Assembly: GCA_014691105.1 (NCBI GenBank)
Contig: GCA_014691105.1_4891.1
From: a phage
DNA: 52,976 bases
Direction: 5' to 3' (one strand)
Positions within the stretch are counted from its first letter, which is position 1. The number at the start of each line of letters is the position of its first letter. Under the pieces are notes generated by a model that did no database searches, was not told the origin of the DNA, and saw only the letters and a list, made by a program, of their open reading frames with translations. The position numbers were made by a program, and so were the translations under genes. Shown here piece after piece: positions 1-52,976 of the stretch.

Positions 1-144
1 AAAAAAAATAAAAAACCGGACTGATAAATAATTCGTAGGCATGTCTAAAGCCAGGCGTGGCAAGCTTCGGTGATATTTACTATGTTATTGTATGTTAGTG
101 TGCGTTATAATATATTTATTATTCAACAGATGAGTTGTGCAACT

Positions 145-651
145 ATGGATCCAATTGTAAAAGTATTTGAAGGTAAAAATATCACATTTTCATCAATTAA
201 GAGGGGTACCAAAATGGCATCCCTCATTGTTGTTAAAGGAAGCGATTTAGCTAAAGCGCTGGGCTACAGCTACGCGGAAAAACTTTATAAAAGGTTAGAC
301 AGCGATTATAAAATTACTGATGACAAAGGAGCAGTATGGGCAACTGAACCTGGTATTTATCAGGCTATATTCGGTTCGCAGCTTGAATCAGCTAAAGCAT
401 TTCAGCGCTGGGCATACGAAGAAGTATTTCCCACCATTCGTGGGAATGGTTATTACGTTACACCAGAGCTTCAACCAGCGCTGGATCTACTGTCTGATGA
501 AATAGACTTACTACGTGCATATGCTACAGCTGACTGCCACGGAAGAGCAAGGCTTAAGTCAAGAATTATGACGGTATGGAAAAAACAAGTAGAAAATGGT
601 AACTCTTTGGACCGCGTAGTCCAGATTTTAAAAGGAAACAGTGCATGGTAA
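145..651 (+). CDS. Bro-N/KilA-N domain protein (antirepressor-like DNA-binding protein)
   Basis: N-terminal VKVFEGKNITF...VVKGSDLAKALGY resembles the Bro-N motif; the ORF track starts at GTG 70 but in-frame ATGs at 130/145 precede the domain; stop overlaps the next start (ATGGTAA). Confidence 0.5.
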   Translation: MDPIVKVFEGKNITFSSIKRGTKMASLIVVKGSDLAKALGYSYAEKLYKRLDSDYKITDDKGAVWATEPGIYQAIFGSQLESAKAFQRWAYEEVFPTIRGNGYYVTPELQPALDLLSDEIDLLRAYATADCHGRARLKSRIMTVWKKQVENGNSLDRVVQILKGNSAW

Positions 652-1076
652 ATATTCGTGTTATTGGCCAGAACTTTGAGAGAAAGATGGCTAAAAAATT
701 CAACGAATCTTTTGGACTTGACTGCCAGCGTAACCTGCAGCAATCAATAAATGGCGGGGATGACTTGCTTGGTGTACCGTTTTTCAGCGTTGAACTGAAG
801 AAGCACAAGACCAAGTCTATCGGAACATGGTGGAGACAGTGTGCGGCATCAGCAAAGGCTCAGAACAAGATGCCGGTACTGATATACGAACTACCAAGAA
901 AACAGCCTACCGTGGTGATGAATAAGGCTGATGTGATTGACTGTTTTCCAAGTGGCACGACTTTTAACGAGGCATCGAACCGCCTCTTTGTGGGTCTAGT
1001 AGAATTAACATGGGAACAATTTTGCCGGGTCTACAACTATTACGTTGCGCCCGGCACTCAATATCACGTCAATTAA
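645..1076 (+). CDS. putative PD-(D/E)XK nuclease, Hjc-like resolvase fold
   Basis: GQNFERK...GGDDLLGV...FFSVELKK matches a G.FER / D / E.K nuclease motif arrangement; translationally coupled to the upstream Bro gene. Confidence 0.4.
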   Translation: MVNIRVIGQNFERKMAKKFNESFGLDCQRNLQQSINGGDDLLGVPFFSVELKKHKTKSIGTWWRQCAASAKAQNKMPVLIYELPRKQPTVVMNKADVIDCFPSGTTFNEASNRLFVGLVELTWEQFCRVYNYYVAPGTQYHVN

Positions 1077-1258
1077 TCTTGTTTCAGCTCGTCGCAAATA
1101 ACACGCTGATTTTTGGCGGGGATAATACCAAGATTTAGCAGGGTGTATGGACTATCAGCGACGCATTGTTCAACGGTAGTCCATTCAGGTTTGGATTCAA
1201 CAATTTCGTAATTACAGTCGTGAGCTGCAATACATGTTGCCAGGATTAAGCCAATCAC
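1073..1258 (-). CDS. hypothetical small early protein
   Basis: ORF track; GTG start overlaps the stop of an upstream unlisted small ORF (GTGA). Confidence 0.4.
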   Translation of the reverse strand: MIGLILATCIAAHDCNYEIVESKPEWTTVEQCVADSPYTLLNLGIIPAKNQRVICDELKQD

Positions 1259-1434
1259 AAGTAATCTCCATCAACCAGAAACTCAAACAATTGGTTGTAG
1301 ACGTTGCAACCTTTAGCGAAAGAGCTTTCAGCAGGTTTACCATCGCGGACAATCATCATATACTCACCGCCATGGATGTCCACCCAGTATTGCATGCCAC
1401 CTTTGACCGGATTACGTTGCAGAAATTTAAACAT
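1255..1434 (-). CDS. hypothetical small protein (59 aa, below ORF-track cutoff)
   Basis: Hand translation of the minus strand gives MFKFLQRNPVKGGMQYWVDIHGGEYMMIVRDGKPAESSFAKGCNVYNQLFEFLVDGDYL; ATG overlaps the upstream stop (TAATG) and its TGA overlaps the downstream GTG. Confidence 0.4.
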   Translation of the reverse strand: MFKFLQRNPVKGGMQYWVDIHGGEYMMIVRDGKPAESSFAKGCNVYNQLFEFLVDGDYL

Positions 1435-1679
1435 TATTTGCTCCTGATTCCAAGTTTATTCAATAACCAAATTGTCATGTCAACCCAGGTTAACGGTACA
1501 GTTTTCGGGGGTTGATAATCCCAGCAGCTTGCAGTTCTTTGTATTTCTGCTTGGCGCCGCTCCGCTTCGCGTAATACCGCATCGTCAGAAGTGCCGGCAG
1601 AAAAAAGATCGGTAACACCAGATAAATCGCGTTGATTAACACGTCGAGCAATGTCATATAAATCATCCTTAGAAAACAT
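1434..1679 (-). CDS. hypothetical protein
   Basis: ORF track, same strand as neighbours, coupled to downstream gene. Confidence 0.45.
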   Translation of the reverse strand: MFSKDDLYDIARRVNQRDLSGVTDLFSAGTSDDAVLREAERRQAEIQRTASCWDYQPPKTVPLTWVDMTIWLLNKLGIRSK

Positions 1680-1855
1680 AAGCCAATACCATAAGAATTA
1701 TCAGAAAGATCCCAACCAGCTTCCTCATAGCCCGACCTTCAGCATATGCAGGATTCACAACAGAATACTCAACAACATGTTTACAGCGGACCATAAGGCC
1801 TCCACTTGTGGGTTAATTCAATCATGAGGACTTTTGGCAAATCCTCATTGTTGAA

Positions 1856-2059
1856 TCACTCCATCATTACCTGAACTATTATTATACACTCTTTATTGAA
1901 GCGGGTAAACACCTTTCCTCCATTGGTGCGTTTAGCCCCAGATTTTAGAGCTGACTGGCACCAGACCTGCCACTCCTCAACTGTCAAGAATTTTTGCTCA
2001 GCTTTGGGTGGTAGTCCATTGGCAAGGTCTACCGTAGTAAATTTGACTAATGGCATCAC
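1856..2059 (-). CDS. hypothetical protein
   Basis: ORF track; start overlaps the stop of the 2056..2478 gene. Confidence 0.4.
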   Translation of the reverse strand: MMPLVKFTTVDLANGLPPKAEQKFLTVEEWQVWCQSALKSGAKRTNGGKVFTRFNKECIIIVQVMME

Positions 2060-2478
2060 TTGACCTCAAATTTTGACTCGTCATATTCCGGATCAGTCAC
2101 GTCCCGGGTCGCACAATTTTTGATTGCCTCCCAGTAACGTTGGGCGTCATCGCCATCGACATAAACTGTCCAGTGGCCGTAACCACCTTCAAATCTGTCC
2201 CAGGCTTGTTCCCAGACTTTGCCATCTTCCAGCTTGTACCAAGTTGGACGACTGTCAAACTCGCGGATTGGATGGTACCCCATCAAAGGATTCATCAGGT
2301 CAATAATGTCTTCCCGACTAATCTCCTGGTTCTCCCACAGCACCGTCATGAATTGCTCAAACTTGAAGGCGTTTGGCAGAACTTTGATGACTTCACCATC
2401 ACGATATACGGTATAGGTGCCATCTTCGCATTTTGCACTGTACATGTTTCTCTCTCCTATTGATATAATTTCAATCAT
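2056..2478 (-). CDS. hypothetical protein (140 aa)
   Basis: ORF track; no recognisable motif. Confidence 0.5.
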   Translation of the reverse strand: MIEIISIGERNMYSAKCEDGTYTVYRDGEVIKVLPNAFKFEQFMTVLWENQEISREDIIDLMNPLMGYHPIREFDSRPTWYKLEDGKVWEQAWDRFEGGYGHWTVYVDGDDAQRYWEAIKNCATRDVTDPEYDESKFEVK

Positions 2479-2513
2479 GAACTATCACAACTTTGGATAG
2501 TTCATTGTTGAAA

Positions 2514-2702
2514 CTATACTAACTTTGTTGCGATCTGAATTGTCAGCCGGAAATCTTCCATCAAGTTATCAAACTCTTTGGAACCACCAACAGCATCAGA
2601 TATTTGATCTTTCACGATTTGGGCATTTGATTCCAGTAATTCAATCAGGTGCGCCAATTCGTCTTCAGTCAATTTCAGGTCTTTCATAATGCATCCACCC
2701 AA
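2514..2702 (-). CDS. small early protein, MKDLKLT paralogue family member 1
   Basis: Likely true start at internal Met (about 2687) giving MKDLKLTEDELAHLIELLES...; N-terminus shared with two other small ORFs. Confidence 0.5.
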   Translation of the reverse strand: MGGCIMKDLKLTEDELAHLIELLESNAQIVKDQISDAVGGSKEFDNLMEDFRLTIQIATKLV

Positions 2703-2941
2703 GCCATAACTTTTGCCAGTCTTACAACGTCTTCATGGTCCCGCTCGCCATCAGAAAATTCGCTGGCGATGATACCCATAATTGACGCCAGATTCATGTT
2801 GATGATGTAGGCGTGTTGGCGCACTTCATCAATTCCTGAATCTATCACCAGTTCCGCAAATTCTTGTGAACCTTCATCCCATTCAGCCCAATACTGCTCA
2901 GCATAAAAGTCCAGTTCTTTTTTCATCTCAATATCAGTCAT
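2684..2941 (-). CDS. hypothetical acidic protein (85 aa)
   Basis: ORF track. Confidence 0.5.
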   Translation of the reverse strand: MTDIEMKKELDFYAEQYWAEWDEGSQEFAELVIDSGIDEVRQHAYIINMNLASIMGIIASEFSDGERDHEDVVRLAKVMAWVDAL

Positions 2942-2946
2942 TTTGA

Positions 2947-3147
2947 TTACTCCTCAGAACCTGAAAATTTGTCGTCAATGGCTTCAACAATATAATCAAG
3001 AGTTGAAGTGTGAGAACTATCAGAAAAAGTGCCCATCTTCTCTAACTCAATCATCATATCCCGCAAGGCCATCGCCTGGTCTTTGGTCAGTTTGATTTTA
3101 AGCATGTTTCTCTCCTGTTGATTGTGAATAATTTCAATTGATGGCAC
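2947..3147 (-). CDS. small early protein, paralogue family member 2
   Basis: Internal Met (about 3105) gives MLKIKLTKDQAMALRDMMIELEKMG..., similar N-terminal pattern to the MKDLKLT proteins. Confidence 0.45.
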   Translation of the reverse strand: MPSIEIIHNQQERNMLKIKLTKDQAMALRDMMIELEKMGTFSDSSHTSTLDYIVEAIDDKFSGSEE

Positions 3148-3169
3148 TACTTGAGTGCCATCTCAAAAA

Positions 3170-3796
3170 TTACTCTTCAGTTTCTTGTGCTTCAGTTTCA
3201 GGTTTTTTGCCAGTTACTGATTTGCCATCAGTCACTTTACCAGATTTTACATCATTACGGTAATAGGACATATAGGATTGGACAACACGTTTTGCCCTAA
3301 TATCATCCGCTTCCATCCCACAGGCTTTCATGGCATCGGCCAGCGCCAATTTGGAATCTTCTTTGTCCATCAAATTGTAGTCCTTGAATACTGCATAGCA
3401 GGTATCTTTGGTTGACGGACCGGATGAAGTTTTGCGGGTGCCACCAGCAGATGCTCGTGTTGTCGCAACTTTGACCTCTTCAACTTCCAGTTGGTTAAGC
3501 TCATCAAATAGGGCTTTCACCAGCACTTCTTTTGAGTCTTTGACACTTACAGAACTTTCATCATTAAGGGACTTAATCATCTTAATGATCTGGTTATTGG
3601 CAAAGTACTGCAGGCTATCCATCTGCACTACAATAGTCCCAAGACTTTCAGTAGTCAGACCAGATTTTACAGACTCGACAGAAAAAGCGGAAGTCAGGTA
3701 AACATAGTTGATAGTAGTCATTGATGTATCCTCGTCAATAGAATTTTGGTAAGCGCCAATCCCTGGCAAGTAAGTCCAAACATGACAACTTGACAA
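3170..3796 (-). CDS. hypothetical protein (up to 208 aa)
   Basis: ORF track; probable start at an internal Met (MTTINYVY...). Confidence 0.5.
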   Translation of the reverse strand: MSSCHVWTYLPGIGAYQNSIDEDTSMTTINYVYLTSAFSVESVKSGLTTESLGTIVVQMDSLQYFANNQIIKMIKSLNDESSVSVKDSKEVLVKALFDELNQLEVEEVKVATTRASAGGTRKTSSGPSTKDTCYAVFKDYNLMDKEDSKLALADAMKACGMEADDIRAKRVVQSYMSYYRNDVKSGKVTDGKSVTGKKPETEAQETEE

Positions 3797-3814
3797 AAGT
3801 TGTCATGATTGAAA

Positions 3815-3994
3815 TCACTTCAATTTGTTAAGTATTTTGGTCAATAGCTCAACTCTTTCTTCCTGGTCAGTAGGGTCAAAGTTTTCAATTGACTCCTTCC
3901 AGTCCTCCAGCAGTTCCTTTTCATTAAATATTGAAATGTCAAGAAATTCAACCAATAACTCAACTTCTTTTTTAGTCAATTTCAAATCTTTCAT
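3815..3994 (-). CDS. small early protein, paralogue family member 3 (59 aa, unlisted)
   Basis: Hand translation: MKDLKLTKKEVELLVEFLDISIFNEKELLEDWKESIENFDPTDQEERVELLTKILNKLK, preceded by a GAGGG-type RBS; the overlapping plus ORF 3825..4025 is low-complexity and probably spurious. Confidence 0.5.
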   Translation of the reverse strand: MKDLKLTKKEVELLVEFLDISIFNEKELLEDWKESIENFDPTDQEERVELLTKILNKLK

Positions 3995-4008
3995 CTTGTA
4001 TGACCCTC

Positions 4009-4212
4009 TTACCCTTGATATTTGACTACTTGCGACTGGATGAAATCAACACAATCTTCCACGTCCATTGATTCAAAATCTGGAACTGGTCCATTATTAA
4101 TGTTGACACACCATAGCCCTTCATTACAATCGTACCAAAGCGTATAGTTGTCTTTCATAATAGTTACTCCTGCTATTAGTTTCCAGGCGTGGCTACTGCT
4201 TCCAATAGCCAC
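4009..4212 (-). CDS. hypothetical small Cys-containing protein
   Basis: ORF track; likely start at internal Met (MKDNYTLWYDCNEG...) preceded by AGGAG. Confidence 0.4.
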   Translation of the reverse strand: MAIGSSSHAWKLIAGVTIMKDNYTLWYDCNEGLWCVNINNGPVPDFESMDVEDCVDFIQSQVVKYQG

Positions 4213-4518
4213 TAGTTGAAACTATTACCAGCGTTACTATCAACAAGAAACATGTTACCAAATTGTTAAAGAGCGGTCTGGTACTATTCGACCAGGTAAA
4301 GTTATTATTTGCGCATCTTGACGACACGCGCCAGACAAGACGCTTGACACATTCATCATTCGTCTTGATGTAATAATTATAGGCCAGTCAATCAATGTTG
4401 TACATAAAAGAATTGCAAGTTTATGCAAGTTTTTAGAAATGATAATCACTTGCGATTGAGAGTGGTTCTCATATGCAATTGATATAGTTTCACATGTAAT
4501 TACTCACTTCAAAATGGT

Positions 4519-4575
4519 CGGCAGGGGTTATAATCACATAGGGGTGCCACTTAAAGGAGCCGGCGAAATTATTTA
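4519..4575. repeat. copy 1 of a ~55-bp intergenic repeat (GGGGTTATAAT..AGGGGTGCCAC..AGGAGCCGGCGAAATT)
   Basis: Aligns at roughly 70% identity with 4693..4750 when read by eye; contains a perfect TATAAT. Confidence 0.6.
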
Positions 4576-4692
4576 TAAAAATATAATTTCAATCTGAATT
4601 ATAGACGCTTTGTGCTATAACGGCTGAAGTAGTTCATACGGTAATTGTATCAATCGCAATAGTTACCAGAGTAATCATTTCAATTGAAATAG

Positions 4693-4750
4693 GTGCGGCG
4701 GGGGGTAATTTCGCAGGGGTGCTACCTGCCAGGAGCCAGCGGAATTTTTT
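4693..4750. repeat. copy 2 of the intergenic repeat (GGGGGTAATTT..AGGGGTGCTAC..AGGAGCCAGCGGAATT)
   Basis: See copy 1; both lie in the divergent control region between the leftward and rightward early genes. Confidence 0.6.
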
Positions 4751-4967
4751 ATTTTTTCTCTATTTTCTCCTTATCAGGACCAATCATCATCAGAGTAACA
4801 CGGCAGGAGCTAACCTTTTGCTTATCACAATAATAAGTGAAGCCCCTCTAAAATTTTTTTATATTTTTCGGAAATTGTGTAGACACTCACTAAAAAGTGG
4901 TGTACTTTCTCTCCTCCACGCGCTATCATTAATGTGAATCATCAAACGGCCTCACGGTCTCCTACTT

Positions 4968-5456
4968 GTGGGTAACATTATGAAAATTGTTCAATTAGAG
5001 CCATATCCGCCTCAATTGGCTATCGTTTGCAGCGAAAAAGAGCACGAAGAGCTCCAAAAACTGATGGATTTGCCTGATTTTGGCAACTGGAATGACCGGG
5101 AAACACGTAATGCATCTACCTTTACATTCTCTCGCGTTAACTATCCGTACCTGTTAATCGTCGTCGAACTGTACCACCCGGACGACCTGAAGTACAACAC
5201 CATTTCCCACGAGGGCATTCACGTAATGTCGTCGCTGATGAACTATGTAGGGCTTAAATACGACCCAGAAAACGATGAATGGTACGCATATCAGCATGAT
5301 TTCATCGTAAATGCCATTTGTAAGGCCCATGACGAGTATATAGAGCGCCAAAAAACGCCAAAAACTAAGCCAAAAATAGAAACAGGTAACCATCCTGCAA
5401 TACTGCCACAAGACGTAATGAACTCGCTTTTGACTGACACTACTGGGGACTTTTAG
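4968..5456 (+). CDS. hypothetical protein with HExxH motif (possible zinc metallopeptidase-like)
   Basis: HEGIH motif in ISHEGIHVMSSL; first gene of the rightward block; start could be GTG 4968 or ATG 4980. Confidence 0.45.
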   Translation: MGNIMKIVQLEPYPPQLAIVCSEKEHEELQKLMDLPDFGNWNDRETRNASTFTFSRVNYPYLLIVVELYHPDDLKYNTISHEGIHVMSSLMNYVGLKYDPENDEWYAYQHDFIVNAICKAHDEYIERQKTPKTKPKIETGNHPAILPQDVMNSLLTDTTGDF

Positions 5457-6131
5457 GTGATTAATATAATCTTTGCAATGGGCCAAAATGGGGAATTCGG
5501 GTTGTCTCCGGAGTTTATGAAGCATCAGGTTAACTCGTGCAAGACCATGGAAGAGGTCCGTGCGCTTCCTAAATCGGGTCTGCCCTGGAAATGTCCGTCA
5601 GACATGCTCTTTTTCAGGACTATGACTAATTCAGTTGCGACAGAACCAGGCTATAATGCATATCAGCAACTACGTGGACAGTTCCCACAAGACCAGTTGC
5701 GAAACATGATAGCAGATGTAACGGTAAAAATGGTAGGACATAGTGTATTGTTAGCCGGTCGTAACACGTATATGACTATGAGTCTGCCTATGTCAGCCCA
5801 CAGAATACTGCTGCCGGTATCTCGCCAGATTATGGCTTCAGAAGGCTACAATAATTTGGGTGAGATGGCAGCAGACCTTGAATCCAGAGGTACTGACGTC
5901 TGGATTGTAGGCGGTGCCGAATTGATACTTTCGGCCCTTGAAGAACACGCAAAAGACTTACTCCGTATCGACAACATGTTTATCAGTACGATCAAGCAAT
6001 CAGGTCCAAGTGATATTTTAATGGATTGTAGCAAATTAATGATGTACATTGATAGCGACTTTACATATAATGATGAATATGTTGATAACAAACAAGTTCT
6101 GATACAACGGTACAGGAGTTTACATAAATGA
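5457..6131 (+). CDS. dihydrofolate reductase-like protein
   Basis: DHFR-like blocks IIFAMGQNGEFG, GLPWKCPSDMLFFRTMT, VLLAGRNTYMTMSLPMSAHRILLPVSR and VWIVGGAELI, with an insertion after the first strand. Confidence 0.55.
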   Translation: MINIIFAMGQNGEFGLSPEFMKHQVNSCKTMEEVRALPKSGLPWKCPSDMLFFRTMTNSVATEPGYNAYQQLRGQFPQDQLRNMIADVTVKMVGHSVLLAGRNTYMTMSLPMSAHRILLPVSRQIMASEGYNNLGEMAADLESRGTDVWIVGGAELILSALEEHAKDLLRIDNMFISTIKQSGPSDILMDCSKLMMYIDSDFTYNDEYVDNKQVLIQRYRSLHK

Positions 6132-6634
6132 ACATCATAATCGAGGGTCCGGATAATGCTGGTAAAACTACAGTTATTGAGTTCCTTAAATCTCATACTG
6201 GCCGCAGTGTTACTCATAATACTGTTGACAAAGATCCCGAATCGGTCATGGCTAAACAGACCAAAGAAAACGCGTTGGAAGGCGATTGTATTTATGACCG
6301 TAGCGCTGTTATATCTGAGTATATCTATTGTCTGGTTCTTCAACGTACGCCTGTCATCAATATTAATGTATCACATGTAGCAGATATGTGCGACAACGCC
6401 ATCGTTATCTTTTGTATGCCGCCTGTTGAAAAGGTACTGGCAACTACAAAAGACGAGATGCCTGGTGTTGTGGAAAATCTTGAGGCGTTATACAATCAGT
6501 ATGACAACCTCATTGACGAACTGGTTATGATGAGTAAGCAGTTCTTCATTTACGACTGGACTGTTGAAGAAGATGGTCCTGAAGCAGTTCTAGAATATAT
6601 CAACGAACGTATTAATAAGGAGTGGAACAAATGA
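6128..6634 (+). CDS. P-loop nucleoside/deoxynucleoside monophosphate kinase (thymidylate-kinase-like)
   Basis: P-loop GPDNAGKTT followed by a DRS motif (YDRSAVISEY); ATGA overlap with the DHFR stop. Confidence 0.5.
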   Translation: MNIIIEGPDNAGKTTVIEFLKSHTGRSVTHNTVDKDPESVMAKQTKENALEGDCIYDRSAVISEYIYCLVLQRTPVININVSHVADMCDNAIVIFCMPPVEKVLATTKDEMPGVVENLEALYNQYDNLIDELVMMSKQFFIYDWTVEEDGPEAVLEYINERINKEWNK

Positions 6635-7332
6635 GCCCAGTATACAATACCTCAGTCACGCTGTCCGCAACCGTAGGGGGCGTCAACAAGACTGTTACTG
6701 TGGGTTCAACTAACCCTAACCTATCAGGCGAAGACCTGTTGCGCATGGCTAAACGTGCTCTTGAAGATAACGAAGTGACTGGTACTGAAGGTGTCAGCAT
6801 TGAGATTAACATCGAGGGTTATGAAGAAAGCATCAGCATTGCTACTTCTGACGATGAAGCTTGTGAACAGCTAAAGTTCAACGATGAGCTGGAATATCGT
6901 ACCGGTGAGATGTTCAGCAGTGCGCTAAACTGGTACTTGTACAAGGCTTCAAACTACGCTGGCGCTCCTATGTCAGACCGTATGTTAGCTGACATGTCTG
7001 CACGTGAAATTGCTAAAGGCTGGGCGCATGTACAGATGCTGCAGGAGCGTATCTGCAAGCTGAAAAGCTGCAATAAAGACGCGTCTGAGCTTATTACTGC
7101 CTATAAGCGACAGATTAACGACCTGCAGCAACTGATGGGCAAACGCGCTGAAGAATATGAGGCTGAGATTCGCAGTCTTAACGGCACAGCTGTTGCTAAC
7201 AACCGTGCTTTCAGCGAAGAGCGTAAAGCGCTTATCGCCCAGCGTGACGCTGAAAAACGTCGTGCAGACGACCTGGCAGACCGTCTCAACTTTATCCGTA
7301 AGCATATGGATGCTATGGAAGGGGTAATCTGA
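6622..7332 (+). CDS. hypothetical protein (coiled-coil C-terminus)
   Basis: ORF track; start may be the Met at 6631. Confidence 0.5.
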   Translation: MEQMSPVYNTSVTLSATVGGVNKTVTVGSTNPNLSGEDLLRMAKRALEDNEVTGTEGVSIEINIEGYEESISIATSDDEACEQLKFNDELEYRTGEMFSSALNWYLYKASNYAGAPMSDRMLADMSAREIAKGWAHVQMLQERICKLKSCNKDASELITAYKRQINDLQQLMGKRAEEYEAEIRSLNGTAVANNRAFSEERKALIAQRDAEKRRADDLADRLNFIRKHMDAMEGVI

Positions 7333-7622
7333 TGGACCTGTTCGATATGGTCGAACATCCTGAAGTAAACGGCTTGGCGGAAGCTAAGCCTTTTAACTGG
7401 GATGAATTCGTAGCAGGCAAACCTGCTGTAACCCACAACGGGCAGATTGCATATTACGGAGGCCATAGCGAACATCCGATGTGCACTCACCTGTACAACG
7501 CTATAACAACCATAACCGACGAAAACGTTATTAAATACGGAAAAGAAGTAATGTCTTTTCTTGTAGATGAACGCGGTTACTTCGAAGGTAAATGGTTCCC
7601 GTTTCTGGTAGAAATGGCATAA
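7332..7622 (+). CDS. hypothetical protein
   Basis: ORF track; ATGA overlap with the upstream gene. Confidence 0.5.
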   Translation: MDLFDMVEHPEVNGLAEAKPFNWDEFVAGKPAVTHNGQIAYYGGHSEHPMCTHLYNAITTITDENVIKYGKEVMSFLVDERGYFEGKWFPFLVEMA

Positions 7623-7738
7623 AAACCGGATAAATATAAAGGCGTCTAAGCTAGTTCTTCATCTATATAAGCTACTTATTCGCCTTTCTGCTGTAGACTT
7701 TCTCATCATCTCTCTAGACACTTCATTTTTATATTCTG

Positions 7739-7767
7739 TTTACTTACTTCGCGTAACTCGTTATAAT
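7739..7767 (+). promoter_or_regulatory. sigma70-like promoter TTTACT-N17-TATAAT
   Basis: TTTACT at 7739-7744 and TATAAT at 7762-7767, upstream of the terminase genes. Confidence 0.55.
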
Positions 7768-7799
7768 CCCGACTATCCGGATTAACGAGGACGATACCA

Positions 7800-8090
7800 A
7801 TGGCAAAACCGAAAAAAACCCGTGAGGCAACAGAAGAGCTGTTGGCCACTATGCGACGTATCCAACTGGACCCGTTGGAAGTTATGCAACGAGCTATCAT
7901 CCTTGCTGAACGTGAAGACGACTATAAAGCAATGATGGATGGTGCGCTTGGTGTTATGCCGTACATGTATCCTAAGCTGAAAGAGTCCGTTGTTAAAGCT
8001 GACATCGACCAGAACTTGTCTGGCAATGGCGTTAGCCTGAATATTACGATCGGTGACCAGAAAGTGGTAGACGTTACTGAGGAAGAGTAA
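7800..8090 (+). CDS. putative terminase small subunit
   Basis: 96-aa basic/acidic protein immediately upstream of the large terminase; assignment by position only. Confidence 0.45.
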   Translation: MAKPKKTREATEELLATMRRIQLDPLEVMQRAIILAEREDDYKAMMDGALGVMPYMYPKLKESVVKADIDQNLSGNGVSLNITIGDQKVVDVTEEE

Positions 8091-8093
8091 TAA

Positions 8094-9542
8094 ATGAACC
8101 TTGACTTTCACCTGCATGACAGACAAGGTGCCGCTCTGCAGTCTCAGGCAACTGAGATTCTGTACGGTGGCGCCGCTGGTGGTGGTAAGTCTCACCTTAT
8201 GCGTGTAATGTCAATTATCATGTGCTGCATGATACCTGACTTGCAGATTTACCTTTTCCGCCGAAACTATAACGACCTTACGGCTAACCACATGGTTGGT
8301 CCCACAAGTTATCCTGCCTTGCTGGACGGTATGTGCAAAGCTGGCAAGTGCAAGATTAACTACTCGAGCAACACGATTAAATTCTGGAACGGTGCGAACA
8401 TCAAACTCTGTCACCTCCAGTACGAAAAAGATATTTATACCTACCAGGGTGCGGAGATTCACGTTCTGCTGATGGATGAGCTTACTCACTTCACAGAAAC
8501 GATGTACCGCTTCTTGCGTAACCGTGTCCGACTCGGTGCTCTTAAAGTCCCTGAGAACTTTTTCCGGCCACTGCCACTCATCTTTTGTGGGTCAAACCCC
8601 GGTGGTGTTGGTCACAACTGGGTCAAGCGTACTTTCGTAACTGCTGCTCCTCCGATGAAAATCGTTAAGCAAGATAAACGCGAAGGTGGTATGGCGCGTC
8701 AGTACATTCCGGCTAAGATGACTGATAACCCTACGCTGATGGAAAACGATCCTGACTACGGTGACCGTCTTGAAGGTCTTGGTGACCCGGCTCTTGTTGC
8801 TGCTATGAAAGAGGGTGACTGGGATATTGTTGCTGGTGGTGCGCTTGACGACGTATGGTCAACCAAGTGTATTCTGCCTCGTATGCGTATTCCAAAAGGC
8901 TGGACTATCGAACGTTCTCTTGACTGGGGTTCTACTCACCCGTTCTCTGTTGGTATCTGGGCTATTGCAAATGGCGCTTCGCTTACAGACGACGAAGGCA
9001 ATGAGTACTTTATTCCGCGTGGTTCAATTATACGTATAGCTGAATGGTATGGGTGCTCTGAAAAAGAAGCTAACAGGGGTATTAAGCTATCTGCTGCCGA
9101 AGTCGCTCAAGGTGTTCTTCGCCTACAGGAAAATCTGCAGGCTGGTGGCTGGATTCAAAGCAACGTTAATCCTGGTCCGGCGGATAGTCAGATTTATGCG
9201 TGCAAGGAAAAAGACGTTGAGACTATCGCGAAGAAAATGGAAGACGAAGGCGTAACCTGGGTCAAGGCCGACAAGTCACAAGGTTCGAGAATAAATGGCT
9301 TAGAGCTATTCCGTCAGCTTCTGAAAAATGTTAAGATGGACGAAACGGAAAAGCCGGGCATTTATTTCATGGAAAACTGTCCAGCAGCCATAAACACGTT
9401 GCCGGTTCTGCCGCGTGACAAGAACAACACGGAAGATGTCGACACGAACTCTGAAGACCACGTATACGATGATTGTCGTTACATGGTGTTGCGTGGCATC
9501 AACCGTTATACTACCAAGCTCAAAATAAATATGGGACGGTAA
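8094..9542 (+). CDS. terL: terminase large subunit
   Basis: Walker A GGAAGGGKSH, Walker B-like VLLMDELTH, C-terminal nuclease-like region; followed directly by the portal gene. Confidence 0.85.
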   Translation: MNLDFHLHDRQGAALQSQATEILYGGAAGGGKSHLMRVMSIIMCCMIPDLQIYLFRRNYNDLTANHMVGPTSYPALLDGMCKAGKCKINYSSNTIKFWNGANIKLCHLQYEKDIYTYQGAEIHVLLMDELTHFTETMYRFLRNRVRLGALKVPENFFRPLPLIFCGSNPGGVGHNWVKRTFVTAAPPMKIVKQDKREGGMARQYIPAKMTDNPTLMENDPDYGDRLEGLGDPALVAAMKEGDWDIVAGGALDDVWSTKCILPRMRIPKGWTIERSLDWGSTHPFSVGIWAIANGASLTDDEGNEYFIPRGSIIRIAEWYGCSEKEANRGIKLSAAEVAQGVLRLQENLQAGGWIQSNVNPGPADSQIYACKEKDVETIAKKMEDEGVTWVKADKSQGSRINGLELFRQLLKNVKMDETEKPGIYFMENCPAAINTLPVLPRDKNNTEDVDTNSEDHVYDDCRYMVLRGINRYTTKLKINMGR

Positions 9543-9543
9543 A

Positions 9544-11106
9544 ATGTCGATAACCCCAAGCAGCACGCCGAACGTCGGATACCAGCGTCCTGAGCTGACT
9601 AAGAACGCTGGTAAGTACCGAATGATTAAGGACTGCATCGAGGGTCAGGAAGCTGTTAAAGCACGCGGTGATTTTTATCTGCCTCGCCCTGACCCTACGA
9701 ATTGCACAGAAGAAAACCTGATGCGGTATAATTCGTACCTGCGCCGCGCTGTGTTCTACAACGTACTGCAGCGAACTCTTTCGGGTATGACTGGCCTGGT
9801 ATTCCAGCAGCAGCCTGAGATGCTGATGCCTGACGATATGGAAGTGCTGAAAGTAAATATCGACGGTGCAGGCATTGGTGCTATTCAGCAAATGCGTAAG
9901 TGCTTCAAGTCTGTTCTGGCTTTTGGTCGAGCAGGTCTGTTGACTGACTTCCCTAAAGCACGTATCGGTGAGTTTGGCGAGTCCATTGGTTTTACCCGTA
10001 AAGAGCTGATGGATGGAGAAGTACAGCCGACTGTAACGCTGTATATGCCATGGCAGATTATAAACTGGCGGGAAGAGTATCGCAACGGTAAAGTGATGCT
10101 TACTCAAGTTGTCATTTGCGAACAGATACCGGGTGTTACTGATGGCTTTCAGCAAGACTACACACCCGTGTGGCGTCACCTTTACCTGGATGAAGAAGGC
10201 AATTGCAACCAGTCTTTGTGGGTCAATAAGGGCGACAAGAACGCGCAGAACGTATCCGGCGGTGCGGTGTATGTCACGCAGGAAAATGTTGTCTTACGCG
10301 ACTCCAATGGCTTACCGTTGAAGTTTATTCCGTTCCAGTTTATTGGTTCTGAAACAAACAGCGCTGAGATTGACCCTCCGCCGATGTACGACTTAGCTGT
10401 GCTTAATATTGCACACTACCGTAACTCTGCTGACTACGAAGAATCATGCTTCGTAACAGGTCAACCCACAGTATGGGCGTCTGGTCTTACTGAAGCATGG
10501 GTTGAAGATGTTCTGAAGGGTGAACTGCGACTCGGTTCGTTTGGTGGTATTCCGCTGCCGGCTAACGCCGCTGTAGGTATTATCCAGACCAACCCTAACA
10601 CCCAGCCGTTTGAAGCGATGAAGCAAAAAGAAGCGCAGATGATTGCAATCGGTGCTCGACTGATTCGTGAGAATGGTAAGGTAGAACGACGCGAAGTTGA
10701 GATTAAGAATGAAGCGGCGTCTGAAGCTTCGCTTATCGTAACTGTTGCGCAGAACGTTGAAGCTGCTTATCGTAAAGCAATCGAATGGTGTGGCCTGTTC
10801 TACGGACACCCTAAAGAAGAAATTACGATTAACCTCAGCTACAACTTCATTTATAGCCAGTTGACTTATCAAGAACGTCAGCAGCTGGTTAACGAATGGA
10901 TTGCCGGTGCTATCACGTTTAGTGAGATGCGTAGCAATCTTAAACAGGCTGGCATTGCTAAGCTCACCGACGAAGAAGCCAAGAAGCTAATTGATGAAGA
11001 GCTGGCTGAACGCGATGCGCGTGAGGTAGCAAAAGAAGCAGAAAAGAACGCTCAAGCAGCTAAGAACAGCGATGGGCAGGAAAATAATCCAGAAAAAACT
11101 GAATAA
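9544..11106 (+). CDS. portal protein
   Basis: 520-aa protein directly after terL with an acidic C-terminus; call by size and position. Confidence 0.65.
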   Translation: MSITPSSTPNVGYQRPELTKNAGKYRMIKDCIEGQEAVKARGDFYLPRPDPTNCTEENLMRYNSYLRRAVFYNVLQRTLSGMTGLVFQQQPEMLMPDDMEVLKVNIDGAGIGAIQQMRKCFKSVLAFGRAGLLTDFPKARIGEFGESIGFTRKELMDGEVQPTVTLYMPWQIINWREEYRNGKVMLTQVVICEQIPGVTDGFQQDYTPVWRHLYLDEEGNCNQSLWVNKGDKNAQNVSGGAVYVTQENVVLRDSNGLPLKFIPFQFIGSETNSAEIDPPPMYDLAVLNIAHYRNSADYEESCFVTGQPTVWASGLTEAWVEDVLKGELRLGSFGGIPLPANAAVGIIQTNPNTQPFEAMKQKEAQMIAIGARLIRENGKVERREVEIKNEAASEASLIVTVAQNVEAAYRKAIEWCGLFYGHPKEEITINLSYNFIYSQLTYQERQQLVNEWIAGAITFSEMRSNLKQAGIAKLTDEEAKKLIDEELAERDAREVAKEAEKNAQAAKNSDGQENNPEKTE

Positions 11107-11111
11107 AGCTA

Positions 11112-11140
11112 TTTACTTTCGGTTTACCTGGCTATATAAT
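11112..11140 (+). promoter_or_regulatory. sigma70-like promoter TTTACT-N17-TATAAT
   Basis: TTTACT 11112-11117, TATAAT 11135-11140; a long hairpin (11152..11217) follows at the predicted transcript 5' end. Confidence 0.55.
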
Positions 11141-11283
11141 CCTTCATGTCAACCGCGCAACAGCCGGCCACGAGAGTCTGCAGGGCTCAGTGGATTTCGG
11201 ATGGCTGGCTGCGCGGTTTGACCCAAACCTGTTCGGAGCCCACTTGAGTGGATTGAGCCCCTCTCATATAGGATTGTAAAATT

Positions 11284-11997
11284 ATGGCACTTAAAACAGT
11301 TGTAACTGACCTTAACGAAGTTGATGAAGGCTTCCGTGGCCTGTATATCAAAGACGACGCGTCCGGTGCGTTTCGTTTGGATGTTGAACCAGACGAAAAA
11401 ACGCTGAAAGAATTAGAAGACCTGCGCAAAGAAAAACAGCGTATGGAGCAGCACACCAAAAAACTTCTCGAAGAGAAGAAAAAAGAAGCTGAACGTGCTC
11501 GCCTCGCTGAAGAAGAACGCGCACGTCGTGAGCGTGATGTTGAATCTCTTGAGCGTTCAATCAAAGAGAAGCATCAGGCTGAACTTGAACAGTATACCAG
11601 TCGTCAGGCACAGCTGCAAGCACAGCTGGAAGCGCAGATGGTTGATAACATCGCGTTGAACCTGGCTAACCAACTCTCTGACACCCCGGCATTAATTATG
11701 CCACACATCAAGGCCCGACTGCGCGCTCAGGAAATTGATGGTAAGTGGCGTACTATCGTCGTGGATGTTATGGGTAACCCGACTGCTACAACGCCAGATG
11801 AGCTAGTGGAGCATATGCGCGCTGATAAGCAGTTTGCACCTCTTGTGCGTGGAACCAAGGCTGGCGGTGGCGGTGCCAACGGCGGCGGAGCTAATCCTGG
11901 TGGGAACGGCGGTGGCGAACAGCACACTTTCGGGGGCGGGGATGACCGCATAGCACGTGCTCGTGCTAAAATCCAAAACACACAATGGGGCAAATAA
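11284..11997 (+). CDS. putative scaffolding protein
   Basis: Charged coiled-coil sequence (EEKKKEAERARLAEEERARRERD) and Gly-rich C-terminus, between portal and major capsid genes. Confidence 0.5.
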   Translation: MALKTVVTDLNEVDEGFRGLYIKDDASGAFRLDVEPDEKTLKELEDLRKEKQRMEQHTKKLLEEKKKEAERARLAEEERARRERDVESLERSIKEKHQAELEQYTSRQAQLQAQLEAQMVDNIALNLANQLSDTPALIMPHIKARLRAQEIDGKWRTIVVDVMGNPTATTPDELVEHMRADKQFAPLVRGTKAGGGGANGGGANPGGNGGGEQHTFGGGDDRIARARAKIQNTQWGK

Positions 11998-12000
11998 GTT

Positions 12001-12978
12001 ATGTCACTGTATATTTTTAACGAACAAGTACGTTCTACCGCCACCGAACTGGTCGACCAGGACGTACAGAAGTTCAACGAAGCTTCTGCAGGTACCCTTA
12101 TCCTGGGTAACCAGTACGTAATTGGTGATTACGTTGAGCAGGCAATGTGGCAGCTGGTTGACGGCATCGCTACTCGCCGTAATGCTTACGCAGGCACCAA
12201 CAAAGTTGATGCACAGACTCTGGGCCAGATTCTGGACCGCTCTGTTAAAATCGACGGCCGTGTTGGTCCTCTGAACATTACCGGTACTATGATGCGTCGC
12301 ATCGGTGCAGGTGATACTGAACCAGCAGCTGTTGTTGCTGCACAGGCATCTGCTGCAATGTTCCAGGATTACCTGAACACCACTGCTGCATGTCTGGTAG
12401 CTGCTATCGGCGCAAACGCTGATGTTGTTCTGGACGTAACTTCAGGCTCCGGTGCTGCTGCAAACATCACCATGCAGAACCTGAACAAAGTCAACGCGAA
12501 GATGGGTGACCGTTCTCAGCAGATTCGTGCGTACATCATGCACTCTACTGCGTTCCACTCCCTCATCGACCAGGCTATCAACAACACAGAACACCTGTTC
12601 CAGATTGGTGACCTGAACGTGTACAAAGACTTCCTGGGTCGTCGTTATGTCGTTTCCGACATCCCGGCTCTGGTTGATGGCGCCGGTGCTTCCGCTAAGT
12701 ACCGCACTCTGGGTCTGACCCCGTCTGCTGCAATCGTTCAGGTCGGCGGCCTGTACGACATGGTTACCTCCGAGCAAACCGGTGGTGAAAACATCCTGCG
12801 TCAGATGCAGGGTGAATACGACTTCAACGTGTCGCTGAAAGGCTACAGCTGGGTCGGTCACAAAGCTGGTCAGTCTCCGACTGATGAAGACCTGGCTGCT
12901 CAGGCGTCCTGGTCTAAAGTTGCGACTTCCAACAAAGACACCGCCGGTGTTATGTTGCTGGCTAAGTCTGCAATCTAA
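12001..12978 (+). CDS. major capsid protein
   Basis: 325-aa ORF after the scaffold, followed by a strong intrinsic terminator; call by position and size. Confidence 0.6.
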   Translation: MSLYIFNEQVRSTATELVDQDVQKFNEASAGTLILGNQYVIGDYVEQAMWQLVDGIATRRNAYAGTNKVDAQTLGQILDRSVKIDGRVGPLNITGTMMRRIGAGDTEPAAVVAAQASAAMFQDYLNTTAACLVAAIGANADVVLDVTSGSGAAANITMQNLNKVNAKMGDRSQQIRAYIMHSTAFHSLIDQAINNTEHLFQIGDLNVYKDFLGRRYVVSDIPALVDGAGASAKYRTLGLTPSAAIVQVGGLYDMVTSEQTGGENILRQMQGEYDFNVSLKGYSWVGHKAGQSPTDEDLAAQASWSKVATSNKDTAGVMLLAKSAI

Positions 12979-13000
12979 CCCACAAACGGGACTAACAAAA

Positions 13001-13030
13001 GGCGAGCTGACGAGCTCGCCTTTTTTATTT
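13001..13030 (+). terminator. rho-independent terminator
   Basis: 8-bp stem GGCGAGCT/AGCTCGCC with GACG loop followed by TTTTTTATTT. Confidence 0.75.
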
Positions 13031-13056
13031 ACACGTATAAAGTTCTGGTATATAAT
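13028..13056 (+). promoter_or_regulatory. sigma70-like promoter TTTACA-N17-TATAAT
   Basis: TTTACA 13028-13033, TATAAT 13051-13056, then GGAGG RBS before the 13083 start. Confidence 0.55.
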
Positions 13057-13082
13057 CGGACTAAACTTGCTGGAGGCTTTCT

Positions 13083-13583
13083 ATGGCATACACACTTGTT
13101 GTGGAAGACGGTTCAATTGTTCCGGGTGCTAACTCGTATGTTAGCACTGCAGAAGTTGATGAGTTTATCACTAACGAAGGTATTCTTATTCAACCAGGAA
13201 CTGACCCGTACTACCAAGCTGCCAAAGCAGCTATTCGACTGGATAACCAATTTAACTGGTTAGGTCGTAAGGTCAGCAAAGCGCAGAACATGGCTTGGCC
13301 ACGTACTGGCCTCGGTGCATGCAATGTTGACATCGCGGAGTCTGTAATTCCGCGAGAAGTTAAGCTGGCACAGCTTTATATGATGGCCAGTGTATTGAGC
13401 TATGACGGCGAAGAAGGTGTGCGTAGCGACCAGGCTTTGCGCCGTAAGAAAGTTGGTAACCTGGAGATTGAATACTTCGACTCCAAATCAGGCGTTACCG
13501 GTGCAACTGACCTTTGGACGTCAGACGTCAGGGCCATGCTCAAGCACCTTGTGGGTGCATCACTGAGAGCGCGGAGAGTATAA
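13083..13583 (+). CDS. putative head completion / head-tail adaptor protein
   Basis: Position after the capsid gene; no diagnostic motif. Confidence 0.3.
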   Translation: MAYTLVVEDGSIVPGANSYVSTAEVDEFITNEGILIQPGTDPYYQAAKAAIRLDNQFNWLGRKVSKAQNMAWPRTGLGACNVDIAESVIPREVKLAQLYMMASVLSYDGEEGVRSDQALRRKKVGNLEIEYFDSKSGVTGATDLWTSDVRAMLKHLVGASLRARRV

Positions 13584-14071
13584 TGATTCGTATACGCCTT
13601 GAACGTCGCGACAAACAAAAGTTCGAGTTCACCTACCGTGCCTTTAAGTCGTTTGAAGGTCAAGGCGTATCAGTAGGTGTTCATCCAGAGCACAACAGAC
13701 GTATAAATCCCAGGGACCGTATAACAAACGCCGAGCTAGCAATGGTGCATGAGTACGGTCTTAACGGTCTGCCAGAACGAAGCTTTCTTCGTAGTGCTGT
13801 TGGTGGCAGGGGTAAAGGCCGACAGGCAATAAACAAAGCTTTCCGCGATAATGTACCTGCTGTTCTCAGAGGAAGCATGACTGCGCATGAGCTTAACGAC
13901 AAAATAGGTCGTATGCTTGTTGACGCTGTTCACGATAGAATGGACAGTGACGTGCCACCTCCTAACACCGAGCTGACAGAAGAACGCAAACGCGGGCCAG
14001 GTACACTTAGAGAATCTATGCAGTTGTATGATTCGATAGGGTACAAAGTTGGCAGAAACTGGAGGCTATAA
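13583..14071 (+). CDS. putative virion morphogenesis protein
   Basis: Track ORF 13514..14071; ATG at 13583 overlaps the upstream stop (TAATG) with a GGAGAG RBS. Confidence 0.35.
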   Translation: MIRIRLERRDKQKFEFTYRAFKSFEGQGVSVGVHPEHNRRINPRDRITNAELAMVHEYGLNGLPERSFLRSAVGGRGKGRQAINKAFRDNVPAVLRGSMTAHELNDKIGRMLVDAVHDRMDSDVPPPNTELTEERKRGPGTLRESMQLYDSIGYKVGRNWRL

Positions 14072-14448
14072 TGCTCAAGATAACTTCACTAATGAAGGAT
14101 AAAACCTTTGTAGCATTAACAGATGTTCTTCTCCGAAATGATTCACGCTTACCAAACGGCGACTTCGAAGACGAATATACAGCTGCAAAGTATCTGTGTA
14201 ACATTCAACCTGGTGCAGCTACTAACCAGCCTAACCTGTTGACTAAAGACGATGGCGAGCATGAGTTCCCACGTATTGCGATATACTGTGGACAAGAACT
14301 AAAGCTCGGAGACTTCGTTATATACGAAGACCAGCCATACCGTGTATTCCGTATCGACCCATGGAGTCGTCATGGCCACTACTACGTTACAGCAATTCTC
14401 CATAAAGGACCTCAGGGAGCTCGTTCAGAAGCTTTTAACATTACCTGA
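14071..14448 (+). CDS. hypothetical structural protein
   Basis: ORF track; its 3' end overlaps the next ORF by about 77 nt. Confidence 0.35.
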   Translation: MLKITSLMKDKTFVALTDVLLRNDSRLPNGDFEDEYTAAKYLCNIQPGAATNQPNLLTKDDGEHEFPRIAIYCGQELKLGDFVIYEDQPYRVFRIDPWSRHGHYYVTAILHKGPQGARSEAFNIT

Positions 14449-14899
14449 CGGTGCATGCATTATTGGTGAAGAGTCTGGTACAGTTGATGGTACGCCGTAT
14501 GTTTATCTGCGTCCTGGTGATGCTTATGACTTCGGACCTCCTAGAACCAGACAAGGCTCTGACGGCTTTGAGTACGTCAGCAAGCCAATGATGACAGCTG
14601 TACGTATTACAGCTGTCGGTAAGAATGCTGCTGAGCTAATGCGTAAGCTACACATAGCGCTGGGTAGTTCACCAGCTAAGCAGTTTAACCGTTTACGGCA
14701 TTATGCAATAACCAAAATATCGAAGATTGATAATGTCGGTGGTGCTATTGGTGCAGGCTATGCTCAGAAGTCAATGCTGACTGTTGATATTAGCTATGTG
14801 CATAAAGTTAAAATTGAGCAACCGTACATCTACAAGGTTGACATCACTTGTATGGATGACAACGGTAACAAAGCGACTGGTACAGTAGAGGAACCGTAA
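14372..14899 (+). CDS. hypothetical structural protein
   Basis: Track ORF 14342..14899; first ATG at 14372 (MATTTLQQF...). Confidence 0.35.
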   Translation: MATTTLQQFSIKDLRELVQKLLTLPDGACIIGEESGTVDGTPYVYLRPGDAYDFGPPRTRQGSDGFEYVSKPMMTAVRITAVGKNAAELMRKLHIALGSSPAKQFNRLRHYAITKISKIDNVGGAIGAGYAQKSMLTVDISYVHKVKIEQPYIYKVDITCMDDNGNKATGTVEEP

Positions 14900-15522
14900 T
14901 GGCAACTGAAGTAGACCCGGAACTGCAAGCGCAGCTGGATAAGCTAACCACTGCTGTCCAGCTCATTCATGACTTCGGTATGTCAGGCGACCCAAACATC
15001 CCTAACCCGGAAGGTGGTGTCATACGCACACTCGAAGGCATTAACGCTGCAATCAACGAAGCTATACCAAACTTTGAAAACGCTAACGAAGCTGCTATCC
15101 AGGCGCGTGCTGCTCGTGACGCGGCTATTGCAGCCAAAGAAGCTGCAGAAACGGCAGCTGAACAGGCCACAGTAGCTTCGACGTCAGCAATCTATGAGTA
15201 CGGTAACGTTGCAAGTGCAGCTACAGTGACTATACCAGCTGCGTCTAAAACAATTGTCAGCCTTACTCTTAACCAGCCAAACACCGTAATTAATATCGGT
15301 GGTGTGTCTGACCCGTCTACTGTTGCGCGTCAGATTACTATTGCTATTAAGCAAGGCACTGGTTCTAACAAGGTGACTTCTTGGGATCCAAGAATAAAAT
15401 GGGCCAACAACAGGAAGCCCGTTCTGTCATTCCTTGTGGGTTACACAGATGTTGTTACGTTGCTGACCTTTGACTCAGGCGCAACTTGGATGGGTTTCTT
15501 TAACGGTGGATGGATTAAATAA
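14899..15522 (+). CDS. hypothetical structural protein (Ala-rich coiled-coil N-terminus)
   Basis: ORF track; ATGA coupling on both sides. Confidence 0.4.
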   Translation: MATEVDPELQAQLDKLTTAVQLIHDFGMSGDPNIPNPEGGVIRTLEGINAAINEAIPNFENANEAAIQARAARDAAIAAKEAAETAAEQATVASTSAIYEYGNVASAATVTIPAASKTIVSLTLNQPNTVINIGGVSDPSTVARQITIAIKQGTGSNKVTSWDPRIKWANNRKPVLSFLVGYTDVVTLLTFDSGATWMGFFNGGWIK

Positions 15523-18479
15523 TGCACACGATGTTGCTTAAAGACGGATCAGACCATCGAGCTAATGTCGAAAGCCTTATCGAAGGTCACCACCATTTTC
15601 TTGAGCGCAATACTGGCAGAACTGACGACGCTACGCGTCAGCACTATATCTTCAATCCAGAAGGAGTAGTGTCGAACAACCGCCATTTTATTGCACACAC
15701 CATGATGGAGTATCAACCTAACGGTGATGCTCCGTCTGAAAGTCAGTCGCTGCTAATACTCGGCGAAATTCACGCGTACCTTGCTACTAAGGAACAGCGG
15801 TACCTTGACAAAGCAATTGAGTACTTCAATGCTTACGTCAAGTACTATTACGAGGGGGACCCAATCCCTGATACTCCTCGTCGCTGGATCGCTAACTGGC
15901 TTTGTAATGGCAAAGAGCCTGTGCTAGCCAGCTTCCCAATCAACCCTGATTCACCAACACAAGGCGGCTATAAAAATGTGCCAGTTAAATTTGTTAACGG
16001 CAAAGCACAAATCCCTCATGGTTCTCCTTTCTGGGGCGAGTACCTGGATGTTGCTACTTGGGCCCACAGGGGACACATGGCTTGGCCTGCTATTAATGGT
16101 GGTGTCCGTGTTATTAAAAATAAAGTTGACTGGGACGATATTTACAACAATTATCGCATCACTACCATGCCAGCTGACCCGTGGAATCAGTTAGCCTGGA
16201 TTGACTGGCCGAGGTATCTGGGTGAACCAAGCTACACTGTGGACTGGTCAGCGGCTGAACCTCCTGTACATCTCATCGAGTATATTGTTGCATGGACCAA
16301 TAACAAGATTGGTGTTCTACCTGGCAAAAACGATGAGCTATGGGGAGGCGAGATTCTTGAGACTGGACTGCCTGACTCTCGCAGAGGTGAGATTCAGCTC
16401 CGTGACCACACTGTTAACGGTGTGTATCTGCTTAACTATGCCGTTAAGCTTCCTGTTGAACACGGTGGTTATTTGCTTAAGCGAAATGAAGTATGGCACA
16501 ACAGACCGGTAAACGTTCCATTGTACGGCGAGCTTCAACGCGGTAATGCTGCTGATGCTGAGTTGTGGTTCTGTGACTGCTGCTATATGCTGTGGCGAAT
16601 TACTAACGAGCAAAAGTATTACAACGCTTGGCAAGCTGTCCTGTTTACACTGGAGGAGTATATTGACATCGATAAACAAGACCAGTTCTTCCGACAAGAC
16701 ACTCACGCGTCGTCTCCGTTTACTGATGGCATCTCTTATGATTGGTCTTATCCTGAACTGGCACAAGCTATATATTCACGTGATGAAAATGGTTATATAG
16801 TTCTACGTCAGAACGAAAAAGCTCAATCATCTCTGGAGCAGCAGGCTGTATGGTTTAAGTGTAAGCCAACAGCTAAGATACGTACAGAAGTTGGGGGCAA
16901 AGATGATGCTGGTCAGAATATCAGTGTCAAGGTGGAAATGTACATGAACCGTGAAAAGGTTGACGTCGAGCAAAACATCTATCGTTTTGTCACACAGCTA
17001 CCTGCTCTTGGTGCTTCACCTGCTAACTACGACATTCCATTAAGCGATTTTGTCGCAGGTACTAAGCCAGATGGTTCTGAGTATATCTTAGCTGATATTC
17101 GTTCATCCACTGACTATGGCAATGCCACTACTGCAGTGTCTTACCGTACTGACATACTTGACAACAGACGTGGCAACACTGTCCGTATGACAATACCGGA
17201 TAGTTCGTCAGGTGCCATTATAGGCTTTTGGCTACTGGAATCTTCCCAGGCACCTTTAAACTCGCTGACGTATACTTCTACAGGTCCGTTGTGCATCAAA
17301 GTAACTGACGCGCAAGGCTGGAGTTGGGTACGTGATTTACCTGCCGCACCAGGATGGGTAACTCAGCAGATTCGCACCTGGGAGTTCAGGCTGGCGTCAT
17401 ACCAGGAAAACACAGGTACACCACCAGCTAGCCCACAATTCGGCGAGATTAAGCAGTTCTCGTTTGTACTGCCTGACGGCGTTAATACGTCGACAAGTAT
17501 TAGCTGGTACTGTGTGAATGATGTTCCGCCTCGCTATAACTGGCCAATTGGTTATACGATTAAGTATCGTCTTACTTTCTCGGCTGATAACCCGTACACA
17601 GCTAGGCTTGGCGACTGTACTGTGCTGGACTATGAGAATGATAACCTTGCTTACACGCCAGGTGTTATTCCGTTCTCCAACATTTATAACCCTGATTCTA
17701 AGCAGTTCGATGGTTGGCACGGTATACCTTACCCTGGCTATCAGTATCCGTTTGTCTTTACGCATGACGATACTGCAGCAGGTACAATCAGGCTGAACAA
17801 CATGGTTAACTTTTTGTACGATTCTCAGCAATGGTACTATAAGAAGTTTGGTCAGCTAGGTCCTGGTGCATCTGCTTTTATCTGGAACCGTTGGGATAAC
17901 TTTAAATACGGTGTACCTGATACGTTTACCATGTATCACTGGGGTAATGGTAGTGCATGGTCAGGTTACCAGCCTCGTGCTTATTTCTCCGCAGCACGTG
18001 GATGGTATGAGCTAGTAAACCGTGGTAAGCCAGTTCCGAGTAAGCTTATTGCTTATGTGGATAACTGGTCAAAATGGTTGCTTGACTTCATGGAAAGGTC
18101 AGGAGGTGTGTCGCCTTCTAACTTCCCACAAGAAGGTGTTGCTCTGCCAGTCCCTTCAGACTTCACAGGTCACATGTGCGGACTATGGCTTGCTGGTGCA
18201 GCTATGTCAGCCCTTTGTGGGTCAACAGTATCAGGACTGGATAAGCTGATGGACATGCTTGTCAATGAGCTGGAAGACCATTACGACATAACTGGTATTC
18301 CGGGGCATGTAATGGATGGTGGTTGGTCACCAGCGTTACGCCTTGAAACTGGTTCAGGACCTGAAAGCAACGCCATGTACTATGGTTTTTACTCTGGCGA
18401 AATATTACGAGGGTTGGGCTTATACCTGCTGTACAAAAACAAAGGGGCTAAAGCAGATATTTATGATTTAGGCCCGTAA
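15522..18479 (+). CDS. large virion-associated protein (985 aa), possible carbohydrate-active tailspike-like protein
   Basis: Long Trp/Tyr-rich ORF inside the structural operon; function guessed from composition only. Confidence 0.4.
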   Translation: MHTMLLKDGSDHRANVESLIEGHHHFLERNTGRTDDATRQHYIFNPEGVVSNNRHFIAHTMMEYQPNGDAPSESQSLLILGEIHAYLATKEQRYLDKAIEYFNAYVKYYYEGDPIPDTPRRWIANWLCNGKEPVLASFPINPDSPTQGGYKNVPVKFVNGKAQIPHGSPFWGEYLDVATWAHRGHMAWPAINGGVRVIKNKVDWDDIYNNYRITTMPADPWNQLAWIDWPRYLGEPSYTVDWSAAEPPVHLIEYIVAWTNNKIGVLPGKNDELWGGEILETGLPDSRRGEIQLRDHTVNGVYLLNYAVKLPVEHGGYLLKRNEVWHNRPVNVPLYGELQRGNAADAELWFCDCCYMLWRITNEQKYYNAWQAVLFTLEEYIDIDKQDQFFRQDTHASSPFTDGISYDWSYPELAQAIYSRDENGYIVLRQNEKAQSSLEQQAVWFKCKPTAKIRTEVGGKDDAGQNISVKVEMYMNREKVDVEQNIYRFVTQLPALGASPANYDIPLSDFVAGTKPDGSEYILADIRSSTDYGNATTAVSYRTDILDNRRGNTVRMTIPDSSSGAIIGFWLLESSQAPLNSLTYTSTGPLCIKVTDAQGWSWVRDLPAAPGWVTQQIRTWEFRLASYQENTGTPPASPQFGEIKQFSFVLPDGVNTSTSISWYCVNDVPPRYNWPIGYTIKYRLTFSADNPYTARLGDCTVLDYENDNLAYTPGVIPFSNIYNPDSKQFDGWHGIPYPGYQYPFVFTHDDTAAGTIRLNNMVNFLYDSQQWYYKKFGQLGPGASAFIWNRWDNFKYGVPDTFTMYHWGNGSAWSGYQPRAYFSAARGWYELVNRGKPVPSKLIAYVDNWSKWLLDFMERSGGVSPSNFPQEGVALPVPSDFTGHMCGLWLAGAAMSALCGSTVSGLDKLMDMLVNELEDHYDITGIPGHVMDGGWSPALRLETGSGPESNAMYYGFYSGEILRGLGLYLLYKNKGAKADIYDLGP

Positions 18480-18485
18480 CCACTA

Positions 18486-18514
18486 TTTACTTAACCGAGG
18501 CGCCAGCCTATAAT
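18486..18514 (+). promoter_or_regulatory. sigma70-like promoter TTTACT-N17-TATAAT with flanking palindrome
   Basis: TTTACT 18486-18491, TATAAT 18509-18514; the -10 lies between inverted repeats GCGCCAGC and GCTGGCGC. Confidence 0.5.
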
Positions 18515-28502: not shown

Positions 28503-29674
28503 TGGGCTCTGTAACTAGCACAGGCTATGTTCCCGTCAAGCTCGACGACTGGATCAGCAGATTCGAAACGCTCTTCCGTCGTGTGTACGGCGCGGATATT
28601 GATTTGTCAGCTAAGTCTGCTGACGGACAAATGGTTGGTATTCTGGCGCAGATGTTTGCAGACCAGGACGAGCAAGTTGCAATTCTGTTTTCTATGCTTG
28701 ACCCTAACCAGGCATCTGGTGTATACGTAGACCAGTTCCTTGCCTACGTAGCGCTTCAGCGTAAAGGCGAGATGTCAACGCTGTTGACCAGGGTTAAGAT
28801 TGAAGGTGACCGTAACACTATTATACGTACTCCTTACTACGTAACTGACAGCTCGAATAACGTGTACCAGCTTAACTCCACTGTTGCGCTGGATGATAAC
28901 GGTGTAGTCGAAACAAGCTTCAGTTCTGTTAAGACTGGCCGCTTTGTCGTACTTGCAAACGATGAGCTTAAACCACAGACCATCGTTTCTGGTGTGCGTA
29001 AAGTTACCAACATGCAAGTGTCGTCTGGCGGTGCGTCCACTGAGCTCGACTCTGAGGCAATAGACCGTGCGTATAACTCTTACGGCAAACCTGGCACGAA
29101 CAGCTTAGACGGTATTGTTGCTGAGATTCGTCAGATGACTGATGTTATCGCGTGTAACGGTTACGAGAACGAAGAAGATACTCGGGACCCGTTAACTGGC
29201 TTACCTCCTCACAGTATGCAGATTGTTGTGGATGGTGGTTCGCCTGCTGCTATTGCTGACTGTATCTTCCGTCGTAAGACTAATGGCTGTAAGCAGATTG
29301 GCACTGTGTCTTATCAGATTACGGATAAGTCAGGTACACAGCGCACAATGAAATGGAGTCAGCCTACTTATGTTGAGGCTTATGCTTCACTTGTTGTAGC
29401 CCGTAAGGAACTGTTTACCGACGTTTCCGAGGAACTTATTAAGAATGCTATTCTGTCCAAGGTATACAATATCGGTGAAGAGGTATCAACCTATGAACTT
29501 GGCCAGCTGATTCAAGAAGCGAATGGCGTAAGCCCCAACTTCTACATCAAAACTTTCTTTGTGGGTAAATCAGCTAATCCGTCGACAGATACGATTCTGC
29601 GTATCACTGCTCTTGAGCGTGCAATATTCACTGCAGACCGTATCACTATTGCAGTGGTGAATGCTGATGGCTGA
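28502..29674 (+). CDS. putative baseplate wedge protein (gpJ-like)
   Basis: 390 aa, position and coupling in the W-J-I triplet. Confidence 0.5.
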   Translation: MGSVTSTGYVPVKLDDWISRFETLFRRVYGADIDLSAKSADGQMVGILAQMFADQDEQVAILFSMLDPNQASGVYVDQFLAYVALQRKGEMSTLLTRVKIEGDRNTIIRTPYYVTDSSNNVYQLNSTVALDDNGVVETSFSSVKTGRFVVLANDELKPQTIVSGVRKVTNMQVSSGGASTELDSEAIDRAYNSYGKPGTNSLDGIVAEIRQMTDVIACNGYENEEDTRDPLTGLPPHSMQIVVDGGSPAAIADCIFRRKTNGCKQIGTVSYQITDKSGTQRTMKWSQPTYVEAYASLVVARKELFTDVSEELIKNAILSKVYNIGEEVSTYELGQLIQEANGVSPNFYIKTFFVGKSANPSTDTILRITALERAIFTADRITIAVVNADG

Positions 29675-30320
29675 ATATCATAAACTACTTATTCAACAGT
29701 ACGCTGATAAGCCAAAAGCTGTTGCAACTATTAATGGCTTCGATGATGCAATTCAGGGTATCTGGGACGGCGCCCAACAAGTTGTTGATAGCCTTAATAT
29801 CGATAAAGCTTTCGGTAAAGGTCTTGATAATGTTGCAGCCCGCGTCGGCGCATCTCGTGTTCTTAAAAAAGGCGTAGACCGTAAGTTCTTCGGCTTTACC
29901 AACAAAGTACCAGACGTGCTTGGTTTCGGCGGTTCGTCTGGTAATAAAGGTGGCCCGTTCTATCGCTACGGTGCATCAGTATGGGACCCGGTAATTCTTG
30001 ACGACATTGACCTGCGTACTTACATCAAGATGAAAATCTGGAAGAACATGCAAGACGGTACTATGCCGTATCTAATTGACTTCCTGATTGAATTCTTCGG
30101 AATGAATAACTTCGTTATAACTGACAACGAAGATATGACAATGACTCTGGAGATATACAGTACTCTGACACCACTTAAGCAAGTGCTGATTCAGAACTAC
30201 GATATACTTCCGCGCCCCACAGGGGTAAAGATTGAACTTAACACGAGCGTTGACGTTACGGATAGTCTGTATCGTTATGCTACTGTAAACTTACCAGCAC
30301 AGGTGAATGTATATGGCTGA
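29661..30320 (+). CDS. putative baseplate/tail-fibre attachment protein (gpI / Mu gp48-like)
   Basis: 219 aa after the J-like gene, overlapping starts. Confidence 0.45.
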   Translation: MLMAEYHKLLIQQYADKPKAVATINGFDDAIQGIWDGAQQVVDSLNIDKAFGKGLDNVAARVGASRVLKKGVDRKFFGFTNKVPDVLGFGGSSGNKGGPFYRYGASVWDPVILDDIDLRTYIKMKIWKNMQDGTMPYLIDFLIEFFGMNNFVITDNEDMTMTLEIYSTLTPLKQVLIQNYDILPRPTGVKIELNTSVDVTDSLYRYATVNLPAQVNVYG

Positions 30321-31647
30321 TGTACAAACAAGACCCGATAACGACATCTTCGCCAGCTCCGCGGGTACTGGTGAACTGCTGCCGTTCGGTGACCTTGCTC
30401 GTGGCTGGGGTGCAACCCTTGGCTACTCTGAAGGTATTCCTCCGATGGAGTGGTTTAACTTTATCGGTAACCGTACTGACAAAGGTATCCACTATATCCT
30501 TCAGCAGGGTGTTGATGTATGGGTAGAAACTGAGACCTACCCGGTTGGTGCACTGGTTAAAGTTAACGCCGACAATATGTTGTACCGTTGTCTGGTGCAG
30601 AACATTAATATGCCACCGTCTGCTAACCCTACACAGTGGCGCCCTGTACTCGACCTGACTGCGGCAACTGCGGCAGCACGACAGGTTGGTAAAGCTTCTG
30701 GTAACGTAATCCAGGTCGGTGCATTTGGCTTAGGTGGCAACGCTGAGGTAGTTACTAATGCTAACAGCATTGTAAACGACGGTATCTACCAGCTTCCAGC
30801 GTCAGGTACGGGCGGACCTACTAACGGCGTTGAGACTGAGATTCTGCATATCAACTGGGATGAGAAAAACGCTTCACAGTGGGGACGCACCAAGGGTAAG
30901 CGCGTAATAACCATGCGTGAGAAGGTTAACAATACCTGGGGCGGATGGTCATACTCTTACGGGCCTGATAATAAACCTACGGCATCTGAGCTGGGCATTA
31001 ACCAGGACTTCATCCCTATGGATGGTTCTGACTCAATCCGCGGCAACTTAGGTACTGTAGGCTGGTTACATATTGCACGTACTACTTCCGACTTGCTACG
31101 TGCTGCTAACTCCGCCGGTGTAGGTACTGTTGAGTATTCTGGTAACATCGCAGGCGGTACTGCTGTTCAGGAGTTGCTGACTTCAGTTTCTGTAGCGGCT
31201 AACAGTAATGTTGTCACTGCTGCTCGCTGGGGATCTGTGCCTATGTCGCACATCCAGCACATCCTTGTGGCTGGCGGTGCTACACAGATTAACATGGCAG
31301 TATGTCGCCCTGGTGGTATTGCCGACCGCCGTACAGTAGCTTTGCAGGTGGATGGCCTTAACAGCCGAGTAACTACCACAAATAGCTTTATTTTATGTGA
31401 GAATGGTGTTAGAGTATATTCACCTAACAACCCGCAGCCTATCGATACTTCAGCCGGTAACGTTCGGGGTATTCGACTCGGCGCTCGTATTGCTGCTGGT
31501 GTATCCGAGTCAACGTTCTACCCTGGGCATGTAATGACTGGCTGGCGCTTCGGCAATAAGAAAGAGCTGCGCGGTGGTACATACTGGTCAGCGCCGTTAC
31601 AGTATTATATCAACGGCACTTGGATTAACGTAAGCAACGTATCGTAA
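30307..31647 (+). CDS. tail fibre protein
   Basis: 446-aa ORF followed by two tail-fibre-assembly chaperone genes; likely start at ATG 30313. Confidence 0.55.
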   Translation: MYMADVQTRPDNDIFASSAGTGELLPFGDLARGWGATLGYSEGIPPMEWFNFIGNRTDKGIHYILQQGVDVWVETETYPVGALVKVNADNMLYRCLVQNINMPPSANPTQWRPVLDLTAATAAARQVGKASGNVIQVGAFGLGGNAEVVTNANSIVNDGIYQLPASGTGGPTNGVETEILHINWDEKNASQWGRTKGKRVITMREKVNNTWGGWSYSYGPDNKPTASELGINQDFIPMDGSDSIRGNLGTVGWLHIARTTSDLLRAANSAGVGTVEYSGNIAGGTAVQELLTSVSVAANSNVVTAARWGSVPMSHIQHILVAGGATQINMAVCRPGGIADRRTVALQVDGLNSRVTTTNSFILCENGVRVYSPNNPQPIDTSAGNVRGIRLGARIAAGVSESTFYPGHVMTGWRFGNKKELRGGTYWSAPLQYYINGTWINVSNVS

Positions 31648-31656
31648 AGGTTTATT

Positions 31657-32199
31657 ATGACTAAGCATAAGGTGTTCCGTAACTTTACCATGTACCATCC
31701 TGAGGTAACAGAAGAGAACGAGAACATTGTAAATGCTGGTGCAATCTTCCTCAAGGATGAGGAAGGTCGCGACTGGTACAATCTAGCAAAAGAGTTCGCT
31801 GTCAAATACGAAGGCGCAACGTTCTTGCAGGTAGATAAGAACGGAGTTGTAATTGCCGCACATACCGACCCGACTATGTTCCATCCTGTGGGCTGTGATA
31901 TGGTTGTAACGTACGACCCGCCTTTCAACATCTTCGAGACTGTTGGTGAATGGCTGTTCGATGGTAAAGAGTTTACGCTTAACGCACCAATGATGAAGGA
32001 GATTGCTCGTGAGCGTAAAGAACAAGCTCTGTCCATCGCTTCGACCAAGGTCAGTGTTTTACGCGACACAGTTGATAGTGGCAATGCTACCGATGAAGAA
32101 AAAGAGCTATTTGCTAAATGGCGTGATTACAGGATTGCTGTCAATCGTCTTGACATTAACCTTGGTTCCGCTATGGTTGTTCCACCTATGCCGGAGTAA
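31657..32199 (+). CDS. tail fibre assembly protein (Tfa/gpG-like), paralogue 1
   Basis: C-terminal WRDYRIAVNRLDINLGSAMVVPPMP resembles the Tfa tail W..YR..L.RVD.S.AP.I.WP..P; paralogous to the next gene. Confidence 0.6.
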   Translation: MTKHKVFRNFTMYHPEVTEENENIVNAGAIFLKDEEGRDWYNLAKEFAVKYEGATFLQVDKNGVVIAAHTDPTMFHPVGCDMVVTYDPPFNIFETVGEWLFDGKEFTLNAPMMKEIARERKEQALSIASTKVSVLRDTVDSGNATDEEKELFAKWRDYRIAVNRLDINLGSAMVVPPMPE

Positions 32200-32202
32200 A
32201 CC

Positions 32203-32706
32203 ATGCAACTGTCATTTTTCAACTTTACAGAATACAACCCACAAAGGACGGCGGAGACACTTCCGCTGATTAAGCAAGGCGTTGTATTCATCAAGGATAA
32301 CAACGGTAATGACTGGCGCAAGCTGGCTAAAGAGCTGGCTAAGAATAAAGAGCTGGTTCATTACATTGTTGTGGACAAGTACAATGCTGTTGCCGCGTAT
32401 GCTAACGATCCTACGCTACTGTTTCCTGTTAATTGCGATTTGCATATTGTTGAGTCTGCCCCTGTTGCTAAGTTTGCGGATTGCTATTACGAATGGTCGT
32501 ACGTTAATGGCAAGTTTGTTAAGCACTCTGAACTGCAGAAGGTGATTGCAGAAGAACGCCTGCAGGAAGAACAGGCTTGGGTTGAAGGACAACTCGACAC
32601 TGAAGAAGATGAGGAACGTATTATCGCTCTCCATAAATTCCGTGCCGATTTGTTGCTGCTTGTTATGTCAGATGCGCCGCATATCGACTGGCCTGTACGA
32701 CCGTAA
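32203..32706 (+). CDS. tail fibre assembly protein (Tfa/gpG-like), paralogue 2
   Basis: N-terminus NFTEYNP...FIKDNNGNDWRKLAKELA parallels paralogue 1; C-terminal HKFRADLLLLVMSDAPHIDWPVRP. Confidence 0.6.
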   Translation: MQLSFFNFTEYNPQRTAETLPLIKQGVVFIKDNNGNDWRKLAKELAKNKELVHYIVVDKYNAVAAYANDPTLLFPVNCDLHIVESAPVAKFADCYYEWSYVNGKFVKHSELQKVIAEERLQEEQAWVEGQLDTEEDEERIIALHKFRADLLLLVMSDAPHIDWPVRP

Positions 32707-32712
32707 CTAATT

Positions 32713-32754
32713 GCTACCAGCAAGCTTGTGCAGTTGCTGGTAGTGTTTCTTTTA
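32713..32754 (+). terminator. rho-independent terminator
   Basis: Stem GCTACCAGCAA / TTGCTGGTAG followed by TGTTTCTTTT. Confidence 0.6.
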
Positions 32755-32774
32755 CGCTTGAGTCGTGCTATAAT
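32746..32774 (+). promoter_or_regulatory. promoter-like element with TATAAT -10 upstream of the lysis cassette
   Basis: TATAAT at 32769-32774; weak -35 TTTCTT at 17-bp spacing. Confidence 0.4.
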
Positions 32775-32807
32775 CCACTCTGGGTATACAATAAACCGGA
32801 GATATGG

Positions 32808-33069
32808 GATGTTTGACTACAACGACAAGTCTTCCCTTATTGGACAGTTTGTGGCTTGGGTAACAATAACAGTAAGTACTTTATCACTAAGTGATTGGGG
32901 TACTCTTATCGGTATACTCAGTTCCTTGGTGATGCTGATTGTTGTTACGTATAACCAAACACGGCGAACCAAAATTATGTCGGATTATTACAATCGTAAG
33001 AAGCCGATAGAGGATGAAGTCGCATCGAAAGAAGAGGTGTTGCGTGAGTCTGAAATCAGCAGCGACTAA
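32808..33069 (+). CDS. holin (two predicted transmembrane segments)
   Basis: Track ORF 32728..33069 but the promoter lies inside it; ATG 32808 gives MFDYNDKSSLIGQFVAWVTITVSTLSLSDWGTLIGILSSLVMLIVVTY with two hydrophobic segments. Confidence 0.55.
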
Positions 33070-33589
33070 AGGAGGTTGCAGCGTGCTGGCTATTATCGGG
33101 CTTGTATTGTCGATGACTAGTACACATGTCCGTACTAATAAAGAAGGTCTTGAAATAATCGGTAATGCAGAAGGTTGTATGCGCAACCCGTATGTATGTC
33201 CTACTGGTTACTTAACAGTTGGCATTGGTAGCCGCATCTACAGCGATGAGCCCGCTGTACGGCGCGAAGGCCTGACAGACCAGGAGATTGCTGACCGCTG
33301 GGTCAAGAATATTCAAGAGGCCGAAAAGTGTGTTAACGACTGGTTTCACGGTAAAGACATGAACACCAACCAGTTCAGCGCCATGACCTCTATGGTATTT
33401 AACCATGGTTGCACTAGACTCCGTAAGAACAAGGATGGTTCACCTACCAAAATATATACTGCTGCTCGTAAACAAAACTGGACTGAAATGTGTAATCGCA
33501 TAACGGACTGGGATATGGGTGGTAAGTACAGGGGCTTGACAATACGTAAGCAAAAGGAAAAAGCGCTATGTCTAAAACCGGTGCAATAA
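33014..33589 (+). CDS. SAR endolysin (T4-lysozyme-like fold, P1 Lyz-like)
   Basis: N-terminal Gly/Ala-rich weakly hydrophobic segment AATKGGCSVLAIIGLVLSMTS, then catalytic region NAEGCMRNPYVCPTGYLTVGIGS; alternative GTG start at 33083 with a strong AGGAGG RBS. Confidence 0.7.
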   Translation: MKSHRKKRCCVSLKSAATKGGCSVLAIIGLVLSMTSTHVRTNKEGLEIIGNAEGCMRNPYVCPTGYLTVGIGSRIYSDEPAVRREGLTDQEIADRWVKNIQEAEKCVNDWFHGKDMNTNQFSAMTSMVFNHGCTRLRKNKDGSPTKIYTAARKQNWTEMCNRITDWDMGGKYRGLTIRKQKEKALCLKPVQ

Positions 33590-33897
33590 TTGCAGTTATT
33601 CTCGGCCTCGCCATTGTGTTCCTGTCTTTGTGGGTACGTGAGCTGAAAGGCGATATTACCGACCGCGACGGTATAATCAAACAGCTTAACAAGACTAATG
33701 GCGAGTTGTCTGCTGCTAATCAAACGCTGATTAATTCTGTAAAGGATGAACGTGAGGCCTCAGCCAAACGCGCCAGTAAGATAGCTGAACTTGAACAACA
33801 ACTGCGTGATAAGAAGGGTAAATATGACGAAGCGACAAAATATGATTCGTGCGCTAATACCGTTGCTCCTTCTGCCGTTCTTGAACTCATGCGCTGA
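33568..33897 (+). CDS. i-spanin (Rz-like)
   Basis: N-terminal transmembrane helix AIIAVILGLAIVFLSLWV followed by a coiled-coil region. Confidence 0.6.
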   Translation: MSKTGAIIAVILGLAIVFLSLWVRELKGDITDRDGIIKQLNKTNGELSAANQTLINSVKDEREASAKRASKIAELEQQLRDKKGKYDEATKYDSCANTVAPSAVLELMR

Positions 33898-34099
33898 TAA
33901 GCCTGAAGTTGTTTATGTTGATAGGGTAGTCAAGGTTTATCCGCCTGGTGCGTACCTGGTTAAATGCCATAAGCCTGAATTAACAGGTAATACATGGAAG
34001 GCAATAGGTCAGTTAGCTATTGAACGTGGAACAGCTCTTGATGATTGTGCAGACAAGATGGACAGCATAATTAACTGGAGTAACAAAGGGGCCGAGTGA
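33824..34099 (+). CDS. o-spanin (Rz1-like lipoprotein), overlapping the i-spanin in another frame
   Basis: MTKRQNMIRALIPLLLLPFLNSCADK: signal peptide with a lipobox-like LNSC; track ORF 33791..34099. Confidence 0.55.
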   Translation: MTKRQNMIRALIPLLLLPFLNSCADKPEVVYVDRVVKVYPPGAYLVKCHKPELTGNTWKAIGQLAIERGTALDDCADKMDSIINWSNKGAE

Positions 34100-34112
34100 T
34101 GGCCCCTTTATC
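34086..34112. terminator. bidirectional intrinsic terminator at the convergence point
   Basis: AAAGGGGCC GAGTGAT GGCCCCTTTA: GC stem flanked by A-run and T-run, between convergent genes. Confidence 0.7.
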
Positions 34113-34114
34113 TA

Positions 34115-34339
34115 TTAGCGTTTTCCTTTCAGCTCGTTATACTGCGCACATGCAGCACACAGCACTGTACCGGGTAAAAGCTGACGTCGTTTTTCTTCAA
34201 TGTCTTCCCCACACTGGTAGCACGTCAGCGGGCTTACTCCGGTGTATCTTACTCGGTTCGATAGTGCTGCGTCCCGGGCAACTTGTTCAGCTTCAGAAGC
34301 CATATCAGTAATGTCCGATGTGCGCATAGTCTCAATCAT
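34115..34339 (-). CDS. TraR/DksA-family C4 zinc-finger protein
   Basis: CYQC...x17...CAAC zinc-ribbon motif near the C-terminus; 74 aa. Confidence 0.65.
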   Translation of the reverse strand: MIETMRTSDITDMASEAEQVARDAALSNRVRYTGVSPLTCYQCGEDIEEKRRQLLPGTVLCAACAQYNELKGKR

Positions 34340-34614
34340 TATTTTCCCTCTTCTTCACAATACAGGGTTTCTAATTCATCGCATAGCTGTTGCGTCCAGT
34401 AATCATCCTCGCCACGTATCTGGAAGCACAGCACAGGAATATCCTGTCGTAAAATATCGCTCTTGTAAATCTTTTTGGCAACAGCTTCTGGTTCTTCCTG
34501 GAATATCTTCATAAACCAGTCCAGGCCTGACGTGCAGCCTGAGGCGTCTAGTATCTCCTTTGCCCTTAACTTAAGCGTTTCATCTGCCTCATACTCTAAA
34601 CCTATCTTAGACAT
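34339..34614 (-). CDS. hypothetical protein
   Basis: ORF track; coupled to neighbours. Confidence 0.45.
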   Translation of the reverse strand: MSKIGLEYEADETLKLRAKEILDASGCTSGLDWFMKIFQEEPEAVAKKIYKSDILRQDIPVLCFQIRGEDDYWTQQLCDELETLYCEEEGK

Positions 34615-34629
34615 ATTATAGACCTTTAA

Positions 34630-36597
34630 TTAGTGCGCCTCTGCCCAGTTACTTTCTATCTTAGCATCAGTAAGAACAGGTACACGAAGCGGTAGCACAG
34701 TTTCCATGACCCGTACGAAATCGTAGAATCCATCTTCTGCTTGCTTACCAGTTGGTAGAGAGAAGTTAAGCTCATCGTGTACCGTCAGGCGAGGTACGCC
34801 AATCACGTCGAAGTAACCGTCTTCATACCCTTTCAGCATTGCAGACTTCATCTGGTCTGCTGACGACCCTTGCAGCACTCGGTTGATTGCCTTGTGGGTG
34901 TCTGCCAGTTTAATGTTTGGGCCATACTCCTGACGTGCTTCTTCAAATGGCAAAGGCATCTTCCCGAATCCACCACGTTTTGGGACCCATTTGTTGAACC
35001 ACGTTTTCCGGCCCATAAAGGTTTCTACATACCCCTGGCTATAACATAAATCTTCATAATGCTTCATGGTAGCGCCAATGAATGGTGCACCCTGATGGTA
35101 CGCCTTCAGAACAGGTTCTGCTTCTTCAGGCGTCATTGCTAACTTACGGGCAAGAGCATTAAGCATCATGCCGTATAACAAACCAAAGTTGATGGTCTTA
35201 GCCGGTTTACGCTCTATAACGTGACCTGAGGCTTCCTTGATAATATCGACCATAACATTGTGGTAATCTGCTTCCGGGTTAGCCGCGAAAATTGCTCGTA
35301 ACTCATCAGCGCCCGGGCCGACTGCAAAATGCGCCATGAATCGATATTCAATTTGGGCGTAGTCTGCTGATCCCCATCGGTGTCCGACATCCGGTACGAA
35401 ACAAGCACGAAGGAGTGGTCCCAGTATTTTGTGTCTAGACGGTATATTCTGCAGATTAGGGTCAGATGAGCTAAACCGACCACTAACGGTTCCACCGTCA
35501 TCACCGCGCATTTGATGGAATTGACCGTGAAGGAAGCCATTTGTATTCATCCCCAATATATAGCCACGAATAAACGTGGACTGGATTTTCTCATAAGACT
35601 TAATCTCAGACACCAGTTCCGCAAACGGATGGTGCAAGCCTGCTAAGAAGTCCGCTGTAAACGACGGATTACCCGCCGCTGTTTTGAAGTACTCCAGACC
35701 TAAATGGTCAAATGCAAGTGCTAAATCAGGACCGGAGTTAACGTTAATGTTAAAGCCAATCTGGTCTTTAATCTGCTGGTGCATTTTCCTTATTTCAGCG
35801 CTAAGCGTATCATCCGCCTCTTTGGCCTTGTCAAGGTCAACACGCACACCTGCAAAACGCATCTTAAGCATTAATGGAATGAGCTTGCACTCCATATAGA
35901 ATACGTCTGTTAAACACCAGCGACTTAACAATGGCCACTGGGCTTTGATAATGTGTATTGGTAAGTCGGCGTCAGATTCAGCATAGTAACCCACAAGACG
36001 AGGAGGTGTTTTGTAGATGTACTTTCTGGCTTCACCTGTTGGCTTACAGCCATAAGCGTCTGAAATCCATTGGTACATCTCGGCTGAGTCTTTACCTTCG
36101 CCTACATACTTTCGTCCAAGTCCTTCAAGTGCAACACGCGCGCCTGGGTCGAGTAATGCTTCCGCGAATTGTACATCCATGCACAATCCTTTAACTTCCA
36201 CGCCTTCTGCTGCAAGCCAGCCCAAGTCATATGTGATGTTAGCACCGACTTTAACTTGGTTAGGTCGCGAGAGTTCGAGCCGAAGCCAACCAAGTACTTC
36301 CTCAGCTGGAAGGTTATCCTCTTCGCCGAGCTCGTGTCTGATTGGGTAGTAAGCTTTGAAGCCGTTGTCCGTAGCGATACTAACTCCAACGATATGACCC
36401 TCCCTCCTGGCCCAACCACTACCATTTGTATCCATCCCTGGGTCGTATGTTTCACAGTCAAGACCGATAATCTTTGCAGAAGACAAGTCCGGGTAATGCG
36501 CGCGCGGCCGCCATCCAGTATCCCTGACGTATGGTATAGGACGGTTGATAGGTTTAACATTCTTTGCACCTTCAAAGCTATCGAATAAAAAGCTCAT
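34630..36597 (-). CDS. family A DNA polymerase with 3'-5' exonuclease domain
   Basis: Exo motif GLDCETYD; polymerase motif A DYAQIEYRF, motif B RKPAKTINFGLLYGM, motif C VHDELNF. Confidence 0.9.
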   Translation of the reverse strand: MSFLFDSFEGAKNVKPINRPIPYVRDTGWRPRAHYPDLSSAKIIGLDCETYDPGMDTNGSGWARREGHIVGVSIATDNGFKAYYPIRHELGEEDNLPAEEVLGWLRLELSRPNQVKVGANITYDLGWLAAEGVEVKGLCMDVQFAEALLDPGARVALEGLGRKYVGEGKDSAEMYQWISDAYGCKPTGEARKYIYKTPPRLVGYYAESDADLPIHIIKAQWPLLSRWCLTDVFYMECKLIPLMLKMRFAGVRVDLDKAKEADDTLSAEIRKMHQQIKDQIGFNINVNSGPDLALAFDHLGLEYFKTAAGNPSFTADFLAGLHHPFAELVSEIKSYEKIQSTFIRGYILGMNTNGFLHGQFHQMRGDDGGTVSGRFSSSDPNLQNIPSRHKILGPLLRACFVPDVGHRWGSADYAQIEYRFMAHFAVGPGADELRAIFAANPEADYHNVMVDIIKEASGHVIERKPAKTINFGLLYGMMLNALARKLAMTPEEAEPVLKAYHQGAPFIGATMKHYEDLCYSQGYVETFMGRKTWFNKWVPKRGGFGKMPLPFEEARQEYGPNIKLADTHKAINRVLQGSSADQMKSAMLKGYEDGYFDVIGVPRLTVHDELNFSLPTGKQAEDGFYDFVRVMETVLPLRVPVLTDAKIESNWAEAH

Positions 36598-37592
36598 CAG
36601 CCCCCTCTCACATACGCAATTACAACTGTACGAGTTGAGTTTTCCATTTTGAGCGCCTGACTACCAAGCCCTATTCTTTCCATGCCTTTAGCCAGTTTAC
36701 TCATCTGACTAATAACACAGTTGAACGGTTTACTAAACTTAGTCGACTGGAACTTAATGTCGACGGACATCTTAGGAATAATCTTGTCTGGTAAGTCTGC
36801 TTTTGCTGTTGACTCGCCAGTTATCTCCAGAATGGCTTGACCTTCGTCATACCCAGTAAGCTGGTCCATTACTTCCAGGAACTCAGGAGTGATGGCCTGC
36901 ATATCCATTTCCATATTGAAGAACTTCGATACGTCTGGCCATTTGGCTGCTAGTACCGGAGCATCCATCTGTACACCATCCGCAAAGCCGAAGAACATCT
37001 GGCCGCGGGCGTAACCTACACTTGTGGGTTCCATCTTCAGCTTAACCAGAGCCTCAAGCATTGGTTTGGCTATGGCACATTCAAATTCAAAATCTACATT
37101 CAACTTCTCGCGTATCATATACTTACCGTTAGTTGCGTAAGCATAACCATCGCGCAGAAGTAAAGATGTTGCCCATATCTGCGGTGCTTCGTTAGGTACC
37201 CATTTGGCTAAGGCAGTTAATACCGGGAGTAATTCGCCATGCGCTGAATACCAGTTGTTAACTGTAGCAAGTGGTGGTATTGGTTCATTAAGCGCTTGCA
37301 TTCTTGTTTTAAGTACACCTGCTGTGACTGTGAGGTTTCCAGCGGCTGTAATGTTAAAAGTAATCTGTTCAGTTCTTGCCGCATTAACGGCCTTACGAAA
37401 TGATTCAGCATCCACTTGCAGGTCTGGGAATCCTTTACATGGCGCTCGTAGTAATACGTTCTTGTAGTACGAATGGATTGTTCCGTCTGCAATCCATATT
37501 TTGCCCATAAGACCACTATCAGTATACTTGATGGGACGAGCTTGTTGAACGGCAGTCTGTATTTGTTTGGTGTCATAGTTAAACTTGCTCAT
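36597..37592 (-). CDS. hypothetical protein, translationally coupled upstream of the DNA polymerase
   Basis: 331-aa ORF whose stop overlaps the polymerase start; no motif recognised. Confidence 0.45.
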   Translation of the reverse strand: MSKFNYDTKQIQTAVQQARPIKYTDSGLMGKIWIADGTIHSYYKNVLLRAPCKGFPDLQVDAESFRKAVNAARTEQITFNITAAGNLTVTAGVLKTRMQALNEPIPPLATVNNWYSAHGELLPVLTALAKWVPNEAPQIWATSLLLRDGYAYATNGKYMIREKLNVDFEFECAIAKPMLEALVKLKMEPTSVGYARGQMFFGFADGVQMDAPVLAAKWPDVSKFFNMEMDMQAITPEFLEVMDQLTGYDEGQAILEITGESTAKADLPDKIIPKMSVDIKFQSTKFSKPFNCVISQMSKLAKGMERIGLGSQALKMENSTRTVVIAYVRGG

Positions 37593-37622
37593 AGTATAAC
37601 GGGGCCTAAGCCCCGCTCCATC

Positions 37623-38507
37623 TTATACGGCCATTTGGAGTTTGATGTTTGGCATTGGTTTGTACTTCTCAACCATTGGCGTAACATCGGCAGGAGTGAA
37701 GTCAAACACTGACACGTCGTAAATTGCGTTAATGTCAGGACGACCTTCAAAGTTAGTGTCCAGTGTAGTATCAGAATTGCTTACGATACGTTGCAGGAAA
37801 ATCTTTGCCGCATCGATATGATTCTGATAGATATGATAATCACCCAGCGTAACAGTCATGTCGCCAACACCAGTACCCAGCTCAGCAGCAATGGTAATCT
37901 GCAGCATTTGATGCAACAGAATATCGTGAGGCAGACCAAGAATAACATCCGCGCTACGCATATGGAACATCAGCTCTAATTCATTACGGTTGTTAATGAA
38001 CAGCTGAAAACCATGGTAACAAGGCGGAAGGGCCATGGCATCCATCTCTTGTGGGTTCCACGCCGTAATGTACGCCCGGCGGTCGGTAGGCTTAACCTTC
38101 AGCGTTTCAATAACGTCTTTAAGCTGGTTAGTAAGAACACCATTCTTATAGAATGGCTTAATCCATTGCACGCCGTACACAGGACCTAAGTCACGGTTGT
38201 CTGGCGTACCCCAACGTTTGTTTGCGTCCTGCAGGTTACCTTCCCACCAGTTGCAGCCAAAGCCTTTGAGCGTGTCGACGTTTGAAATGCCGTTGATAAA
38301 GCAGTAAAGCTCAGCAGCAACAGCTTTGATGTTAACAGGTTTAAACACCGGCACCATCAGTTTGTTGTCGTTGAAAGCCAGTTTAAACGCCGTACCAAAA
38401 CAACGGCGGGTACCAACACCTGTACGGTCTACAACATCCTCGCCTTTACGTAAGATAAAAGAAATGATGTCGCTGTAAAGAGAATCGACAGTGCTGTATG
38501 TTTTCAT
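37623..38507 (-). CDS. thymidylate synthase superfamily enzyme, probable dCMP C5-hydroxymethylase or methylase
   Basis: TS-like blocks DRTGVGT, LGPVYGVQW, TAWNP, catalytic Cys in ALPPCYHGFQLF, RSADVILGLPHD and GDYHIYQNH; Asp replaces the TS Asn in LGLPHD (TS has LGLPFN). Confidence 0.7.
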   Translation of the reverse strand: MKTYSTVDSLYSDIISFILRKGEDVVDRTGVGTRRCFGTAFKLAFNDNKLMVPVFKPVNIKAVAAELYCFINGISNVDTLKGFGCNWWEGNLQDANKRWGTPDNRDLGPVYGVQWIKPFYKNGVLTNQLKDVIETLKVKPTDRRAYITAWNPQEMDAMALPPCYHGFQLFINNRNELELMFHMRSADVILGLPHDILLHQMLQITIAAELGTGVGDMTVTLGDYHIYQNHIDAAKIFLQRIVSNSDTTLDTNFEGRPDINAIYDVSVFDFTPADVTPMVEKYKPMPNIKLQMAV

Positions 38508-39100
38508 TAAAACAGTTCCTTTTGAGCCGGGTTAACGTGTGCGTCGATAATGGCCTGGATGTCAGGTGCTTTCCATCCTTCAGGCTTAACAATATCCTGA
38601 CTAGACTTATGCTTGCTGTTGCTTGCATCAGGCTTAGCGCGTTCTTTCGCCATGTTAGCAGCCTGTACCGCATCCCATGCTGCGTCAAGTGGCCAGTTGT
38701 TGTTTGCGCACCAGGTAATCAGGTGGATAATTAACTGGGCCAGACGGTCGCAATGAGTGTCTTCAGTATCCTTAACGTATACAATAAGGCCATCAGCATC
38801 GAAACGGTCCATAAATCCGCAGGGCGTAGTTAACAGAATCGGATACTCAAATTCGTTGGTGAACCATGCAGTCTGGTCGTACAGGTATAACGTACCTGCA
38901 GCGATGTAAATTAAATCTACAATACCGTCTAAGAAGCCAGCTTTGTCGCCGTCTTTCTTAGCTTGCTTAATTTCTTCCATCTCCTCAATAAGACGGTCGT
39001 AACGAAGCTTGAACTCAGGTTTACCGCCTTGACTAACAGGCTTGAGGTCAAACTTCTCATGAAAAGCGGTAACGCCTGCAGCAATTTTACTGAATCGCAT
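38507..39100 (-). CDS. MazG-like nucleoside triphosphate pyrophosphohydrolase
   Basis: All-alpha NTP-PPase signature RLIEEMEEIKQA...DGIVDLIYIAAG; coupled to the TS-like gene. Confidence 0.55.
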   Translation of the reverse strand: MRFSKIAAGVTAFHEKFDLKPVSQGGKPEFKLRYDRLIEEMEEIKQAKKDGDKAGFLDGIVDLIYIAAGTLYLYDQTAWFTNEFEYPILLTTPCGFMDRFDADGLIVYVKDTEDTHCDRLAQLIIHLITWCANNNWPLDAAWDAVQAANMAKERAKPDASNSKHKSSQDIVKPEGWKAPDIQAIIDAHVNPAQKELF

Positions 39101-39485
39101 TTCGTAACTCCTTACAAACAGTTTCGATAAACTTACGTTTAATTTCTGTAGACCAGATAATATGACGAGCCTGTTCTAAAGTGTCCCAACGTTCTTTACC
39201 CACAGGAAAGGGAACAATGAAAAGGCCGGTACGGGATATGCGCTTGATAAACGGGAATTTACAGCGCATGGTTGTTTCAAACTTGATAAAGTTTGTTTGC
39301 ACATCACGTGTAAACTTGACCTTATCAAATTCATGCTCAAGAGTTTGAGCAATGTTGCATACTTCCTGGAAAGAAGATGCAGGCAAGTAATCTTCGCGGC
39401 CGACGGTGTTCACGTAGTCGATTTGGCCTTCTAGCCGAAGTATCCAAATCCTGTAATAAGCTTCAGCAACACGTTGTAGATTCAT
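39087..39485 (-). CDS. hypothetical protein
   Basis: ORF track; preceded on the minus strand by a promoter and RBS. Confidence 0.5.
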   Translation of the reverse strand: MNLQRVAEAYYRIWILRLEGQIDYVNTVGREDYLPASSFQEVCNIAQTLEHEFDKVKFTRDVQTNFIKFETTMRCKFPFIKRISRTGLFIVPFPVGKERWDTLEQARHIIWSTEIKRKFIETVCKELRNAIQ

Positions 39486-39511
39486 TGTATCTCTCCTCTA
39501 AAAGATAACTT

Positions 39512-39540
39512 ATTATACCACATCACTCTCTAGTGGTAAA
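39512..39540 (-). promoter_or_regulatory. sigma70-like promoter TTTACC-N17-TATAAT (minus strand)
   Basis: Minus-strand TTTACC (plus 39535-39540) and TATAAT (plus 39512-39517), 17-bp spacer, then GAGGAGAG RBS and ATG at 39485. Confidence 0.55.
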
Positions 39541-39560
39541 GCACTTTTTACGCTTCTGGT

Positions 39561-39594
39561 AAAAATAAAAAGGACCAGCGTTAACTGGCCCTTT
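39561..39594 (-). terminator. rho-independent terminator (minus strand)
   Basis: Minus-strand hairpin GGGCCAG TTAACG CTGGTCC followed by TTTTTATTTTT. Confidence 0.65.
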
Positions 39595-39855
39595 TGGCAG
39601 GGTGGCGTAAGGAGATACAAGGCATCGTAACTATGCAACCAGGCAGCGCATATGAGATTGGCCAAAAGATTTACCATTTTAATCCCCGCGACGAGACGAA
39701 AAAGGAGGTGTCATCGAGTAGCCAATCACATATGCGTTACTTGCTGTGTGCTCTCACCGCGGAAAGTATAGAGCGTTGCACTTATCACACCGATGGAGTG
39801 GCAAAAGCACACAGCAAGTACAACCTTAGTTGTGGTGTCTTAGCACCTGAGTTAT

Positions 39856-39864
39856 TGTGGATAA
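39856..39864 (-). promoter_or_regulatory. consensus DnaA box (TTATCCACA) in a long non-coding region
   Basis: Plus strand reads TGTGGATAA at 39856-39864; a single perfect 9-mer. Confidence 0.3.
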
Positions 39865-40163
39865 CCTGCACCCGACGGGTGTCAAAAAGATACGCCAAAA
39901 CACCACAACTAAAATTGTGACCGCCGTCTACACCAGGCGCCTGGGGTCAAGGTAGCGAGCCAATACCCTTTTCAGCGTCGGAGGAATCGAACCTCACACA
40001 TCACGGCTTTTACCAAATCTCGGTCAGCGAGCAGAATTGAACTGCATTCACTGGACACCCTCACTGTTTCAACACACCAGGCTTAATTGATTGTTGATAA
40101 GAAGAGAGATGTAAGGATGTCCATTGAATGCACCTCCGTAGAGGTGCGTTCAGATCAGCGCTA

Positions 40164-40691
40164 TTATTCAGCAGCTTCTTCGTTGTCGCCTTCGATCGCG
40201 CCAGCCAGTTTAGCAGCTTCAGCTTTAGCAGCTTCTGCTTTCTGGCGAGCTTTTTCAGCTTTCTCTTCAGCTTTGCGAATCTGCTCAGCAGCTTTCGCTT
40301 CGGCTTTTTCAGCTTTGATGCGAGCACGCTCTTCAGCTTTACGCTGTTTTTCAGCGGCTTTAGCAGCATCGCGTTCTGCTTTAGCGGTATCAACACGCTT
40401 AGCCAGAACTTTACCAGTGGCTTTACGCCAGTAGGTCAGCTGGGAAGAAACAGTACCACGGGACATTTCGGTAGTGGCAACAACTTCGTCCATAACGTCA
40501 GAGCTGGACTTGCCTTCTTCATGGGCTTTATCAGCCAGGTCCCATACGTAACGTGCGCCAGTACCAGCTGCTGGATACAGTACGCCGTTAACTTCTTCTT
40601 TACCAGTTACAAAAGTCAGTTTCTCGCTCATAATTTTTTCCTCGTCTACAGGGCTTAATGTTTGTTCGTTACGTGAGTTAATATACGTCAT
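40164..40691 (-). CDS. KfrA-like DNA-binding protein with Ala/Lys/Glu-rich coiled-coil tail
   Basis: N-terminal SRGTVSSQLTYWRKATG resembles the KfrA N-terminal DNA-binding motif; C-terminus AKAERDAAKAAEKQRKAEERARIKAEKAEAKAAE; likely start at the internal Met near 40631. Confidence 0.4.
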   Translation of the reverse strand: MTYINSRNEQTLSPVDEEKIMSEKLTFVTGKEEVNGVLYPAAGTGARYVWDLADKAHEEGKSSSDVMDEVVATTEMSRGTVSSQLTYWRKATGKVLAKRVDTAKAERDAAKAAEKQRKAEERARIKAEKAEAKAAEQIRKAEEKAEKARQKAEAAKAEAAKLAGAIEGDNEEAAE

Positions 40692-40708
40692 TTAAAAGAG
40701 TGTGTAAA
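40680..40708 (-). promoter_or_regulatory. sigma70-like promoter TTTACA-N17-TATATT (minus strand)
   Basis: Minus-strand TTTACA (plus 40703-40708) and TATATT (plus 40680-40685). Confidence 0.45.
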
Positions 40709-40737
40709 CACCTTTTTTAAACTTTTTTCATTAGTGT

Positions 40738-40959
40738 CTAGAAAGGCACATCATAGTCAAAAAGTTTACATCCGGAAGACAGGACTGCCGGCGGTGGTGT
40801 TTTGCCTCCGGATAACAGGCAACCTCCTGCCTGAAAACTACGGCAGTTTGCACAGCTCATATCCTGCAAGTATATAATAAGCTGTCGGCGAACATGCCGT
40901 GGTAAAGCTTTAGCCTGGGTTGCTACCCGTTCAAATAGTTCTCTGTCATCGAGCGCCAT
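40738..40959 (-). CDS. hypothetical Cys-containing small protein
   Basis: ORF track. Confidence 0.4.
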   Translation of the reverse strand: MALDDRELFERVATQAKALPRHVRRQLIIYLQDMSCANCRSFQAGGCLLSGGKTPPPAVLSSGCKLFDYDVPF

Positions 40960-42616
40960 AGCCGTTTCCCCAGTCGTAGTTCATGATTTGTGGGTAGGGT
41001 CGTTTAATCCATACCTTGATGCGCTTAGGAATAGCCAGCTCACCCTTACGGCGAATAAACTCATCGCATGTTTCAGGCGGTTCTGTTCCTGCAGCATTAC
41101 GCCACCAGGCGTCTGCCATTTGCTTAGCATTACCATGGGCCTCTATATTTACCCATGTTGTATACACTTCCAGGTTTGAGTAGTACACAACCTTTATACT
41201 GTCAGGTCGTCCCTGCTTCTGGAATAAAGAATAGTTTACCAGCGTAACATCTTTATCCACAACACGAAGCTGACCGTTAGTCATTACCTCTTCTTCTGAT
41301 GAAGTGAAGGCAATAGCAGGTCCGTTAACTGTAAACTCAAACTCATGCCCGCACATCGGATATACACCATTCTCGTCCGGCGTACTTCCTTTAGCCGGAT
41401 GCTTACACGTACGGGCTGCATAACCACTTACCTGGTGGCAGATAGGGCACTCTTTACCGCCAGGTGTTTTCTCTGACCGTTTCTTTTTCTTCTTACCAAG
41501 ACGTGGCGGAACAGCCGGGTCATCAATAGGACCAAGGTCAATGGTGTTAGATGTAAAGTCCATGACAAGACAGTCATGCTTACCAGGCGCTGTACGTAAT
41601 CCTCGACCGAGTATCTGCACCCACAAAGCAACTGACGTGGACGGGCGCAAGATGCCGAGCATATCAATCTCAGGATAGTCAAATCCTGTCGTCAATACGT
41701 TTACGTTTACACAGACCCGTGCTCGTCCGCTTGTAAACTCTTCAAGTGCGGCTTCACGTTCTTTCTTTGTAAGACCGCCATGCACAACTACAGTCTGCCA
41801 ACCTCGCAGATTAAACTCGTCTGCTATGTTGTGGGCGTGCTCAACACTTGTGGCAAATACAAGAACGTGGTTCCTGTCTTTACCGTAGTGCATCATCTCA
41901 CGAATAGCCGCGACTGTTATACTATGTTGGTTGGCTACCTTCTCAAGCTCTGACGGGATGTAGTCACCCATCCTTTCACCAACATTACTGGTGTCAATCT
42001 TGGTTAACACTTTCTTGTTGACCAGGCGTGACAGGAAGCCTTCATTTACCAGTCTGGTAAAGGCGTCAGGTGTTGTAAGGTCGTAGCAGATGTCGGTAAA
42101 TATACCACAGTCCAGCAAGTGACCCCCTGCCAAGCGATATGGAGTTGCTGTGAGTCCTGTTACCTTTACCTTAGGATTAAGCTCTTTGAAGTGAGCAATA
42201 ACCTTACGGTATGTTGTTTCAGACTTCTCAGGAACAAGATGGGCTTCGTCAATGAATATAAGATTGAACTTACCTGCTTCTTCCAGGTTCTTAATGATTG
42301 ACTGTACTGATGCTACAACGATACGACCTGAAAAGTCTTTGTGTCCTGCACCTGAAGAGTAGATTGATACTGGTGCTTGTGGCCAGTGACGAACAATTGC
42401 TTTGGCGTCTTGCTCAACCAGCTCCTTGACGTGAGTCAGTATAAGAATACGCTGACGGGGATAGCTGGTAAGAATATCCTTCATCAGCATACCAAGCACA
42501 GGTGATTTGCCTGAACCTGTTGGCATGACAATAAGTGGATTACCACTATAAGAATTGAAGTACGACCACCAAGCTGTGACCGCTTCTTGTTGATACCAGC
42601 GAGCTTCAAAAGCCAT
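40946..42616 (-). CDS. SF2 DEAD/DEAH-box DNA helicase with C-terminal zinc-ribbon
   Basis: Motif I MPTGSGKS, motif II FIDEAHLV, motif III GLTATP, motif VI QILGRGLR; C-terminal CPICHQ...CKHP...CGHE cysteine cluster. Confidence 0.8.
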   Translation of the reverse strand: MAFEARWYQQEAVTAWWSYFNSYSGNPLIVMPTGSGKSPVLGMLMKDILTSYPRQRILILTHVKELVEQDAKAIVRHWPQAPVSIYSSGAGHKDFSGRIVVASVQSIIKNLEEAGKFNLIFIDEAHLVPEKSETTYRKVIAHFKELNPKVKVTGLTATPYRLAGGHLLDCGIFTDICYDLTTPDAFTRLVNEGFLSRLVNKKVLTKIDTSNVGERMGDYIPSELEKVANQHSITVAAIREMMHYGKDRNHVLVFATSVEHAHNIADEFNLRGWQTVVVHGGLTKKEREAALEEFTSGRARVCVNVNVLTTGFDYPEIDMLGILRPSTSVALWVQILGRGLRTAPGKHDCLVMDFTSNTIDLGPIDDPAVPPRLGKKKKKRSEKTPGGKECPICHQVSGYAARTCKHPAKGSTPDENGVYPMCGHEFEFTVNGPAIAFTSSEEEVMTNGQLRVVDKDVTLVNYSLFQKQGRPDSIKVVYYSNLEVYTTWVNIEAHGNAKQMADAWWRNAAGTEPPETCDEFIRRKGELAIPKRIKVWIKRPYPQIMNYDWGNGYGAR

Positions 42617-42674
42617 TTATCATCTCCTCATTAACTTTATATATTATACCACTTCCTTGTGATAAAGTATACTT

Positions 42675-43553
42675 TTATTTTAAGGAAAGTTTAACGGGCT
42701 TCTCATCCTGTGGGAAGACATCAGCGGGGCGATAATCATCACAAGCTGCTAATTGTTCTTCGATTGTTTCGAGCTCTTTCTGGTGCTTGTTGCAATACCA
42801 CACTTTGCCCTGAAGCGGTTTACTGTAATGGCAGGTTCTGCAGTTCCTGTCAGGCATTGCTCCTTTGTGGCACAAGTGGTGGTACTCACACATTCCTGGC
42901 TTGCACTCCCACCAGATAGGCGATTCAGAAATCTTCGGCATATCCAAACCAGATTCCGCATATACAACAGCCTCCGCTTTACTCAGTTGTATGTCGCTTT
43001 CCAGTAAGTCAATCTCGACCACTTCAAAATACATCTCGTCGGTGTTCTTGTTGATTGCAATATACACAGCTTGGTTAAGCTTAAGCTTCCGCATGTATAC
43101 CTGCATCTGGGCGTAGTGTACCGGCTTACTTGCTTTAACAGACTTGAGCTTGACTAACTCTTTAAACGACTTATCGCCATGCGTCTTGAATTCAGCAAGT
43201 GCCCATACGCCTTTGTATTTGATCACACAGTCACAAGACCCAGAGAAGATGCCATTGAATTCATGTATGCGCCATTGCTTACCAGTCTTAGGATTGACGT
43301 CCAGCACTTCGTCACATACTGAACGAAGCCACTTTATAATTCTGCTTTCTTCAAGGTTACCACGTTCAAACAGACGAAGTTGCTTAGCCGTAAACTTCTC
43401 CTTGAACGACCAGTGCAGTACATGCCAAAGATAGCGATAGCAGTTGTGCCCTATCTGCGATGCTCCAAGATGCCCGCGTCGTTCTTCTCTTTCGTGGGCT
43501 TCGACTATCTTGATGTCAATACGTTTCTGCAGGTCGTCAAACGGACTGGACAT
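42675..43553 (-). CDS. PD-(D/E)XK nuclease of the Cas4/RecB-like exonuclease family
   Basis: D...EFK core (CDCVIKYKGVWALAEFKT), QhxxY motif (YAQMQVY) and a C-terminal cysteine cluster; track ORF extends to 43670 but the Met at 43553 is the likely start. Confidence 0.6.
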   Translation of the reverse strand: MSSPFDDLQKRIDIKIVEAHEREERRGHLGASQIGHNCYRYLWHVLHWSFKEKFTAKQLRLFERGNLEESRIIKWLRSVCDEVLDVNPKTGKQWRIHEFNGIFSGSCDCVIKYKGVWALAEFKTHGDKSFKELVKLKSVKASKPVHYAQMQVYMRKLKLNQAVYIAINKNTDEMYFEVVEIDLLESDIQLSKAEAVVYAESGLDMPKISESPIWWECKPGMCEYHHLCHKGAMPDRNCRTCHYSKPLQGKVWYCNKHQKELETIEEQLAACDDYRPADVFPQDEKPVKLSLK

Positions 43554-44022
43554 TGTTAAACTCCTCAACACTGAATTCATCGTACACAATGTTATGTGCC
43601 CACAAATGAGCGACGGCATTTGCCATGCTATCCTTCCATTTGGATTGTGAAGCTGTATGCGCCAATGCAACTACACGTACCAGGCTAAGGTTGGCTATCA
43701 GCATGTCAGCACAATGTTCGCACGGCGGGTAGGTTATGTAGATGGTAACCGGGCCTAAAGAAGGAGTGTCTAACTCCCTCCTTATATTAGCTAAGGTGTT
43801 TATCTCGCTATGAATAGTTAGAGCGTTCTTGAGGCTATTAGGCACTATTCTTATAGAGTCTAACTGCGTAGGCAGACCGTTATATCCAGTGGAAATAATA
43901 CGCTTGTTCTGGTCAACAAGAACGCTACCGACTTGACGTTTCGGGTCCTTCGACCAGCTTGCAACTTCACAAGCTATGCGCATAAACCGCCTGTCCCACT
44001 TGTCCATCTTCTTCTTTTGCAT
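43537..44022 (-). CDS. dCMP deaminase
   Basis: Cytidine/dCMP deaminase zinc motifs HSE (LTIHSEINTL) and PCEHC (YPPCEHCADML). Confidence 0.8.
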   Translation of the reverse strand: MQKKKMDKWDRRFMRIACEVASWSKDPKRQVGSVLVDQNKRIISTGYNGLPTQLDSIRIVPNSLKNALTIHSEINTLANIRRELDTPSLGPVTIYITYPPCEHCADMLIANLSLVRVVALAHTASQSKWKDSMANAVAHLWAHNIVYDEFSVEEFNNVQSV

Positions 44023-44083
44023 GGTAGTCTCCGTATACGAAAATAGGGGCCGAAGCCCCTATTGAATATCTACTCGGCAGGGA

Positions 44084-44629
44084 TTATTCTTCCCAAGGAG
44101 CTGCTGCACCGTCATCAGCACCAGGTGCCGTTGCAGTAGCACTCGCCTTCGTTGAAGTACCCGCACCTGCACCTACTTTCTTCGTCGTCGATGCAGTTGC
44201 TTGAGAATGACCGCCTACTGCAGTAGTTGCTTCAGTTGACGCTTTGTATTCGCGAATATCGTTTTGTGGGTCGTACTCACCGGTCTTGTCGATACGAACA
44301 CCAACTTTACCAGCTACAATACGGTTTTCCAGTAAGTCGGTAGAAGTCAGTTCAACAATACCCAGCGCACGACACAGCGCAGACAGTTTGCGATGACCGA
44401 TTTCAACAGCTTGTGCATTAGGGTTGGAGTAGGTAATCATGTCAAATACAACACGGTTAGCGAACTCACCTTCCTGCACTTTCAGACGCAGGGACAGGTA
44501 AGAACCAGTGCCTGCTTTAGTCGGCTTCAGCTCAACCTCTTCAATCATGAAGTTGTACCAGCCTTTCGGGATCGGGTCAAAAGACTGTTGCGGTTCGACG
44601 GTAGAGCTGTTGAAGTTTAATTCAGCCAT
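44084..44629 (-). CDS. Sak4-associated protein, possible ssDNA-binding protein
   Basis: Adjacent to the Sak4-like ATPase; low-complexity Ala/Thr/Gly acidic tail; family assignment tentative. Confidence 0.35.
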   Translation of the reverse strand: MAELNFNSSTVEPQQSFDPIPKGWYNFMIEEVELKPTKAGTGSYLSLRLKVQEGEFANRVVFDMITYSNPNAQAVEIGHRKLSALCRALGIVELTSTDLLENRIVAGKVGVRIDKTGEYDPQNDIREYKASTEATTAVGGHSQATASTTKKVGAGAGTSTKASATATAPGADDGAAAPWEE

Positions 44630-44736
44630 TGTTTGGTATCCTGTTTAAGTTTAGTTTAATTTCGTTTAACGCTTTACCGGCAGCGTTCGGCCGTGATGCT
44701 TATTATACGCCACTTTTTATCATGGCGTAAACACTT

Positions 44737-45621
44737 TTATTCGCTGGTTCCTTTCTCAGCTTGAGCGGCTTTCTTCGCCATCCAGGCTTGGTGCTTCTCT
44801 TTCGATTCGTCCGAACCGATTTTAGTGAGCTGCACGTTCGGGTCGTCGTTCTGCATCTGTTCTGCAGCTCGACCTGTCAGGAGCAGGTAGCTGTCTGACT
44901 CCGGATGATAGTACCACAGCTGGTAAGGATGATAGCCTTGCAGCTTGTCATAAATCCAGCCCAGGTCTGCAGGTTCACGTGCATCCAGCTCACGACCTGG
45001 TGCGTTACGGCACTTAGCTTCCCATTGGTAGTCAGGCTGGGTCTGAATGTAGCGCTCGCTGTTACCGTTGGCGTCAGGCGCAGTCATACGTAAAGCAAGT
45101 ACCGCATCCATCAGGTACGGCAACTGCTTAGGTAGCTGTTGGCCAGGCATAAGAGGTGAGTACAGCATTGCACCAGTAACCTCGTCCTTGTTCTTCTCAA
45201 GCTTGCACAGGTATGCAACGCTGAAAGGCAAGTCACGGAACTGACGCATGATATACATCATCTTGTCGTTGGTGTTACCATACGCCTGTCGTTTGTCATT
45301 AACCTGTGACTTCTCGTAGTCCAGACAAACTTCAGCCACATCTGACAGCGAATCGAAAATCAGATGCTCATACTTCTGCGCATCCTTACTTTCGGTAAGC
45401 CATTTGTACAGCGCCAGAATGTCGTTGAACGTATTGATTGGTGTAGAGTCGATGTCAGCGTCTGCAATCGACATCAAACCGCCTTCAGCGTTAATGACAA
45501 GAACCTTATCGTGAGGCAAGGTCTTAGCCAGGCTGGTTTTACCAACACCTGATGCGCCGTAAATAGCGACCTTAGGTCGCTTATTTTCTACGGCTTGTTT
45601 AGTAGATACAATCTGAACCAT
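44737..45621 (-). CDS. Sak4-like RecA-fold ATPase (AAA_24-type recombination protein)
   Basis: N-terminal KVAIYGASGVGKTSLAKTL...VLVINAEGG matches the Sak4/AAA_24 Walker A context. Confidence 0.65.
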   Translation of the reverse strand: MVQIVSTKQAVENKRPKVAIYGASGVGKTSLAKTLPHDKVLVINAEGGLMSIADADIDSTPINTFNDILALYKWLTESKDAQKYEHLIFDSLSDVAEVCLDYEKSQVNDKRQAYGNTNDKMMYIMRQFRDLPFSVAYLCKLEKNKDEVTGAMLYSPLMPGQQLPKQLPYLMDAVLALRMTAPDANGNSERYIQTQPDYQWEAKCRNAPGRELDAREPADLGWIYDKLQGYHPYQLWYYHPESDSYLLLTGRAAEQMQNDDPNVQLTKIGSDESKEKHQAWMAKKAAQAEKGTSE

Positions 45622-45890
45622 TAATGATAGTCCTCGTAAAGTGATTCTTCATCGCAGTACATACGATAAAGAGCTTCTTCGGCTTCTTCCAGTGTGTCAA
45701 ACTCCTCGCCACAGACGGAGTATTTTGTGGGTTCATCGAATGACTCGACGATGTGCCAGTCATGATGAATACCGTATGTCCACAAGTCGCAGTCATCTTT
45801 TGCAACAAGCTTACGTGTGGAACGAAATTGTGCTAGAGTGTTGATGCTCATATTCTCTCTCCTCATGTGTATAGAGGTATTATACCCCAC
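45621..45890 (-). CDS. hypothetical protein
   Basis: ORF track. Confidence 0.4.
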   Translation of the reverse strand: MGYNTSIHMRRENMSINTLAQFRSTRKLVAKDDCDLWTYGIHHDWHIVESFDEPTKYSVCGEEFDTLEEAEEALYRMYCDEESLYEDYH

Positions 45891-45911
45891 TTACATGGGG
45901 TAAGTACACTA

Positions 45912-46394
45912 CTATTTTACACTAACAGCTTGACACGATAGCCGCGACAAACCGAGGTTGGCTATAACGCCATCGAGCAATACTCCTGCATGTTCTTCAT
46001 TGTATGCTTCTACCCACAAAGGGATGGTGACGCCTTTCAGATGGTCGCTGTACACGTTGAACCTATATACCTGTTTGTGTGCTTTGTCAACACGTACAAC
46101 AGTAAGGTTACCATCTTCGTAAGGAGGAAGCTCAACGCCTTTCTTGCTCCAGAAGTTACGGAACTCAGCACTATTAACAATGCCGTGCACAACACGCTCA
46201 GTAAGTTCTGTTTTGAGGTCTGCACGTGCCTTTGTACTGATAAAGAAACGGCAAGAGAAGAAAGCATTGACGTTTATCACATCAACCGCGTACACAACGT
46301 TATGCTCTTCAGCGGTTGGTGCTTTATAAACAATGTATTTAGTTTTGAACAGGTCCATAGTACTCTCCAGGGAGGAAGACTGGCGGGCTTGCAC
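45912..46394 (-). CDS. hypothetical protein
   Basis: ORF track. Confidence 0.45.
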   Translation of the reverse strand: MQARQSSSLESTMDLFKTKYIVYKAPTAEEHNVVYAVDVINVNAFFSCRFFISTKARADLKTELTERVVHGIVNSAEFRNFWSKKGVELPPYEDGNLTVVRVDKAHKQVYRFNVYSDHLKGVTIPLWVEAYNEEHAGVLLDGVIANLGLSRLSCQAVSVK

Positions 46395-46406
46395 CCGCCT
46401 AAGTTA

Positions 46407-47312
46407 TTACAGCAGTTCTGCTTTCAGTGCAGCGATACCATCGAGCAGTGCTTTGATGTCCGGGTTAGATGCCGCCAGGTCAGCAACAACTGACTGACGA
46501 CGACGTTCCAGCTCTTTCTCAACTTCCAGATCGAGGCGTGCTGACGCTTCACGCAGTAAGTCTTCAACCTGCTGACGACGCTGATACTTGTTAAAGTCAG
46601 GCACATCAACCAGCCATTTGAGAGTTGCAGTGTTGTAGCCAGAAGTATTGGCTGCACTTACAGACACAACATCAACGAGTTTGGTACCATTCAGCTCCGG
46701 ATAGTTAACATTGCGAACGTCAACAACCGCTTTATCACCTACACTTACTTTGCCGATGTACTTGTAAGTGTACACACGACCATTCGGTTCAAACTTAACA
46801 CCAACAAACTTCAGTTTGTCGTCTGCAATAACTTCTTCCTCAACTTTGAAGTTGATTGCAGTGTTCTTGACAGGTGCAGCCGCTTTGAGCTTAGCAACCA
46901 TGTACTGTTCTGAATGAGACGGACGGCACAGACGGAAGACGTCTTCATTGTACGTCAGCCAGTTACCAGTCTCATCCATGCATGCAATCTGATTAGTGCC
47001 ATCCAGCGAACGAACACCCGGACGATTCTTCTCAACACGATACAGCTTACCTTCTTTCAGGTTAGCATAAGAACGGCGGGCGATACCCCAGTTGTGTTTT
47101 TCAGATTCATACTTAGCGAAACGGTCAACACTGAAGTTCTGCTTCAGACCCCGGTCGTCAATTACCCATAAGTTATCGTAAGCACCGCCGAAAGAACCCA
47201 GGTTGGCATACACTTTGCCCTGCGTCAACAGGGAAGTGTTTCCCTCGTCAACACAGATAACAAAACCCAGAGCTTCGTGTGCTTTACCGCTGCGGTCAAA
47301 TACTGTAGTCAT
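46407..47312 (-). CDS. hypothetical protein (301 aa)
   Basis: ORF track; no recognisable motif. Confidence 0.5.
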   Translation of the reverse strand: MTTVFDRSGKAHEALGFVICVDEGNTSLLTQGKVYANLGSFGGAYDNLWVIDDRGLKQNFSVDRFAKYESEKHNWGIARRSYANLKEGKLYRVEKNRPGVRSLDGTNQIACMDETGNWLTYNEDVFRLCRPSHSEQYMVAKLKAAAPVKNTAINFKVEEEVIADDKLKFVGVKFEPNGRVYTYKYIGKVSVGDKAVVDVRNVNYPELNGTKLVDVVSVSAANTSGYNTATLKWLVDVPDFNKYQRRQQVEDLLREASARLDLEVEKELERRRQSVVADLAASNPDIKALLDGIAALKAELL

Positions 47313-47426
47313 TTCTTGTTTCCTTGTATACCAGTTTGATTGTATGCCAGAGACATTCCCTGCGCATGTGCTTTATTGCTTAACCGTTAAAGACATTATA
47401 TCATTAGTGAGTGGTGACGTACACAT

Positions 47427-47717
47427 TTATTTTAAGGCAGAAGTGCAAATAGCATCACACAAACAATAATGAGCACGGTCGTAGTCTTCAAACAAGAACA
47501 CTTCGCCATTGGCGACAACTTCATTACTGTTGACCTGCAGGCTAATACCTGAATGCAGAAGCACATCCATAGCCTGGTCCTTGTTCTTGTACGGGTCCCA
47601 AATAAGCTGGAAGCCTGACCCACAAAGGAGACACCCCTTGAGCTCCGGAAGAGTTGACTCCTTCACAGTCACATTACAAATCTTAGCCAGTTTAGCACGA
47701 GAATCTAGAGTACTCAT
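47427..47717 (-). CDS. hypothetical protein
   Basis: ORF track. Confidence 0.4.
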   Translation of the reverse strand: MSTLDSRAKLAKICNVTVKESTLPELKGCLLCGSGFQLIWDPYKNKDQAMDVLLHSGISLQVNSNEVVANGEVFLFEDYDRAHYCLCDAICTSALK

Positions 47718-48016
47718 TTACGTTTACCTTTACGTTTGTGTAGCGGAGTATATGTTTTCTTTGGTACGCCAAACATAGCCGCATATGTACCGACTTCTTT
47801 CTTTGTTGGCTTAGCAACAACCTCGTCAAGCACAACGAAGTTACTGTTAAAAGCCCGGTCCATATTGCCAAAGGCTTCGGTTACTCTTTTCTCAACAGGA
47901 GTAAAGTCAATAACCAGCTCTTTGCCTATCAGGCTTTCTTTGAACTTGTCAAATAGCCATTTGTCACGCGGACCAGGATTGCCCATAAACATAACATGCA
48001 TCTGCTTATTGCCCAT
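47714..48016 (-). CDS. hypothetical basic protein
   Basis: ORF track; ATGA coupling with the 47427 gene. Confidence 0.4.
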   Translation of the reverse strand: MGNKQMHVMFMGNPGPRDKWLFDKFKESLIGKELVIDFTPVEKRVTEAFGNMDRAFNSNFVVLDEVVAKPTKKEVGTYAAMFGVPKKTYTPLHKRKGKRK

Positions 48017-48106
48017 GGATGATATACCCCGTTATTTGTGTTGCCAGGTACAAACCGTATACCACACACCCAACTAGTATGGCATCAAGAATCAGATGAG
48101 CTATCT

Positions 48107-48409
48107 TCACGATTGACCCCCAGCCTTGATTGTAACGTTACGGCTGTTAACCACTTCCAGGCTGGTGCCATCCTTTTTGTGGGTTACACGAATAAATGCA
48201 ACACCCTCAGCCTGTGCCTGCTCAATAGCTTTATTCAGCACAACATTATCCTGTACCATATGGCGTACGCGAGGAAGGATATTGCAAAGAGGTTCCATCT
48301 CATCCATTCCTGCAGTACGCATAATTGACTTGAGAATGCCGAGGTGGTGACGGTAACGGTCTTCAACATTATACTTCTTGCCGTTATGCTTTAACATGAA
48401 AGTCTCCAA
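48107..48409 (-). CDS. hypothetical protein
   Basis: ORF track. Confidence 0.4.
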   Translation of the reverse strand: METFMLKHNGKKYNVEDRYRHHLGILKSIMRTAGMDEMEPLCNILPRVRHMVQDNVVLNKAIEQAQAEGVAFIRVTHKKDGTSLEVVNSRNVTIKAGGQS

Positions 48410-48441
48410 AAGTCAGGGGGCTTGTGCTAAGCCCCGTTTAA

Positions 48442-48927
48442 TTACTCGGCTTCTTCCGTAGCTGCCGGGGTGAATGTTACAGTCGGAATACCAGGTGAAG
48501 TCTTAACAACAGGGTCGACGATAGCCAGTTGTTCTGGTGTCAGGTTACGGTATGCAGTAACTGACATTTCATATTTGGTTTTAAACAGCTTGGCAACAAC
48601 AGTCTTCGGTAACTTCTTCATTACGTCAGGCACAAGCTTCTGGTCGAGTGTGCGGTTAACCTTCTGCTCAACCTTGAGCTTACCAGGTACGCCATGCATG
48701 CTGAACTCAACCGTTTGCGTACCTTCTTTACCACGATTGATAATCATGTCACGTTCAAGACGTGCTTTAATGGTCCGGCGCAACGTCTCCTGGTCAGCTT
48801 TAGCTTGTGCCATCCAGCGGTTCAGATTCGCCAGCTTGTCGTACAGCTGTTCCGTGTCCATCGATTCCAGTTCTTGTGGGGTCAGTGCCATCAGTTGTTT
48901 CCTCAGGTTGCATGTGCATAGTTGCAC
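48442..48927 (-). CDS. hypothetical protein
   Basis: ORF track; overlaps the 48800..49162 ORF, so the true start is probably an internal Met (MALTPQEL...). Confidence 0.4.
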   Translation of the reverse strand: MQLCTCNLRKQLMALTPQELESMDTEQLYDKLANLNRWMAQAKADQETLRRTIKARLERDMIINRGKEGTQTVEFSMHGVPGKLKVEQKVNRTLDQKLVPDVMKKLPKTVVAKLFKTKYEMSVTAYRNLTPEQLAIVDPVVKTSPGIPTVTFTPAATEEAE

Positions 48928-49162
48928 CGATCAGTAAGCAATAGTTATTGAACATTGTACGTAGCGCTTGGCCCGCAGCAATATCCGTTACGTCTATTAT
49001 ACCACTTTTAGTGGTGACGCGTAAAGCTTTTTCTTTCTTTGTTTTTTCCACGAATGCAATGCTGATGATTTCTTCCGCATGAATTACGTGGATAGTACCT
49101 GCAAACTCACCAGTCTTAGCTGGTGCCTGGTACACTAACGACATAGACGGTTGGTTACTCAC
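48800..49162 (-). CDS. hypothetical protein
   Basis: ORF track; its C-terminal 40 residues overlap the next ORF. Confidence 0.35.
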   Translation of the reverse strand: MSNQPSMSLVYQAPAKTGEFAGTIHVIHAEEIISIAFVEKTKKEKALRVTTKSGIIDVTDIAAGQALRTMFNNYCLLIGATMHMQPEETTDGTDPTRTGIDGHGTAVRQAGESEPLDGTS

Positions 49163-49172
49163 TTAATTGCTC

Positions 49173-49610
49173 CTATTTATATAAGTCCATCCAGTTACGA
49201 TACTCGTCATAAAACCGGTCAAACTCGTTTTTGGTGAGTGCAATAGCAACACCATTCACCAGGTGCATTGTCCGTGTTTTGATGTTGACATACATGACAT
49301 TGCTGTACGGGAATAAGCTACCGTCATTGTCAGTGAAATAAGTAGGCGTAATATGAAGCGCATCACGCAATGCAACCAGCGATTCAACAGCTTCAGCGTG
49401 CCATTCACGTCTGAAGGTCATGCAAGGCGGTGCACCGTCTTCGTCCTGGGTACCACGCAAAGTAAGGTATACAACTTCGGCAGTATCATTGTGTACAATT
49501 ACGCTAATGTCGACGATGTCGCTGGTACGGAAGGTAACAAAGTGCTCTTCAATTACTTGTTCGTCGGTATTAGGGCTGACGCCCTGAAAGGTCTTGAGTG
49601 TGTGAAACAT
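49173..49610 (-). CDS. hypothetical protein, first gene of the leftward replication block
   Basis: Track ORF extends to 49694 but AAGGAG plus ATG at about 49610 (MFHTLKTF...) is the likely start. Confidence 0.45.
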   Translation of the reverse strand: MFHTLKTFQGVSPNTDEQVIEEHFVTFRTSDIVDISVIVHNDTAEVVYLTLRGTQDEDGAPPCMTFRREWHAEAVESLVALRDALHITPTYFTDNDGSLFPYSNVMYVNIKTRTMHLVNGVAIALTKNEFDRFYDEYRNWMDLYK

Positions 49611-49703
49611 TGGTTGTATCTCCTTAGCAGAATGTACGTTTATTATGTATATAAAGGAGGGGAAAGTAAATAGATATAAATGTATAAAATACATAAAAGT
49701 CTA

Positions 49704-49733
49704 TTTACTCTGGTTTAATAACGTGTATATAAT
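49704..49733 (+). promoter_or_regulatory. sigma70-like promoter TTTACT-N18-TATAAT
   Basis: TTTACT 49704-49709, TATAAT 49728-49733, in a 150-bp AT-rich divergent region. Confidence 0.5.
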
Positions 49734-49763
49734 GAGAGCCCCACAAACAAGAGGAGAGACTCA

Positions 49764-50096
49764 ATGATAAAGCCAAAACTGTTGCGGCATATTCGCAACG
49801 GTATTAAGCTACTCGCTGAAGGCAATGAGTATGCCTGCAAGCAACGCGGTATTACAAAAGTCGGCCTGTTCAATAAAGAGTTACCAACTCGCTACTTTAC
49901 CAAATCACCACTAACACTCGTACCTGCAGCGGAGTATTATAAAGACCCCGAAGCAGCCAGGGCTAAAATCAAGGAAGGTCTTGACCGACTTGTAGAGGAA
50001 GGCTATTTGACAGTACGTCAACACACTGAATCATCTTATTACTACAAGCCAACTTCTAAGGTAACCAGCAATGACAATGACGAGTCAGCCGAGTGA
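49764..50096 (+). CDS. hypothetical protein
   Basis: ORF track; overlaps the primase start. Confidence 0.45.
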   Translation: MIKPKLLRHIRNGIKLLAEGNEYACKQRGITKVGLFNKELPTRYFTKSPLTLVPAAEYYKDPEAARAKIKEGLDRLVEEGYLTVRQHTESSYYYKPTSKVTSNDNDESAE

Positions 50097-52605
50097 TATT
50101 CTCGGTCTGAAATACTTTAAGCCAGAAGGGATTCCCCAAGTCTTCAAAGATATGAAGCGCTGGGCTATCTTTGAGCTGACGTACGAAGACGAGACCCTCG
50201 AAGTTCAATCCAAACCTAAGAAACCTGCAAGAGCGCCATCAGGCCGTTCCTTCAGCACAACAGTGCCTGAAGAGTGGATGACTTTCGACGACGCCCTGAC
50301 ACGTTGTATCCGCAATCGTGAAATGAAGATTAAAGCTGTACAGGGTAACATCACCTTTGTGCCGGCTTTGATTGTTCCTCGCCAGTGGTACTTTGTTGAC
50401 CTGGACAACCATGATGATAATCCAGACATTGAAGCTACCCACAAAGCGATAATTGAGGGGACTCGTGGCGCTTATGCTGAGACGTCAATCTCCGGCAAAG
50501 GGCAACACATTGCAATCCCTTTACCCTGGACTGCAGCAACATCCAAAGAGAAAGACGAACAGCTGGACATCAAAATCCAGAAGGCTGAGATGTTCCTGGT
50601 AATGACAGGCAATGTATTGAGCGAGTTCAATGCTAATCCTGTTTCAGCCCGTGAATGGCATGCAGCAATTGAGAAGTTCTTTCTTGAATCAAGCGCACCT
50701 GACATTGATGTTGAGTTTGAGCAAGACGAAGACCGTGGCGAAGAGTATGACAAAGAGCTATACGAACAGTTAGCCGACAATACTCGCTGGGCGCTTGAAC
50801 ATTATCTTAGCGACTATGCACCAGACGGTGTTGGTGTGAGTAATGACGGTTCCGAACGTTTAAGCCGCATACTCAAAGACTTGCTTCGTGTAACCCGTAA
50901 CTATGAAGTTACACAACGCATCTTCATGGCCAGCAAAGCTGCAGCATATGAAGGCCGCAGACCAAGTCGACATAACCTGTCTGTTGATAAGTATCATCAG
51001 TGGTTCAGTCGTGTCGGTAAGACTGTGCTGAAAGAGATGCAACGTGACGGCTTATTCGTTAAGACCAAGTTTGCTCTTGACATCAACAAAGAGTTAGCCA
51101 AGAATTCAGGTGTCTCCCTGGCTGAGAACGTTGAGTTCAAGGTCAACGACGACATTCTGCCTTCTGATGTATTCGTCAGGACGGCCCCGTCCGGGTTTAA
51201 ACGGCTTATTGCTGAGATACAGGATAACATATCTCCTGCTAACAGGGTTAACGACTATGCCATCGGCACAGCTCTTAACATCCTGAGCAACTGCGCCGGT
51301 CGCAAGTATGTTTGTCCAGTAGGCGGTCATGCTAACTTCCTGGTAACCAACATCATTCTTGTGGGTGGTTCATCAATCGGTAAATCCCTGTATACCGAAA
51401 TGTTCCCACAAATCCAGGCAAGTTTACCTGACACATCACCTATCAGTCTTAACCGTATCCCAAGGGAACAGACTTTTGCAACCAGGACGTTTGCTGAACT
51501 GATGTCCAACCCGTCATACCATTCAGTTCAGTTGTTCTATCCTGAATTTGGTCTGGCTTTAGGTTCAGGCTTACGCATGAATCCTAACAACCCGGACAAC
51601 TTTCAGAAAGCTCTGATGGACGCTTCAACCAAGCGTAAGGTTGGCGGTATACTGACAGGTATCAAACGTGCTAATGCTGACAATGATGTCAAGACAGTAA
51701 GTGAACCGTGTTACTCTATCCTGGGTGACTCAACTCAAGAGCTTATCCTTGACAACACCCGGAAGCAAGACTTCTCAAGTGGCTTTTTGCCCCGCTTCCT
51801 GTTCATCCCGAACTACGAACGAGCGGAGTTTGCCAAACCTGAGAAGGTAGGACGTCGCCAGCAGATTCGCCGTACGTCCTTTTCAAAAGAACTGATTGAG
51901 AAGCTGGAAGCAATCGCTTATGTGAATGCTATCCCGCCTAACGGTAAACTAAGGCACGACCCGATTCCTATTTACGATGAGTCGGACGATGATGACTTCC
52001 TGTACGAGTACCAGTGCAATATTAATGATATGCGCCAGTATTACAGGGACAACGAAGTAGCGTCTGCCTTTGTGGGCCGAATGGGTGAGTATGTATTCAA
52101 TATAGCAGCACTGATTGGCTTACTCGACAACTGGGATGCTCCTGTAATGACCAGGGACAACATCGAATGGGCTTACAAATATGTTCTTCGTTGTATAACT
52201 GCCTGGGTCAATAACACAAGCAGGATAGTCGCACCACCAACTACCAACGCCGAAGTAGTGGACGGCTTCCTCAAAGTCTACAGGGACATTTTGGCCCTTT
52301 ACACCAAAAGAGGATGGTCTGGCATAGTCAAGCATTATCCTGAAGGTGTTGTAAGAAGCTTACGGGAAGACCATCTGAAAATGAACGGGCTTAGCATATA
52401 TGCTATCCGGCAATCATTAAGTTGGTTCAAATCCAATTACGGCTTTAACATAACCGCTAATAACAAGGTTATTGACGGTATGTTGCAGGATATGATTGAC
52501 CAGGACTATTTAGCAGTCCAAATATACAAACCCACAAGAGGGAAATCGGCAAATATCTACTGTTTAACCGAACGGGGATACGACGAAGCCAAGAAACTTA
52601 AGTAA
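50071..52605 (+). CDS. bifunctional primase-polymerase (AEP) fused to an SF3 helicase
   Basis: AEP motif I WYFVDLDNHDD and motif II SISGKGQHIAIPL in the N-terminal third; Walker A LVGGSSIGKS in the C-terminal half. Confidence 0.75.
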   Translation: MTMTSQPSDILGLKYFKPEGIPQVFKDMKRWAIFELTYEDETLEVQSKPKKPARAPSGRSFSTTVPEEWMTFDDALTRCIRNREMKIKAVQGNITFVPALIVPRQWYFVDLDNHDDNPDIEATHKAIIEGTRGAYAETSISGKGQHIAIPLPWTAATSKEKDEQLDIKIQKAEMFLVMTGNVLSEFNANPVSAREWHAAIEKFFLESSAPDIDVEFEQDEDRGEEYDKELYEQLADNTRWALEHYLSDYAPDGVGVSNDGSERLSRILKDLLRVTRNYEVTQRIFMASKAAAYEGRRPSRHNLSVDKYHQWFSRVGKTVLKEMQRDGLFVKTKFALDINKELAKNSGVSLAENVEFKVNDDILPSDVFVRTAPSGFKRLIAEIQDNISPANRVNDYAIGTALNILSNCAGRKYVCPVGGHANFLVTNIILVGGSSIGKSLYTEMFPQIQASLPDTSPISLNRIPREQTFATRTFAELMSNPSYHSVQLFYPEFGLALGSGLRMNPNNPDNFQKALMDASTKRKVGGILTGIKRANADNDVKTVSEPCYSILGDSTQELILDNTRKQDFSSGFLPRFLFIPNYERAEFAKPEKVGRRQQIRRTSFSKELIEKLEAIAYVNAIPPNGKLRHDPIPIYDESDDDDFLYEYQCNINDMRQYYRDNEVASAFVGRMGEYVFNIAALIGLLDNWDAPVMTRDNIEWAYKYVLRCITAWVNNTSRIVAPPTTNAEVVDGFLKVYRDILALYTKRGWSGIVKHYPEGVVRSLREDHLKMNGLSIYAIRQSLSWFKSNYGFNITANNKVIDGMLQDMIDQDYLAVQIYKPTRGKSANIYCLTERGYDEAKKLK

Positions 52606-52610
52606 AATCA

Positions 52611-52650
52611 AGGGCTTATGTAGTAAAATACGTAAGCCCTTATTTTATAT
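52611..52650 (+). terminator. rho-independent terminator
   Basis: Stem AGGGCTTATGTA / TACGTAAGCCCT followed by TATTTTAT. Confidence 0.65.
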
Positions 52651-52976
52651 ACTCTTTTTGCTCCGGTAGACTAGTTATGGAATAAATAAACCGTGTTTTT
52701 CGAATTAAGTGCACTTAAGCTACTGTTTTATATACTCTTTTCTTTTTACATGAATTAGTAAATATATGGAGCCCTTTATAAAGAAAAAGGGGGGTAATAA
52801 GGGGATCCAAGTACCGGATAAAAGGGGGTATATATTTATTTATTATTATTATTATTATTATATATTATTAATTATATTAGAAGTAATAAAAACAGCTACT
52901 TAGAGGTGTCTATATGTATGATCCGGTTTATCTCTTTATTAATATCAGAACCGGATGAAAAAAATTTACGCTGGCG
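52643..52976. repeat. AT-rich non-coding terminal region with direct repeats, a palindrome and an (ATT)n microsatellite
   Basis: TTTTATATACTCTTT at 52643-52657 and 52726-52740; palindrome TTAAGTGCACTTAA at 52705-52718; (ATT)6-7 near 52838-52860; two GGGGGTA motifs. Confidence 0.6.

What the first reader, a model, noticed from the sequence alone, without database searches (positions are those of the whole stretch)
15522..18479. 985-aa Trp/Tyr-rich protein inserted between head-completion genes and the Ig-like proteins
A gene of this size is not expected at this point in a Mu/P2-like structural module. Its aromatic-rich composition is reminiscent of carbohydrate-active enzymes such as polysaccharide depolymerases, though this is a guess. 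It may be a receptor-binding or capsule-degrading tailspike in addition to the classical tail fibre.
Basis: inference. Interest (0 to 1): 0.55.

Follow-up and report, generated by a model that had tools for sequence, protein, structure and literature searches.

The report
Glycosidase-like tail protein with adaptor
The 985-aa gene is real and encodes a phage particle protein whose predicted structure is a sugar-cutting-enzyme barrel with a built-in sugar-binding module, apparently hung on the tail by a small adaptor protein encoded just upstream; the family is widespread and already annotated as 'tail protein', but its sugar target and its place on the virion are still unknown.

Summary
In detail: ORF 15522-18479 (+) encodes 985 aa (111.7 kDa) and has the highest aromatic content of the 25 structural ORFs. 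The window is a Rosemountvirus, 99.6% identical to Escherichia phage CF2; the gene is BP63 gp29, annotated 'tail protein'.

Invariant E73, D345 and D792 sit in motifs that resemble the GH8 catalytic motifs. Sequence homology to GH8 is not statistically demonstrable.

The orthologue in phage S144 (gp17, 111 kDa) was found in virions by mass spectrometry.

The upstream 207-aa gene is a conserved partner. Its C-terminal domain always accompanies the big protein, while its N-terminus is swapped for lineage-specific tail-docking domains. That is the pattern of an adaptor.

Homologues include phi92 gp141 and rV5-like bas54_0026, which is dispensable on E. coli K-12.

Verdict: this is an accessory, adaptor-tethered, glycosidase-type tail protein. 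It is a known family, biochemically uncharacterised, with unknown substrate.

The parts
14899..15522 (+). 207-aa (21.8 kDa) partner gene, proposed adaptor. The N-terminal ~95 aa are lineage-specific and include an Ala-rich, probably coiled-coil stretch. The C-terminal ~110 aa form a domain conserved wherever the large protein occurs.
   Evidence: phrog_27998 'tail fiber protein'. The C-terminal domain is 35-39% identical to the gene directly upstream of the homologue in EmilHeitz, Hena2 and phi92. The six-lineage alignment A3 has 16 invariant positions. Relatives' N-termini are PF03906 (T7 tail-fibre N-terminal domain) or PF18668 (Tail_spike_N). S144 gp16 (21 kDa) was detected in virions.
15522..18479 (+). 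985-aa (111.7 kDa) glycosidase-like tail protein, the finding itself
   Evidence: ORF; phrog_2871 at 1425 bits; BP63 gp29 'tail protein'; AF2 model pLDDT 89.6, pTM 0.86.
15522..15911 (+). Barrel segment 1 (aa 1-130; helices 13-29, 72-89, 92-109). Contains candidate catalytic acid E73 (15738-15740) in the motif PSESQS; the family consensus is [AG]T[TS]EGQ.
   Evidence: E73 is invariant in 67/67 sequences (A1) and 39/43 (A2). hhalign places it opposite BcsZ E55.
15912..16541 (+). Beta insert 1 (aa 131-340). Includes a hypervariable, indel-rich stretch at about aa 200-250.
   Evidence: Secondary structure. Alignment occupancy is 0.57-0.79 at aa 201-275. 11 of the 31 SPLA2/SPLA11 differences fall in aa 200-249.
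16542..16706 (+). Barrel segment 2 (aa 341-395; helices 344-361, 364-381) with the invariant motif N-A-A-D345-A-E347-L-W349 (D345 = 16554-16556)
   Evidence: D345 is conserved in 40/43 and W349 in 40/43 divergent members. It aligns with the BcsZ signature A-S-D116-G-D-V-W.
16707..17651 (+). Beta insert 2 (aa 396-710): all-beta, CBM-like sandwich module(s). It is the least conserved part.
17652..18476 (+). Barrel segment 3 (aa 711-985; helices 752-776, 816-833, 840-859, 883-898, 906-919, 955-974). Carries conserved D792 (17895-17897), Y816-Q817-P-R819, H884 and E960.
13028..13056 (+). Promoter-like site (11/12 match) just after a terminator-like hairpin (12997-13024). It may start the transcription unit that ends with the 207-aa and 985-aa genes.
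   Evidence: Consensus scan only. BP63 annotates a promoter at the same relative place. Not evidence of function.
18486..18524 (+). Promoter-like site (TTTACT-17-TATAAT) immediately after the stop codon. The TATAAT lies in the loop of an 8-bp GC-rich inverted repeat (18500-18507 / 18517-18524). It marks the boundary with the Ig-like genes.
   Evidence: A promoter is annotated at the same place in BP63.

Best explanation
Genes 14899-15522 and 15522-18479 form a two-gene tail-appendage cassette.

The 985-aa protein is a virion-borne carbohydrate-active protein. A GH8-like (alpha/alpha)6 catalytic barrel is interrupted on its active-site face by two beta inserts. The larger insert is a CBM-type glycan-binding sandwich.

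The 207-aa protein is an adaptor. Its lineage-specific N-terminus docks on the tail, and its conserved C-terminal domain holds the enzyme.

On contact with a cell, the CBM-like module and barrel cleft bind a surface glycan chain. The barrel probably hydrolyses it, with E73 as general acid and D345 and D792 as the other carboxylates. This helps the phage attach to, or move through, a conserved polysaccharide layer, while the Mu-type fibre (30307-31647) determines host specificity.

Shown: the ORF, the fold, the residue conservation, the gene pairing, virion presence in a close relative, and dispensability of a distant homologue on K-12. Inferred: catalysis, the adaptor-enzyme contact, the attachment site and the substrate.

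For: 2. Conservation points to the barrel. 12.7-13.1% of barrel positions are invariant, against 4.1% in insert 2. Among members only 18-34% identical, E73 is kept in 39/43, Q75 in 41/43, D345 in 40/43, D792 in 34/43 (plus 3 Glu) and E960 in 38/43. These residues lie at the N-terminal ends of the predicted inner helices.

3. Motifs. The family motif GTSEGQ resembles BcsZ TTSEGQS, whose E55 is mutated in the inactive complex 3qxq. AADAELW resembles ASDGDVW. hhalign gives an in-register alignment over 302 columns.

4. Virion presence. S144 gp17 (111 kDa; 25 peptides, 33% coverage) and gp16 (21 kDa) were found by ESI-MS/MS. HHpred in that study also suggested a hydrolase (PMC7432712). The mass computed here is 111.7 kDa.

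5. Adaptor. The small and large genes are adjacent in six lineages. The small protein's C-terminal domain is conserved. Its N-terminus is PF03906 in podovirus phiR8-01, where the pair occupies the T7 fibre slot, and PF18668 in the rV5-like phage. Natural fusions of the large protein to Tail_P2_I or to the podophage fibre-tail adaptor Gp77 exist.

6. Accessory role. bas54_0026 (30% identical, E 7e-106) tolerates disruption on E. coli K-12 (bioRxiv 10.1101/2025.11.20.689424).
Against: - No enzymatic activity has been shown for any family member.
- Sequence homology to any CAZy family is not demonstrable. Pfam and NCBIfam give no hit, even on insert-deleted barrels. The profile score against BcsZ is no better than shuffles (362/3000 and 1642/3000). 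hhalign gives P = 0.07.
- At the GH8a base position the family has Gln817, not Asp. D792 as the base is a guess.
- The rV5-like branch lacks the RWDN motif, and a few members lack E73.
- The adaptor-enzyme contact and the oligomeric state were not modelled.
- Reported receptors of phages carrying the family are heterogeneous: O-antigen, LPS inner core, cellulose and ECA. No single substrate emerges.
- Gene order would equally fit attachment at the neck, since the pair is the last two genes of the neck operon.
Confidence: 0.6

Rival explanations
1. Non-catalytic receptor-binding protein. The barrel and CBM-like module only bind a glycan, lectin-like, giving reversible primary adsorption without cleavage.
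For: Gln occupies the GH8a base position. Some branches lack D792 or E73. There is no significant sequence match to any active GH family. CBM-like modules bind rather than cleave.
Against: E73, D345 and D792 are invariant in all 67 closer members and kept in most distant ones. Binding alone rarely needs three carboxylates at a toroid's active-site face. The catalytic-acid motif matches GH8 residue for residue in the family consensus.
Confidence: 0.2
2. Serotype-specific capsule or O-antigen depolymerase tailspike that sets host range.
For: It has a carbohydrate-enzyme fold and is a virion protein. S144 needs O-antigen. The review PMC5380687 lists phi92 gp141 as 'glycosidase' among depolymerases.
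Against: There is no beta-helix tailspike fold. Identity is 43-48% between phages of different host genera and 97-98% within the genus across serovars, whereas type-specific depolymerases diverge quickly. Host-range variation in this lineage was mapped to the Mu-type fibre (PMC7432712). The homologue is dispensable on K-12.
Confidence: 0.08
3. Purely structural or assembly protein of the tail or neck ('tail formation protein') that merely reuses a toroid fold.
For: Some records annotate it 'tail formation protein'. The gene lies in the neck operon. It is abundant in the MS data.
Against: A homologue can be disrupted without loss of infective virions. The cassette moves between myo-, podo- and jumbo phages with unrelated tails. 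Conservation is focused on putative active-site residues.
Confidence: 0.07

Closest known systems
Phage phi92 gp141 with gp140; also PVP-SE1 gp50 and the rV5-like 'lateral tail fiber protein with glycosidase domains' (bas49_0025, bas54_0026)
   Same: Full-length homologues: 43% identity to gp141 and 30% to bas54_0026. The same small upstream partner is present; gp140's C-terminal domain is 39% identical. gp141 is listed as a 'glycosidase' of the multivalent adsorption apparatus.
   Different: There the pair lies inside the baseplate/fibre cluster; here it follows the neck genes. The partners' N-termini differ. gp141 is not placed in the 2026 phi92 cryo-EM structure, and that paper never mentions it. 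The rV5-like branch lacks the RWDN motif.
Loughboroughvirus S144 gp17 and Rosemountvirus BP63 gp29
   Same: Orthologues with the same position and size: BP63 98.7% nucleotide identity; Loughboroughvirus about 82% amino-acid identity. S144 gp17 was detected in virions, and HHpred hinted at a hydrolase.
   Different: Nothing substantive differs. This is the same gene, annotated only as 'tail protein'.
Glycoside hydrolase family 8 (E. coli BcsZ, C. thermocellum CelA, CPF_2247)
Adaptor-plus-tailspike systems (K1-5/SP6 gp37-type adaptors; CBA120 TSP and G7C gp63.1/gp66 branched complexes)
   Same: A small protein with a tail-docking N-terminus carries an enzymatic receptor-binding protein. Relatives of the 207-aa protein use the same docking domains, PF03906 and PF18668.
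   Different: The cargo is a toroid enzyme, not a trimeric beta-helix spike. The adaptor's conserved C-terminal domain has no Pfam family. The comparison with K1-5/SP6 rests on my own knowledge and was not tested here.
Yersinia phage phiR8-01 g043/g044
   Same: The same cassette (about 43% identity), sitting in the T7 gp17 fibre slot.
   Different: It is a podovirus, and there the pair appears to be the only fibre-type receptor binder. Its reported receptor is the LPS inner core.

Membership tests
phrog_2871 / phi92 gp141-like tail protein family | Full-length sequence homology | tested here: met
   phrog_2871 E = 0, 1425.7 bits, aa 3-980. 533 phage records by tblastn. 375 clusters at 50% identity with E <= 1e-3.
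phrog_2871 / phi92 gp141-like tail protein family | Presence in the virion | not testable with these tools
   Shown only for the orthologue S144 gp17 by ESI-MS/MS (PMC7432712).
Glycoside hydrolase family 8 (clan GH-M) | (alpha/alpha)6 barrel fold | tested here: met
Glycoside hydrolase family 8 (clan GH-M) | Detectable sequence homology to the family profile | tested here: not met
   No PF01270 hit at E <= 10, even for insert-deleted barrels. The HMM score against BcsZ is no better than shuffles. hhalign gives Prob 0.8%, P 0.07.
Glycoside hydrolase family 8 (clan GH-M) | Catalytic acid Glu in the [ST][ST]EGQ motif at the start of an inner helix | tested here: met
   E73 is invariant in A1 and 39/43 in A2. 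The consensus is ATTEGQS / GTSEGQ against BcsZ TTSEGQS (E55; E55Q in 3qxq). The window protein itself reads PSESQS.
Glycoside hydrolase family 8 (clan GH-M) | Second conserved Asp in the A-[ST]-D-[AG]-D signature | tested here: met
   A-A-D345-A-E-L-W against A-S-D116-G-D-V-W. D345 is kept in 40/43 and W349 in 40/43. The signature pattern itself is recalled from memory.
Glycoside hydrolase family 8 (clan GH-M) | Catalytic base Asp in S-Y-D-A-x-R (GH8a) | tested here: not met
   hhalign places Y816-Q817-P-R819 opposite Y242-D243-A-I-R246, so Gln replaces the base. D792 (34/43) may substitute from a nearby loop, as alternative bases do in other GH8 subfamilies (my knowledge), but this is untested.
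Glycoside hydrolase family 76 | Colinear match to PF03663, including the catalytic Asp-Asp | tested here: not met
   Only 6/43 divergent members hit. The best is 23.1 bits, below the 25.9 cut-off. Member aa 72-127 align to profile positions 224-282 of 366, which is a single hairpin out of register. The 4c1s hit at E 0.029 is the same hairpin motif.
Classical phage tailspike depolymerase | Right-handed parallel beta-helix catalytic domain | tested here: not met
Carbohydrate-binding module (beta-sandwich type) | Beta-jelly-roll CBM fold | tested here: met
Tail-fibre/tailspike adaptor (207-aa partner) | Tail-docking N-terminal domain plus a cargo-binding C-terminal domain, encoded next to the cargo | tested here: inconclusive
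   Adjacency holds in six lineages, and the C-terminal domain is conserved. Recognised docking domains occur in relatives (PF03906 at 36.3 bits; PF18668 at 41 bits). The window protein's own N-terminus matches no family, and no physical interaction was tested.

The most novel reading that the evidence does not exclude
The protein is a virion-borne, GH8-like beta-glucanase that recognises or cuts bacterial (phosphoethanolamine-)cellulose. This would explain why transposon insertions in the cellulose-synthesis genes (yhjL/N/Q/R/S/U = bcs) protect S. Typhimurium from Rosemountvirus SPLA2 (PMC10949491).

Supporting hints: GH8 is the family of the cellulose-synthase-associated endoglucanase BcsZ. 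The insert's best structural match is a beta-glucan-binding CBM11. The rV5-like homologue is dispensable on K-12, which carries a bcsQ pseudogene.

If true, it would be the first phage tail enzyme shown to use biofilm cellulose as a receptor or substrate. The same cassette might also account for unassigned fibre density in phi92.
Probability: 0.12. Interest if true: 0.75.

Novelty: new member of a known kind. Interest (0 to 1): 0.42.

Why it matters
Most characterised phage polysaccharide-degrading enzymes are trimeric beta-helix tailspikes. This family is different: a toroid (alpha/alpha)6 enzyme with an inserted CBM.

It is large (375 clusters at 50% identity) and is carried as a portable adaptor-plus-enzyme cassette by myoviruses, T7-like podoviruses and jumbo phages of many Gram-negative hosts. 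These include therapeutic candidates such as phi92-like, rV5-like, FelixO1-like and Rosemountvirus phages.

No substrate, activity or virion position is known. The newest phi92 structure leaves a fibre unassigned and does not consider gp141.

Its strong conservation suggests a conserved surface glycan as target. That would matter for broad-host-range engineering, for anti-biofilm enzymes, and for interpreting receptor screens such as the cellulose dependence of SPLA2.

For this window itself the gene is an ordinary, already-sequenced lineage component.

Tried and rejected
- GH76 membership: rejected. The hits are sub-threshold, cover one hairpin and are out of register.
- Proving GH8 homology by sequence failed by every route: Pfam on full and insert-deleted sequences, an HMM against BcsZ with 3000 shuffles, and hhalign against a single sequence, which gave an out-of-register alignment at Prob 0.16%. 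The diverse-profile hhalign was in register but had P 0.07.
- PDB GH8 entries retrieved through BcsZ were too similar to each other to build a useful GH8 profile.
- The exhaustive representative search returned only clear family members in its top 150, so there was no bridge to annotated cellular families.
- SPLA2 (cellulose-dependent) against SPLA11 (LPS-dependent): all virion proteins are 93-100% identical apart from an Ig-domain deletion, and the catalytic motifs are identical. The phenotype cannot be assigned to this protein.
- SD286 'gp38' (2026 receptor-binding-protein paper) is a 123-aa protein and a different gene.
- The Sf14 (Mooglevirus) structure paper describes only two fibres and no homologue.
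- Schwarzer et al. 2012 (PMC3457257) is not held in the library.
- The N-terminus of the 207-aa protein has no paralogue in the window that would reveal its docking site.
- The BFVD fold search found only generically annotated 'tail fiber' relatives.
- NCBIfam gave no hits.
Full report
**Observation**

The ORF at 15522-18479 (+) exists exactly as described: ATG start, 985 codons, 111.7 kDa. Its aromatic content (W 3.7%, Y 6.4%, W+Y+F 13.6%) is the highest of the 25 structural ORFs of the window. The others average 8.1% with sd 2.4, so z = 2.3. The enrichment is real but modest.

Upstream lie head-tail adaptor Ad1, Neck1, a small head protein and the neck/tail terminator. Downstream lie two Big_2 Ig-like proteins, then sheath, tube, tape measure, baseplate and a Mu-type tail fibre with two chaperones.

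**Identity of the window**

The region is 99.6% identical at nucleotide level to Escherichia phage CF2, and 96-99% identical to about 45 Rosemountvirus genomes, including BP63 and UPF_BP2. It is about 76% identical to Loughboroughvirus.

In RefSeq BP63 the gene is gp29, 'tail protein', and the upstream 207-aa gene is gp28, 'tail fiber protein'. GC content equals that of the neighbours, and the position is conserved throughout both genera. The gene was therefore not recently inserted; it is a lineage feature.

**Family**

PHROGs places the protein in phrog_2871, 'tail protein' (1425 bits). Pfam and NCBIfam have nothing, and no PDB sequence matches.

tblastn finds full-length homologues in 533 phage records:
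- Ounavirinae/Kolesnikvirus, 45-48% identity
- phi92-like and other Stephanstirmvirinae, about 43%
- jumbo phages (PBECO4, SPFM, Goslar)
- podoviruses (GAP52, Yersinia phiR8-01)
- Vequintavirus, about 29%
- Vibrio, Aeromonas, Alteromonas and Photobacterium phages

An exhaustive HMM search counts 375 clusters at 50% identity. phi92 gp141 is 43% identical over the full length.

**Structure**

An AlphaFold2 model built on a 67-sequence alignment is confident (pLDDT 89.6, pTM 0.86). Eleven long helices, at the N-terminus, in the middle and in the C-terminal third, form a split (alpha/alpha)6 barrel. Two beta regions (aa ~131-340 and ~396-710) are inserted in the long loops on one face.

No beta-helix tailspike appears.

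The architecture is thus a glycosidase-type barrel with an inserted CBM-like sandwich.

**Is it an enzyme?**

Conservation is concentrated in the barrel. About 13% of barrel positions are invariant, against 4% in insert 2.

In a second alignment of members only 18-34% identical to the window protein, the best-kept residues are:

| Residue | Conserved in |
|---|---|
| E73 | 39/43 |
| Q75 | 41/43 |
| D345 | 40/43 |
| W349 | 40/43 |
| Y740 | 41/43 |
| Q741 | 42/43 |
| D792 | 34/43 (+3 Glu) |
| W813 | 42/43 |
| R819 | 40/43 |
| E960 | 38/43 |

By their position in the predicted secondary structure, these lie at the N-terminal ends of the inner helices. That is where (alpha/alpha)6 glycosidases build their active site (inference).

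The family consensus around E73 is [AG]-T-[TS]-E-G-Q. E. coli BcsZ (GH8) has T-T-S-E55-G-Q-S, and the inactive BcsZ complex 3qxq differs from wild type exactly at E55Q. The motif A-A-D345-A-E-L-W resembles the BcsZ signature A-S-D116-G-D-V-W.

With the diverse profile and the inserts removed, hhalign aligns about 300 columns in register. It pairs E73 with E55 and D345 with D116. It also pairs Y816-Q817-P-R819 with the BcsZ base motif Y-D243-A-I-R, so a Gln occupies the GH8a base position. D792, in a loop 25 residues upstream, is a candidate alternative base (inference).

**Limits of the GH8 claim**

The similarity is not statistically demonstrable:
- Pfam's GH8 model does not hit, even on insert-deleted barrels.
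- hhalign gives P = 0.07.
- In a shuffle test, 362/3000 and 1642/3000 shuffled BcsZ sequences scored at least as well as the real one.

Six divergent members weakly hit Pfam GH76. That hit is sub-threshold, covers one helical hairpin and is out of register, so it is generic toroid-repeat similarity.

I therefore file the protein as 'works like a GH8-type toroid glycosidase', not as a GH8 member.

**Virion presence and dispensability**

In Loughboroughvirus S144, ESI-MS/MS of purified particles detected gp17 (111 kDa, 25 peptides, 33% coverage) and gp16 (21 kDa). These correspond in order and mass to the 985-aa and 207-aa proteins. The authors noted an HHpred hydrolase signal and a Phyre2 model unlike a spike or fibre (PMC7432712).

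In the rV5-like phage Bas54 (MaxBurger, identified through taxid order and accession), the homologue is bas54_0026 (30% identity, E 7e-106). It is among the tail-fibre genes that tolerate transposon disruption on E. coli K-12 (bioRxiv 10.1101/2025.11.20.689424). This family member is thus an accessory component, not an essential structural part.

**The partner gene**

The 207-aa ORF ends in TAATG, overlapping the start of the large gene. In EmilHeitz and other rV5-like phages, Hena2, phi92, phiR8-01 and PBECO4, the homologue is always directly preceded by a 157-269-aa gene. The C-terminal ~100 aa of that gene are 35-39% identical to the C-terminus of the 207-aa protein, with 16 invariant positions across six lineages.

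The N-termini differ. In phiR8-01 it is the T7 tail-fibre N-terminal domain (PF03906, above cut-off), and the pair occupies the T7 gp17 slot. In the rV5-like phage it is the CBA120/G7C Tail_spike_N docking domain (PF18668, above cut-off).

Natural fusions join the large protein to a P2 gpI baseplate-wedge domain or to a podophage fibre-tail adaptor domain.

The simplest reading is an adaptor (docking N-terminus, cargo-binding C-terminus) plus an enzyme, forming a cassette that moves between tail types. The docking site in Rosemountvirus is unknown. The N-terminus of the 207-aa protein has no paralogue in the window. Promoter and terminator consensus scans suggest the pair ends the neck operon, so a neck location cannot be excluded.

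**Substrate**

The substrate is unknown. Reported receptors of phages carrying the family are heterogeneous:
- O-antigen for S144
- LPS for SPLA11, and cellulose-synthesis genes for Rosemountvirus SPLA2 (PMC10949491)
- LPS inner core for phiR8-01
- ECA for Vequintavirinae

The cellulose result is intriguing given the GH8-like barrel and the CBM11-like insert. However, SPLA2 and SPLA11 differ little in any virion protein and not at all in the catalytic motifs, so the phenotype cannot be assigned.

The high conservation across host genera and serovars argues for a conserved glycan rather than a type-specific capsule or O-antigen.

**Comparison with the literature**

phi92 gp141 was listed as a 'glycosidase' of the multivalent adsorption apparatus (review PMC5380687, citing Schwarzer 2012).

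The 2026 phi92 cryo-EM study leaves 'fiber II' unassigned. It considers gp140 but never mentions gp141.

BASEL annotates the rV5-like homologue as 'lateral tail fiber protein with glycosidase domains'.

No biochemical or structural characterisation of any member was found.

**Verdict**

The protein is not a classical tailspike and is probably not a type-specific depolymerase. The gene belongs to a known, annotated but uncharacterised family.

The added value here is fourfold: the split GH8-like barrel with its CBM insert, the candidate catalytic residues, the conserved adaptor-enzyme cassette, and a testable link to cellulose.

Noticed in passing
window 18547-19185 and 19194-21326: There are two consecutive Ig-like (Big_2) proteins, 212 aa with 2 domains and 710 aa with 8 domains, the latter annotated 'major tail protein'. 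In SPLA11 the long one lacks one Ig repeat (622 aa against 709). It is the most variable virion protein between SPLA2 and SPLA11 (83% identity). In the S144 proteome gp18 (22 kDa) had 80% coverage, but gp19 is absent from the list of detected proteins.
   Followed up: partly
window 18486-18524: Directly after the stop codon there is a promoter-like TTTACT-17-TATAAT. Its -10 hexamer lies in the loop of an 8-bp GC-rich inverted repeat (GCGCCAGC / GCTGGCGC). This may be a combined terminator and promoter at the operon boundary. BP63 annotates a promoter at the same place.
   Followed up: partly
window 28131-28502: This 123-aa baseplate-module ORF is probably the counterpart of vB_EcoM_SD286 'gp38'. 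That is a 123-aa DUF protein reported in 2026 to inhibit adsorption and proposed as a receptor-binding protein (PMC12946066). I did not verify the correspondence by sequence.
   Followed up: no
window 16119-16271 (aa ~200-250 of the 985-aa protein): This is a hypervariable, indel-rich stretch within beta insert 1. It holds 11 of the 31 substitutions between SPLA2 and SPLA11, and alignment occupancy across the family is low. It may be an exposed specificity loop.
   Followed up: partly
phage records PP583539.1 and MG0656xx (hits H18/H100, H69-H74, H137 and others): A 'Listeria phage' record is 97% identical to this Rosemountvirus. About 18 'Campylobacter phage' records are 98% identical to E. 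coli rV5-like phages. The host labels look wrong, possibly through contamination or mis-assignment.
   Followed up: no
L010 (PBECO4, locus 4445-7769): In the jumbo phage PBECO4 the adaptor-plus-enzyme pair sits alone among non-structural genes (a nucleotidyltransferase, a spanin, an HNH endonuclease), away from any tail module. This fits a mobile cassette.
   Followed up: no
L016 (Bas54 MaxBurger, bas54_0025): The adaptor homologue bas54_0025 is not among the tail-fibre genes reported as dispensable, although its cargo bas54_0026 is. The adaptor may carry other fibres as well (it has a Tail_spike_N domain), or it may have too few TA sites to be scored.
   Followed up: no
window 13514-14071 / 14071-14448 / 14342-14899: The mechanical ORFs of the neck genes overlap substantially (for example 14342-14899 against 14071-14448). 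RefSeq BP63 uses later start codons, so the true start of the terminator gene here is probably 14372.
   Followed up: partly

What the first reader, a model, noticed from the sequence alone, without database searches (positions are those of the whole stretch)
31657..32706. Tandem paralogous tail-fibre assembly chaperone genes after a single tail fibre gene
Both products share a conserved N-terminal block and the Tfa-type C-terminal motif (W..YR...L..D....P.IDWP). Two chaperones for one visible fibre suggests the second serves another receptor-binding protein or is a remnant of a swapped fibre module.
Basis: partly seen in the sequence, partly recalled or inferred. Interest (0 to 1): 0.4.

Follow-up and report, generated by a model that had tools for sequence, protein, structure and literature searches.

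The report
Two tail-fibre chaperone genes in tandem
This Salmonella/E. coli phage (a Rosemountvirus) has two related Mu/P2-type tail-fibre assembly chaperone genes after its fibre gene; the arrangement is already annotated and published, and comparison shows the first chaperone is swapped together with the fibre tip while the second is an older, conserved add-on of unresolved role.

Summary
ORFs 31657-32199 (Tfa1, 180 aa) and 32203-32706 (Tfa2, 167 aa) are homologous (38% identity over 121 aa, E 7e-25). Both match phrog_136 over their full length. Both model as a Mu-Tfa-like N-domain plus a helical hairpin.

It is not new. The window is a near-complete Rosemountvirus genome, 98.9% identical to phage BP63. 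RefSeq already annotates both genes, and Gambino et al. 2020 discussed the same pair in phage S144.

- **"Relic" reading:** contradicted. The pair is intact in three lineages and both genes are under purifying selection (dN/dS about 0.10).
- **"Recent duplicate" reading:** not supported. Tfa1 groups with the single Tfa of syntenic sister phages. Tfa2 groups with phi92-like Tfas and carries a lineage-specific 11-residue deletion.
- **"Another receptor-binding protein" reading:** no support found. There is no second Mu-S-like tip or third Tfa in the genome, and the other fibre-like genes diverge only at background rate.
- **What is added here:** the exchangeable cassette is the fibre tip plus the Tfa1 N-domain. 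Tfa2 lies outside it.

My best guess is that Tfa2 is an auxiliary, less tip-specific co-chaperone of the same fibre. This is unproven. Interest is low to moderate.

The parts
30307..31647 (+). Tail fibre gene (446 aa from the first ATG; the RefSeq-equivalent start is 30313)
   Evidence: phrog_30316, E=0. Annotated 'tail fiber protein' gp44 in BP63.
31441..31644 (+). Fibre tip domain: the last 68 aa, after the invariant YSPNNPQP motif. It is Mu gpS-like and hypervariable between lineages.
   Evidence: A profile of six fibres hits Mu gpS 5YVQ_A residues 437-502, E 2.6e-6. The tip is 77% identical to the phi92 gp147 tip. It is only 36-39% identical to the tips of the L008 and ZCSE2 lineages, while the shaft is 79-87% identical.
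31657..32199 (+). Tfa1, the tip-cognate tail fibre assembly chaperone (N-domain about aa 1-110, helical C-domain about aa 110-180)
   Evidence: Caudo_TAP 2.7e-13. phrog_136 2.7e-43. Mu gpU 5YVQ_B E 4e-11 by sequence. AF2 pLDDT 93, with Foldseek TM 0.80 to 5YVQ_B. Groups with the single Tfa of sister phages.
32203..32706 (+). Tfa2, the second Tfa-family protein. Its C-domain hairpin is shortened by an 11-residue deletion and it keeps the canonical AP.IDWP.RP end.
   Evidence: phrog_136 2.4e-31. AF2 pLDDT 90, with Foldseek TM 0.79 to 5YVQ_B. The deletion is visible in alignments A2 and A8. Only two clusters of this type exist among 1.84 billion representative proteins.
31430..32020 (.). Exchangeable cassette: fibre tip plus the Tfa1 N-domain
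   Evidence: In the sliding DNA identity of window vs L008, identity falls from about 80% to 20-45% here, recovers within the Tfa1 C-domain, and Tfa2 stays at 65-74%.
32193..32196 (+). GGAG Shine-Dalgarno sequence for Tfa2. It lies inside the last codons of Tfa1. The Tfa1 stop is 32197-32199 and the Tfa2 ATG is 32203.
   Evidence: Read from the sequence. Coupled translation is an inference.
32713..32744 (+). Terminator-like hairpin followed by a U-tract, closing the fibre operon after Tfa2
   Evidence: Free energy -18.9 kcal/mol, z -2.5. Conserved with compensatory changes in L008 and ZCSE2. In the single-Tfa phage KE25 an analogous hairpin directly follows the only Tfa.
32766..32774 (+). TGCTATAAT extended -10 element of the lysis-cassette promoter
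   Evidence: Invariant in all four aligned lineages.
14899..18479 (+). Other fibre-like structural genes (207-aa 'tail fiber protein' and 985-aa tail protein). They are the only candidates for a different client of Tfa2. No link to Tfa2 was found.
   Evidence: phrog_27998 and phrog_2871. No similarity to the fibre tip. They are 77% and 82% identical to their ZCSE2 orthologues, which is the background level.

Best explanation
Both genes encode functional Mu-gpU / P2-gpG-type tail fibre assembly chaperones. They are expressed from the late fibre operon: fibre, Tfa1, Tfa2, terminator.

**Tfa1** is the tip-cognate chaperone. Its N-terminal beta/alpha domain is homologous to the Mu Tfa domain that binds the distal tip of the fibre trimer. 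It is exchanged by recombination together with the last ~68 residues of the fibre. Its helical C-domain stays with the resident genome and provides the right-hand homology for that exchange.

**Tfa2** is not a recent duplicate. It is a second Tfa lineage, closest to phi92-like Tfas. It entered the operon before Rosemountvirus and Loughboroughvirus split, lost 11 residues from its helical hairpin, and has been kept under purifying selection.

**Inferred role of Tfa2 (not shown).** It acts on the same fibre as an auxiliary, less tip-specific co-chaperone. It may share the three Tfa sites of the 3:3 fibre:Tfa complex with Tfa1, or act at a separate step of trimerisation. It then leaves, so it is absent from the virion.

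**Shown:** homology, fold, operon structure, conservation, selection, cassette boundaries.
**Inferred:** binding to the fibre, the co-chaperone role, translational coupling.
For: **Family and fold**
- Both match phrog_136 over their full length.
- Tfa1 matches Mu gpU at E 4e-11.
- Both AF2 models (pLDDT 93 and 90) have N-domains matching the Mu Tfa chain 5YVQ_B at TM 0.80 and 0.79, probability 1.00.
- The fibre tip matches the Mu gpS tip in 5YVQ_A.
- Domain roles come from PMC9608196, which summarises North et al. 2019. The 3:3 hexamer comes from PMC11990801.

**Both genes are functional**
- dN/dS is 0.110 for Tfa1 and 0.104 for Tfa2 across six Rosemountvirus genomes.
- Intact orthologues are present in ZCSE2 and in the L008 lineage.

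**Tfa1 is tip-cognate**
- Window vs L008: shaft 87%, tip 39%, Tfa1 N-domain 28%, Tfa1 C-domain 57%, Tfa2 N-domain 74%.
- The DNA identity trough runs from 31430 to 32020.
- The window tip is 77% identical to the phi92 gp147 tip.
- The window Tfa1 N-domain is 42% identical to the phi92 gp148 N-domain, against 27% for the other Tfa1 orthologues. Its C-domain is only 20% identical to that of gp148.

**Tfa2 is tied to the fibre operon rather than to another protein**
- It lies between Tfa1 and the conserved terminator and has its own SD overlapping the Tfa1 end.
- There is no other Mu-S-like tip or Tfa in the window.
- Its divergence (69% vs L008, 45% vs ZCSE2) exceeds that of nearly all backbone proteins (80-93% vs L008 apart from one lysis protein at 67%; 73-96% vs ZCSE2 apart from the Ig-repeat protein at 54%), including the other fibre-like proteins.

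**Origin**
- NJ tree: Tfa1 plus the single Tfas 74%; Tfa2 plus phi92-like Tfas 93%.
- The 11-residue deletion is unique to the Tfa2 clade.
- The clade is confined to this phage group among 1.84 billion representative proteins.
Against: - No tool here tests binding, so the client of Tfa2 is inferred.
- The Tfa2 N-domain stays 74% identical between two lineages whose tips are only 39% identical. This fits a tip-independent role, but equally fits a client other than the tip.
- Syntenic sister phages (KE25/KE26, fHy-Eco03, Erwinia SOI901) manage with one Tfa. KE25 has a tip 68% identical to ZCSE2's. So a second chaperone is not intrinsically required for this kind of tip.
- The S144 authors found neither chaperone in the virion and left the question open (PMC7432712).
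- The trees rest on about 110-210 aligned columns at about 30% identity. The 74% node is weak.
Confidence: 0.5

Rival explanations
1. Tfa2 is the chaperone of a different receptor-binding or fibre protein encoded elsewhere, for example the 207-aa fibre-like protein at 14899-15522 or the 985-aa tail protein at 15522-18479.
For: - Other fibre-like genes do exist.
- The Tfa2 N-domain does not track the fibre tip between the window and L008: 74% against 39%.
- Tfa2 lies outside the tip/Tfa1 cassette.
- In the more distant phage PY100, the site after the first Tfa holds a second fibre with its own Tfa.
Against: - There is no second Mu-S-like tip in any frame of the window.
- The 207-aa protein shows no similarity to the fibre tip.
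- The candidate clients are 77-82% identical between genera while Tfa2 is 45% identical, so they do not co-vary.
- Tfa2 is embedded in the fibre operon, 15 kb away from those genes.
- PY100 ORF82 is not similar to Tfa2.
Confidence: 0.15
2. Tfa2, or Tfa1 and Tfa2 alternately, stays on the fibre tip as a cap, as reported for Mu. It would contribute to or alter receptor recognition, giving mixed fibre populations and the Salmonella/E. coli polyvalence of these phages.
For: - Mu Tfa remains in the virion and contributes to receptor recognition (PMC9608196, citing North 2019).
- Both N-domains have the Mu Tfa fold.
- Isolates of this genus come from both Salmonella and E. coli.
- Tfa2 evolves faster than the backbone.
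- The single Tfa of fHy-Eco03 is flagged as virion-associated by LC-MS/MS in its record.
Against: - Neither chaperone was detected in the S144 virion proteome (PMC7432712).
- The fHy-Eco03 MS list also includes lysozyme and DNA polymerase, so it is not specific for structural proteins.
- There is no direct evidence here.
Confidence: 0.12
3. Tfa2 is a redundant leftover of an old fibre-module exchange, with no distinct function. It would be tolerated because it is small.
For: - Tfa2 has a different phylogenetic affinity from Tfa1: it groups with phi92-like Tfas.
- Tips and Tfa N-domains are demonstrably exchanged with phi92-like phages.
- Sister phages function with one Tfa.
- Tfa2 has a deletion in the conserved C-domain and scores below the Pfam threshold.
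Against: - Tfa2 is intact in all 45 Rosemountvirus records with a full-length match, and in two further lineages that have diverged to 45% identity.
- dN/dS is 0.10, equal to Tfa1.
- It has a confident two-domain fold and a good SD.
- A useless gene would not survive this much divergence in a 53-kb lytic phage.
Confidence: 0.08

Closest known systems
Phage Mu gpS-gpU (fibre and Tfa; PDB 5YVQ) and P2 gpH-gpG
   Same: - Same protein family (Caudo_TAP/PF02413, phrog_136).
- Same two-domain Tfa architecture.
- Same Mu-S-like fibre tip.
- The Tfa gene lies immediately downstream of the fibre gene.

   Different: - Mu and P2 have one Tfa per fibre tip.
- Mu's second Tfa (U') belongs to a second, inverted tip (S') in the invertible G segment.
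- Here there are two Tfas on the same strand, one tip, no invertase and no flanking inverted repeats.
Loughboroughvirus S144 ORF31-ORF32-ORF33 (Gambino et al. 2020, PMC7432712) and ZCSE2 gp22-24
   Same: - Orthologous arrangement of fibre plus two chaperones.
- The authors already describe 'two very similar putative chaperones', both hitting Mu GpU by HHpred.
- They also note that the fibre and chaperones are the main variable structural genes between the two genera.

   Different: - The fibre tip and both Tfa sequences differ: tip about 36%, Tfa1 44%, Tfa2 45% identical.
- The paper treats the two as near-equivalent. Here they resolve into two separate Tfa lineages with different C-domains.
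phi92 gp147-gp148 (Justusliebigvirus fibre and Tfa)
   Same: - The window's fibre tip is 77% identical to the gp147 tip.
- The Tfa1 N-domain is 42% identical to the gp148 N-domain.
- Tfa2 as a whole clusters with phi92-like Tfas and shares their W-A/V...AP.I.WP.RP C-terminal pattern.
   Different: - phi92 has a single Tfa after gp147.
- gp148 lacks the 11-residue deletion.
- The fibre shafts are unrelated.
T4 gp57A + gp38 (two chaperones for the gp37 long tail fibre)
   Same: Functional analogy only: two trans-acting chaperones needed for one fibre, neither retained in the virion. This analogy was raised by the S144 authors.
   Different: - There is no homology.
- gp57A and gp38 are unrelated to each other and to Caudo_TAP.
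- Here the two are homologues sharing the fibre-binding fold.
Single-Tfa sister phages (fHy-Eco03, KE25/KE26, vB_SE1_KM, Erwinia SOI901)
   Same: - Same baseplate, fibre, Tfa, lysis synteny.
- Same terminator and TGCTATAAT junction.
- The fibre shaft is about 65% identical.
- Their Tfa groups with Tfa1.

   Different: They have no Tfa2. The terminator follows the only Tfa directly.

Membership tests
Caudo_TAP / PF02413 tail fibre assembly proteins (Mu gpU, P2 gpG, lambda Tfa) | Sequence match to the family model above its curated threshold | tested here: met
   Tfa1 scores 50.7 bits against a cut-off of 22.1, E 2.7e-13. It also matches phrog_136 (2.7e-43) and Mu gpU (E 4e-11).
Caudo_TAP / PF02413 tail fibre assembly proteins (Mu gpU, P2 gpG, lambda Tfa) | The same sequence criterion applied to Tfa2 | tested here: inconclusive
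   Tfa2 scores 17.6 bits, below the 22.1 cut-off, and E 0.23 to Mu gpU by sequence. On the other hand, it matches phrog_136 over its full length at 2.4e-31. Its orthologues P0002 and P0124 carry precomputed PF02413 hits. It is 38% identical to Tfa1.
Caudo_TAP / PF02413 tail fibre assembly proteins (Mu gpU, P2 gpG, lambda Tfa) | Two-domain architecture: an N-terminal beta/alpha fibre-binding domain as in 5YVQ chain B, plus a C-terminal alpha-helical domain | tested here: met
   AF2 pLDDT is 93.1 for Tfa1 and 90.4 for Tfa2. Each has an N-domain plus two long helices. Foldseek to 5YVQ_B gives TM 0.80 and 0.79, E about 3e-7. The Tfa2 hairpin is shorter: helices of 26 and 15 residues against 31 and 18.
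Caudo_TAP / PF02413 tail fibre assembly proteins (Mu gpU, P2 gpG, lambda Tfa) | Encoded directly downstream of a fibre gene whose C-terminal tip is the client | tested here: met
   The order is fibre 30307-31647, Tfa1 31657-32199, Tfa2 32203-32706, then the terminator. The tip is homologous to the Mu gpS tip. Tfa2 is one gene removed from the fibre.
Caudo_TAP / PF02413 tail fibre assembly proteins (Mu gpU, P2 gpG, lambda Tfa) | Physically binds the fibre C-terminus and is required for soluble trimeric fibre | not testable with these tools
   This needs co-expression, pull-down or a multimer prediction. The structure tool here accepts single chains only.
Invertible alternative fibre modules (Mu G segment S-U / S'-U', P1 C segment) | A second tip plus Tfa in inverted orientation, flanked by inverted repeats, with an adjacent serine invertase | tested here: not met
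   Both Tfas are on the + strand. There is no second tip in six frames. Only short, imperfect inverted repeats are present. No invertase appears in the BP63 annotation.
Recent tandem gene duplication (in-paralogues) | The two copies are each other's closest relatives | tested here: not met
   In the NJ tree, Tfa1 groups with the single Tfas of sister phages (74%). Tfa2 groups with phi92-like Tfas (93%). The C-domains are 20-30% identical.
T4-type dual chaperone system (gp57A + gp38) | Homology to gp57A or gp38 | tested here: not met
   No Pfam, PHROG or PDB hit to gp57A or gp38 families for either protein. The resemblance is functional only.

The most novel reading that the evidence does not exclude
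Tfa2 is a tip-independent 'generalist' co-chaperone. It either co-assembles with Tfa1 into mixed caps on the trimeric fibre tip or acts at a separate folding step. By buffering the folding of newly acquired tips, it would allow the tip plus Tfa1-N-domain cassette to be swapped freely, for example with phi92-like phages. This would be a built-in evolvability device underlying the polyvalence of Rosemount/Loughborough phages.
Probability: 0.15. Interest if true: 0.5.

Novelty: already known. Interest (0 to 1): 0.25.

Why it matters
Tail-fibre tips and their chaperones decide host range, and they are the parts people swap when engineering phages. If the second chaperone is needed, or helps foreign tips to fold, then fibre engineering in Rosemountvirus and Loughboroughvirus phages must carry it along. 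Both genera are widely proposed for Salmonella and E. coli biocontrol. It would also be a natural example of a two-component Tfa system.

As it stands, the feature is an annotated, published arrangement. The incremental value here is threefold:
- the exchangeable unit is the tip plus the Tfa1 N-domain;
- Tfa2 lies outside that unit;
- Tfa2 is a separate, conserved Tfa lineage, not a fresh duplicate or a relic.

Tried and rejected
- **Word-indexed homologue search with Tfa2 alone** found only 2 clusters. IMG/VR added only known isolates. So no new architectures came from metagenomes beyond L008.
- **First NJ attempts failed.** The Biopython bootstrap timed out. A Kimura-distance version produced NaNs and meaningless splits. 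It was redone with Poisson distances.
- **Sequence search of the fibre alone against PDB** gave nothing. A six-sequence profile was needed to recover the Mu gpS tip.
- **The '3 tfa' annotation in phage LPSEYT** is a 127-bp direct duplication of the Tfa2 start. This is most likely an assembly-overlap artefact, not a third gene.
- **The 'gp38 RBP' paper on Rosemountvirus SD286** (PMC12946066) concerns an unrelated 123-aa protein, not these genes.
- **The second Tfa of PY100 (ORF82)** was tested as a possible Tfa2 ancestor. There is no similarity.
- **NCBIfam** has no model for any of these proteins.
- **The long proteins P0148 and P0149** in the representative search are spurious repeat hits: beta-propeller/PQQ in P0149, and only sub-threshold DUF3849/RHS fragments in P0148.
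- **Charge complementarity between the two C-domains** was considered as a hint of heteromerisation. Net charges are -1 and -9, so this was not informative.
- **The consensus terminator scan** missed the hairpin after Tfa2. Its loop limit is 3-8 nt, so a longer apparent loop is the likely reason. Folding recovered the hairpin.

Full report
**What the window is.** The 3.1 kb around the finding is 98.9% identical to Salmonella phage BP63, with 45 near-full-length matches among Salmonella and E. coli phages of the genus Rosemountvirus. The window is essentially a complete, collinear ~53-kb genome of that genus. RefSeq already annotates the two ORFs as 'tail fiber assembly protein (x2)'.

**Check of the observation.**
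- ORFs 31657-32199 (Tfa1, 180 aa) and 32203-32706 (Tfa2, 167 aa) lie on the + strand, 3 nt apart, directly after the 446-aa fibre gene 30307-31647.
- They are 38% identical over 121 residues, E 7e-25, and both match phrog_136 end to end.
- The similarity is confined to the N-terminal ~120 residues. The C-domains are only 20-30% identical.
Tfa1 carries W..YR...LD and Tfa2 carries P.IDWP.
- Only Tfa1 passes the Pfam Caudo_TAP threshold.
- 'One fibre' is correct for Mu-S-type tips: a six-frame search finds one tip and two Tfas only. Even so, fibre-like genes exist at 14899-15522 and 15522-18479.

**What the proteins are.**
- Tfa1 matches Mu gpU (PDB 5YVQ chain B) by sequence at E 4e-11. Tfa2 matches only weakly.
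- AlphaFold2 models are confident, pLDDT 93.1 and 90.4. Both show an N-terminal beta/alpha domain followed by a helical hairpin.
- Both N-domains superpose on Mu Tfa at TM 0.80 and 0.79, with no other significant PDB hit.
- A profile of six related fibres matches the distal tip of Mu gpS (residues 437-502 of 5YVQ_A), E 2.6e-6.
- From the literature, the Tfa N-domain binds the fibre tip and the conserved helical C-domain mediates trimerisation (PMC9608196, summarising North et al. 2019). The Mu complex is a 3:3 hexamer (PMC11990801).

**Already published.** Gambino et al. 2020 (PMC7432712) describe the orthologous ORF31-33 of Loughboroughvirus S144. They report one fibre and 'two very similar putative chaperones', both hitting Mu GpU. 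Neither was detected in the virion proteome. They note the T4 gp57A/gp38 analogy and leave the reason for two chaperones open.

**Comparative anatomy.**
- The pair is present in Rosemountvirus, in Loughboroughvirus (ZCSE2 gp23/gp24), and in a third metagenomic lineage, L008.
- Syntenic sister phages have a single Tfa between the fibre and the lysis genes. These are KE25/KE26, vB_SE1_KM (by Tfa match only; its region was not fetched), fHy-Eco03 and Erwinia SOI901.
- A hairpin terminator (32713-32744, -18.9 kcal/mol) and an invariant TGCTATAAT follow Tfa2 in the two-Tfa lineages. In KE25 they follow the only Tfa. Tfa2 is therefore an insertion inside the fibre operon.
- Tfa2 has its own GGAG overlapping the end of Tfa1.

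**Selection.** Across six Rosemountvirus genomes, dN/dS is 0.110 for Tfa1 and 0.104 for Tfa2, against 0.053 for the fibre. Tfa2 is not decaying.

**Origin.**
- In a bootstrapped NJ tree the three Tfa1 orthologues form a clade (97%) that joins the single Tfas of the sister phages (74%).
- The three Tfa2 orthologues form a clade (100%) that joins phi92-like (Stephanstirmvirinae) Tfas (93%).
- Tfa2 shares the phi92-type C-terminal pattern (W-A/V..., AP.I.WP.RP). It uniquely lacks 11 residues at the tip of the helical hairpin.
- Among 1.84 billion representative proteins, only two clusters belong to this type.
- The pair is therefore not a recent tandem duplication.

**Which chaperone goes with the tip.**

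| Window vs L008 | Identity |
|---|---|
| Fibre shaft | 87% |
| Fibre tip | 39% |
| Tfa1 N-domain | 28% |
| Tfa1 C-domain | 57% |
| Tfa2 N-domain | 74% |
| Tfa2 C-domain | 61% |

- Sliding DNA identity falls from about 80% to 20-45% exactly from 31430 (the invariant YSPNNPQP) to about 32020. It recovers inside the Tfa1 C-domain and stays at 65-74% through Tfa2.
- The window's tip is 77% identical to the tip of phi92 gp147.
- Its Tfa1 N-domain is 42% identical to that of phi92 gp148, against 27% for the other Tfa1 orthologues. Its C-domain is only 20% identical to gp148's.
- Hence the exchangeable unit is the tip plus the Tfa1 N-domain. Tfa1 is a chimera and Tfa2 lies outside the cassette.
- Tfa2 nevertheless diverges faster than almost all backbone proteins. 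It is 69% identical vs L008, where backbone proteins are 80-93% apart from one lysis protein at 67%. It is 45% identical vs ZCSE2, where other structural proteins are 73-96% apart from the Ig-repeat protein at 54%.
- The other fibre-like proteins are 77-82% identical between genera.

**Interpretation.**
- High confidence: both are functional Tfa-family chaperones, and Tfa1 is the tip-cognate one.
- Moderate confidence (about 0.5): Tfa2 is an auxiliary, less tip-specific co-chaperone of the same fibre.
- Arguments for that role are its operon position, its Mu-Tfa tip-binding fold, the absence of any other Mu-S-type tip, and the lack of co-variation with other fibre-like proteins.
- Arguments against are that its N-domain is conserved across different tips, and that sister phages, including KE25 with a ZCSE2-like tip (68% identical), need only one Tfa.
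- Rivals are a different client protein, a virion-retained cap that modulates host range, or a redundant relic. The relic reading is the least likely given the selection data.

**Verdict.** This is an ordinary, already annotated and published arrangement whose mechanistic rationale is still open. The analysis refines it but does not reveal a new kind of system.

Noticed in passing
window 31462-31641 (fibre residues 386-445) vs L017:3806-3985 (phi92 gp147 residues 267-326): The Rosemountvirus fibre tip is 77% identical to the tip of phi92 gp147, a fibre of an unrelated 148-kb myovirus. The fibre shafts are unrelated. This is a clear cross-family exchange of a ~60-residue tip.
   Followed up: partly
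L002 (Salmonella phage LPSEYT MH181876), locus 3704-4334: A third 'tail fiber assembly protein' is annotated because the first 127 bp of Tfa2 are directly duplicated. The match is 127 bp longer than the query, which is the size of a SPAdes k=127 end overlap. It is probably an assembly artefact.
   Followed up: partly
L003 (Salmonella phage rivia MT074438), locus 1928-2339: A 412-bp repeat_region is annotated inside the fibre gene, and the fibre CDS is N-terminally truncated in that record. It is probably a terminal-repeat or assembly-join artefact placed within the gene.
   Followed up: no
L006 + L005 (Salmonella phage KE26 PP856725, record ends): The record is linearised inside the fibre gene. 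Joining the ends gives a frameshifted fibre C-terminus compared with the identical phage KE25.
   Followed up: partly
L020 (Yersinia phage PY100 AM076770), locus 2928-7002: A more distant relative with the same wedge/DUF2612/fibre synteny carries fibre1, Tfa, a small ORF, fibre2 (640 aa) and a second, unrelated short Tfa at the position where Tfa2 sits here. So this site accepts extra fibre modules.
   Followed up: partly
window 14899-21326: Between the neck and sheath genes lie three large structural genes: a 207-aa coiled-coil plus knob 'tail fiber protein', a 985-aa tail protein with no Pfam or PDB match, and a 709-aa protein with eight Big_2 Ig-like repeats. The Ig-rich protein is only 54% identical between genera. 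After the Tfas and the tip, it is the most variable structural protein.
   Followed up: partly
phage-database hits H21 (PP583539 'Listeria phage 220426122051') and H70/H71 ('Campylobacter phage A150/C3'): A 97%-identical Rosemountvirus is deposited as a Listeria phage. phi92-like 146-kb genomes are deposited as Campylobacter phages. The host labels look implausible and suggest contaminant or mislabelled records.
   Followed up: no
L015 (Escherichia phage fHy-Eco03 MW602648), locus 3001-3534: The record notes say the single Tfa is 'virion associated' by LC-MS/MS. The same flag is given to lysozyme and DNA polymerase, so that proteome is not specific for structural proteins.
   Followed up: no
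window 32328-32363: A short imperfect tandem 18-nt repeat (TAAAGAGCTGGCTAAGAA / TAAAGAGCTGGTTCATTA) lies inside Tfa2 and encodes ...KELAKNKELVH.... It is probably a chance or slippage remnant.
   Followed up: no

What the first reader, a model, noticed from the sequence alone, without database searches (positions are those of the whole stretch)
32808..34099. Lysis cassette with a SAR-type endolysin carrying P1 Lyz-like cysteines, a two-segment holin and overlapping spanins
The endolysin has an N-terminal Gly/Ala-rich weakly hydrophobic segment containing a Cys, and the catalytic region reads E-G-C-x6-C (NAEGCMRNPYVCPTG), the spacing I recall for the disulfide-caged P1 Lyz. The holin has two predicted transmembrane segments, which fits a pinholin. 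The i-spanin and lipobox-bearing o-spanin overlap in different frames. The endolysin start is ambiguous (ATG 33014 inside the holin, or GTG 33083 with a strong RBS), which changes whether the SAR domain is full length.
Basis: partly seen in the sequence, partly recalled or inferred. Interest (0 to 1): 0.5.

Follow-up and report, generated by a model that had tools for sequence, protein, structure and literature searches.

The report
P1-type SAR endolysin lysis cassette
This is the ordinary four-gene lysis cassette of a known Salmonella phage (BP63-like Rosemountvirus), whose cell-wall enzyme is a close relative of the phage P1 lysozyme that is switched on by a disulfide swap; the only new point is that most public records start this gene at the wrong codon.

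Summary
The window is a Rosemountvirus genome, 99.6% identical to Salmonella phage yarpen. The cassette is real: holin 32809-33069, endolysin ORF ending at 33589, i-spanin 33568-33897 and o-spanin 33824-34099.

The endolysin is a homolog of P1 Lyz (PDB 1XJT, E 1.6e-42, 47% identity). It has the E-x8-C-x5-T triad, the caging Cys and a Cys in the SAR segment. All seven P1 Lyz cysteines fall in shared alignment columns, and each is kept in at least 95 of 97 sequences.

ATG 33014 and GTG 33083 are each lost in related genomes. Only GTG 33044 is a start codon (GTG or ATG) with a Shine-Dalgarno site in all nine genomes compared. It gives a 181-aa protein with net charge +2 ahead of the segment, a 20-residue uncharged segment and Cys12. 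RefSeq and most records use 33083, which cuts off the Cys.

The holin has one strong and one marginal hydrophobic helix. It is homologous to the HP1 class II holin family (hhalign 97.7%), which is related to the phage 21 pinholin. Pinholin function is plausible but untested. The spanins are P2 LysB/LysC-like, overlapped in the +1 frame.

The SAR domain of this exact protein was already predicted for phage LPSEYT. The finding is ordinary and of low interest.

The parts
32712..32753 (+). Hairpin followed by GTTTCTTTT after the second tail-fibre-assembly gene. It is a likely intrinsic terminator separating the tail genes from the lysis cassette.
   Evidence: strand folding gives -21.8 kcal/mol, z = -3.46, with 1 of 200 shuffles folding as well. 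The simple terminator scan did not find it.
32766..32774 (+). Extended -10 promoter-like element TGcTATAAT, 35 nt upstream of the holin ATG. There is no good -35 hexamer.
   Evidence: Read directly from the sequence. It is conserved in BP63, the PP583539 record, PK3 and SE4, but absent from the more distant relatives L005-L009. The two-hexamer scan did not detect it. Its function is inferred only.
32809..33069 (+). Holin, 86 aa, class II-like. TMD1 is about residues 9-27 and is weakly hydrophobic and Ser/Thr-rich. A tight LSLSD turn follows. TMD2 is residues 30-48 and is strongly hydrophobic. The C-terminal tail is basic then acidic. It is possibly a pinholin.
   Evidence: PHROG 1350 holin 2e-15. 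Summed Hessa-scale values over 19 residues are +3.5 for TMD1 and +0.15 for TMD2, against +1.0 for S21 TMD2. The AF2 model has two helices, 2-24 and 27-79. hhalign to the PF16080 HP1-holin family gives 97.7%, E 1.4e-12.
33044..33589 (+). Endolysin, 181 aa from GTG 33044 (the preferred start). It is a P1 Lyz-type (class I) SAR endolysin of the GH24/T4-lysozyme fold. It overlaps the holin gene by 26 nt and the i-spanin gene by 22 nt.
   Evidence: Pfam PF00959 7.7e-20. P1 Lyz 1XJT E 1.6e-42. 47% identity to P1 Lyz. The AF2 model's best PDB match is 1XJT, TM 0.74. The start is conserved in 9 of 9 genomes.
33014..33016 (+). Alternative start ATG (191-aa product). Rejected as the conserved start.
   Evidence: The GAGG element abuts the ATG with no spacer. 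The codon is ACG in SE4, is followed by a stop two codons later in PK3, and the frame is closed upstream in L005/L006.
33083..33085 (+). Alternative start GTG used by RefSeq and most GenBank records (168-aa product lacking the SAR Cys and the basic N-terminus). Probably just Val14 of the protein.
   Evidence: It has the strongest SD of the cassette, -12.3 kcal/mol. However, the codon is GTA or GTT in PK3, L005, L006, L007 and L009. The four codons between the holin stop and this GTG vary only synonymously.
33071..33130 (+). SAR (signal-arrest-release) segment, residues 10-29: GGCSVLAIIGLVLSMTSTHV. These are 20 uncharged residues. They are preceded by MSLKSAATK (net charge +2) and followed by Arg30.
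   Evidence: Summed Hessa value +3.2 against -2.9 for the i-spanin TMD. G/A/S/T fraction 0.57 against 0.52 for the P1 SAR. The stretch length and N-terminal charge fall within the range of the 96 sequences measured.
33077..33079 (+). Cys12 (TGC) in the SAR segment, the counterpart of P1 Lyz Cys13. It would be the thiol that attacks the caging disulfide.
   Evidence: It shares a column with P1 Cys13 and is kept in 96 of 97 sequences. It lies 31 residues before the catalytic Glu, the commonest value. In the pairwise HMMER alignment it is offset by 3 residues from P1 Cys13.
33170..33217 (+). Catalytic and regulatory motif E43-G-C45-x6-C52-x5-T58. It holds the catalytic Glu, the caging Cys, the catalytic Cys and the Thr.
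   Evidence: These residues align with P1 Lyz E42/C44/C51/T57. E, C and C are kept in 97 of 97 sequences and T in 96 of 97.
33568..33897 (+). i-spanin, 109 aa. It has an N-terminal TMD (residues 5-23), a helical periplasmic domain and one periplasmic Cys. It is P2 LysB-like.
   Evidence: Pfam DUF2570 3.9e-07. PHROG 214 Rz-like spanin 4e-14. Summed Hessa value -2.9.
33824..34099 (+). o-spanin, 91 aa from ATG 33824. Its signal peptide carries the lipobox L-N-S-C (33881-33892). The mature lipoprotein has two further Cys. It starts inside the i-spanin gene in the +1 frame and runs 202 nt past its end (overlapped architecture).
   Evidence: Pfam LysC 8.7e-20. PHROG 456 2.3e-21. SD pairing is -5.8 kcal/mol for ATG 33824 against -1.6 for ATG 33842. 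The architecture classes are defined in PMC6139136.
34085..34109 (.). G+C-rich hairpin between the convergent lysis cassette and the DksA-like gene. It is a likely bidirectional terminator.
   Evidence: Fold energies are -18.7 kcal/mol on the + strand and -20.2 on the - strand, z = -2.65 and -3.42. It is annotated as a rho-independent terminator on both strands in BP63.

Best explanation
This is the late lysis cassette of a BP63-like Rosemountvirus. It probably works as a (pin)holin, SAR-endolysin and spanin system of the P1/HP1/P2 type. Only the homologies, motifs, hydropathy and start-codon conservation are shown here; every mechanistic step below is inferred from P1 Lyz, S21 and the lambda and P2 spanins.

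1. Translation of the endolysin most probably begins at GTG 33044. That codon lies 26 nt inside the holin gene, which suggests translational coupling. The product is 181 aa.

2. The N-terminus (MSLKSAATK, net charge +2, then 20 uncharged Gly/Ala/Ser/Thr-rich residues) would act as an uncleaved signal anchor. The Sec system would export the catalytic domain, and the enzyme would stay tethered to the energised inner membrane.

3. While tethered, the enzyme would be held inactive because the catalytic Cys52 is locked in a disulfide with Cys45.

4. The 86-aa class II holin would accumulate and, at its programmed time, depolarise the membrane. It has a weakly hydrophobic TMD1 and a strongly hydrophobic TMD2, and it is related to the HP1 and phage 21 holins. 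The holes are probably small (pinholes).

5. Depolarisation would release the SAR segment. Its Cys12 thiol would attack the Cys45-Cys52 disulfide, forming Cys12-Cys45 and freeing Cys52. This would complete the E43/C52/T58 triad so that the muramidase degrades the murein.

6. The LysB-like i-spanin and the LysC-like lipoprotein o-spanin would then disrupt the outer membrane.
For: Identity of the window:
- 99.6% nucleotide identity to Salmonella phage yarpen. 45 phage records cover at least 80% of the region.

Endolysin family:
- Pfam Phage_lysozyme 7.7e-20.
- The best solved relative is P1 Lyz, 1XJT, E 1.6e-42, and the alignment runs into the SAR domain.
- 47% identity to P1 Lyz. All seven P1 Lyz cysteines and the E/C/T triad share alignment columns, each cysteine kept in at least 95 of 97 sequences.
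- The AF2 model (pLDDT 83.8) best matches 1XJT, the active full-length P1 Lyz, with TM 0.74. R21 (3HDE) ranks ninth at 19% identity.

Start codon:
- Only the 33044 position is a start codon in 9 of 9 genomes (GTG in six, ATG in three), each with a Shine-Dalgarno pairing of -7.1 to -8.2 kcal/mol in the seven genomes where this was computed.
- The codons between the holin stop and 33083 change only synonymously: GGA/GGT, TGC/TGT, AGC/TCC, GTG/GTA.
- Gene calls for homologs at 65-87% identity begin at the equivalent MSLKS or MKLNS.
- The manually curated S144 annotation uses the same GTG.

SAR properties:
- 20 uncharged residues with net charge +2 ahead of them, as in P1 Lyz.
- The Cys lies 31 residues before the catalytic Glu. 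That distance is 29-31 in 88 of the 96 sequences measured.

Holin:
- PHROG holin 2e-15.
- Two helices in the AF2 model.
- hhalign to the PF16080 family gives 97.7%, E 1.4e-12. That family against S21 gives 86%.
- In a P2/HP1-like prophage contig, a PF16080 holin overlaps the start of a 181-aa lysozyme gene in the same way.

Spanins:
- Pfam LysC 8.7e-20 and DUF2570.

Mechanism in the model systems:
- PMC3556154, PMC9025707, PMC6116005.
Against: - In this phage the Shine-Dalgarno site before GTG 33083 (AAGGAGGT, -12.3 kcal/mol) is much stronger than the one before GTG 33044 (-7.1). Some or most initiation could therefore occur at 33083. No protein-level data were available.
- The SAR segment is less hydrophobic than that of P1 (summed value +3.2 against +0.46). 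It is also shorter, at 20 against 24 uncharged residues.
- In the pairwise HMMER alignment the SAR Cys sits 3 residues from P1 Cys13 rather than opposite it.
- Direct comparison of the holin with S21 is weak. BLASTP gives E 7e-4 for a single pair, and hhalign gives a probability below 10%.
- There is no similarity to the P1 pinholin LydD.
- The third residue of the S21 G40-S44-G48 motif appears not to be conserved. The motif is recalled from memory; the alignment is.
- P1 shows that SAR endolysins can also work with canonical holins.
No SignalP or TMHMM was available.
Confidence: 0.8

Rival explanations
1. The public annotation is right. Translation starts at GTG 33083 and gives a 168-aa enzyme without the basic N-terminus and without the SAR Cys. 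This would be a cytoplasmic, or only weakly membrane-associated, canonical endolysin that needs a large-hole holin.
For: This start has the strongest Shine-Dalgarno site of the cassette, at ideal spacing. It is the start in RefSeq BP63 and in the version seen on 75 contigs.
Against: - The codon is GTA or GTT in five of nine related genomes.
- The upstream codons evolve as coding sequence.
- The Cys that would be lost is kept in 96 of 97 sequences.
- The 168-aa form has no 19-residue window with a summed hydrophobicity value below +4.
- The AAAGGAGGT motif also encodes Lys-Gly-Gly of the SAR segment and contains the holin stop codon, so it has reasons to be there other than acting as an SD.
Confidence: 0.08
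2. Translation starts at ATG 33014 and gives a 191-aa protein with a ten-residue, highly basic, Cys-Cys-containing extension (MKSHRKKRCC) ahead of the SAR domain.
For: It is the first ATG of the ORF, and it is annotated this way on 14 contigs.
Against: - The GAGG element abuts the ATG with no spacer.
- The ATG is lost in SE4, is followed by TAG in PK3, and the frame is closed in L005/L006.
- The sequences measured carry a net charge of only +2 to +4 ahead of the uncharged segment.
Confidence: 0.03
3. Both GTG 33044 and GTG 33083 are used in BP63-like phages. This would give a full SAR endolysin plus a shorter Cys-less isoform that modulates lysis timing.
For: Both starts have usable SD sites in the window, BP63 and the PP583539 record.
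Against: The second start is absent from PK3 and from all more distant relatives, so any such role is not conserved. No data show a second product.
Confidence: 0.06
4. The endolysin part is as in the best explanation, but the holin is a canonical large-hole holin, or a one-TMD class III-like holin as stated for LPSEYT, rather than a pinholin.
For: - P1 Lyz works with the canonical holins LydA and LydC.
- TMHMM and Phobius found only one TMD in BP63, and the LPSEYT paper called the holin class III.
- Direct similarity to S21 is marginal.
Against: - The family is homologous to two-TMD class II holins of PF16080, which are related to S21.
- Phobius found two TMDs, and TMHMM an N-in C-in topology, in the S144 ortholog.
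- The AF2 model shows a helix break at the conserved LSLSD turn.
- TMD1 is weakly hydrophobic like the SAR-type TMD1 of S21.
- SAR endolysin genes usually adjoin pinholin genes (PMC9025707).
Confidence: 0.35

Closest known systems
Phage P1 Lyz (class I SAR endolysin; PDB 1XJT active form, 1XJU inactive form)
   Same: - 47% identity over 173 aligned residues.
- Same E-x8-C-x5-T triad, same caging Cys, and a Cys in the SAR segment.
- All seven cysteines share alignment columns.
- Net charge +2 ahead of the uncharged segment.
- It is the best sequence hit and the best fold hit in the PDB.
   Different: - The SAR segment is shorter (20 against 24 uncharged residues) and less hydrophobic.
- The SAR Cys lies 31 rather than 29 residues before the catalytic Glu.
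- The gene sits downstream of, and overlapping, a holin gene. In P1, lyz precedes the pinholin gene lydD, and two more holins lie elsewhere.
- It has never been tested experimentally.
Phage 21 R21 (class II SAR endolysin; PDB 3HDE)
   Same: An N-terminal SAR domain on a T4-lysozyme-fold muramidase. The fold match has TM about 0.64.
   Different: - R21 has an E-D-T triad, no SAR Cys and no disulfide control.
- It shares only 19% identity.
- It was not found by sequence search of the PDB at E below 0.001.
HP1-family class II holins (Pfam PF16080) and the phage 21 pinholin S21 68/71 (Pfam PF04971)
   Same: - Small size, two helices and a tight turn with a conserved S-x-W motif, followed by I-G-x-L-x-S-L in TMD2 and then a basic C-terminus.
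- hhalign to the PF16080 family gives 97.7%.
- Members of that family also hit PF04971.
- Reciprocal weak PHROG cross-hits between PHROG 1350 and PHROG 20.
- The holin gene overlaps the start of a 181-aa lysozyme gene in a P2/HP1-like prophage as well.
   Different: - The window holin itself is below threshold for every Pfam and NCBIfam holin model.
- It has no dual-start antiholin motif.
- It has a long acidic C-terminal tail.
- The family is small: only 4 representatives with E up to 0.001 among 1.8 billion proteins.
Phage P2 LysB/LysC two-component spanin (overlapped architecture)
   Same: - Pfam LysC and DUF2570 hits.
- The o-spanin starts inside the i-spanin gene in the +1 frame and extends beyond it, which is the 'overlapped' class exemplified by P2 (PMC6139136).
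- It has a lipobox plus periplasmic cysteines.
   Different: Sequence similarity is only at family level. The lipobox has Asn at position -2 (L-N-S-C).
Published orthologs: Salmonella phages LPSEYT (AWW14736.1), S144 ORF34-37, BP63 gp47-50
   Same: - The 181-aa protein is identical to the LPSEYT lysozyme. The LPSEYT paper predicted an N-terminal SAR domain.
- S144 was curated with the same GTG start, a two-TMD holin and +1-frame spanins.
   Different: - None of these papers discusses the P1-type cysteines or the start-codon conflict.
- RefSeq BP63 uses the 168-aa start and a truncated o-spanin.

Membership tests
P1 Lyz-type (class I) SAR endolysin | GH24 / T4-lysozyme-fold muramidase domain | tested here: met
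   Pfam PF00959 7.7e-20 against a cutoff of 22.3 bits. The AF2 model matches 1XJT with TM 0.74.
P1 Lyz-type (class I) SAR endolysin | Catalytic triad Glu-x8-Cys-x5-Thr, with Cys rather than Asp in the middle position | tested here: met
   E43, C52 and T58 align with P1 E42, C51 and T57. They are kept in 97, 97 and 96 of 97 sequences. The triad definition is from PMC3556154.
P1 Lyz-type (class I) SAR endolysin | Caging Cys two residues after the catalytic Glu (P1 Cys44) | tested here: met
   C45 aligns with P1 C44 and is kept in 97 of 97 sequences.
P1 Lyz-type (class I) SAR endolysin | Free Cys inside the N-terminal SAR segment (P1 Cys13) | tested here: met
   Cys12 is present if translation starts at 33044 or 33014. 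It shares a column with P1 Cys13 and is kept in 96 of 97 sequences. It is offset by 3 residues in the pairwise HMMER alignment. It is absent if translation starts at 33083.
P1 Lyz-type (class I) SAR endolysin | N-terminal weakly hydrophobic, Gly/Ala/Ser/Thr-rich signal anchor preceded by positive charge | tested here: met
   20 uncharged residues, G/A/S/T fraction 0.57, net charge +2 ahead of them, marginal summed hydrophobicity (+3.2).
P1 Lyz-type (class I) SAR endolysin | Sec-dependent export, membrane tethering, release on depolarisation and disulfide isomerisation | not testable with these tools
   This needs fractionation, energy-poison experiments and Cys-mutant experiments.
Pinholin (phage 21 S21 68 type) | Two transmembrane helices, N-in C-in, with a basic C-terminus | tested here: met
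   Two hydrophobic segments. AF2 helices 2-24 and 27-79. For the S144 ortholog, TMHMM gave N-in C-in and Phobius gave two TMDs. The BP63 and LPSEYT annotations report one TMD.
Pinholin (phage 21 S21 68 type) | TMD1 weakly hydrophobic (SAR-like) and able to leave the membrane | tested here: inconclusive
   TMD1 has a summed value of +3.5 and a G/A/S/T fraction of 0.45, so it is marginal like S21 TMD1. Exit from the membrane cannot be tested here.
Pinholin (phage 21 S21 68 type) | Sequence homology to the S21 family (Pfam PF04971) | tested here: inconclusive
   - No Pfam hit for the window holin.
- BLASTP against S21 gives E 7e-4 for a single pair.
- hhalign against S21 gives a probability of 5-10%.
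- The link is transitive only: window family to PF16080 family 97.7%, and PF16080 family to S21 86%, with Pfam cross-hits.
Pinholin (phage 21 S21 68 type) | Forms nanometre-scale holes and cannot release a cytoplasmic endolysin | not testable with these tools
   This is a functional definition (PMC6116005, PMC9025707).
HP1-type class II holin family (Pfam PF16080) | Match to the family profile | tested here: inconclusive
   The direct Pfam score is 12.8 bits, below the cutoff of 28.8. However, the profile-profile comparison with bona fide members gives 97.7%, E 1.4e-12. The window-family profile also finds members at E 1.2e-5 and 3.8e-4 among 1.8 billion proteins. It is a remote relative, not a scoring member.
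Two-component spanin, overlapped architecture (P2 LysB/LysC type) | i-spanin with an N-terminal TMD and a helical periplasmic domain | tested here: met
   TMD at residues 5-23, summed value -2.9. DUF2570 3.9e-07 and weak coiled-coil family matches. PHROG Rz-like spanin 4e-14.
Two-component spanin, overlapped architecture (P2 LysB/LysC type) | o-spanin with a lipoprotein signal and lipobox Cys | tested here: met
   The N-terminus reads MTKRQNMIRALIPLLLLPFLNS|C, and the residue after the Cys is Ala. Pfam LysC 8.7e-20. No LipoP or SignalP was available.
Two-component spanin, overlapped architecture (P2 LysB/LysC type) | o-spanin gene starts inside the i-spanin gene out of frame and ends beyond it | tested here: met
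   The genes span 33824-34099 and 33568-33897. The o-spanin is in the +1 frame, and the overlap is 74 nt. The definition is from PMC6139136.

The most novel reading that the evidence does not exclude
In BP63-like Rosemountviruses the endolysin gene is a dual-start gene. GTG 33044 would give the full P1-type SAR enzyme. The very strong internal Shine-Dalgarno site plus GTG 33083 would give a second isoform that lacks the basic N-terminus and the activating Cys. That isoform would stay cytoplasmic or permanently caged and would tune lysis timing, making it an 'anti-endolysin' analogous to holin/antiholin dual starts.
Probability: 0.05. Interest if true: 0.5.

Novelty: already known. Interest (0 to 1): 0.12.

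Why it matters
There is little here for biology. The cassette combines three well-understood modules: a P1-type SAR endolysin, a class II holin and P2-type overlapped spanins. It sits in a phage genus that is already sequenced many times, and the SAR domain of this exact protein has already been predicted in print.

The practical value is in annotation.
- Public databases carry four different N-termini for the same protein (191, 181, 168 and 158 aa).
- The dominant RefSeq/UniRef form (168 aa) removes the positive N-terminus and the Cys. By analogy with P1 Lyz, that Cys is needed to activate the enzyme.
- Anyone cloning this endolysin as an 'enzybiotic' from the RefSeq coordinates would express a truncated protein. 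Its catalytic Cys may stay caged if the disulfide forms.
- The RefSeq o-spanin is likewise cut at its lipobox.

The case also illustrates that start-codon errors hit lysis proteins especially hard, as Kongari et al. warned (PMC6139136).

Tried and rejected
- ATG 33014 and GTG 33083 as the conserved start. Both were rejected by comparing nine genomes.
- Direct homology of the holin to the P1 pinholin LydD. BLASTP found nothing.
- Direct homology of the holin to S21. The single-pair BLASTP E of 7e-4 looked promising, but hhalign of the family against S21 gave only 5-10% probability. Only the transitive route through the PF16080 family is convincing.
- Pfam and NCBIfam gave no holin or spanin family for the holin. 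NCBIfam gave nothing useful for any of the four proteins.
- The word-indexed protein search found only 7 holin relatives. The exhaustive profile search found only 4 representatives, so the holin family is small.
- The consensus promoter and terminator scan found nothing relevant on the + strand. The hairpins and the extended -10 element were found by reading and folding instead.
- The primary papers on disulfide caging (Kuty 2010, PMC2953681) and R21 (Sun 2009, PMC3075974) are not held. The mechanism statements therefore rest on secondary descriptions and on my own knowledge of Xu et al. 2005.
- The S144 mass-spectrometry table lists the endolysin (5 peptides, 28% coverage) but no peptide sequences turned up in the passages searched. 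It could not settle the N-terminus.
- Two literature calls failed on term length.
Full report
**What the window is.** The 1.8 kb around the finding is 99.6% identical to Salmonella phages yarpen and renfri and 98.7% identical to BP63, the type species of Rosemountvirus. Fifty-seven phage records match, and 45 of them cover at least 80% of the region. In RefSeq BP63 the same four genes are annotated as holin, endolysin, 'DUF2570 family protein' and 'Rz-like spanin'. They lie between two tail-fibre-assembly genes and a convergent DksA-like zinc-finger gene, with terminators annotated on both strands at the junction.

**Checking the observation.** The ORF list and the sequence show the following:
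- An 86-codon holin ORF whose ATG is at 32809. The finding's 32808 is one base off, which made the first family scans fail.
- An endolysin frame open from 33014 to the stop at 33587-33589.
- An i-spanin at 33568-33897.
- A +1-frame ORF ending at 34099 that contains MTKRQNMIRALIPLLLLPFLNSC.

Family scans confirm all four:

| Protein | Pfam | PHROGs |
|---|---|---|
| Holin | no significant hit | holin 2e-15 |
| Endolysin | Phage_lysozyme 7.7e-20 | endolysin 4.2e-48 |
| i-spanin | DUF2570 3.9e-07 | Rz-like spanin 4e-14 |
| o-spanin | LysC 8.7e-20 | Rz-like spanin 2.3e-21 |

The motif NAEGCMRNPYVCPTG is present as described.

**Endolysin: comparison with P1 Lyz and R21.**
- The best solved relative by sequence is P1 Lyz (1XJT, E 1.6e-42; 1XJU, 7.6e-39). 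The alignment extends into the N-terminal hydrophobic segment. R21 was not found at E up to 0.001.
- I took the P1 Lyz sequence from the P1-like phage RCS47. I aligned it with the window protein and 95 database homologs. Identity to P1 Lyz is 47% over 173 aligned positions.
- Numbering from GTG 33044, E43/C45/C52/T58 fall in the same columns as P1 E42/C44/C51/T57. E, C and C are kept in 97 of 97 sequences and T in 96 of 97.
- The other four P1 cysteines (C91, C118, C150, C178) also share columns with window cysteines (C96, C123, C150, C176). They are kept in 95 to 96 of 97 sequences.
- The SAR Cys12 shares a column with P1 Cys13. It is present in 96 of 97 sequences, and the exception is an N-terminally truncated database entry.
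- One honest qualification applies. In the pairwise HMMER alignment the two SAR cysteines are three residues apart.
- Measured from the catalytic Glu, the window Cys is 31 residues upstream and the P1 Cys is 29. The distance is 29-31 in 88 of the 96 sequences measured, and 31 is the commonest value.
- An AlphaFold2 model of the 181-aa form (pLDDT 83.8, pTM 0.83) has a helix at residues 14-24 and a T4-lysozyme-like body. Its best PDB match is 1XJT, the active full-length P1 Lyz (TM 0.74, 173 columns, 48% identity). Next is 1XJU. R21 (3HDE) is ninth at 19% identity.

The enzyme therefore belongs with P1 Lyz (class I: Cys in the triad and in the SAR domain). It does not belong with R21 (class II: E-D-T and no SAR Cys). 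This classification is described in a 2026 preprint and in PMC3556154.

**The start codon.** The frame holds three plausible starts:

| Start | Product | Shine-Dalgarno pairing |
|---|---|---|
| ATG 33014 | 191 aa | GAGG abuts the ATG, no spacer |
| GTG 33044 | 181 aa | AAGAGGT, 5 nt spacer, -7.1 kcal/mol |
| GTG 33083 | 168 aa | AAGGAGGT, 6 nt spacer, -12.3 kcal/mol |

I compared nine genomes: the window, BP63, PP583539, the Loughboroughviruses PK3 and SE4, and four metagenomic relatives whose endolysins are 65-87% identical. The results were:
- ATG 33014 is ACG in SE4. In PK3 it is followed by TAG two codons later. In L005/L006 the frame is closed four codons upstream of the 33044-equivalent ATG.
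- GTG 33083 is GTA in PK3, L007 and L009, and GTT in L005/L006.
- The 33044 position is a start codon in all nine genomes (GTG in six, ATG in three). A Shine-Dalgarno pairing of -7.1 to -8.2 kcal/mol was found in each of the seven where it was computed.
- The holin stop codon is always embedded in the endolysin codons Thr-Lys.
- The four codons between the holin stop and 33083 differ among genomes only synonymously (GGA/GGT, TGC/TGT, AGC/TCC, GTG/GTA). This is the signature of translated sequence.
- Gene calls for the closest non-identical homologs begin MSLKS... or MKLNS....
- The manually curated S144 annotation begins VSLKSTATKGGCSV..., with an annotated RBS.

From 33044 the N-terminus is MSLKSAATK (net charge +2) followed by 20 uncharged residues. 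This closely parallels P1 Lyz, which has MKGK, net charge +2 and 24 uncharged residues. From 33083, no 19-residue window has a summed hydrophobicity value below +4, and the Cys is gone.

I conclude that 33044 is the functional start, with about 80% confidence. The much stronger SD at 33083 in this particular phage is the main counter-argument. That sequence (AAA GGA GGT) also encodes Lys-Gly-Gly of the SAR segment and overlaps the holin stop, so it has other reasons to exist.

Public databases hold all four versions of this one protein:
- 168 aa on 75 contigs, including RefSeq BP63 and UniRef.
- 191 aa on 14 contigs.
- 181 aa on one contig (LPSEYT, AWW14736.1, identical to the window protein).
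- 158-aa forms in close relatives.

**Holin.**
- The 86-aa protein has a strongly hydrophobic segment at residues 30-48. Its summed Hessa-scale value is +0.15, against +1.0 for S21 TMD2.
- A marginal, Ser/Thr-rich segment lies at residues 9-27, with a value of +3.5. S21 TMD1 is not detected at all by the same criterion.
- This explains the conflicting published statements: one TMD in BP63, 'nominally class III' in LPSEYT, and two TMDs with N-in C-in topology in S144.
- An AF2 model gives two helices, 2-24 and 27-79, broken at the invariant LSLSD turn. The pLDDT is 80-88 over the hydrophobic parts and 69.6 overall.
- No Pfam or NCBIfam holin model is matched.
- There is no similarity to the P1 pinholin LydD.
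- Against S21, a single BLASTP comparison gives 35% identity over 54 residues, E 7e-4.
- PHROG profiles cross-hit reciprocally: the window holin hits PHROG 20 at 1.5e-4, and S21 hits PHROG 1350 at 2.8e-3.
- However, hhalign of the family against S21 gives a probability of only 5-10%.
- An exhaustive profile search of 1.84 billion representatives found just four proteins. Two of them (E 1.2e-5 and 3.8e-4) are scoring members of Pfam PF16080, the HP1 holin family. Both also match PF04971, the P21 holin S family: one scores above its cutoff and the other falls just below it.
- A profile of Pasteurellaceae PF16080 holins matches the window family at 97.7%, E 1.4e-12 over 51 columns. It matches S21 at 86%.
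- In a P2/HP1-like prophage contig, such a holin overlaps the start of a 181-aa lysozyme gene exactly as in the window. This was not checked directly.

The holin is therefore a remote member of the class II HP1/S21 holin superfamily. Its pairing with a P1-type SAR endolysin appears to be an old module. Whether it makes pinholes is a functional question that cannot be answered here. SAR endolysin genes usually adjoin pinholin genes, but P1 Lyz also works with canonical holins. There is no dual-start antiholin motif.

**Spanins.**
- The i-spanin (109 aa) has a strong N-terminal TMD (summed value -2.9) and a helical periplasmic part with one Cys.
- The o-spanin most likely starts at ATG 33824. 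SD pairing is -5.8 kcal/mol there against -1.6 for ATG 33842, and either start gives the same mature lipoprotein.
- The o-spanin has the lipobox L-N-S-C, with Ala after the Cys, and two further periplasmic cysteines.
- It begins 256 nt into the i-spanin gene in the +1 frame and ends 202 nt beyond it. This is the 'overlapped' class typified by P2 LysB/LysC (PMC6139136) and agrees with the Pfam LysC hit.
- RefSeq BP63 starts this gene at the TTG that encodes the lipobox Leu. That deletes the signal peptide.

**Transcription signals (inferred only).**
- A hairpin followed by a T-rich tract at 32712-32753 (z = -3.46) follows the tail-fibre-assembly genes.
- A G+C-rich hairpin at 34085-34109 folds well on both strands.
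- An extended -10 element, TGcTATAAT, at 32766-32774 precedes the holin. It is conserved in the closer relatives only.
- The simple consensus scan saw none of these.

**Mechanism.** Shown here are the homologies, the motifs, the hydropathy, the start-codon conservation and the gene arrangement. Inferred by analogy with P1 Lyz, S21 and the lambda and P2 spanins is the following sequence of events:
1. Sec-dependent export of the endolysin, tethered by its SAR segment.
2. Inactivity while tethered, because Cys52 is locked to Cys45.
3. Holin-triggered depolarisation of the membrane.
4. Release of the SAR segment.
5. Attack of Cys12 on the Cys45-Cys52 disulfide, freeing Cys52 and completing the E/C/T triad.
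6. Degradation of the murein.
7. Disruption of the outer membrane by the spanins.

**Novelty.** There is none of substance. The phage, the genes and the exact 181-aa protein are public. The LPSEYT paper predicted the N-terminal SAR domain. The S144 curators noted the P1 SAR-endolysin hit and used the 33044-equivalent start. One GenBank record labels the protein 'SAR-endolysin', though with the short start. What I did not find in the papers I read is an explicit statement that the P1-type cysteine set is conserved in this genus, or that the RefSeq start removes the regulatory Cys. That is an annotation correction, not a discovery.

Noticed in passing
window 33881-34099 (BP63 NC_031250.1 33477-33695): RefSeq BP63 annotates the o-spanin from the TTG that encodes the lipobox Leu. 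The annotated product therefore lacks its whole signal peptide. The i-spanin is labelled only 'DUF2570 family protein'. In the records inspected, SE4 annotates only a short downstream fragment of the o-spanin, and PK3 starts it too far upstream.
   Followed up: partly
window 33014-33589: Public databases hold four different N-termini for this one endolysin: 191, 181, 168 and 158 aa. The 168-aa form dominates, with 75 contigs including RefSeq and UniRef.
   Followed up: yes
L002 (PP583539.1, 'Listeria phage 220426122051'): A Rosemountvirus genome with a 99.5% identical endolysin and a Gram-negative-type spanin pair is deposited with Listeria monocytogenes as host. An outer-membrane lipoprotein spanin makes no sense in a Gram-positive host, so the host label is probably wrong.
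   Followed up: no
window 31657-32199 and 32203-32706: Two tandem tail-fibre-assembly genes lie directly upstream of the cassette. They are paralogs: 38% identity over 121 residues, E 7e-25.
   Followed up: partly
window 34115-34339 (- strand) and L011 3821-4039: A DksA/TraR-type zinc-finger gene lies next to the lysis genes both in the window (convergent) and in a P2/HP1-like Pasteurellaceae prophage contig (same strand, after the lysis genes). It is also next to the lysis genes in the metagenomic relatives L005/L006. I did not examine whether this linkage means anything.
   Followed up: no
PMC7432712, Table 2 and supplement (phage S144 ORF35-37): Mass spectrometry of S144 particle preparations detected the endolysin (5 peptides, 28% coverage) and both spanins. 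This is presumably carry-over from lysates. The peptide list could settle the N-terminus but did not turn up in the passages searched.
   Followed up: partly
window 32766-32774: A perfect extended -10 element (TGcTATAAT) without a recognisable -35 hexamer sits 35 nt upstream of the holin ATG. It is conserved in Rosemountvirus and Loughboroughvirus genomes but absent from more distant relatives. The lysis cassette may have its own promoter, separate from the tail operon.
   Followed up: partly
window 1-52976: No tRNA or tmRNA genes are present anywhere in the window.
   Followed up: yes

What the first reader, a model, noticed from the sequence alone, without database searches (positions are those of the whole stretch)
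36597..37592. Unassigned 331-aa protein translationally coupled to the DNA polymerase
Its stop overlaps the polA start and it lies between the TS-like gene and polA. Position suggests a polymerase accessory factor (processivity or clamp-like), but no motif is recognisable by eye.
Basis: inference. Interest (0 to 1): 0.4.

Follow-up and report, generated by a model that had tools for sequence, protein, structure and literature searches.

The report
Phage sliding clamp paired with PolA
The 331-residue protein is a very divergent phage copy of the bacterial DNA sliding clamp (the ring that keeps a polymerase on DNA). It most likely tethers the phage's own DNA polymerase through a short peptide at the polymerase's N-terminus, and databases already label the gene this way by homology.

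Summary
A 331-aa ORF lies at 36597..37592 on the minus strand, between a thymidylate-synthase-like gene and a family A polymerase (PolA). Its TGA stop shares one base with the PolA ATG.

The protein is a three-domain beta-clamp (DnaN) homolog:
- AlphaFold model: pLDDT 89.5.
- Foldseek: all top PDB hits are bacterial beta clamps (E about 1e-19, full length).
- Family profile against E. coli DnaN: hhalign 97.8%.

Pfam, NCBIfam and single-sequence PDB searches miss it. PHROG 947 and many GenBank records already call it "DNA polymerase processivity factor" or "beta subunit". The window is a BP63-like Rosemountvirus genome.

New here:
- In 77 of 80 diverse viral contigs the clamp gene sits directly upstream of PolA; the other 3 contigs end at the clamp.
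- Every such PolA begins with a conserved clamp-binding-like peptide: DA[IL]G[LMF]FWED in the mainstream family, MSFLFDSFEG in this lineage.
- The closest PolAs without a detected clamp gene carry the canonical bacterial motif at the same spot (QFPLF, QPPLF, QLPLF).
- No clamp loader was detected in the window.

Function as a PolA processivity factor is inferred, not shown. Ordinary in kind, with a testable mechanistic twist.

The parts
36597..37592 (-). Gene for a 331-aa phage beta-sliding-clamp homolog: three DnaN-like domains, roughly residues 1-115, 116-228 and 229-331
   Evidence: ORF. PHROG 947 'DNA polymerase processivity factor' 5e-47, full length. AF2 pLDDT 89.5, pTM 0.81, with a three-fold repeated secondary-structure pattern. 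Foldseek PDB top 50 are all DnaN clamps, E about 1e-19, TMq 0.72-0.80. Profile vs PDB: 20/20 hits are beta clamps, best 7e-7. hhalign vs E. coli DnaN 97.8%, E 6e-12, residues 2-329 vs 1-366.
36595..36599 (-). Stop/start overlap TGATG: clamp TGA (36599-36597) and PolA ATG (36597-36595) share one base
   Evidence: Sequence. The same 1-nt geometry occurs in 19 of 74 regex-matched mainstream PolAs, a 4-nt overlap in 24, and 50 of 74 starts lie within -11..+2 nt of the clamp stop.
36601..36609 (-). Shine-Dalgarno-like GAGAGGGGG for PolA, inside the last codons of the clamp gene
   Evidence: Sequence. Relatives have AAGGAG or GAGGGA at the same place. Function inferred.
34630..36597 (-). Family A DNA polymerase with 3'-5' exonuclease, 655 aa: the inferred client of the clamp
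   Evidence: Pfam DNA_pol_A 1.5e-63 and DNA_pol_A_exo1 7e-8. ExoIII-to-motif-A spacing is 207 aa against 305 in T7 gp5, so there is no thioredoxin-binding-size insertion.
36568..36597 (-). PolA residues 1-10, MSFLFDSFEG: candidate clamp-binding peptide (LF core, then acidic and aromatic residues)
   Evidence: Conserved as MSFLF[DE]xFE in lineage relatives and as MLFENF in the most distant one. It is positionally equivalent to DA[IL]G[LMF]FWED in 77/77 mainstream clamp-linked PolAs and to canonical QFPLF, QPPLF and QLPLF in relatives with no detected clamp. Binding is inferred, not shown.
36517..36567 (-). PolA residues 11-27, AKNVKPINRPIPYVRDT: basic, proline-rich linker between the peptide and the exonuclease domain
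   Evidence: Sequence. A comparable K/R/P-rich linker is present in clamp-bearing relatives and absent in relatives with no detected clamp. Flexibility inferred.
36484..36516 (-). PolA residues 28-38, GWRPRAHYPDL: conserved anchor (W-x-x-P-x-x-x-P-D-L) where the exonuclease domain begins
   Evidence: Aligned across window, VpKK5, Stenotrophomonas phage, NP1, Seurat, M6, CN1, RHph_I65 and Pan1.
37600..37619 (-). GGAG followed by a GC-rich hairpin (CGGGGC-TTAG-GCCCCG), 7 nt upstream of the clamp ATG. There is no Shine-Dalgarno sequence next to the ATG.
   Evidence: Sequence. A hairpin with different stem sequences is present in ZCSE2, L090, L091 and L087. 3 of 7 consensus pairs show compensatory changes in 5 sequences. 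Role (split ribosome-binding site, attenuator or RNA stabiliser) not established.

Best explanation
The gene encodes a phage-specific, highly diverged homolog of the bacterial beta sliding clamp (DnaN), and it most likely acts as the processivity factor of the phage's own family A DNA polymerase.

Proposed mechanism:
1. The two proteins are made from adjacent, overlapping genes.
2. The clamp, probably a head-to-tail dimer ring like beta, encircles duplex DNA.
3. PolA docks on it through its extreme N-terminal peptide (MSFLFDSFEG). The Leu-Phe pair would sit in the hydrophobic cleft between clamp domains II and III.
4. About 17 basic, proline-rich residues tether the peptide to the exonuclease/polymerase body.
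5. Because the genome encodes no clamp loader, loading must use the host DnaX complex, or occur without a loader (threading or a labile interface).

Shown here: the fold, the homology to DnaN, conserved synteny with PolA, the conserved N-terminal peptide, and no clamp loader detected in the window.

Inferred: ring formation, peptide-pocket binding, stimulation of processivity and the mode of loading.
For: Fold and homology
- AF2 model pLDDT 89.5.
- Foldseek PDB top 50 are all DnaN clamps over the full length. BFVD hits are phage beta clamps.
- The family profile hits only beta clamps in PDB sequences. hhalign to E. coli DnaN gives 97.8%, end to end. PHROG 947 matches.

Link to PolA
- The clamp gene is immediately upstream of PolA, on the same strand, in NP1, Seurat, VpKK5 and a Stenotrophomonas phage, where the clamp is only 20-26% identical.
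- The same arrangement holds in 77 of 80 IMG/VR contigs; the other 3 contigs end at the clamp gene. It also holds in the window's own lineage.
- 50 of 74 regex-matched PolA starts lie within -11..+2 nt of the clamp stop.

N-terminal peptide
- All 77 mainstream PolAs carry M-R-x-D-[AS]-[ILV]-G-[LFM]-F-W-[ED]-D, beginning 3-5 residues after the nearest start codon in the 74 regex-matched ones. This fits the phi-x-[L/M]-F core and acidic flank of the published motif Q-phi-x-[L/M]-[F/L] (PMC11139829).
- The window's lineage keeps L-F plus an acidic and an aromatic residue.
- Related PolAs with no detected clamp gene have the canonical bacterial motif at the same position: CN1 QFPLF, M6 QPPLF, RHph_I65 QLPLF, DSL-LC04 MSLF.
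- More distant PurZ-associated PolAs have neither an N-terminal extension nor a clamp.

Pocket
- Pocket-equivalent columns are more conserved than the rest (2.31 vs 1.74 bits, Mann-Whitney p = 0.013). The most conserved column of the family aligns to subsite-I P242.
- The family consensus keeps R152, T172, L177, P242, N320, V360, M364 and R365.

Other
- Positions equivalent to the E. coli dimer-interface residues L273 and L108 (my recollection of the interface) are hydrophobic: F/Y and I/M.
- PolA lacks a T7-type thioredoxin-binding insertion.
- Precedent: E. coli Pol I is reported to bind and be stimulated by beta (PMC3201878; PMC11139829 Table 1).
Against: - No experiment on any member of this family was found in the searched literature.
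- The window's peptide lacks the Gln and the aliphatic position 2 of the canonical motif. Only the LF core and the position are shared, so calling it a clamp-binding motif rests on homology of position.
- The peptide could bind another partner, such as the primase-helicase, the SSB or the host beta clamp.
- No clamp loader was detected in the window, and it is unknown whether the host loader accepts a clamp this divergent. The window's clamp has diverged at subsite-II equivalents (Q138, V293, Q296, Y327, V328).
- Ring formation was not modelled.
- The window protein has pI 8.24, against a family median of 5.6. By the Kazlauskas-Venclovas criterion this leans toward a non-ring DNA binder.
- Pocket conservation is only modestly significant, and the alignment of domain III is of low confidence.
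- PolA has its own Shine-Dalgarno sequence, so translational coupling is not required.
- In two close relatives the gene is split or truncated (rivia: two CDS; SPHG1: 214 aa). This could be sequencing error, or a hint that the gene is dispensable.
Confidence: 0.7

Rival explanations
1. It is a PolA processivity factor but not a closed ring. Like herpesvirus UL42/UL44, it would bind DNA directly through a basic face as a monomer or open dimer, so no clamp loader is needed.
For: No clamp loader was detected in the window or is annotated in BP63. The window protein is basic, pI 8.24. Kazlauskas & Venclovas linked high pI and absence of a loader to non-ring viral clamps (PMC3201878). The related phage Pan1, which does encode a DnaX-like loader subunit, shows that loaders are kept where needed.
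Against: The mainstream family, whose annotated and scanned regions also show no loader, is acidic: median pI 5.6, with only 7% above 7.5. Close relatives of the window protein have pI 5.8-7.7. Hydrophobic residues at the positions of E. coli dimer-interface L273 and L108 are conserved. The whole three-domain protomer superposes on ring-forming DnaN.
Confidence: 0.2
2. The clamp works mainly with host machinery rather than with the phage PolA. It might replace or poison host beta to redirect or shut off host Pol III, or titrate host clamp-binding proteins.
For: The mainstream family consensus keeps many E. coli pocket residues: R152, T172, L177, P242, N320, M364, R365. With no phage loader, some interaction with the host DnaX complex is likely. 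Phages are known to target host beta, for example Twort gp168 (PDB 7evp appears among the fold hits).
Against: Synteny with PolA is strict: 77 of 80 contigs, and the other 3 end at the clamp gene. The PolA N-terminal peptide changes together with the clamp lineage: mainstream vs Rosemountvirus-like vs no detected clamp. The phage encodes its own polymerase, primase-helicase, helicase and SSB.
Confidence: 0.07
3. The clamp is chiefly a DNA-tracking platform for other phage functions, such as late transcription activation (as T4 gp45 does, and as phage Mu does with host beta) or recruitment of DNA-modification or repair enzymes. PolA would be only one client or none.
For: T4 gp45 and host beta in phage Mu activate late transcription (PMC2988020, PMC12867686, listed). 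In the four annotated distant loci examined, a DNA-modification gene (DpdA-like transglycosylase) sits immediately upstream of the clamp, or one small ORF away in Seurat. A 96-aa window protein (7332..7622) starts with the clamp-motif-like MDLFD.
Against: The only universally linked gene is PolA. The upstream neighbour differs between lineages: DpdA vs a TS-like gene. No transcription factor with a clamp motif was identified. The scan of other window ORFs for terminal motifs gave mostly spurious ORFs.
Confidence: 0.05

Closest known systems
Bacterial beta sliding clamp (DnaN) with Pol III and other clients that bind through the Q-phi-x-[L/M]-[F/L] motif
   Same: Same three-domain fold over the full length. 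Detectable sequence homology. The pocket-forming segments ATDGHRL, FPDY and the C-terminal strand have counterparts: ATNG/ATNN, WPD and RGxIxGxR. The partner polymerase carries a short terminal hydrophobic peptide with an LF core and an acidic flank.
   Different: About 35-50 residues shorter, and 10-15% identical. Missed by the Pfam and NCBIfam DnaN models. The client is a family A polymerase, not Pol III. The motif lacks Gln (mainstream: A/S at position 1, followed by an invariant Trp; window: MSFLF). No cognate loader is encoded.
Phage PolA + polIII-beta homolog + DnaX-like loader subunit: Ma-LMM01 and RSL1 (Kazlauskas & Venclovas 2011, PMC3201878) and Pseudanabaena phage Pan1
   Same: A family A polymerase is combined with a beta-type clamp. 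Pan1's clamp belongs to the same HMM family (E 2e-26), and its PolA (38% identical to the window's) starts MVGLINGLFD.
   Different: Those phages have larger genomes (72 kb to over 150 kb) and encode a gamma/tau-like loader subunit. The window (53 kb) and the 40-60 kb Queuovirinae-type phages examined do not. In 2011, lack of clamps was described as typical of 40-140 kb phage genomes.
T4 gp45 clamp / gp43 polymerase / gp44-62 loader
   Same: A phage-encoded clamp tethers the phage's own replicase through a terminal peptide on the polymerase.
   Different: gp45 is a two-domain protomer that forms a trimer, the polymerase is family B with a C-terminal motif, and a dedicated loader is encoded. 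Here the protomer is three-domain DnaN-type and the peptide is N-terminal.
T7 gp5 with host thioredoxin
   Same: A family A phage replicase that acquires processivity from an accessory protein.
   Different: T7 uses a 76-residue thumb insertion (figure from my own knowledge) that binds thioredoxin. The window PolA has no room for it: ExoIII-to-motif-A spacing is 207 vs 305 residues. It is instead paired with a clamp homolog.
Mesyanzhinovviridae-type PolAs (M6, CN1) and Rhizobium phage RHph_I65 PolA
   Same: Same PolA clade (29-31% identity; relationship also noted in PMC11946847). Same N-terminal architecture: a short hydrophobic peptide, then the W-x-x-P-D-L anchor.
   Different: No clamp gene in the regions scanned, and the peptide is the canonical bacterial motif (QPPLF, QFPLF, QLPLF). 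This suggests use of the host beta clamp. That reading is inferred, not shown.

Membership tests
Beta sliding clamp (DnaN) superfamily | Single chain of three topologically equivalent beta-alpha-beta-beta-beta domains | tested here: met
   The AF2 secondary structure repeats three times. Foldseek aligns the full length to DnaN structures with TMq 0.72-0.80.
Beta sliding clamp (DnaN) superfamily | Statistically significant sequence homology to DnaN | tested here: met
   Profile vs PDB: 20/20 hits are beta clamps, best E 7e-7. hhalign vs E. coli DnaN gives 97.8%, E 6e-12. The single sequence gives nothing.
Beta sliding clamp (DnaN) superfamily | Match to curated DnaN models (Pfam DNA_pol3_beta domains, NCBIfam dnaN) above threshold | tested here: not met
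   No Pfam hit even at E <= 1. No NCBIfam hit for the window, NP1 or Pan1 proteins. This reflects divergence and does not contradict the fold.
Beta sliding clamp (DnaN) superfamily | Head-to-tail homodimer forming a closed ring around duplex DNA | not testable with these tools
   Only a monomer could be modelled. Indirect support: hydrophobic residues at positions equivalent to E. coli L273 (Y248; family F, among the 30 most conserved columns) and L108 (M98; family I). The pI of 8.24 is atypical.
Beta sliding clamp (DnaN) superfamily | Hydrophobic peptide-binding cleft between domains II and III (subsites I and II as listed in PMC11139829) | tested here: inconclusive
   Pocket-equivalent columns are enriched in conservation (p = 0.013). 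P242, T172 and G174 equivalents are among the top 10 columns. The window protein differs at R152, N320, Y323, M364 and R365 equivalents, and the domain III alignment is weak. No coordinates were available for inspecting the surface.
Beta sliding clamp (DnaN) superfamily | Client polymerase carries a clamp-binding motif Q-phi-x-[L/M]-[F/L] | tested here: inconclusive
   Mainstream PolAs have [AS]-[ILV]-G-[LFM]-F (no Gln) in 77/77 loci. The window has M-S-F-L-F-D, with only the LF core and acidic flank. Relatives with no detected clamp have the full canonical motif at the same site. Binding is untested.
Beta sliding clamp (DnaN) superfamily | Cognate AAA+ clamp loader (DnaX complex) | tested here: not met
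   No DnaX/HolA/HolB-like or RFC/gp44-like protein was found in the window. The P-loop proteins are the primase-helicase, a dNMP-kinase-like protein, TerL and a Sak4-like protein, plus a chance-looking match at the C-terminus of one unassigned ORF. None is annotated in BP63. The host loader may substitute, which is untested.
PHROG 947 (phage 'DNA polymerase processivity factor') | Full-length match to the family HMM | tested here: met
   E 5e-47, residues 1-328 vs profile positions 2-351 of 368.
PCNA / T4 gp45-type trimeric clamps | Two-domain protomer of about 230-260 aa that forms a trimer | tested here: not met
   The protomer has three domains and 331 aa. All best structural matches are DnaN, not PCNA or gp45.
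Herpesvirus UL42/UL44-type non-ring processivity factors | Clamp fold used as a monomer or C-shaped dimer with a basic DNA-binding face and no loader | tested here: inconclusive
   No loader, and pI 8.24 in the window protein. But the family median pI is 5.6 and the architecture is DnaN-type with three domains.

The most novel reading that the evidence does not exclude
A whole clade of phage family A polymerases is clamp-dependent through an N-terminal clamp-binding peptide.

- Members without their own clamp (M6/YuA-like phages, CN1, RHph_I65, DSL-LC04) use the canonical QxxLF peptide to ride the host beta clamp.
- Thousands of 40-60 kb phages, including this Rosemountvirus, carry a private, re-tuned clamp-peptide pair. 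It is insulated from competition with host clamp clients and works without a phage-encoded loader, either by parasitising the host DnaX complex or by self-loading.
- The Rosemountvirus/Loughboroughvirus lineage has re-tuned both sides a second time: subsite-II-equivalent residues on the clamp and the first half of the peptide.
Probability: 0.35. Interest if true: 0.6.

Novelty: new member of a known kind. Interest (0 to 1): 0.4.

Why it matters
Taken alone, the gene is a divergent but recognisable phage beta clamp that databases already label by homology, so the identity adds little.

The context is what matters:
- The family is very large: 3,637 cluster representatives at 50% identity.
- It is always wired to a family A polymerase, a polymerase class usually thought of as clamp-independent or thioredoxin-dependent.
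- The phages examined carry no loader gene.
- The polymerases carry a simple, conserved N-terminal peptide whose sequence tracks whether the phage has its own clamp.

This gives a directly testable model of how mid-sized phages achieve processive replication. It suggests that some phage PolAs hijack the host beta clamp. It also offers compact orthogonal clamp-polymerase pairs that could be useful as reagents.

Separately, the Asp177 thymidylate-synthase-like gene upstream offers a candidate for the unexplained cytosine modification reported for the sister phage S144.

Tried and rejected
- Pfam, NCBIfam and single-sequence phmmer against PDB gave no hit for the protein. Only PHROGs, profiles and fold comparison work.
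- The search for related loci with the full-diversity alignment A1 failed because it has no conserved 7-10-column stretch. I replaced it with a mainstream-branch alignment, A2. The 80 loci therefore sample the mainstream branch, not the window's own lineage, which I sampled separately.
- A multiple alignment with T7 gp5, meant to look for the thioredoxin-binding insertion, was unreliable in that region. I replaced it with ExoIII-to-motif-A spacing.
- A scan of all window ORFs for PolA-like or canonical clamp motifs at their termini returned mostly internal alternative starts or short ORFs not matched to BP63 genes. Only 7332..7622 (MDLFD) is an annotated gene.
- I considered co-folding the clamp with the PolA peptide as a fused chain.
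- PCNA/gp45-type identity was rejected: three domains, and the best matches are DnaN.
- Recent capture of the host dnaN was rejected: 10-15% identity, and a shorter protein.
- The search for a phage clamp loader was negative.
- The genomes of the clamp-less controls were scanned only in part: 33-42 kb of about 60 kb for M6, CN1 and DSL-LC04, and 7 kb for RHph_I65 and the PurZ-associated phages. 'Clamp-less' therefore means 'none in or around the replication module'.
Full report
OBSERVATION

The ORF is real and sits where the finding says, but on the minus strand: 36597..37592, ATG start, 331 aa. Its TGA stop (36599-36597) shares one base with the ATG (36597-36595) of a 655-aa gene at 34630..36597 (-). 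The minus strand there reads GAGAGGGGGCTGATG. That downstream gene is a family A DNA polymerase with a 3'-5' exonuclease domain (Pfam DNA_pol_A 1.5e-63, DNA_pol_A_exo1 7e-8). The upstream gene, 37623..38507 (-), matches Pfam Thymidylat_synt at 2e-62. The ATG at 36597 is the first start codon after the in-frame stop, and a Shine-Dalgarno-like GAGAGGGGG precedes it. The PolA N-terminus is therefore well defined. Translational coupling is plausible but not required.

CONTEXT

The window is essentially a complete genome of a BP63-like myophage (genus Rosemountvirus). It is 98% identical at the nucleotide level to Escherichia phage JEP7 and Salmonella phage BP63 across this region. In GenBank the gene is labelled 'DNA polymerase beta subunit' (including RefSeq BP63 gp54), 'DNA polymerase processivity factor' or 'hypothetical protein'. 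[quoted passage not shown] So the protein is unassigned only from the raw sequence. The homology-based label already exists.

WHAT THE PROTEIN IS

Searches with the single sequence fail:
- Pfam: no hit even at E <= 1.
- NCBIfam: no hit.
- phmmer against PDB sequences: no hit.

Profile and structure methods are unambiguous:
- PHROG 947, 'DNA polymerase processivity factor', matches at 5e-47 over the full length.
- A profile of 15 family members hits 20 PDB sequences, all bacterial beta sliding clamps, with best E 7e-7.
- A 163-member family profile aligns end to end with E. coli DnaN: hhalign 97.8%, E 6e-12, residues 2-329 vs 1-366.
- The AlphaFold2 model is confident (mean pLDDT 89.5, pTM 0.81) and shows a secondary-structure pattern repeated three times.
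- Its 50 best PDB matches are all DnaN clamps aligned over all three domains: E about 1e-19, TMq 0.72-0.80, 10-15% identity.
- The best matches among predicted viral structures are phage beta clamps.

The family is large. An exhaustive profile search found 3,637 cluster representatives at E <= 1e-3 and 527 at E <= 1e-30. Almost all are 310-335 aa, about 35-50 residues shorter than cellular DnaN.

IS THE LINK TO PolA REAL?

Yes, at the level of genome organisation.
- In four annotated phages whose clamp is only 20-26% identical to the window's (Pseudomonas NP1, Escherichia Seurat, Vibrio VpKK5 and a Stenotrophomonas phage), the clamp gene lies immediately upstream of PolA on the same strand. 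The stop and start overlap or abut in three of the four; NP1 has a 51-nt gap.
- Of 80 diverse IMG/VR contigs encoding a mainstream family member, 77 have PolA directly downstream on the same strand. The other three contigs simply end at the clamp gene.
- In 50 of the 74 PolAs where a regular expression located the N-terminal motif, the PolA start lies within -11 to +2 nt of the clamp stop. Nineteen of them have exactly the window's 1-nt overlap.
- The window's own lineage shows the same order in metagenomic contigs whose clamps are 43-65% identical and in ZCSE2 at 81%. One contig has a small KilR-like gene inserted between the two.

A CANDIDATE INTERACTION SURFACE ON PolA

All 77 mainstream PolAs carry the conserved peptide M-R-x-D-[AS]-[ILV]-G-[LFM]-F-W-[ED]-D-x-P. 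In the 74 regex-matched ones it begins 3-5 residues after the nearest start codon. Gly and Trp are invariant in 58 distinct 15-mers. A basic, proline-rich linker of about 20 residues follows, then a conserved W-x-x-P-x-Y-L-P-x-L anchor where the exonuclease domain starts.

The published consensus for beta-clamp-binding motifs is Q-phi-x-[L/M]-[F/L]. The LF moiety can bind on its own, and the flanks are typically acidic (PMC11139829). Pol II's motif is QLGLF (same source). The phage peptide [AS]-[ILV]-G-[LFM]-F plus an acidic flank fits all positions except the Gln.

The window's PolA begins MSFLFDSFEG:
- ZCSE2 (Loughboroughvirus; clamp 81% identical): MSFLFDGFEG.
- Relatives with clamps 61-65% identical: MSFLFDDFEG.
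- The relative with a 47%-identical clamp: MSFLFEGFEN.
- The most distant relative (43%): MLFENF.

The element shared by both lineages is therefore [LMF]-F followed by an acidic residue and an aromatic one, at the extreme N-terminus and tethered by a flexible linker.

CONTROLS

The window's PolA is most similar (44-51% identity) to PolAs of clamp-bearing phages: VpKK5, Variovorax VPv64 and Sulfitobacter M39. In the latter two I confirmed the clamp gene directly upstream (HMM E 7e-146 and 2e-110) and the N-termini MRFDAIGMFWED and MSRFDNIGLFWED.

The next tier of relatives (29-38% identity) splits.

Pan1 (Pseudanabaena phage, 72 kb):
- It has a family clamp (HMM E 2e-26).
- It encodes a bona fide DnaX-like loader subunit (TIGR02397, 4e-62).
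- Its PolA starts MVGLINGLFD.

DSL-LC04, M6, CN1 and RHph_I65:
- The clamp HMM finds nothing at E <= 1 in the regions scanned: 33-42 kb for the first three, 7 kb for RHph_I65.
- Their PolAs start with host-type motifs at the same position, directly before the W-x-x-P-D-L anchor and without the long linker.
  - CN1: M-QFPLF
  - M6: MSYL-QPPLF
  - RHph_I65: MKKPIVG-QLPLF
  - DSL-LC04: KTM-SLF

More distant PurZ-associated PolAs (VLCpiS6a, SH-Ab 15497, CJY) have neither an N-terminal extension nor a nearby clamp.

This pattern supports reading the N-terminal peptide as a clamp-binding element. It is canonical where only the host clamp is available and re-tuned where the phage brings its own. A canonical Q-phi-x-L-F within the first dozen residues, in at least two lineages (RHph_I65 and the related M6/CN1 pair), is very unlikely by chance. 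That judgement is my own estimate, not a computed statistic.

THE CLAMP SIDE

I mapped the E. coli pocket residues (subsites I and II as listed in PMC11139829) through the hhalign alignment.
- Pocket-equivalent columns are more conserved than the rest: 2.31 vs 1.74 bits, Mann-Whitney p = 0.013.
- The single most conserved column of the family aligns to P242. The T172 and G174 equivalents are in the top ten.
- The mainstream consensus keeps the E. coli residue at R152, T172, L177, P242, N320, V360, M364 and R365.
- The window's protein keeps the equivalents of subsite-I T172, G174, P242 and V360, with conservative changes at three more (L177 to M, R246 to K, V247 to F).
- It differs at R152 (Q138; listed under subsite I) and at the subsite-II equivalents N320, Y323, M364 and R365 (V293, Q296, Y327, V328).

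This parallels its PolA peptide, which keeps LF (the subsite-I anchor) but has lost the first half of the motif. I regard that co-variation as suggestive only, because the domain III alignment has low confidence.

Positions equivalent to the E. coli dimer-interface residues L273 and L108 (my recollection of the interface) are hydrophobic and conserved: F/Y and I/M. That is consistent with a dimer, but I could not model one.

NO LOADER

I examined the replication-module ORFs and the other ORFs of at least 90 aa against Pfam and PHROGs, and scanned all ORFs of at least 80 aa for Walker A motifs. None resembles DnaX, HolA/HolB, RFC or gp44.
- The P-loop proteins are the primase-helicase, a dNMP-kinase-like protein, the large terminase and a Sak4-like AAA_24 protein.
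- One further Walker A match sits at the C-terminus of an unassigned ORF (3173..3802) and looks like chance.
- BP63's annotation has no loader either.

Kazlauskas & Venclovas (PMC3201878) proposed that viral clamps without loaders tend to be basic, non-ring DNA binders. The window protein has pI 8.24, but close relatives have 5.8-7.7 and the mainstream family has a median of 5.6. That criterion therefore does not settle the matter. Loading by the host DnaX complex, self-loading and a non-ring mode all remain open.

PolA has no T7-type thioredoxin-binding insertion: ExoIII-to-motif-A spacing is 207 residues, against 305 in T7 gp5. This is consistent with a different route to processivity.

COMPARISON WITH WHAT IS KNOWN

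The protein is a member of the beta-clamp (DnaN) superfamily by fold and by profile homology. It belongs to a phage-specific subfamily that PHROGs already names.

It differs from the textbook system in four ways:
- its client is a family A polymerase;
- the binding peptide is N-terminal and lacks Gln;
- the protomer is shorter;
- no loader is encoded.

The nearest described arrangement is PolA + polIII-beta + polIII-gamma in the large phages Ma-LMM01 and RSL1 (PMC3201878). Pan1 is a further example of that arrangement. That paper stated that 40-140 kb phage genomes typically lack clamp homologs, and this family shows otherwise.

I found no paper that describes this PolA-clamp pairing, the N-terminal motif, or any experiment on a family member. 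The search library is limited to open-access papers and preprints.

VERDICT

The identity, a phage beta-clamp homolog, is ordinary and already annotated by homology. I therefore rate it a new (divergent, uncharacterised) member of a known kind, with moderate interest.

The added value lies in three things: the conserved clamp-PolA operon, the N-terminal clamp-binding-like peptide whose type tracks the presence of a phage clamp, and the absence of a loader. Together they give a concrete, testable mechanism.

My confidence that the fold is a beta clamp is about 0.97. My confidence that it acts as a PolA processivity factor through the N-terminal peptide is about 0.7.

SIDE OBSERVATIONS

1. The TS-like gene upstream has Asp where E. 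coli ThyA has Asn177 (RSADVILGLPHDI). The Asp is conserved in BP63, ZCSE2 and two metagenomic relatives, but one more distant relative has Asn. Position 177 dictates dUMP versus dCMP preference, and Asp is associated with cytosine-modified contigs (PMC8670742). S144, a sister-genus phage, has DNA that resists all C/G-containing restriction sites tested, and no responsible gene was identified (PMC7432712). The TS-like enzyme is therefore a candidate dCMP methylase or hydroxymethylase, possibly working with the adjacent MazG-like pyrophosphohydrolase, the dNMP-kinase-like protein and the dCMP deaminase.

2. A GGAG followed by a GC-rich hairpin precedes the clamp ATG, and there is no Shine-Dalgarno sequence next to the ATG. 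The hairpin is kept, with different stem sequences, in five diverged genomes.

3. A 96-aa protein (7332..7622) begins MDLFD, which resembles the strongest consensus clamp motif, QLDLF.

Noticed in passing
window 37623..38507 (-); also L104 1284-2168, L090 3029-3961, L091 3039-3965, L001 37219-38103: The thymidylate-synthase-like enzyme has Asp at the position of E. coli ThyA Asn177 (RSADVILGLPHDI), the residue that switches preference from dUMP to dCMP (PMC8670742). The Asp is conserved in BP63, ZCSE2 and two metagenomic relatives, while the more distant L087 has Asn. The sister-genus phage S144 has cytosine-modified DNA with no gene assigned (PMC7432712). The enzyme may therefore be a dCMP methylase or hydroxymethylase, working with the MazG-like protein (38507..39100), the dNMP-kinase-like protein (6128..6634) and the dCMP deaminase (43537..44022).
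   Followed up: partly
window 37600..37619 (-), the intergenic region between the TS-like stop and the clamp ATG: GGAG followed by the hairpin CGGGGC-TTAG-GCCCCG, then 7 nt, then the ATG. No Shine-Dalgarno sequence lies next to the start. The hairpin is conserved with different stem sequences in ZCSE2, L090, L091 and L087 (3 of 7 pairs compensatory in 5 sequences). It has a U-rich tail in relatives but not in the window. It could be a split ribosome-binding site brought together by the hairpin, an attenuator/terminator, or an RNA-stabilising element.
   Followed up: partly
window 7332..7622 (+): A 96-aa protein of unknown function (its BP63 counterpart is annotated 'hypothetical protein') begins M-D-L-F-D, resembling the strongest consensus beta-clamp-binding motif, QLDLF. 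It may be a client or inhibitor of the phage clamp or the host clamp.
   Followed up: no
L095 17625-19607 (CN1), L094 19947-21941 (M6), L097 2399-4453 (RHph_I65), L093 19965-21830 (DSL-LC04): PolAs of the same clade from phages with no clamp gene in the scanned regions start with canonical bacterial clamp-binding motifs (QFPLF, QPPLF, QLPLF, MSLF). This suggests that these phage polymerases ride the host beta clamp. I found no description of this in the searched literature.
   Followed up: partly
L092 (Pseudanabaena phage Pan1) 17072-23009: Pan1 has a fuller replicase cluster: an epsilon-like exonuclease, a clamp of the same family (HMM 2e-26), PolA starting MVGLINGLFD, and a DnaX-like loader subunit (TIGR02397, 4e-62). 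This may show an ancestral or alternative state in which the clamp has a phage-encoded loader.
   Followed up: partly
L089 1138-1326: In the most divergent relative of the window's lineage, a 62-aa gene with a KilR Pfam hit is inserted between the clamp gene and PolA. Several mainstream loci also have insertions of 50-860 nt there.
   Followed up: no
Relatives of window 36597..37592: Salmonella phages rivia (MT074438) and SPHG1 (MW413353); Escherichia phage Seurat (L003 5835-6735): The clamp gene is annotated as two CDS in rivia, is truncated to 214 aa in SPHG1, and appears split or N-terminally shortened in Seurat (246 aa plus a small upstream ORF). These could be sequencing or annotation errors, or a hint that the gene is not strictly essential.
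   Followed up: no
L002-L005 (NP1, Seurat, VpKK5, Stenotrophomonas phage), upstream of the clamp gene: In these phages the clamp-PolA pair follows a 7-deazaguanine DNA-modification cluster (FolE, QueD, QueC, QueE, DpdA-like transglycosylase). In the window the same slot holds the MazG-like and TS-like genes. A nucleotide or DNA-modification module upstream of clamp-PolA seems to be a recurrent layout.
   Followed up: no

What the first reader, a model, noticed from the sequence alone, without database searches (positions are those of the whole stretch)
37623..39100. Thymidylate-synthase homologue with Asp at the dUMP-specifying position, coupled to a MazG-like NTP pyrophosphatase
The protein has the thymidylate-synthase (TS) fold signature and catalytic Cys (ALPPCYHGF), but where E. 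coli ThyA has LGLPFN (Asn177, which selects uracil) this protein reads LGLPHD. In T4 dCMP hydroxymethylase the equivalent residue is Asp and confers cytosine specificity. The gene is translationally coupled to a MazG-like pyrophosphohydrolase that could deplete a canonical dNTP. Together they suggest the phage replaces cytosine with a C5-modified cytosine.
Basis: partly seen in the sequence, partly recalled or inferred. Interest (0 to 1): 0.8.

Follow-up and report, generated by a model that had tools for sequence, protein, structure and literature searches.

The report
Phage pathway for 5-methylcytosine DNA
This Salmonella/E. coli phage carries a thymidylate-synthase relative rewired to act on cytosine nucleotides, joined to a dNTP-destroying enzyme, so it most likely builds its DNA with 5-methylcytosine instead of cytosine, as phage XP12 does. 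This has been overlooked in a phage group widely used for biocontrol.

Summary
Window 37623-38507(-) encodes a 294-aa thymidylate-synthase (TS) homologue whose Asn177-equivalent is Asp195. Its start overlaps the stop (TAATG) of a 197-aa all-alpha NTP pyrophosphohydrolase at 38507-39100(-).

The window is a Rosemountvirus, about 98% identical to Salmonella phage BP63. The TS belongs to a clade of 31 protein clusters with the signature H147Y/Q165M/F176H/N177D; 29 of the 31 have Asp177. None of the 89 nearest canonical ThyA proteins has any of these changes.

The same gene set occurs in XP12 and PaMx74, reported as 5-methylcytosine (5mC) phages: PRA-PH pyrophosphohydrolase, TS-Asp177, dCMP-deaminase family and DHFR. 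The window adds a thymidylate-kinase-fold kinase, and its pyrophosphohydrolase is homologous to XP12's.

Leu143, Asp169, the canonical C-terminus and a co-encoded DHFR point to a methyl product, not hydroxymethyl or hydroxy. DNA of the sister-genus phage S144, which has the same TS signature, is published as cut only by A/T-only enzymes, with no gene assigned.

In one metagenomic relative the TS has Asn177 and the pyrophosphohydrolase has lost its catalytic motifs.

This is a new, probably independently derived member of a known kind. No chemistry has been done on this phage.

The parts
37623..38507 (-). TS-family enzyme, predicted dCMP C5-methyltransferase (5-methyl-dCMP synthase). Key residues: Cys163 (=C146), Leu160 (=L143), Tyr164 (=H147), Met183 (=Q165), Asp187 (=D169), His194 (=F176), Asp195 (=N177). 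The C-terminus ...IKLQMAV is canonical.
   Evidence: Pfam PF00303 at E=2.3e-62. Alignments. Residue and codon positions. Clade signature.
38507..39100 (-). All-alpha NTP pyrophosphohydrolase (PRA-PH/MazG/dimeric-dUTPase superfamily), predicted dCTPase. Metal-binding motifs are EExxE (E39, E40, E43) and DxxD (D58, D62); family motifs are VQAANMAKE (145-153) and VKPEGW (171-176). Its stop overlaps the TS start (TAATG).
39087..39485 (-). First gene of the operon: a conserved 132-aa protein of unknown function that overlaps the pyrophosphohydrolase start by 14 nt.
   Evidence: ORF. PHROG 36727, unknown function. The gene is syntenic in S144, SOI901 and vB_SE1_KM.
39512..39540 (-). Sigma-70-like promoter (TTTACC, 17 nt spacer, TATAAT, with an extended -10 TG) in front of the orf132 / pyrophosphohydrolase / TS / polymerase operon.
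   Evidence: The equivalent position is annotated as a promoter in BP63.
39568..39595 (-). Intrinsic-terminator-like hairpin followed by a T-run, closing the upstream transcription unit.
43537..44022 (-). dCMP/cytidine-deaminase-family protein (161 aa). Predicted to deaminate part of the 5-methyl-dC nucleotide pool to dT nucleotides.
   Evidence: Pfam PF00383 at E=2.5e-21. 36% identical to PaMx74 cd (E=2e-28) and 34% to the XP12 deaminase. Function of the family in 5mC phages: bioRxiv 10.1101/2024.12.05.627091.
5457..6131 (+). Dihydrofolate reductase homologue (224 aa). Predicted to recycle the DHF produced by reductive methylation.
   Evidence: Pfam PF00186 at 29.7 bits against a cut-off of 25. 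PHROG 316 at E=6e-26.
6128..6634 (+). P-loop kinase with a thymidylate-kinase fold (168 aa), overlapping the DHFR stop. Predicted 5-methyl-dCMP kinase.

Best explanation
The two genes are the core of a pre-replicative pathway that replaces cytosine with 5-methylcytosine in phage DNA. All steps below are inferred for this phage.
1. The PRA-PH/MazG-type pyrophosphohydrolase hydrolyses dCTP to dCMP. This removes the canonical nucleotide and feeds the next enzyme.
2. The TS homologue binds dCMP instead of dUMP because Asn177 is replaced by Asp195. The neighbouring H-bond partners H147 and Q165 are replaced by Tyr and Met. It transfers and reduces the one-carbon unit of methylene-THF, giving 5-methyl-dCMP and DHF.
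3. The phage DHFR regenerates THF.
4. The thymidylate-kinase-fold kinase, followed by host NDP kinase, yields 5-methyl-dCTP. The phage family-A polymerase encoded in the same operon incorporates it.
5. The phage deaminase converts part of the 5-methyl-dC nucleotide pool into dT nucleotides, so no dUMP-specific TS is needed.

Shown here: gene identities, active-site residues, homology and synteny with reported 5mC phages, and restriction resistance of a sister-genus phage (published). Not shown for this phage: substrates, products and virion base composition.
For: Substrate switch.
- Asp sits at the N177 position.
- Published mutagenesis cited in PMC8670742 and PMC13326640 shows that N177D converts TS into a dCMP methylase.
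- H147 and N177 were the two most discriminating positions between modified and unmodified phage contigs.
- The window clade changes H147, Q165, F176 and N177 together. The XP12 and PaMx74 enzymes and T4 gp42 also lose H147 and Q165.

Methyl product.
- Leu143 is kept (acidic in hydroxymethylases) and Asp169 is kept (Asn in 5-hydroxy-dCMP synthases). The rules come from PMC13326640; the residues are.
- The canonical closing C-terminus ...MAV is kept, along with E58, W80, Y94 and all phosphate-binding arginines.
- DHFR is co-encoded, and this is the only TS homologue found in each related phage record.
- No glycosyltransferase, DNA methyltransferase or dioxygenase appeared in Pfam scans of about 30 further ORFs.

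Same module in reported 5mC phages.
- XP12 has PRA-PH, TS, deaminase and DHFR in a row, and so does PaMx74.
- The XP12 TS homologue was shown to make 5mdC in vivo, and PRA-PH, TS, deaminase and PolA are the top co-localised domains in modified contigs (bioRxiv 10.1101/2024.12.05.627091).
- The window pyrophosphohydrolase hits XP12's at E=1.7e-5 to 4e-8.
- The window deaminase is 34-36% identical to theirs.

Functional coupling.
- The TAATG overlap is conserved in four phage lineages.
- A natural fusion joins this kinase type to the PRA-PH domain, next to a TS-Asp177 and a deaminase.
- In contig L014 the TS has Asn177 and the upstream homologue has lost EExxE, DxxD, NMAKE and KPEGW. In L015 (Asp177) all are intact.

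Phenotype.
- S144 DNA is cut only by SspI and PacI, not by seven G/C-containing enzymes (PMC7432712).
- The XP12 relative AXL1 shows the same pattern (PMC9206674).

Folds.
- The pyrophosphohydrolase model is closest to the dimeric dUTPases.
- The kinase model is closest to thymidylate kinases.
Against: - No nucleoside analysis, enzyme assay or restriction digest exists for this phage or any Rosemountvirus in the searched literature.
- The S144 digests cannot tell 5mC from other C (or G) modifications.
- The window TS is only 28% identical to the XP12 and PaMx74 enzymes and does not group with them. Product specificity is therefore inferred from a few residues.
- The L143 rule is described by its authors as a correlation only.
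- Met at position 165 is shared with the T4 hydroxymethylase.
- Two clade members have Asn177 while keeping Tyr147, Met165 and His176, so those three residues alone do not define dCMP use.
- Fully 5mC-substituted DNA should be attacked by McrBC in E. coli K-12 (my own knowledge). The CF2 record lists an E. coli K-12 host and the BEC1-17 record lists E. coli K514. The CF2 paper names CP9 and MG1655 as isolation strains.
- Several orphan ORFs could hide an unknown further-modifying enzyme.
- The pyrophosphohydrolase substrate is not known.
- No kinase homologue was detected in XP12 or in the first 50 kb of PaMx74.
Confidence: 0.68

Rival explanations
1. The enzyme is a dCMP hydroxymethylase, as in T4. 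The DNA then carries 5-hydroxymethylcytosine, possibly decorated further by an unrecognised enzyme.
For: Asp177 and Met165 are shared with T4 gp42. The S144 restriction resistance fits 5hmC or its derivatives equally well. Several window ORFs have no assignable function.
Against: Position 143 is Leu, not Asp or Glu. The canonical TS C-terminus, which T4 gp42 lacks, is kept. DHFR is co-encoded although hydroxymethylation yields THF, not DHF (the chemistry is established knowledge). No glycosyltransferase or other transferase was found. The gene set matches the 5mC phages XP12 and PaMx74, not T4.
Confidence: 0.12
2. The TS-Asp177 and deaminase pair is mainly an alternative route to thymidine nucleotides (dCMP to 5-methyl-dCMP and on to dT nucleotides). 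Little or no 5mC would end up in virion DNA of this phage.
For: The deaminase family in such phages converts 5-methyl-dC nucleotides to dT nucleotides. The phage has no dUMP-type TS. No direct data exist for Rosemountvirus DNA.
Against: An intact dCTP-depleting-type pyrophosphohydrolase is coupled to the TS, and it decays when the TS reverts to Asn177. S144, with the same gene set, has restriction-resistant DNA. In XP12 the same genes accompany complete replacement.
Confidence: 0.1
3. It is an ordinary thymidylate synthase (dUMP to dTMP), as annotated in more than 50 GenBank records, and the pyrophosphohydrolase is a generic house-cleaning enzyme.
For: It scores above the cut-off of NCBIfam TIGR03284 'thymidylate synthase' (172 against 108 bits). 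At 34-37% identity it is closer to ThyA than to any specialised enzyme.
Against: Asp at position 177 excludes dUMP preference in mutagenesis studies cited. None of the 89 nearest true ThyA proteins has Asp177, Tyr147 or Met165. It falls far below the other ThyA equivalog cut-offs. This reading does not explain the S144 phenotype.
Confidence: 0.04
4. The enzyme makes a different or new C5 derivative, such as 5-hydroxy-dCMP or an unknown product.
For: TS homologues have recently been shown to have unexpected chemistries (PMC13326640). This clade is distinct from all characterised ones.
Against: The 5-hydroxy signature D169N is absent. All residues of the canonical methyl-transfer and hydride-transfer machinery are kept.
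Confidence: 0.05

Closest known systems
Xanthomonas phage XP12 / Pseudomonas phage PaMx74 5-methylcytosine pathway (TS-homologue dCMP methyltransferase, PRA-PH hydrolase, dCMP-deaminase-family enzyme, DHFR)
   Same: The same four enzyme families are present. The PRA-PH gene lies immediately upstream of the TS homologue, overlapping it in PaMx74 and in the window. Asp177 is present, and H147 and Q165 are lost. The pyrophosphohydrolases and deaminases are detectably homologous. All use a family-A DNA polymerase.
   Different: The TS is only 28% identical and retains the canonical ThyA C-terminus, which the XP12 and PaMx74 enzymes lack. The substitutions differ (Tyr147/Met165/His176 here, Pro147/Leu165/Tyr176 there). 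In the window the deaminase and DHFR are dispersed rather than contiguous. The window pyrophosphohydrolase has an insertion of about 70 aa and lacks the XP12 C-terminal extension. The window adds its own thymidylate-kinase-fold kinase. The host and morphotype differ: an enterobacterial myovirus against siphoviruses of Xanthomonas and Pseudomonas.
Phage T4 gp42 dCMP hydroxymethylase with gp56 dCTPase
   Same: The logic is the same: destroy dCTP, modify dCMP at C5 with a TS homologue carrying Asp at position 177, then re-phosphorylate with a phage kinase. Met is also at position 165.
   Different: Identity to gp42 is 20-25%. T4 has Asp at 143 and no TS C-terminal tail, and its product is hydroxymethyl followed by glucosylation. 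No significant sequence or profile similarity to gp56 was found. No glucosyltransferase was found here.
E. coli / L. casei ThyA and their engineered N177D (N229D) dCMP-methylase mutants
   Same: This is the closest sequence family (34-37% identity). All catalytic, phosphate-binding and folate-side residues are kept. The single engineered change N177D gives dCMP methylation (literature cited).
   Different: The natural enzyme also changes H147, Q165 and F176. It carries two insertions, after W80 and near the C-terminal domain.
Metagenomic '5mC-selective deaminase' contigs (mSCD-B5 and relatives, bioRxiv 10.1101/2024.12.05.627091)
   Same: The domain neighbourhood described there matches the window's replication module: TS with Asp177, PRA-PH, dCMP-deaminase family, DNA_pol_A.
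   Different: Here the deaminase lies 5 kb from the TS, outside their 3-kb window.

Membership tests
Thymidylate synthase / dCMP hydroxymethylase superfamily (Pfam PF00303) | Full-length match to the family profile above the curated threshold | tested here: met
   211 bits against a cut-off of 24.3, covering profile positions 3-266 of 266.
Thymidylate synthase / dCMP hydroxymethylase superfamily (Pfam PF00303) | Catalytic Cys146 and phosphate-binding R21, R126, R127, R166, S167 | tested here: met
   All are conserved in the window protein. Cys163 aligns with C146.
Canonical dUMP-specific ThyA (EC 2.1.1.45) | Asn177 with its H-bond partners Gln165 and His147, which select uracil | tested here: not met
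   The window has Asp, Met and Tyr at these positions. All 89 nearest ThyA sequences have Asn, Gln and His.
Canonical dUMP-specific ThyA (EC 2.1.1.45) | Folate and hydride-transfer apparatus: E58, W80, Y94, L143, D169, and the C-terminal ...(A/M)(V/I) carboxylate | tested here: met
   All are conserved, and the C-terminus is IKLQMAV.
Phage dCMP C5-methyltransferase (XP12-type 5-methyl-dCMP synthase) | Asp at position 177, with a non-acidic residue at 143 and Asp (not Asn) at 169 | tested here: met
   The window has D195, L160 and D187. The rules come from PMC13326640.
Phage dCMP C5-methyltransferase (XP12-type 5-methyl-dCMP synthase) | Genomic association with a PRA-PH hydrolase, a dCMP-deaminase-family enzyme and DHFR | tested here: met
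   All three are present in the window. The same set is found in XP12 and PaMx74.
Phage dCMP C5-methyltransferase (XP12-type 5-methyl-dCMP synthase) | Belongs to the same sequence clade as the XP12 and PaMx74 enzymes | tested here: not met
   Identity is 28%. The window protein sits on a separate long branch and is closer to ThyA at 34-37%. It works like the XP12 enzyme but is not an orthologue.
Phage dCMP C5-methyltransferase (XP12-type 5-methyl-dCMP synthase) | Makes 5-methyl-dCMP from dCMP; virion DNA has 5mC in place of C | not testable with these tools
   The only evidence is indirect: restriction resistance of S144 DNA (PMC7432712).
T4-type dCMP hydroxymethylase | Acidic residue at position 143, and absence of the TS C-terminal closing segment | tested here: not met
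   The window has Leu at 143 and a canonical C-terminus.
5-hydroxy-dCMP synthase (RB69 gp48 type) | D169N substitution | tested here: not met
   Asp187 is retained at this position.
All-alpha NTP pyrophosphohydrolase superfamily (MazG / HisE PRA-PH / dimeric dUTPase) | Profile match, the acidic metal-binding motifs EExxE and DxxD, and a helical-bundle fold | tested here: met
All-alpha NTP pyrophosphohydrolase superfamily (MazG / HisE PRA-PH / dimeric dUTPase) | Substrate is dCTP (dCTPase function like T4 gp56) | not testable with these tools
   This is inferred from context only. No detectable similarity to T4 gp56 was found.

The most novel reading that the evidence does not exclude
The dCMP-methylating TS of this phage group arose independently of the XP12 enzyme, directly from a canonical ThyA. 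It would have done so through a small set of substitutions (H147Y, Q165M, F176H, N177D) that is still reversible in nature, as shown by the Asn177 relatives whose pyrophosphohydrolase has decayed. A whole family-level group of enterobacterial myoviruses (Rosemountvirus, Loughboroughvirus, the SOI901 and KM/KE lineages, and 45-kb metagenomic relatives) would then have fully 5mC-substituted genomes. Because some members have E. coli K-12-type strains listed as hosts, which carry McrBC, they may also carry an unrecognised anti-Type-IV-restriction function, or a modification that is not plain 5mC.
Probability: 0.3. Interest if true: 0.65.

Novelty: new member of a known kind. Interest (0 to 1): 0.5.

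Why it matters
Rosemountvirus and Loughboroughvirus phages are isolated again and again as biocontrol and therapy candidates against Salmonella and E. coli; more than 50 genomes hit the region. In all of the annotated records listed, this gene is called an ordinary thymidylate synthase.

If their DNA is 5mC-substituted, several things follow.
- It explains the unexplained restriction resistance reported for S144.
- It predicts resistance to many Type II and some other DNA-targeting defences, and sensitivity to Type IV systems (McrBC, and other 5mC-dependent nucleases). This affects host range and cocktail design.
- It affects nanopore, bisulfite and enzymatic-methyl sequencing, and cloning of their DNA.
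- It gives an E. coli/Salmonella-based model for complete C-to-5mC replacement, which is easier to work with than Xanthomonas XP12.
- It gives a second, ThyA-like lineage of natural dCMP methylase for studying how TS substrate specificity switches.

Tried and rejected
- **T4 gp56 dCTPase against the window pyrophosphohydrolase.** There was no similarity by BLASTP or by profile comparison (probability 0.3%), so I make no homology claim.
- **Sequence search of the kinase against PDB.** It found only P-loop matches. The fold search resolved it.
- **Palindrome and restriction-site avoidance as an indirect sign of modification.** G/C-containing and A/T-only 6-bp palindromes are equally and mildly depleted (583 observed against 646 expected; 112 against 120). 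This is uninformative.
- **Published restriction digests or base analysis of Rosemountviruses.** I looked in the swi3, vB_SenM-1, PA13076, ZCSE2, CF2, SPLA, AV127 and AEV23 papers. None has such data.
- **An apparent 98-bp insertion in the TS gene of phage AV127.** It is a run of N in the record.
- **7-deazaguanine or other known modification genes.** None is annotated in BP63 and none appeared in my Pfam scans.
- **NCBIfam scan.** It gave no model for the pyrophosphohydrolase.
Full report
**What the window is.** The 2.1 kb around the finding is 95-98% identical to more than 40 sequenced phages of the genus Rosemountvirus. The best match is Salmonella phage BP63 at 98.2%. At 52,976 bp against 52,437 bp for BP63, the window is essentially one whole phage genome.

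**Check of the observation.**
- Two minus-strand ORFs occupy exactly the stated coordinates: 37623-38507 (294 aa) and 38507-39100 (197 aa).
- The first is a full-length member of the thymidylate synthase / dCMP hydroxymethylase family (PF00303, E=2.3e-62). The second matches PRA-PH (PF01503), an all-alpha NTP pyrophosphohydrolase family, above its curated threshold.
- phmmer against PDB aligns 'RSADVILGLPHDI' with M. tuberculosis ThyA 'RSADLFLGVPFNI'.
- MAFFT alignments with E. coli ThyA (sequence verified identical to PDB 1AOB) and T4 gp42 put Asp195 on Asn177 and Cys163 on Cys146.
- The stop of the upstream gene and the ATG of the TS gene share a base (TAATG).
- A sigma-70-like promoter with an extended -10 element, preceded by a terminator, lies in front of a conserved 132-aa gene that overlaps the pyrophosphohydrolase start by 14 nt. 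The unit therefore reads orf132, pyrophosphohydrolase, TS, polymerase accessory protein, PolA.

**Is the Asp more than chance?** A search of 5.8 billion proteins gave a sharply bimodal result.
- Thirty-one clusters share at least 50% identity (E ≤ 1e-87). About half of them sit on phage-sized contigs of 44-54 kb.
- The next hits are canonical ThyA at 38% identity or less (E about 1e-41).
- All 89 listed canonical proteins read His147, Gln165, Phe176 and Asn177.
- All 31 clade members read Tyr147, Met165 and His176, and 29 of them read Asp177.
- The rest of the catalytic apparatus is unchanged: R21, E58, W80, Y94, R126/127, L143, C146, R166, S167, D169, H207, Y209 and the C-terminal ...MAV.
- The change is thus a targeted, conserved remodelling of the pocket that reads the 4-position of the pyrimidine.
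- The same three canonical residues (H147, Q165, N177) are also replaced in T4 gp42 (Thr, Met, Asp) and in the XP12 and PaMx74 enzymes (Pro, Leu, Asp).

**What the literature says those residues mean.**
- N177D converts TS into a dCMP methylase. Positions 147 and 177 were the two most discriminating positions between TS homologues on cytosine-modified and unmodified phage contigs (PMC8670742).
- A 2026 study lists three product rules: a bulky hydrophobic residue at 143 goes with methyl products, Asp or Glu at 143 goes with hydroxymethyl products, and Asn at 169 marks the newly found 5-hydroxy-dCMP synthases (PMC13326640).
- The window enzyme has Leu143 and Asp169, so it carries the 'dCMP in, methyl out' signature.
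- Two further points argue for reductive methylation. The protein keeps the TS C-terminus, which T4 gp42 lacks. The phage also encodes a DHFR (5457-6131) although this is its only TS-family gene (one match per related phage record). Hydroxymethylation would not produce DHF (established chemistry).

**The rest of the pathway is in the window.**
- A dCMP-deaminase-family gene lies at 43537-44022.
- A P-loop kinase at 6128-6634 overlaps the DHFR stop.
- Thirty-one homologues share invariant EExxE and DxxD metal-binding motifs and two family motifs, VQAANMAKE and VKPEGW.
- Pfam scans of about 30 other early-region ORFs found no glycosyltransferase, DNA methyltransferase, dioxygenase or similar enzyme. 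Several orphan ORFs remain.

**Comparison with reported 5mC phages.**
- A 2024 preprint reports that the XP12 TS homologue makes 5mdC in vivo. It finds that dCMP-deaminase-family genes on cytosine-modified contigs co-localise with TS (Asp177), PRA-PH and PolA. It also proposes that such deaminases turn 5-methyl-dC nucleotides into dT nucleotides (10.1101/2024.12.05.627091).
- I retrieved XP12 (MT664984) and PaMx74 (NC_028809). Both carry PRA-PH, TS, deaminase and DHFR in a row.
- The window pyrophosphohydrolase is homologous to theirs: E=1e-7 pairwise, and XP12's protein was recovered in the database search at E=1.7e-5.
- The deaminase is 34-36% identical to theirs.
- The TS itself is only 28% identical to the XP12 enzyme, against 34-37% to E. 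coli ThyA, and sits on its own branch. It works like the XP12 enzyme but is not its orthologue. An independent derivation from a ThyA-like ancestor is the simplest reading.

**Two natural experiments support functional coupling.**
- One metagenomic protein (P0147) fuses a kinase domain to a PRA-PH domain. The kinase domain is 40% identical to the N-terminal 67 residues of the window kinase (E=2e-10). The gene sits in an operon with a TS-Asp177 and a deaminase.
- One of the two clade members with Asn177 (P0013, contig L014) still has the overlapping upstream gene, but that gene has lost EExxE, DxxD, NMAKE and KPEGW. A more distant Asp177 relative (L015) keeps them all.
- The second case is a single short contig, so it is suggestive rather than conclusive.

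**Experimental hint.**
- Phage S144 belongs to Loughboroughvirus, the sister genus. Its TS is 73% identical with the same signature.
- Its DNA was reported to be cut only by SspI and PacI and not by seven G/C-containing enzymes. The authors concluded 'modified on the cytosine', found no responsible gene, and treated the TS as ordinary (PMC7432712).
- The XP12 relative AXL1 shows the same A/T-only cutting pattern (PMC9206674).
- I found no paper that names the modification in this phage group. As late as 2026 the gene is still listed as plain thymidylate synthase.

**Mechanism proposed.** All steps are inferred for this phage.
1. The pyrophosphohydrolase hydrolyses dCTP to dCMP.
2. The TS-Asp195 enzyme converts dCMP and CH2-THF into 5-methyl-dCMP and DHF.
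3. DHFR regenerates THF.
4. The phage kinase and host NDP kinase raise 5-methyl-dCMP to 5-methyl-dCTP, which the phage PolA incorporates.
5. The deaminase diverts part of the 5-methyl-dC pool to dT nucleotides.

**Caveats.**
- There is no chemistry for this phage.
- The product call rests on a few residues and on context.
- Met165 is shared with the T4 hydroxymethylase.
- Two clade members have Asn177.
- Orphan ORFs could encode further modification.
- McrBC of E. coli K-12 should restrict 5mC DNA (my own knowledge). The CF2 record lists an E. coli K-12 host and the BEC1-17 record lists E. coli K514, and the CF2 paper names CP9 and MG1655 as isolation strains. This calls for either an inhibitor or a different modification.

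**Verdict.** The probability that the enzyme is cytosine-specific and the DNA carries some C5-modified cytosine is about 0.85. The principle is well known from XP12, T4 and the N177D work, so this is a new, probably independently evolved member of a known kind. Its practical relevance is that the phage group is widely used and uniformly mis-annotated.

Noticed in passing
whole window (GATC positions listed): GATC is strongly depleted: 30 observed against 156 expected from a Markov model (O/E 0.19). The EcoRV site GATATC is absent (0 against 12.4 expected). Other 4-bp palindromes are near expectation. This may reflect Dam/MutH or GATC-type restriction pressure that cytosine modification does not relieve.
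   Followed up: partly
window 39087-39485 (-): A conserved 132-aa protein of unknown function (PHROG 36727) is the first gene of the operon and overlaps the pyrophosphohydrolase start by 14 nt. It is syntenic in Rosemountvirus, Loughboroughvirus, Erwinia phage SOI901 and vB_SE1_KM, so it may be a further pathway component or a host-enzyme inhibitor.
   Followed up: partly
L014 (Logan SRR13494277_1709) 33-587 and 584-1462: This relative has a TS with Asn177 (and Lys127) while keeping Tyr147, Met165 and His176. Its overlapping upstream pyrophosphohydrolase homologue has lost all catalytic and family motifs. It looks like a natural reversion to a dUMP-type enzyme with decay of the partner. A second Asn177 cluster (P0020) sits on a contig too short to examine.
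   Followed up: partly
L013 8001-8972 (protein P0147): A natural fusion of a P-loop kinase domain, homologous to the window kinase, with a PRA-PH pyrophosphohydrolase domain. It lies in an operon with a divergent TS homologue (RSCDFFRHWRDD, Asp177, His173) and a deaminase. That divergent TS clade, also seen in L009 and L010, is uncharacterised.
   Followed up: partly
window 5457-6131 (+): The DHFR homologue is unusually long (224 aa against about 160). Only residues of about 94-223 match DHFR profiles, so the N-terminal 90 aa or so are unexplained. Its stop overlaps the kinase start.
   Followed up: no
record PP583539.1: A record named 'Listeria phage 220426122051' (host Listeria monocytogenes) is 97.4% identical to this enterobacterial phage over the region. 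The host assignment is probably wrong, or the sample was contaminated.
   Followed up: no
L016 (Escherichia phage AV127, OR352957.1) around 397-494: The deposited AV127 genome has a run of 98 N inside the TS gene. As a result the annotated 'thymidylate synthase' CDS is truncated at its 5' end. This is an assembly gap, not biology.
   Followed up: yes
window 46407-47312 (-) and 6622-7332 (+): These are two large orphan ORFs (301 aa and 236 aa) with no Pfam match. The 236-aa ORF matched only a PHROG family of unknown function; the 301-aa ORF was not scanned against PHROGs. The S144 paper describes a variable 'BAH-domain putative methyltransferase' gene (ORF63) and neighbouring hypothetical genes in the replication cluster. 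Whether the 301-aa ORF corresponds to it was not checked. These ORFs are candidates for unknown accessory functions such as anti-restriction.
   Followed up: no
L010 5824-8333: A metagenomic contig combines the PRA-PH, TS(Asp177) and deaminase module with a C5 DNA methyltransferase (PF00145), an N6/N4 methyltransferase, an asparagine-synthase-like gene and ThyX. This may be a more elaborate cytosine-modification cluster.
   Followed up: no
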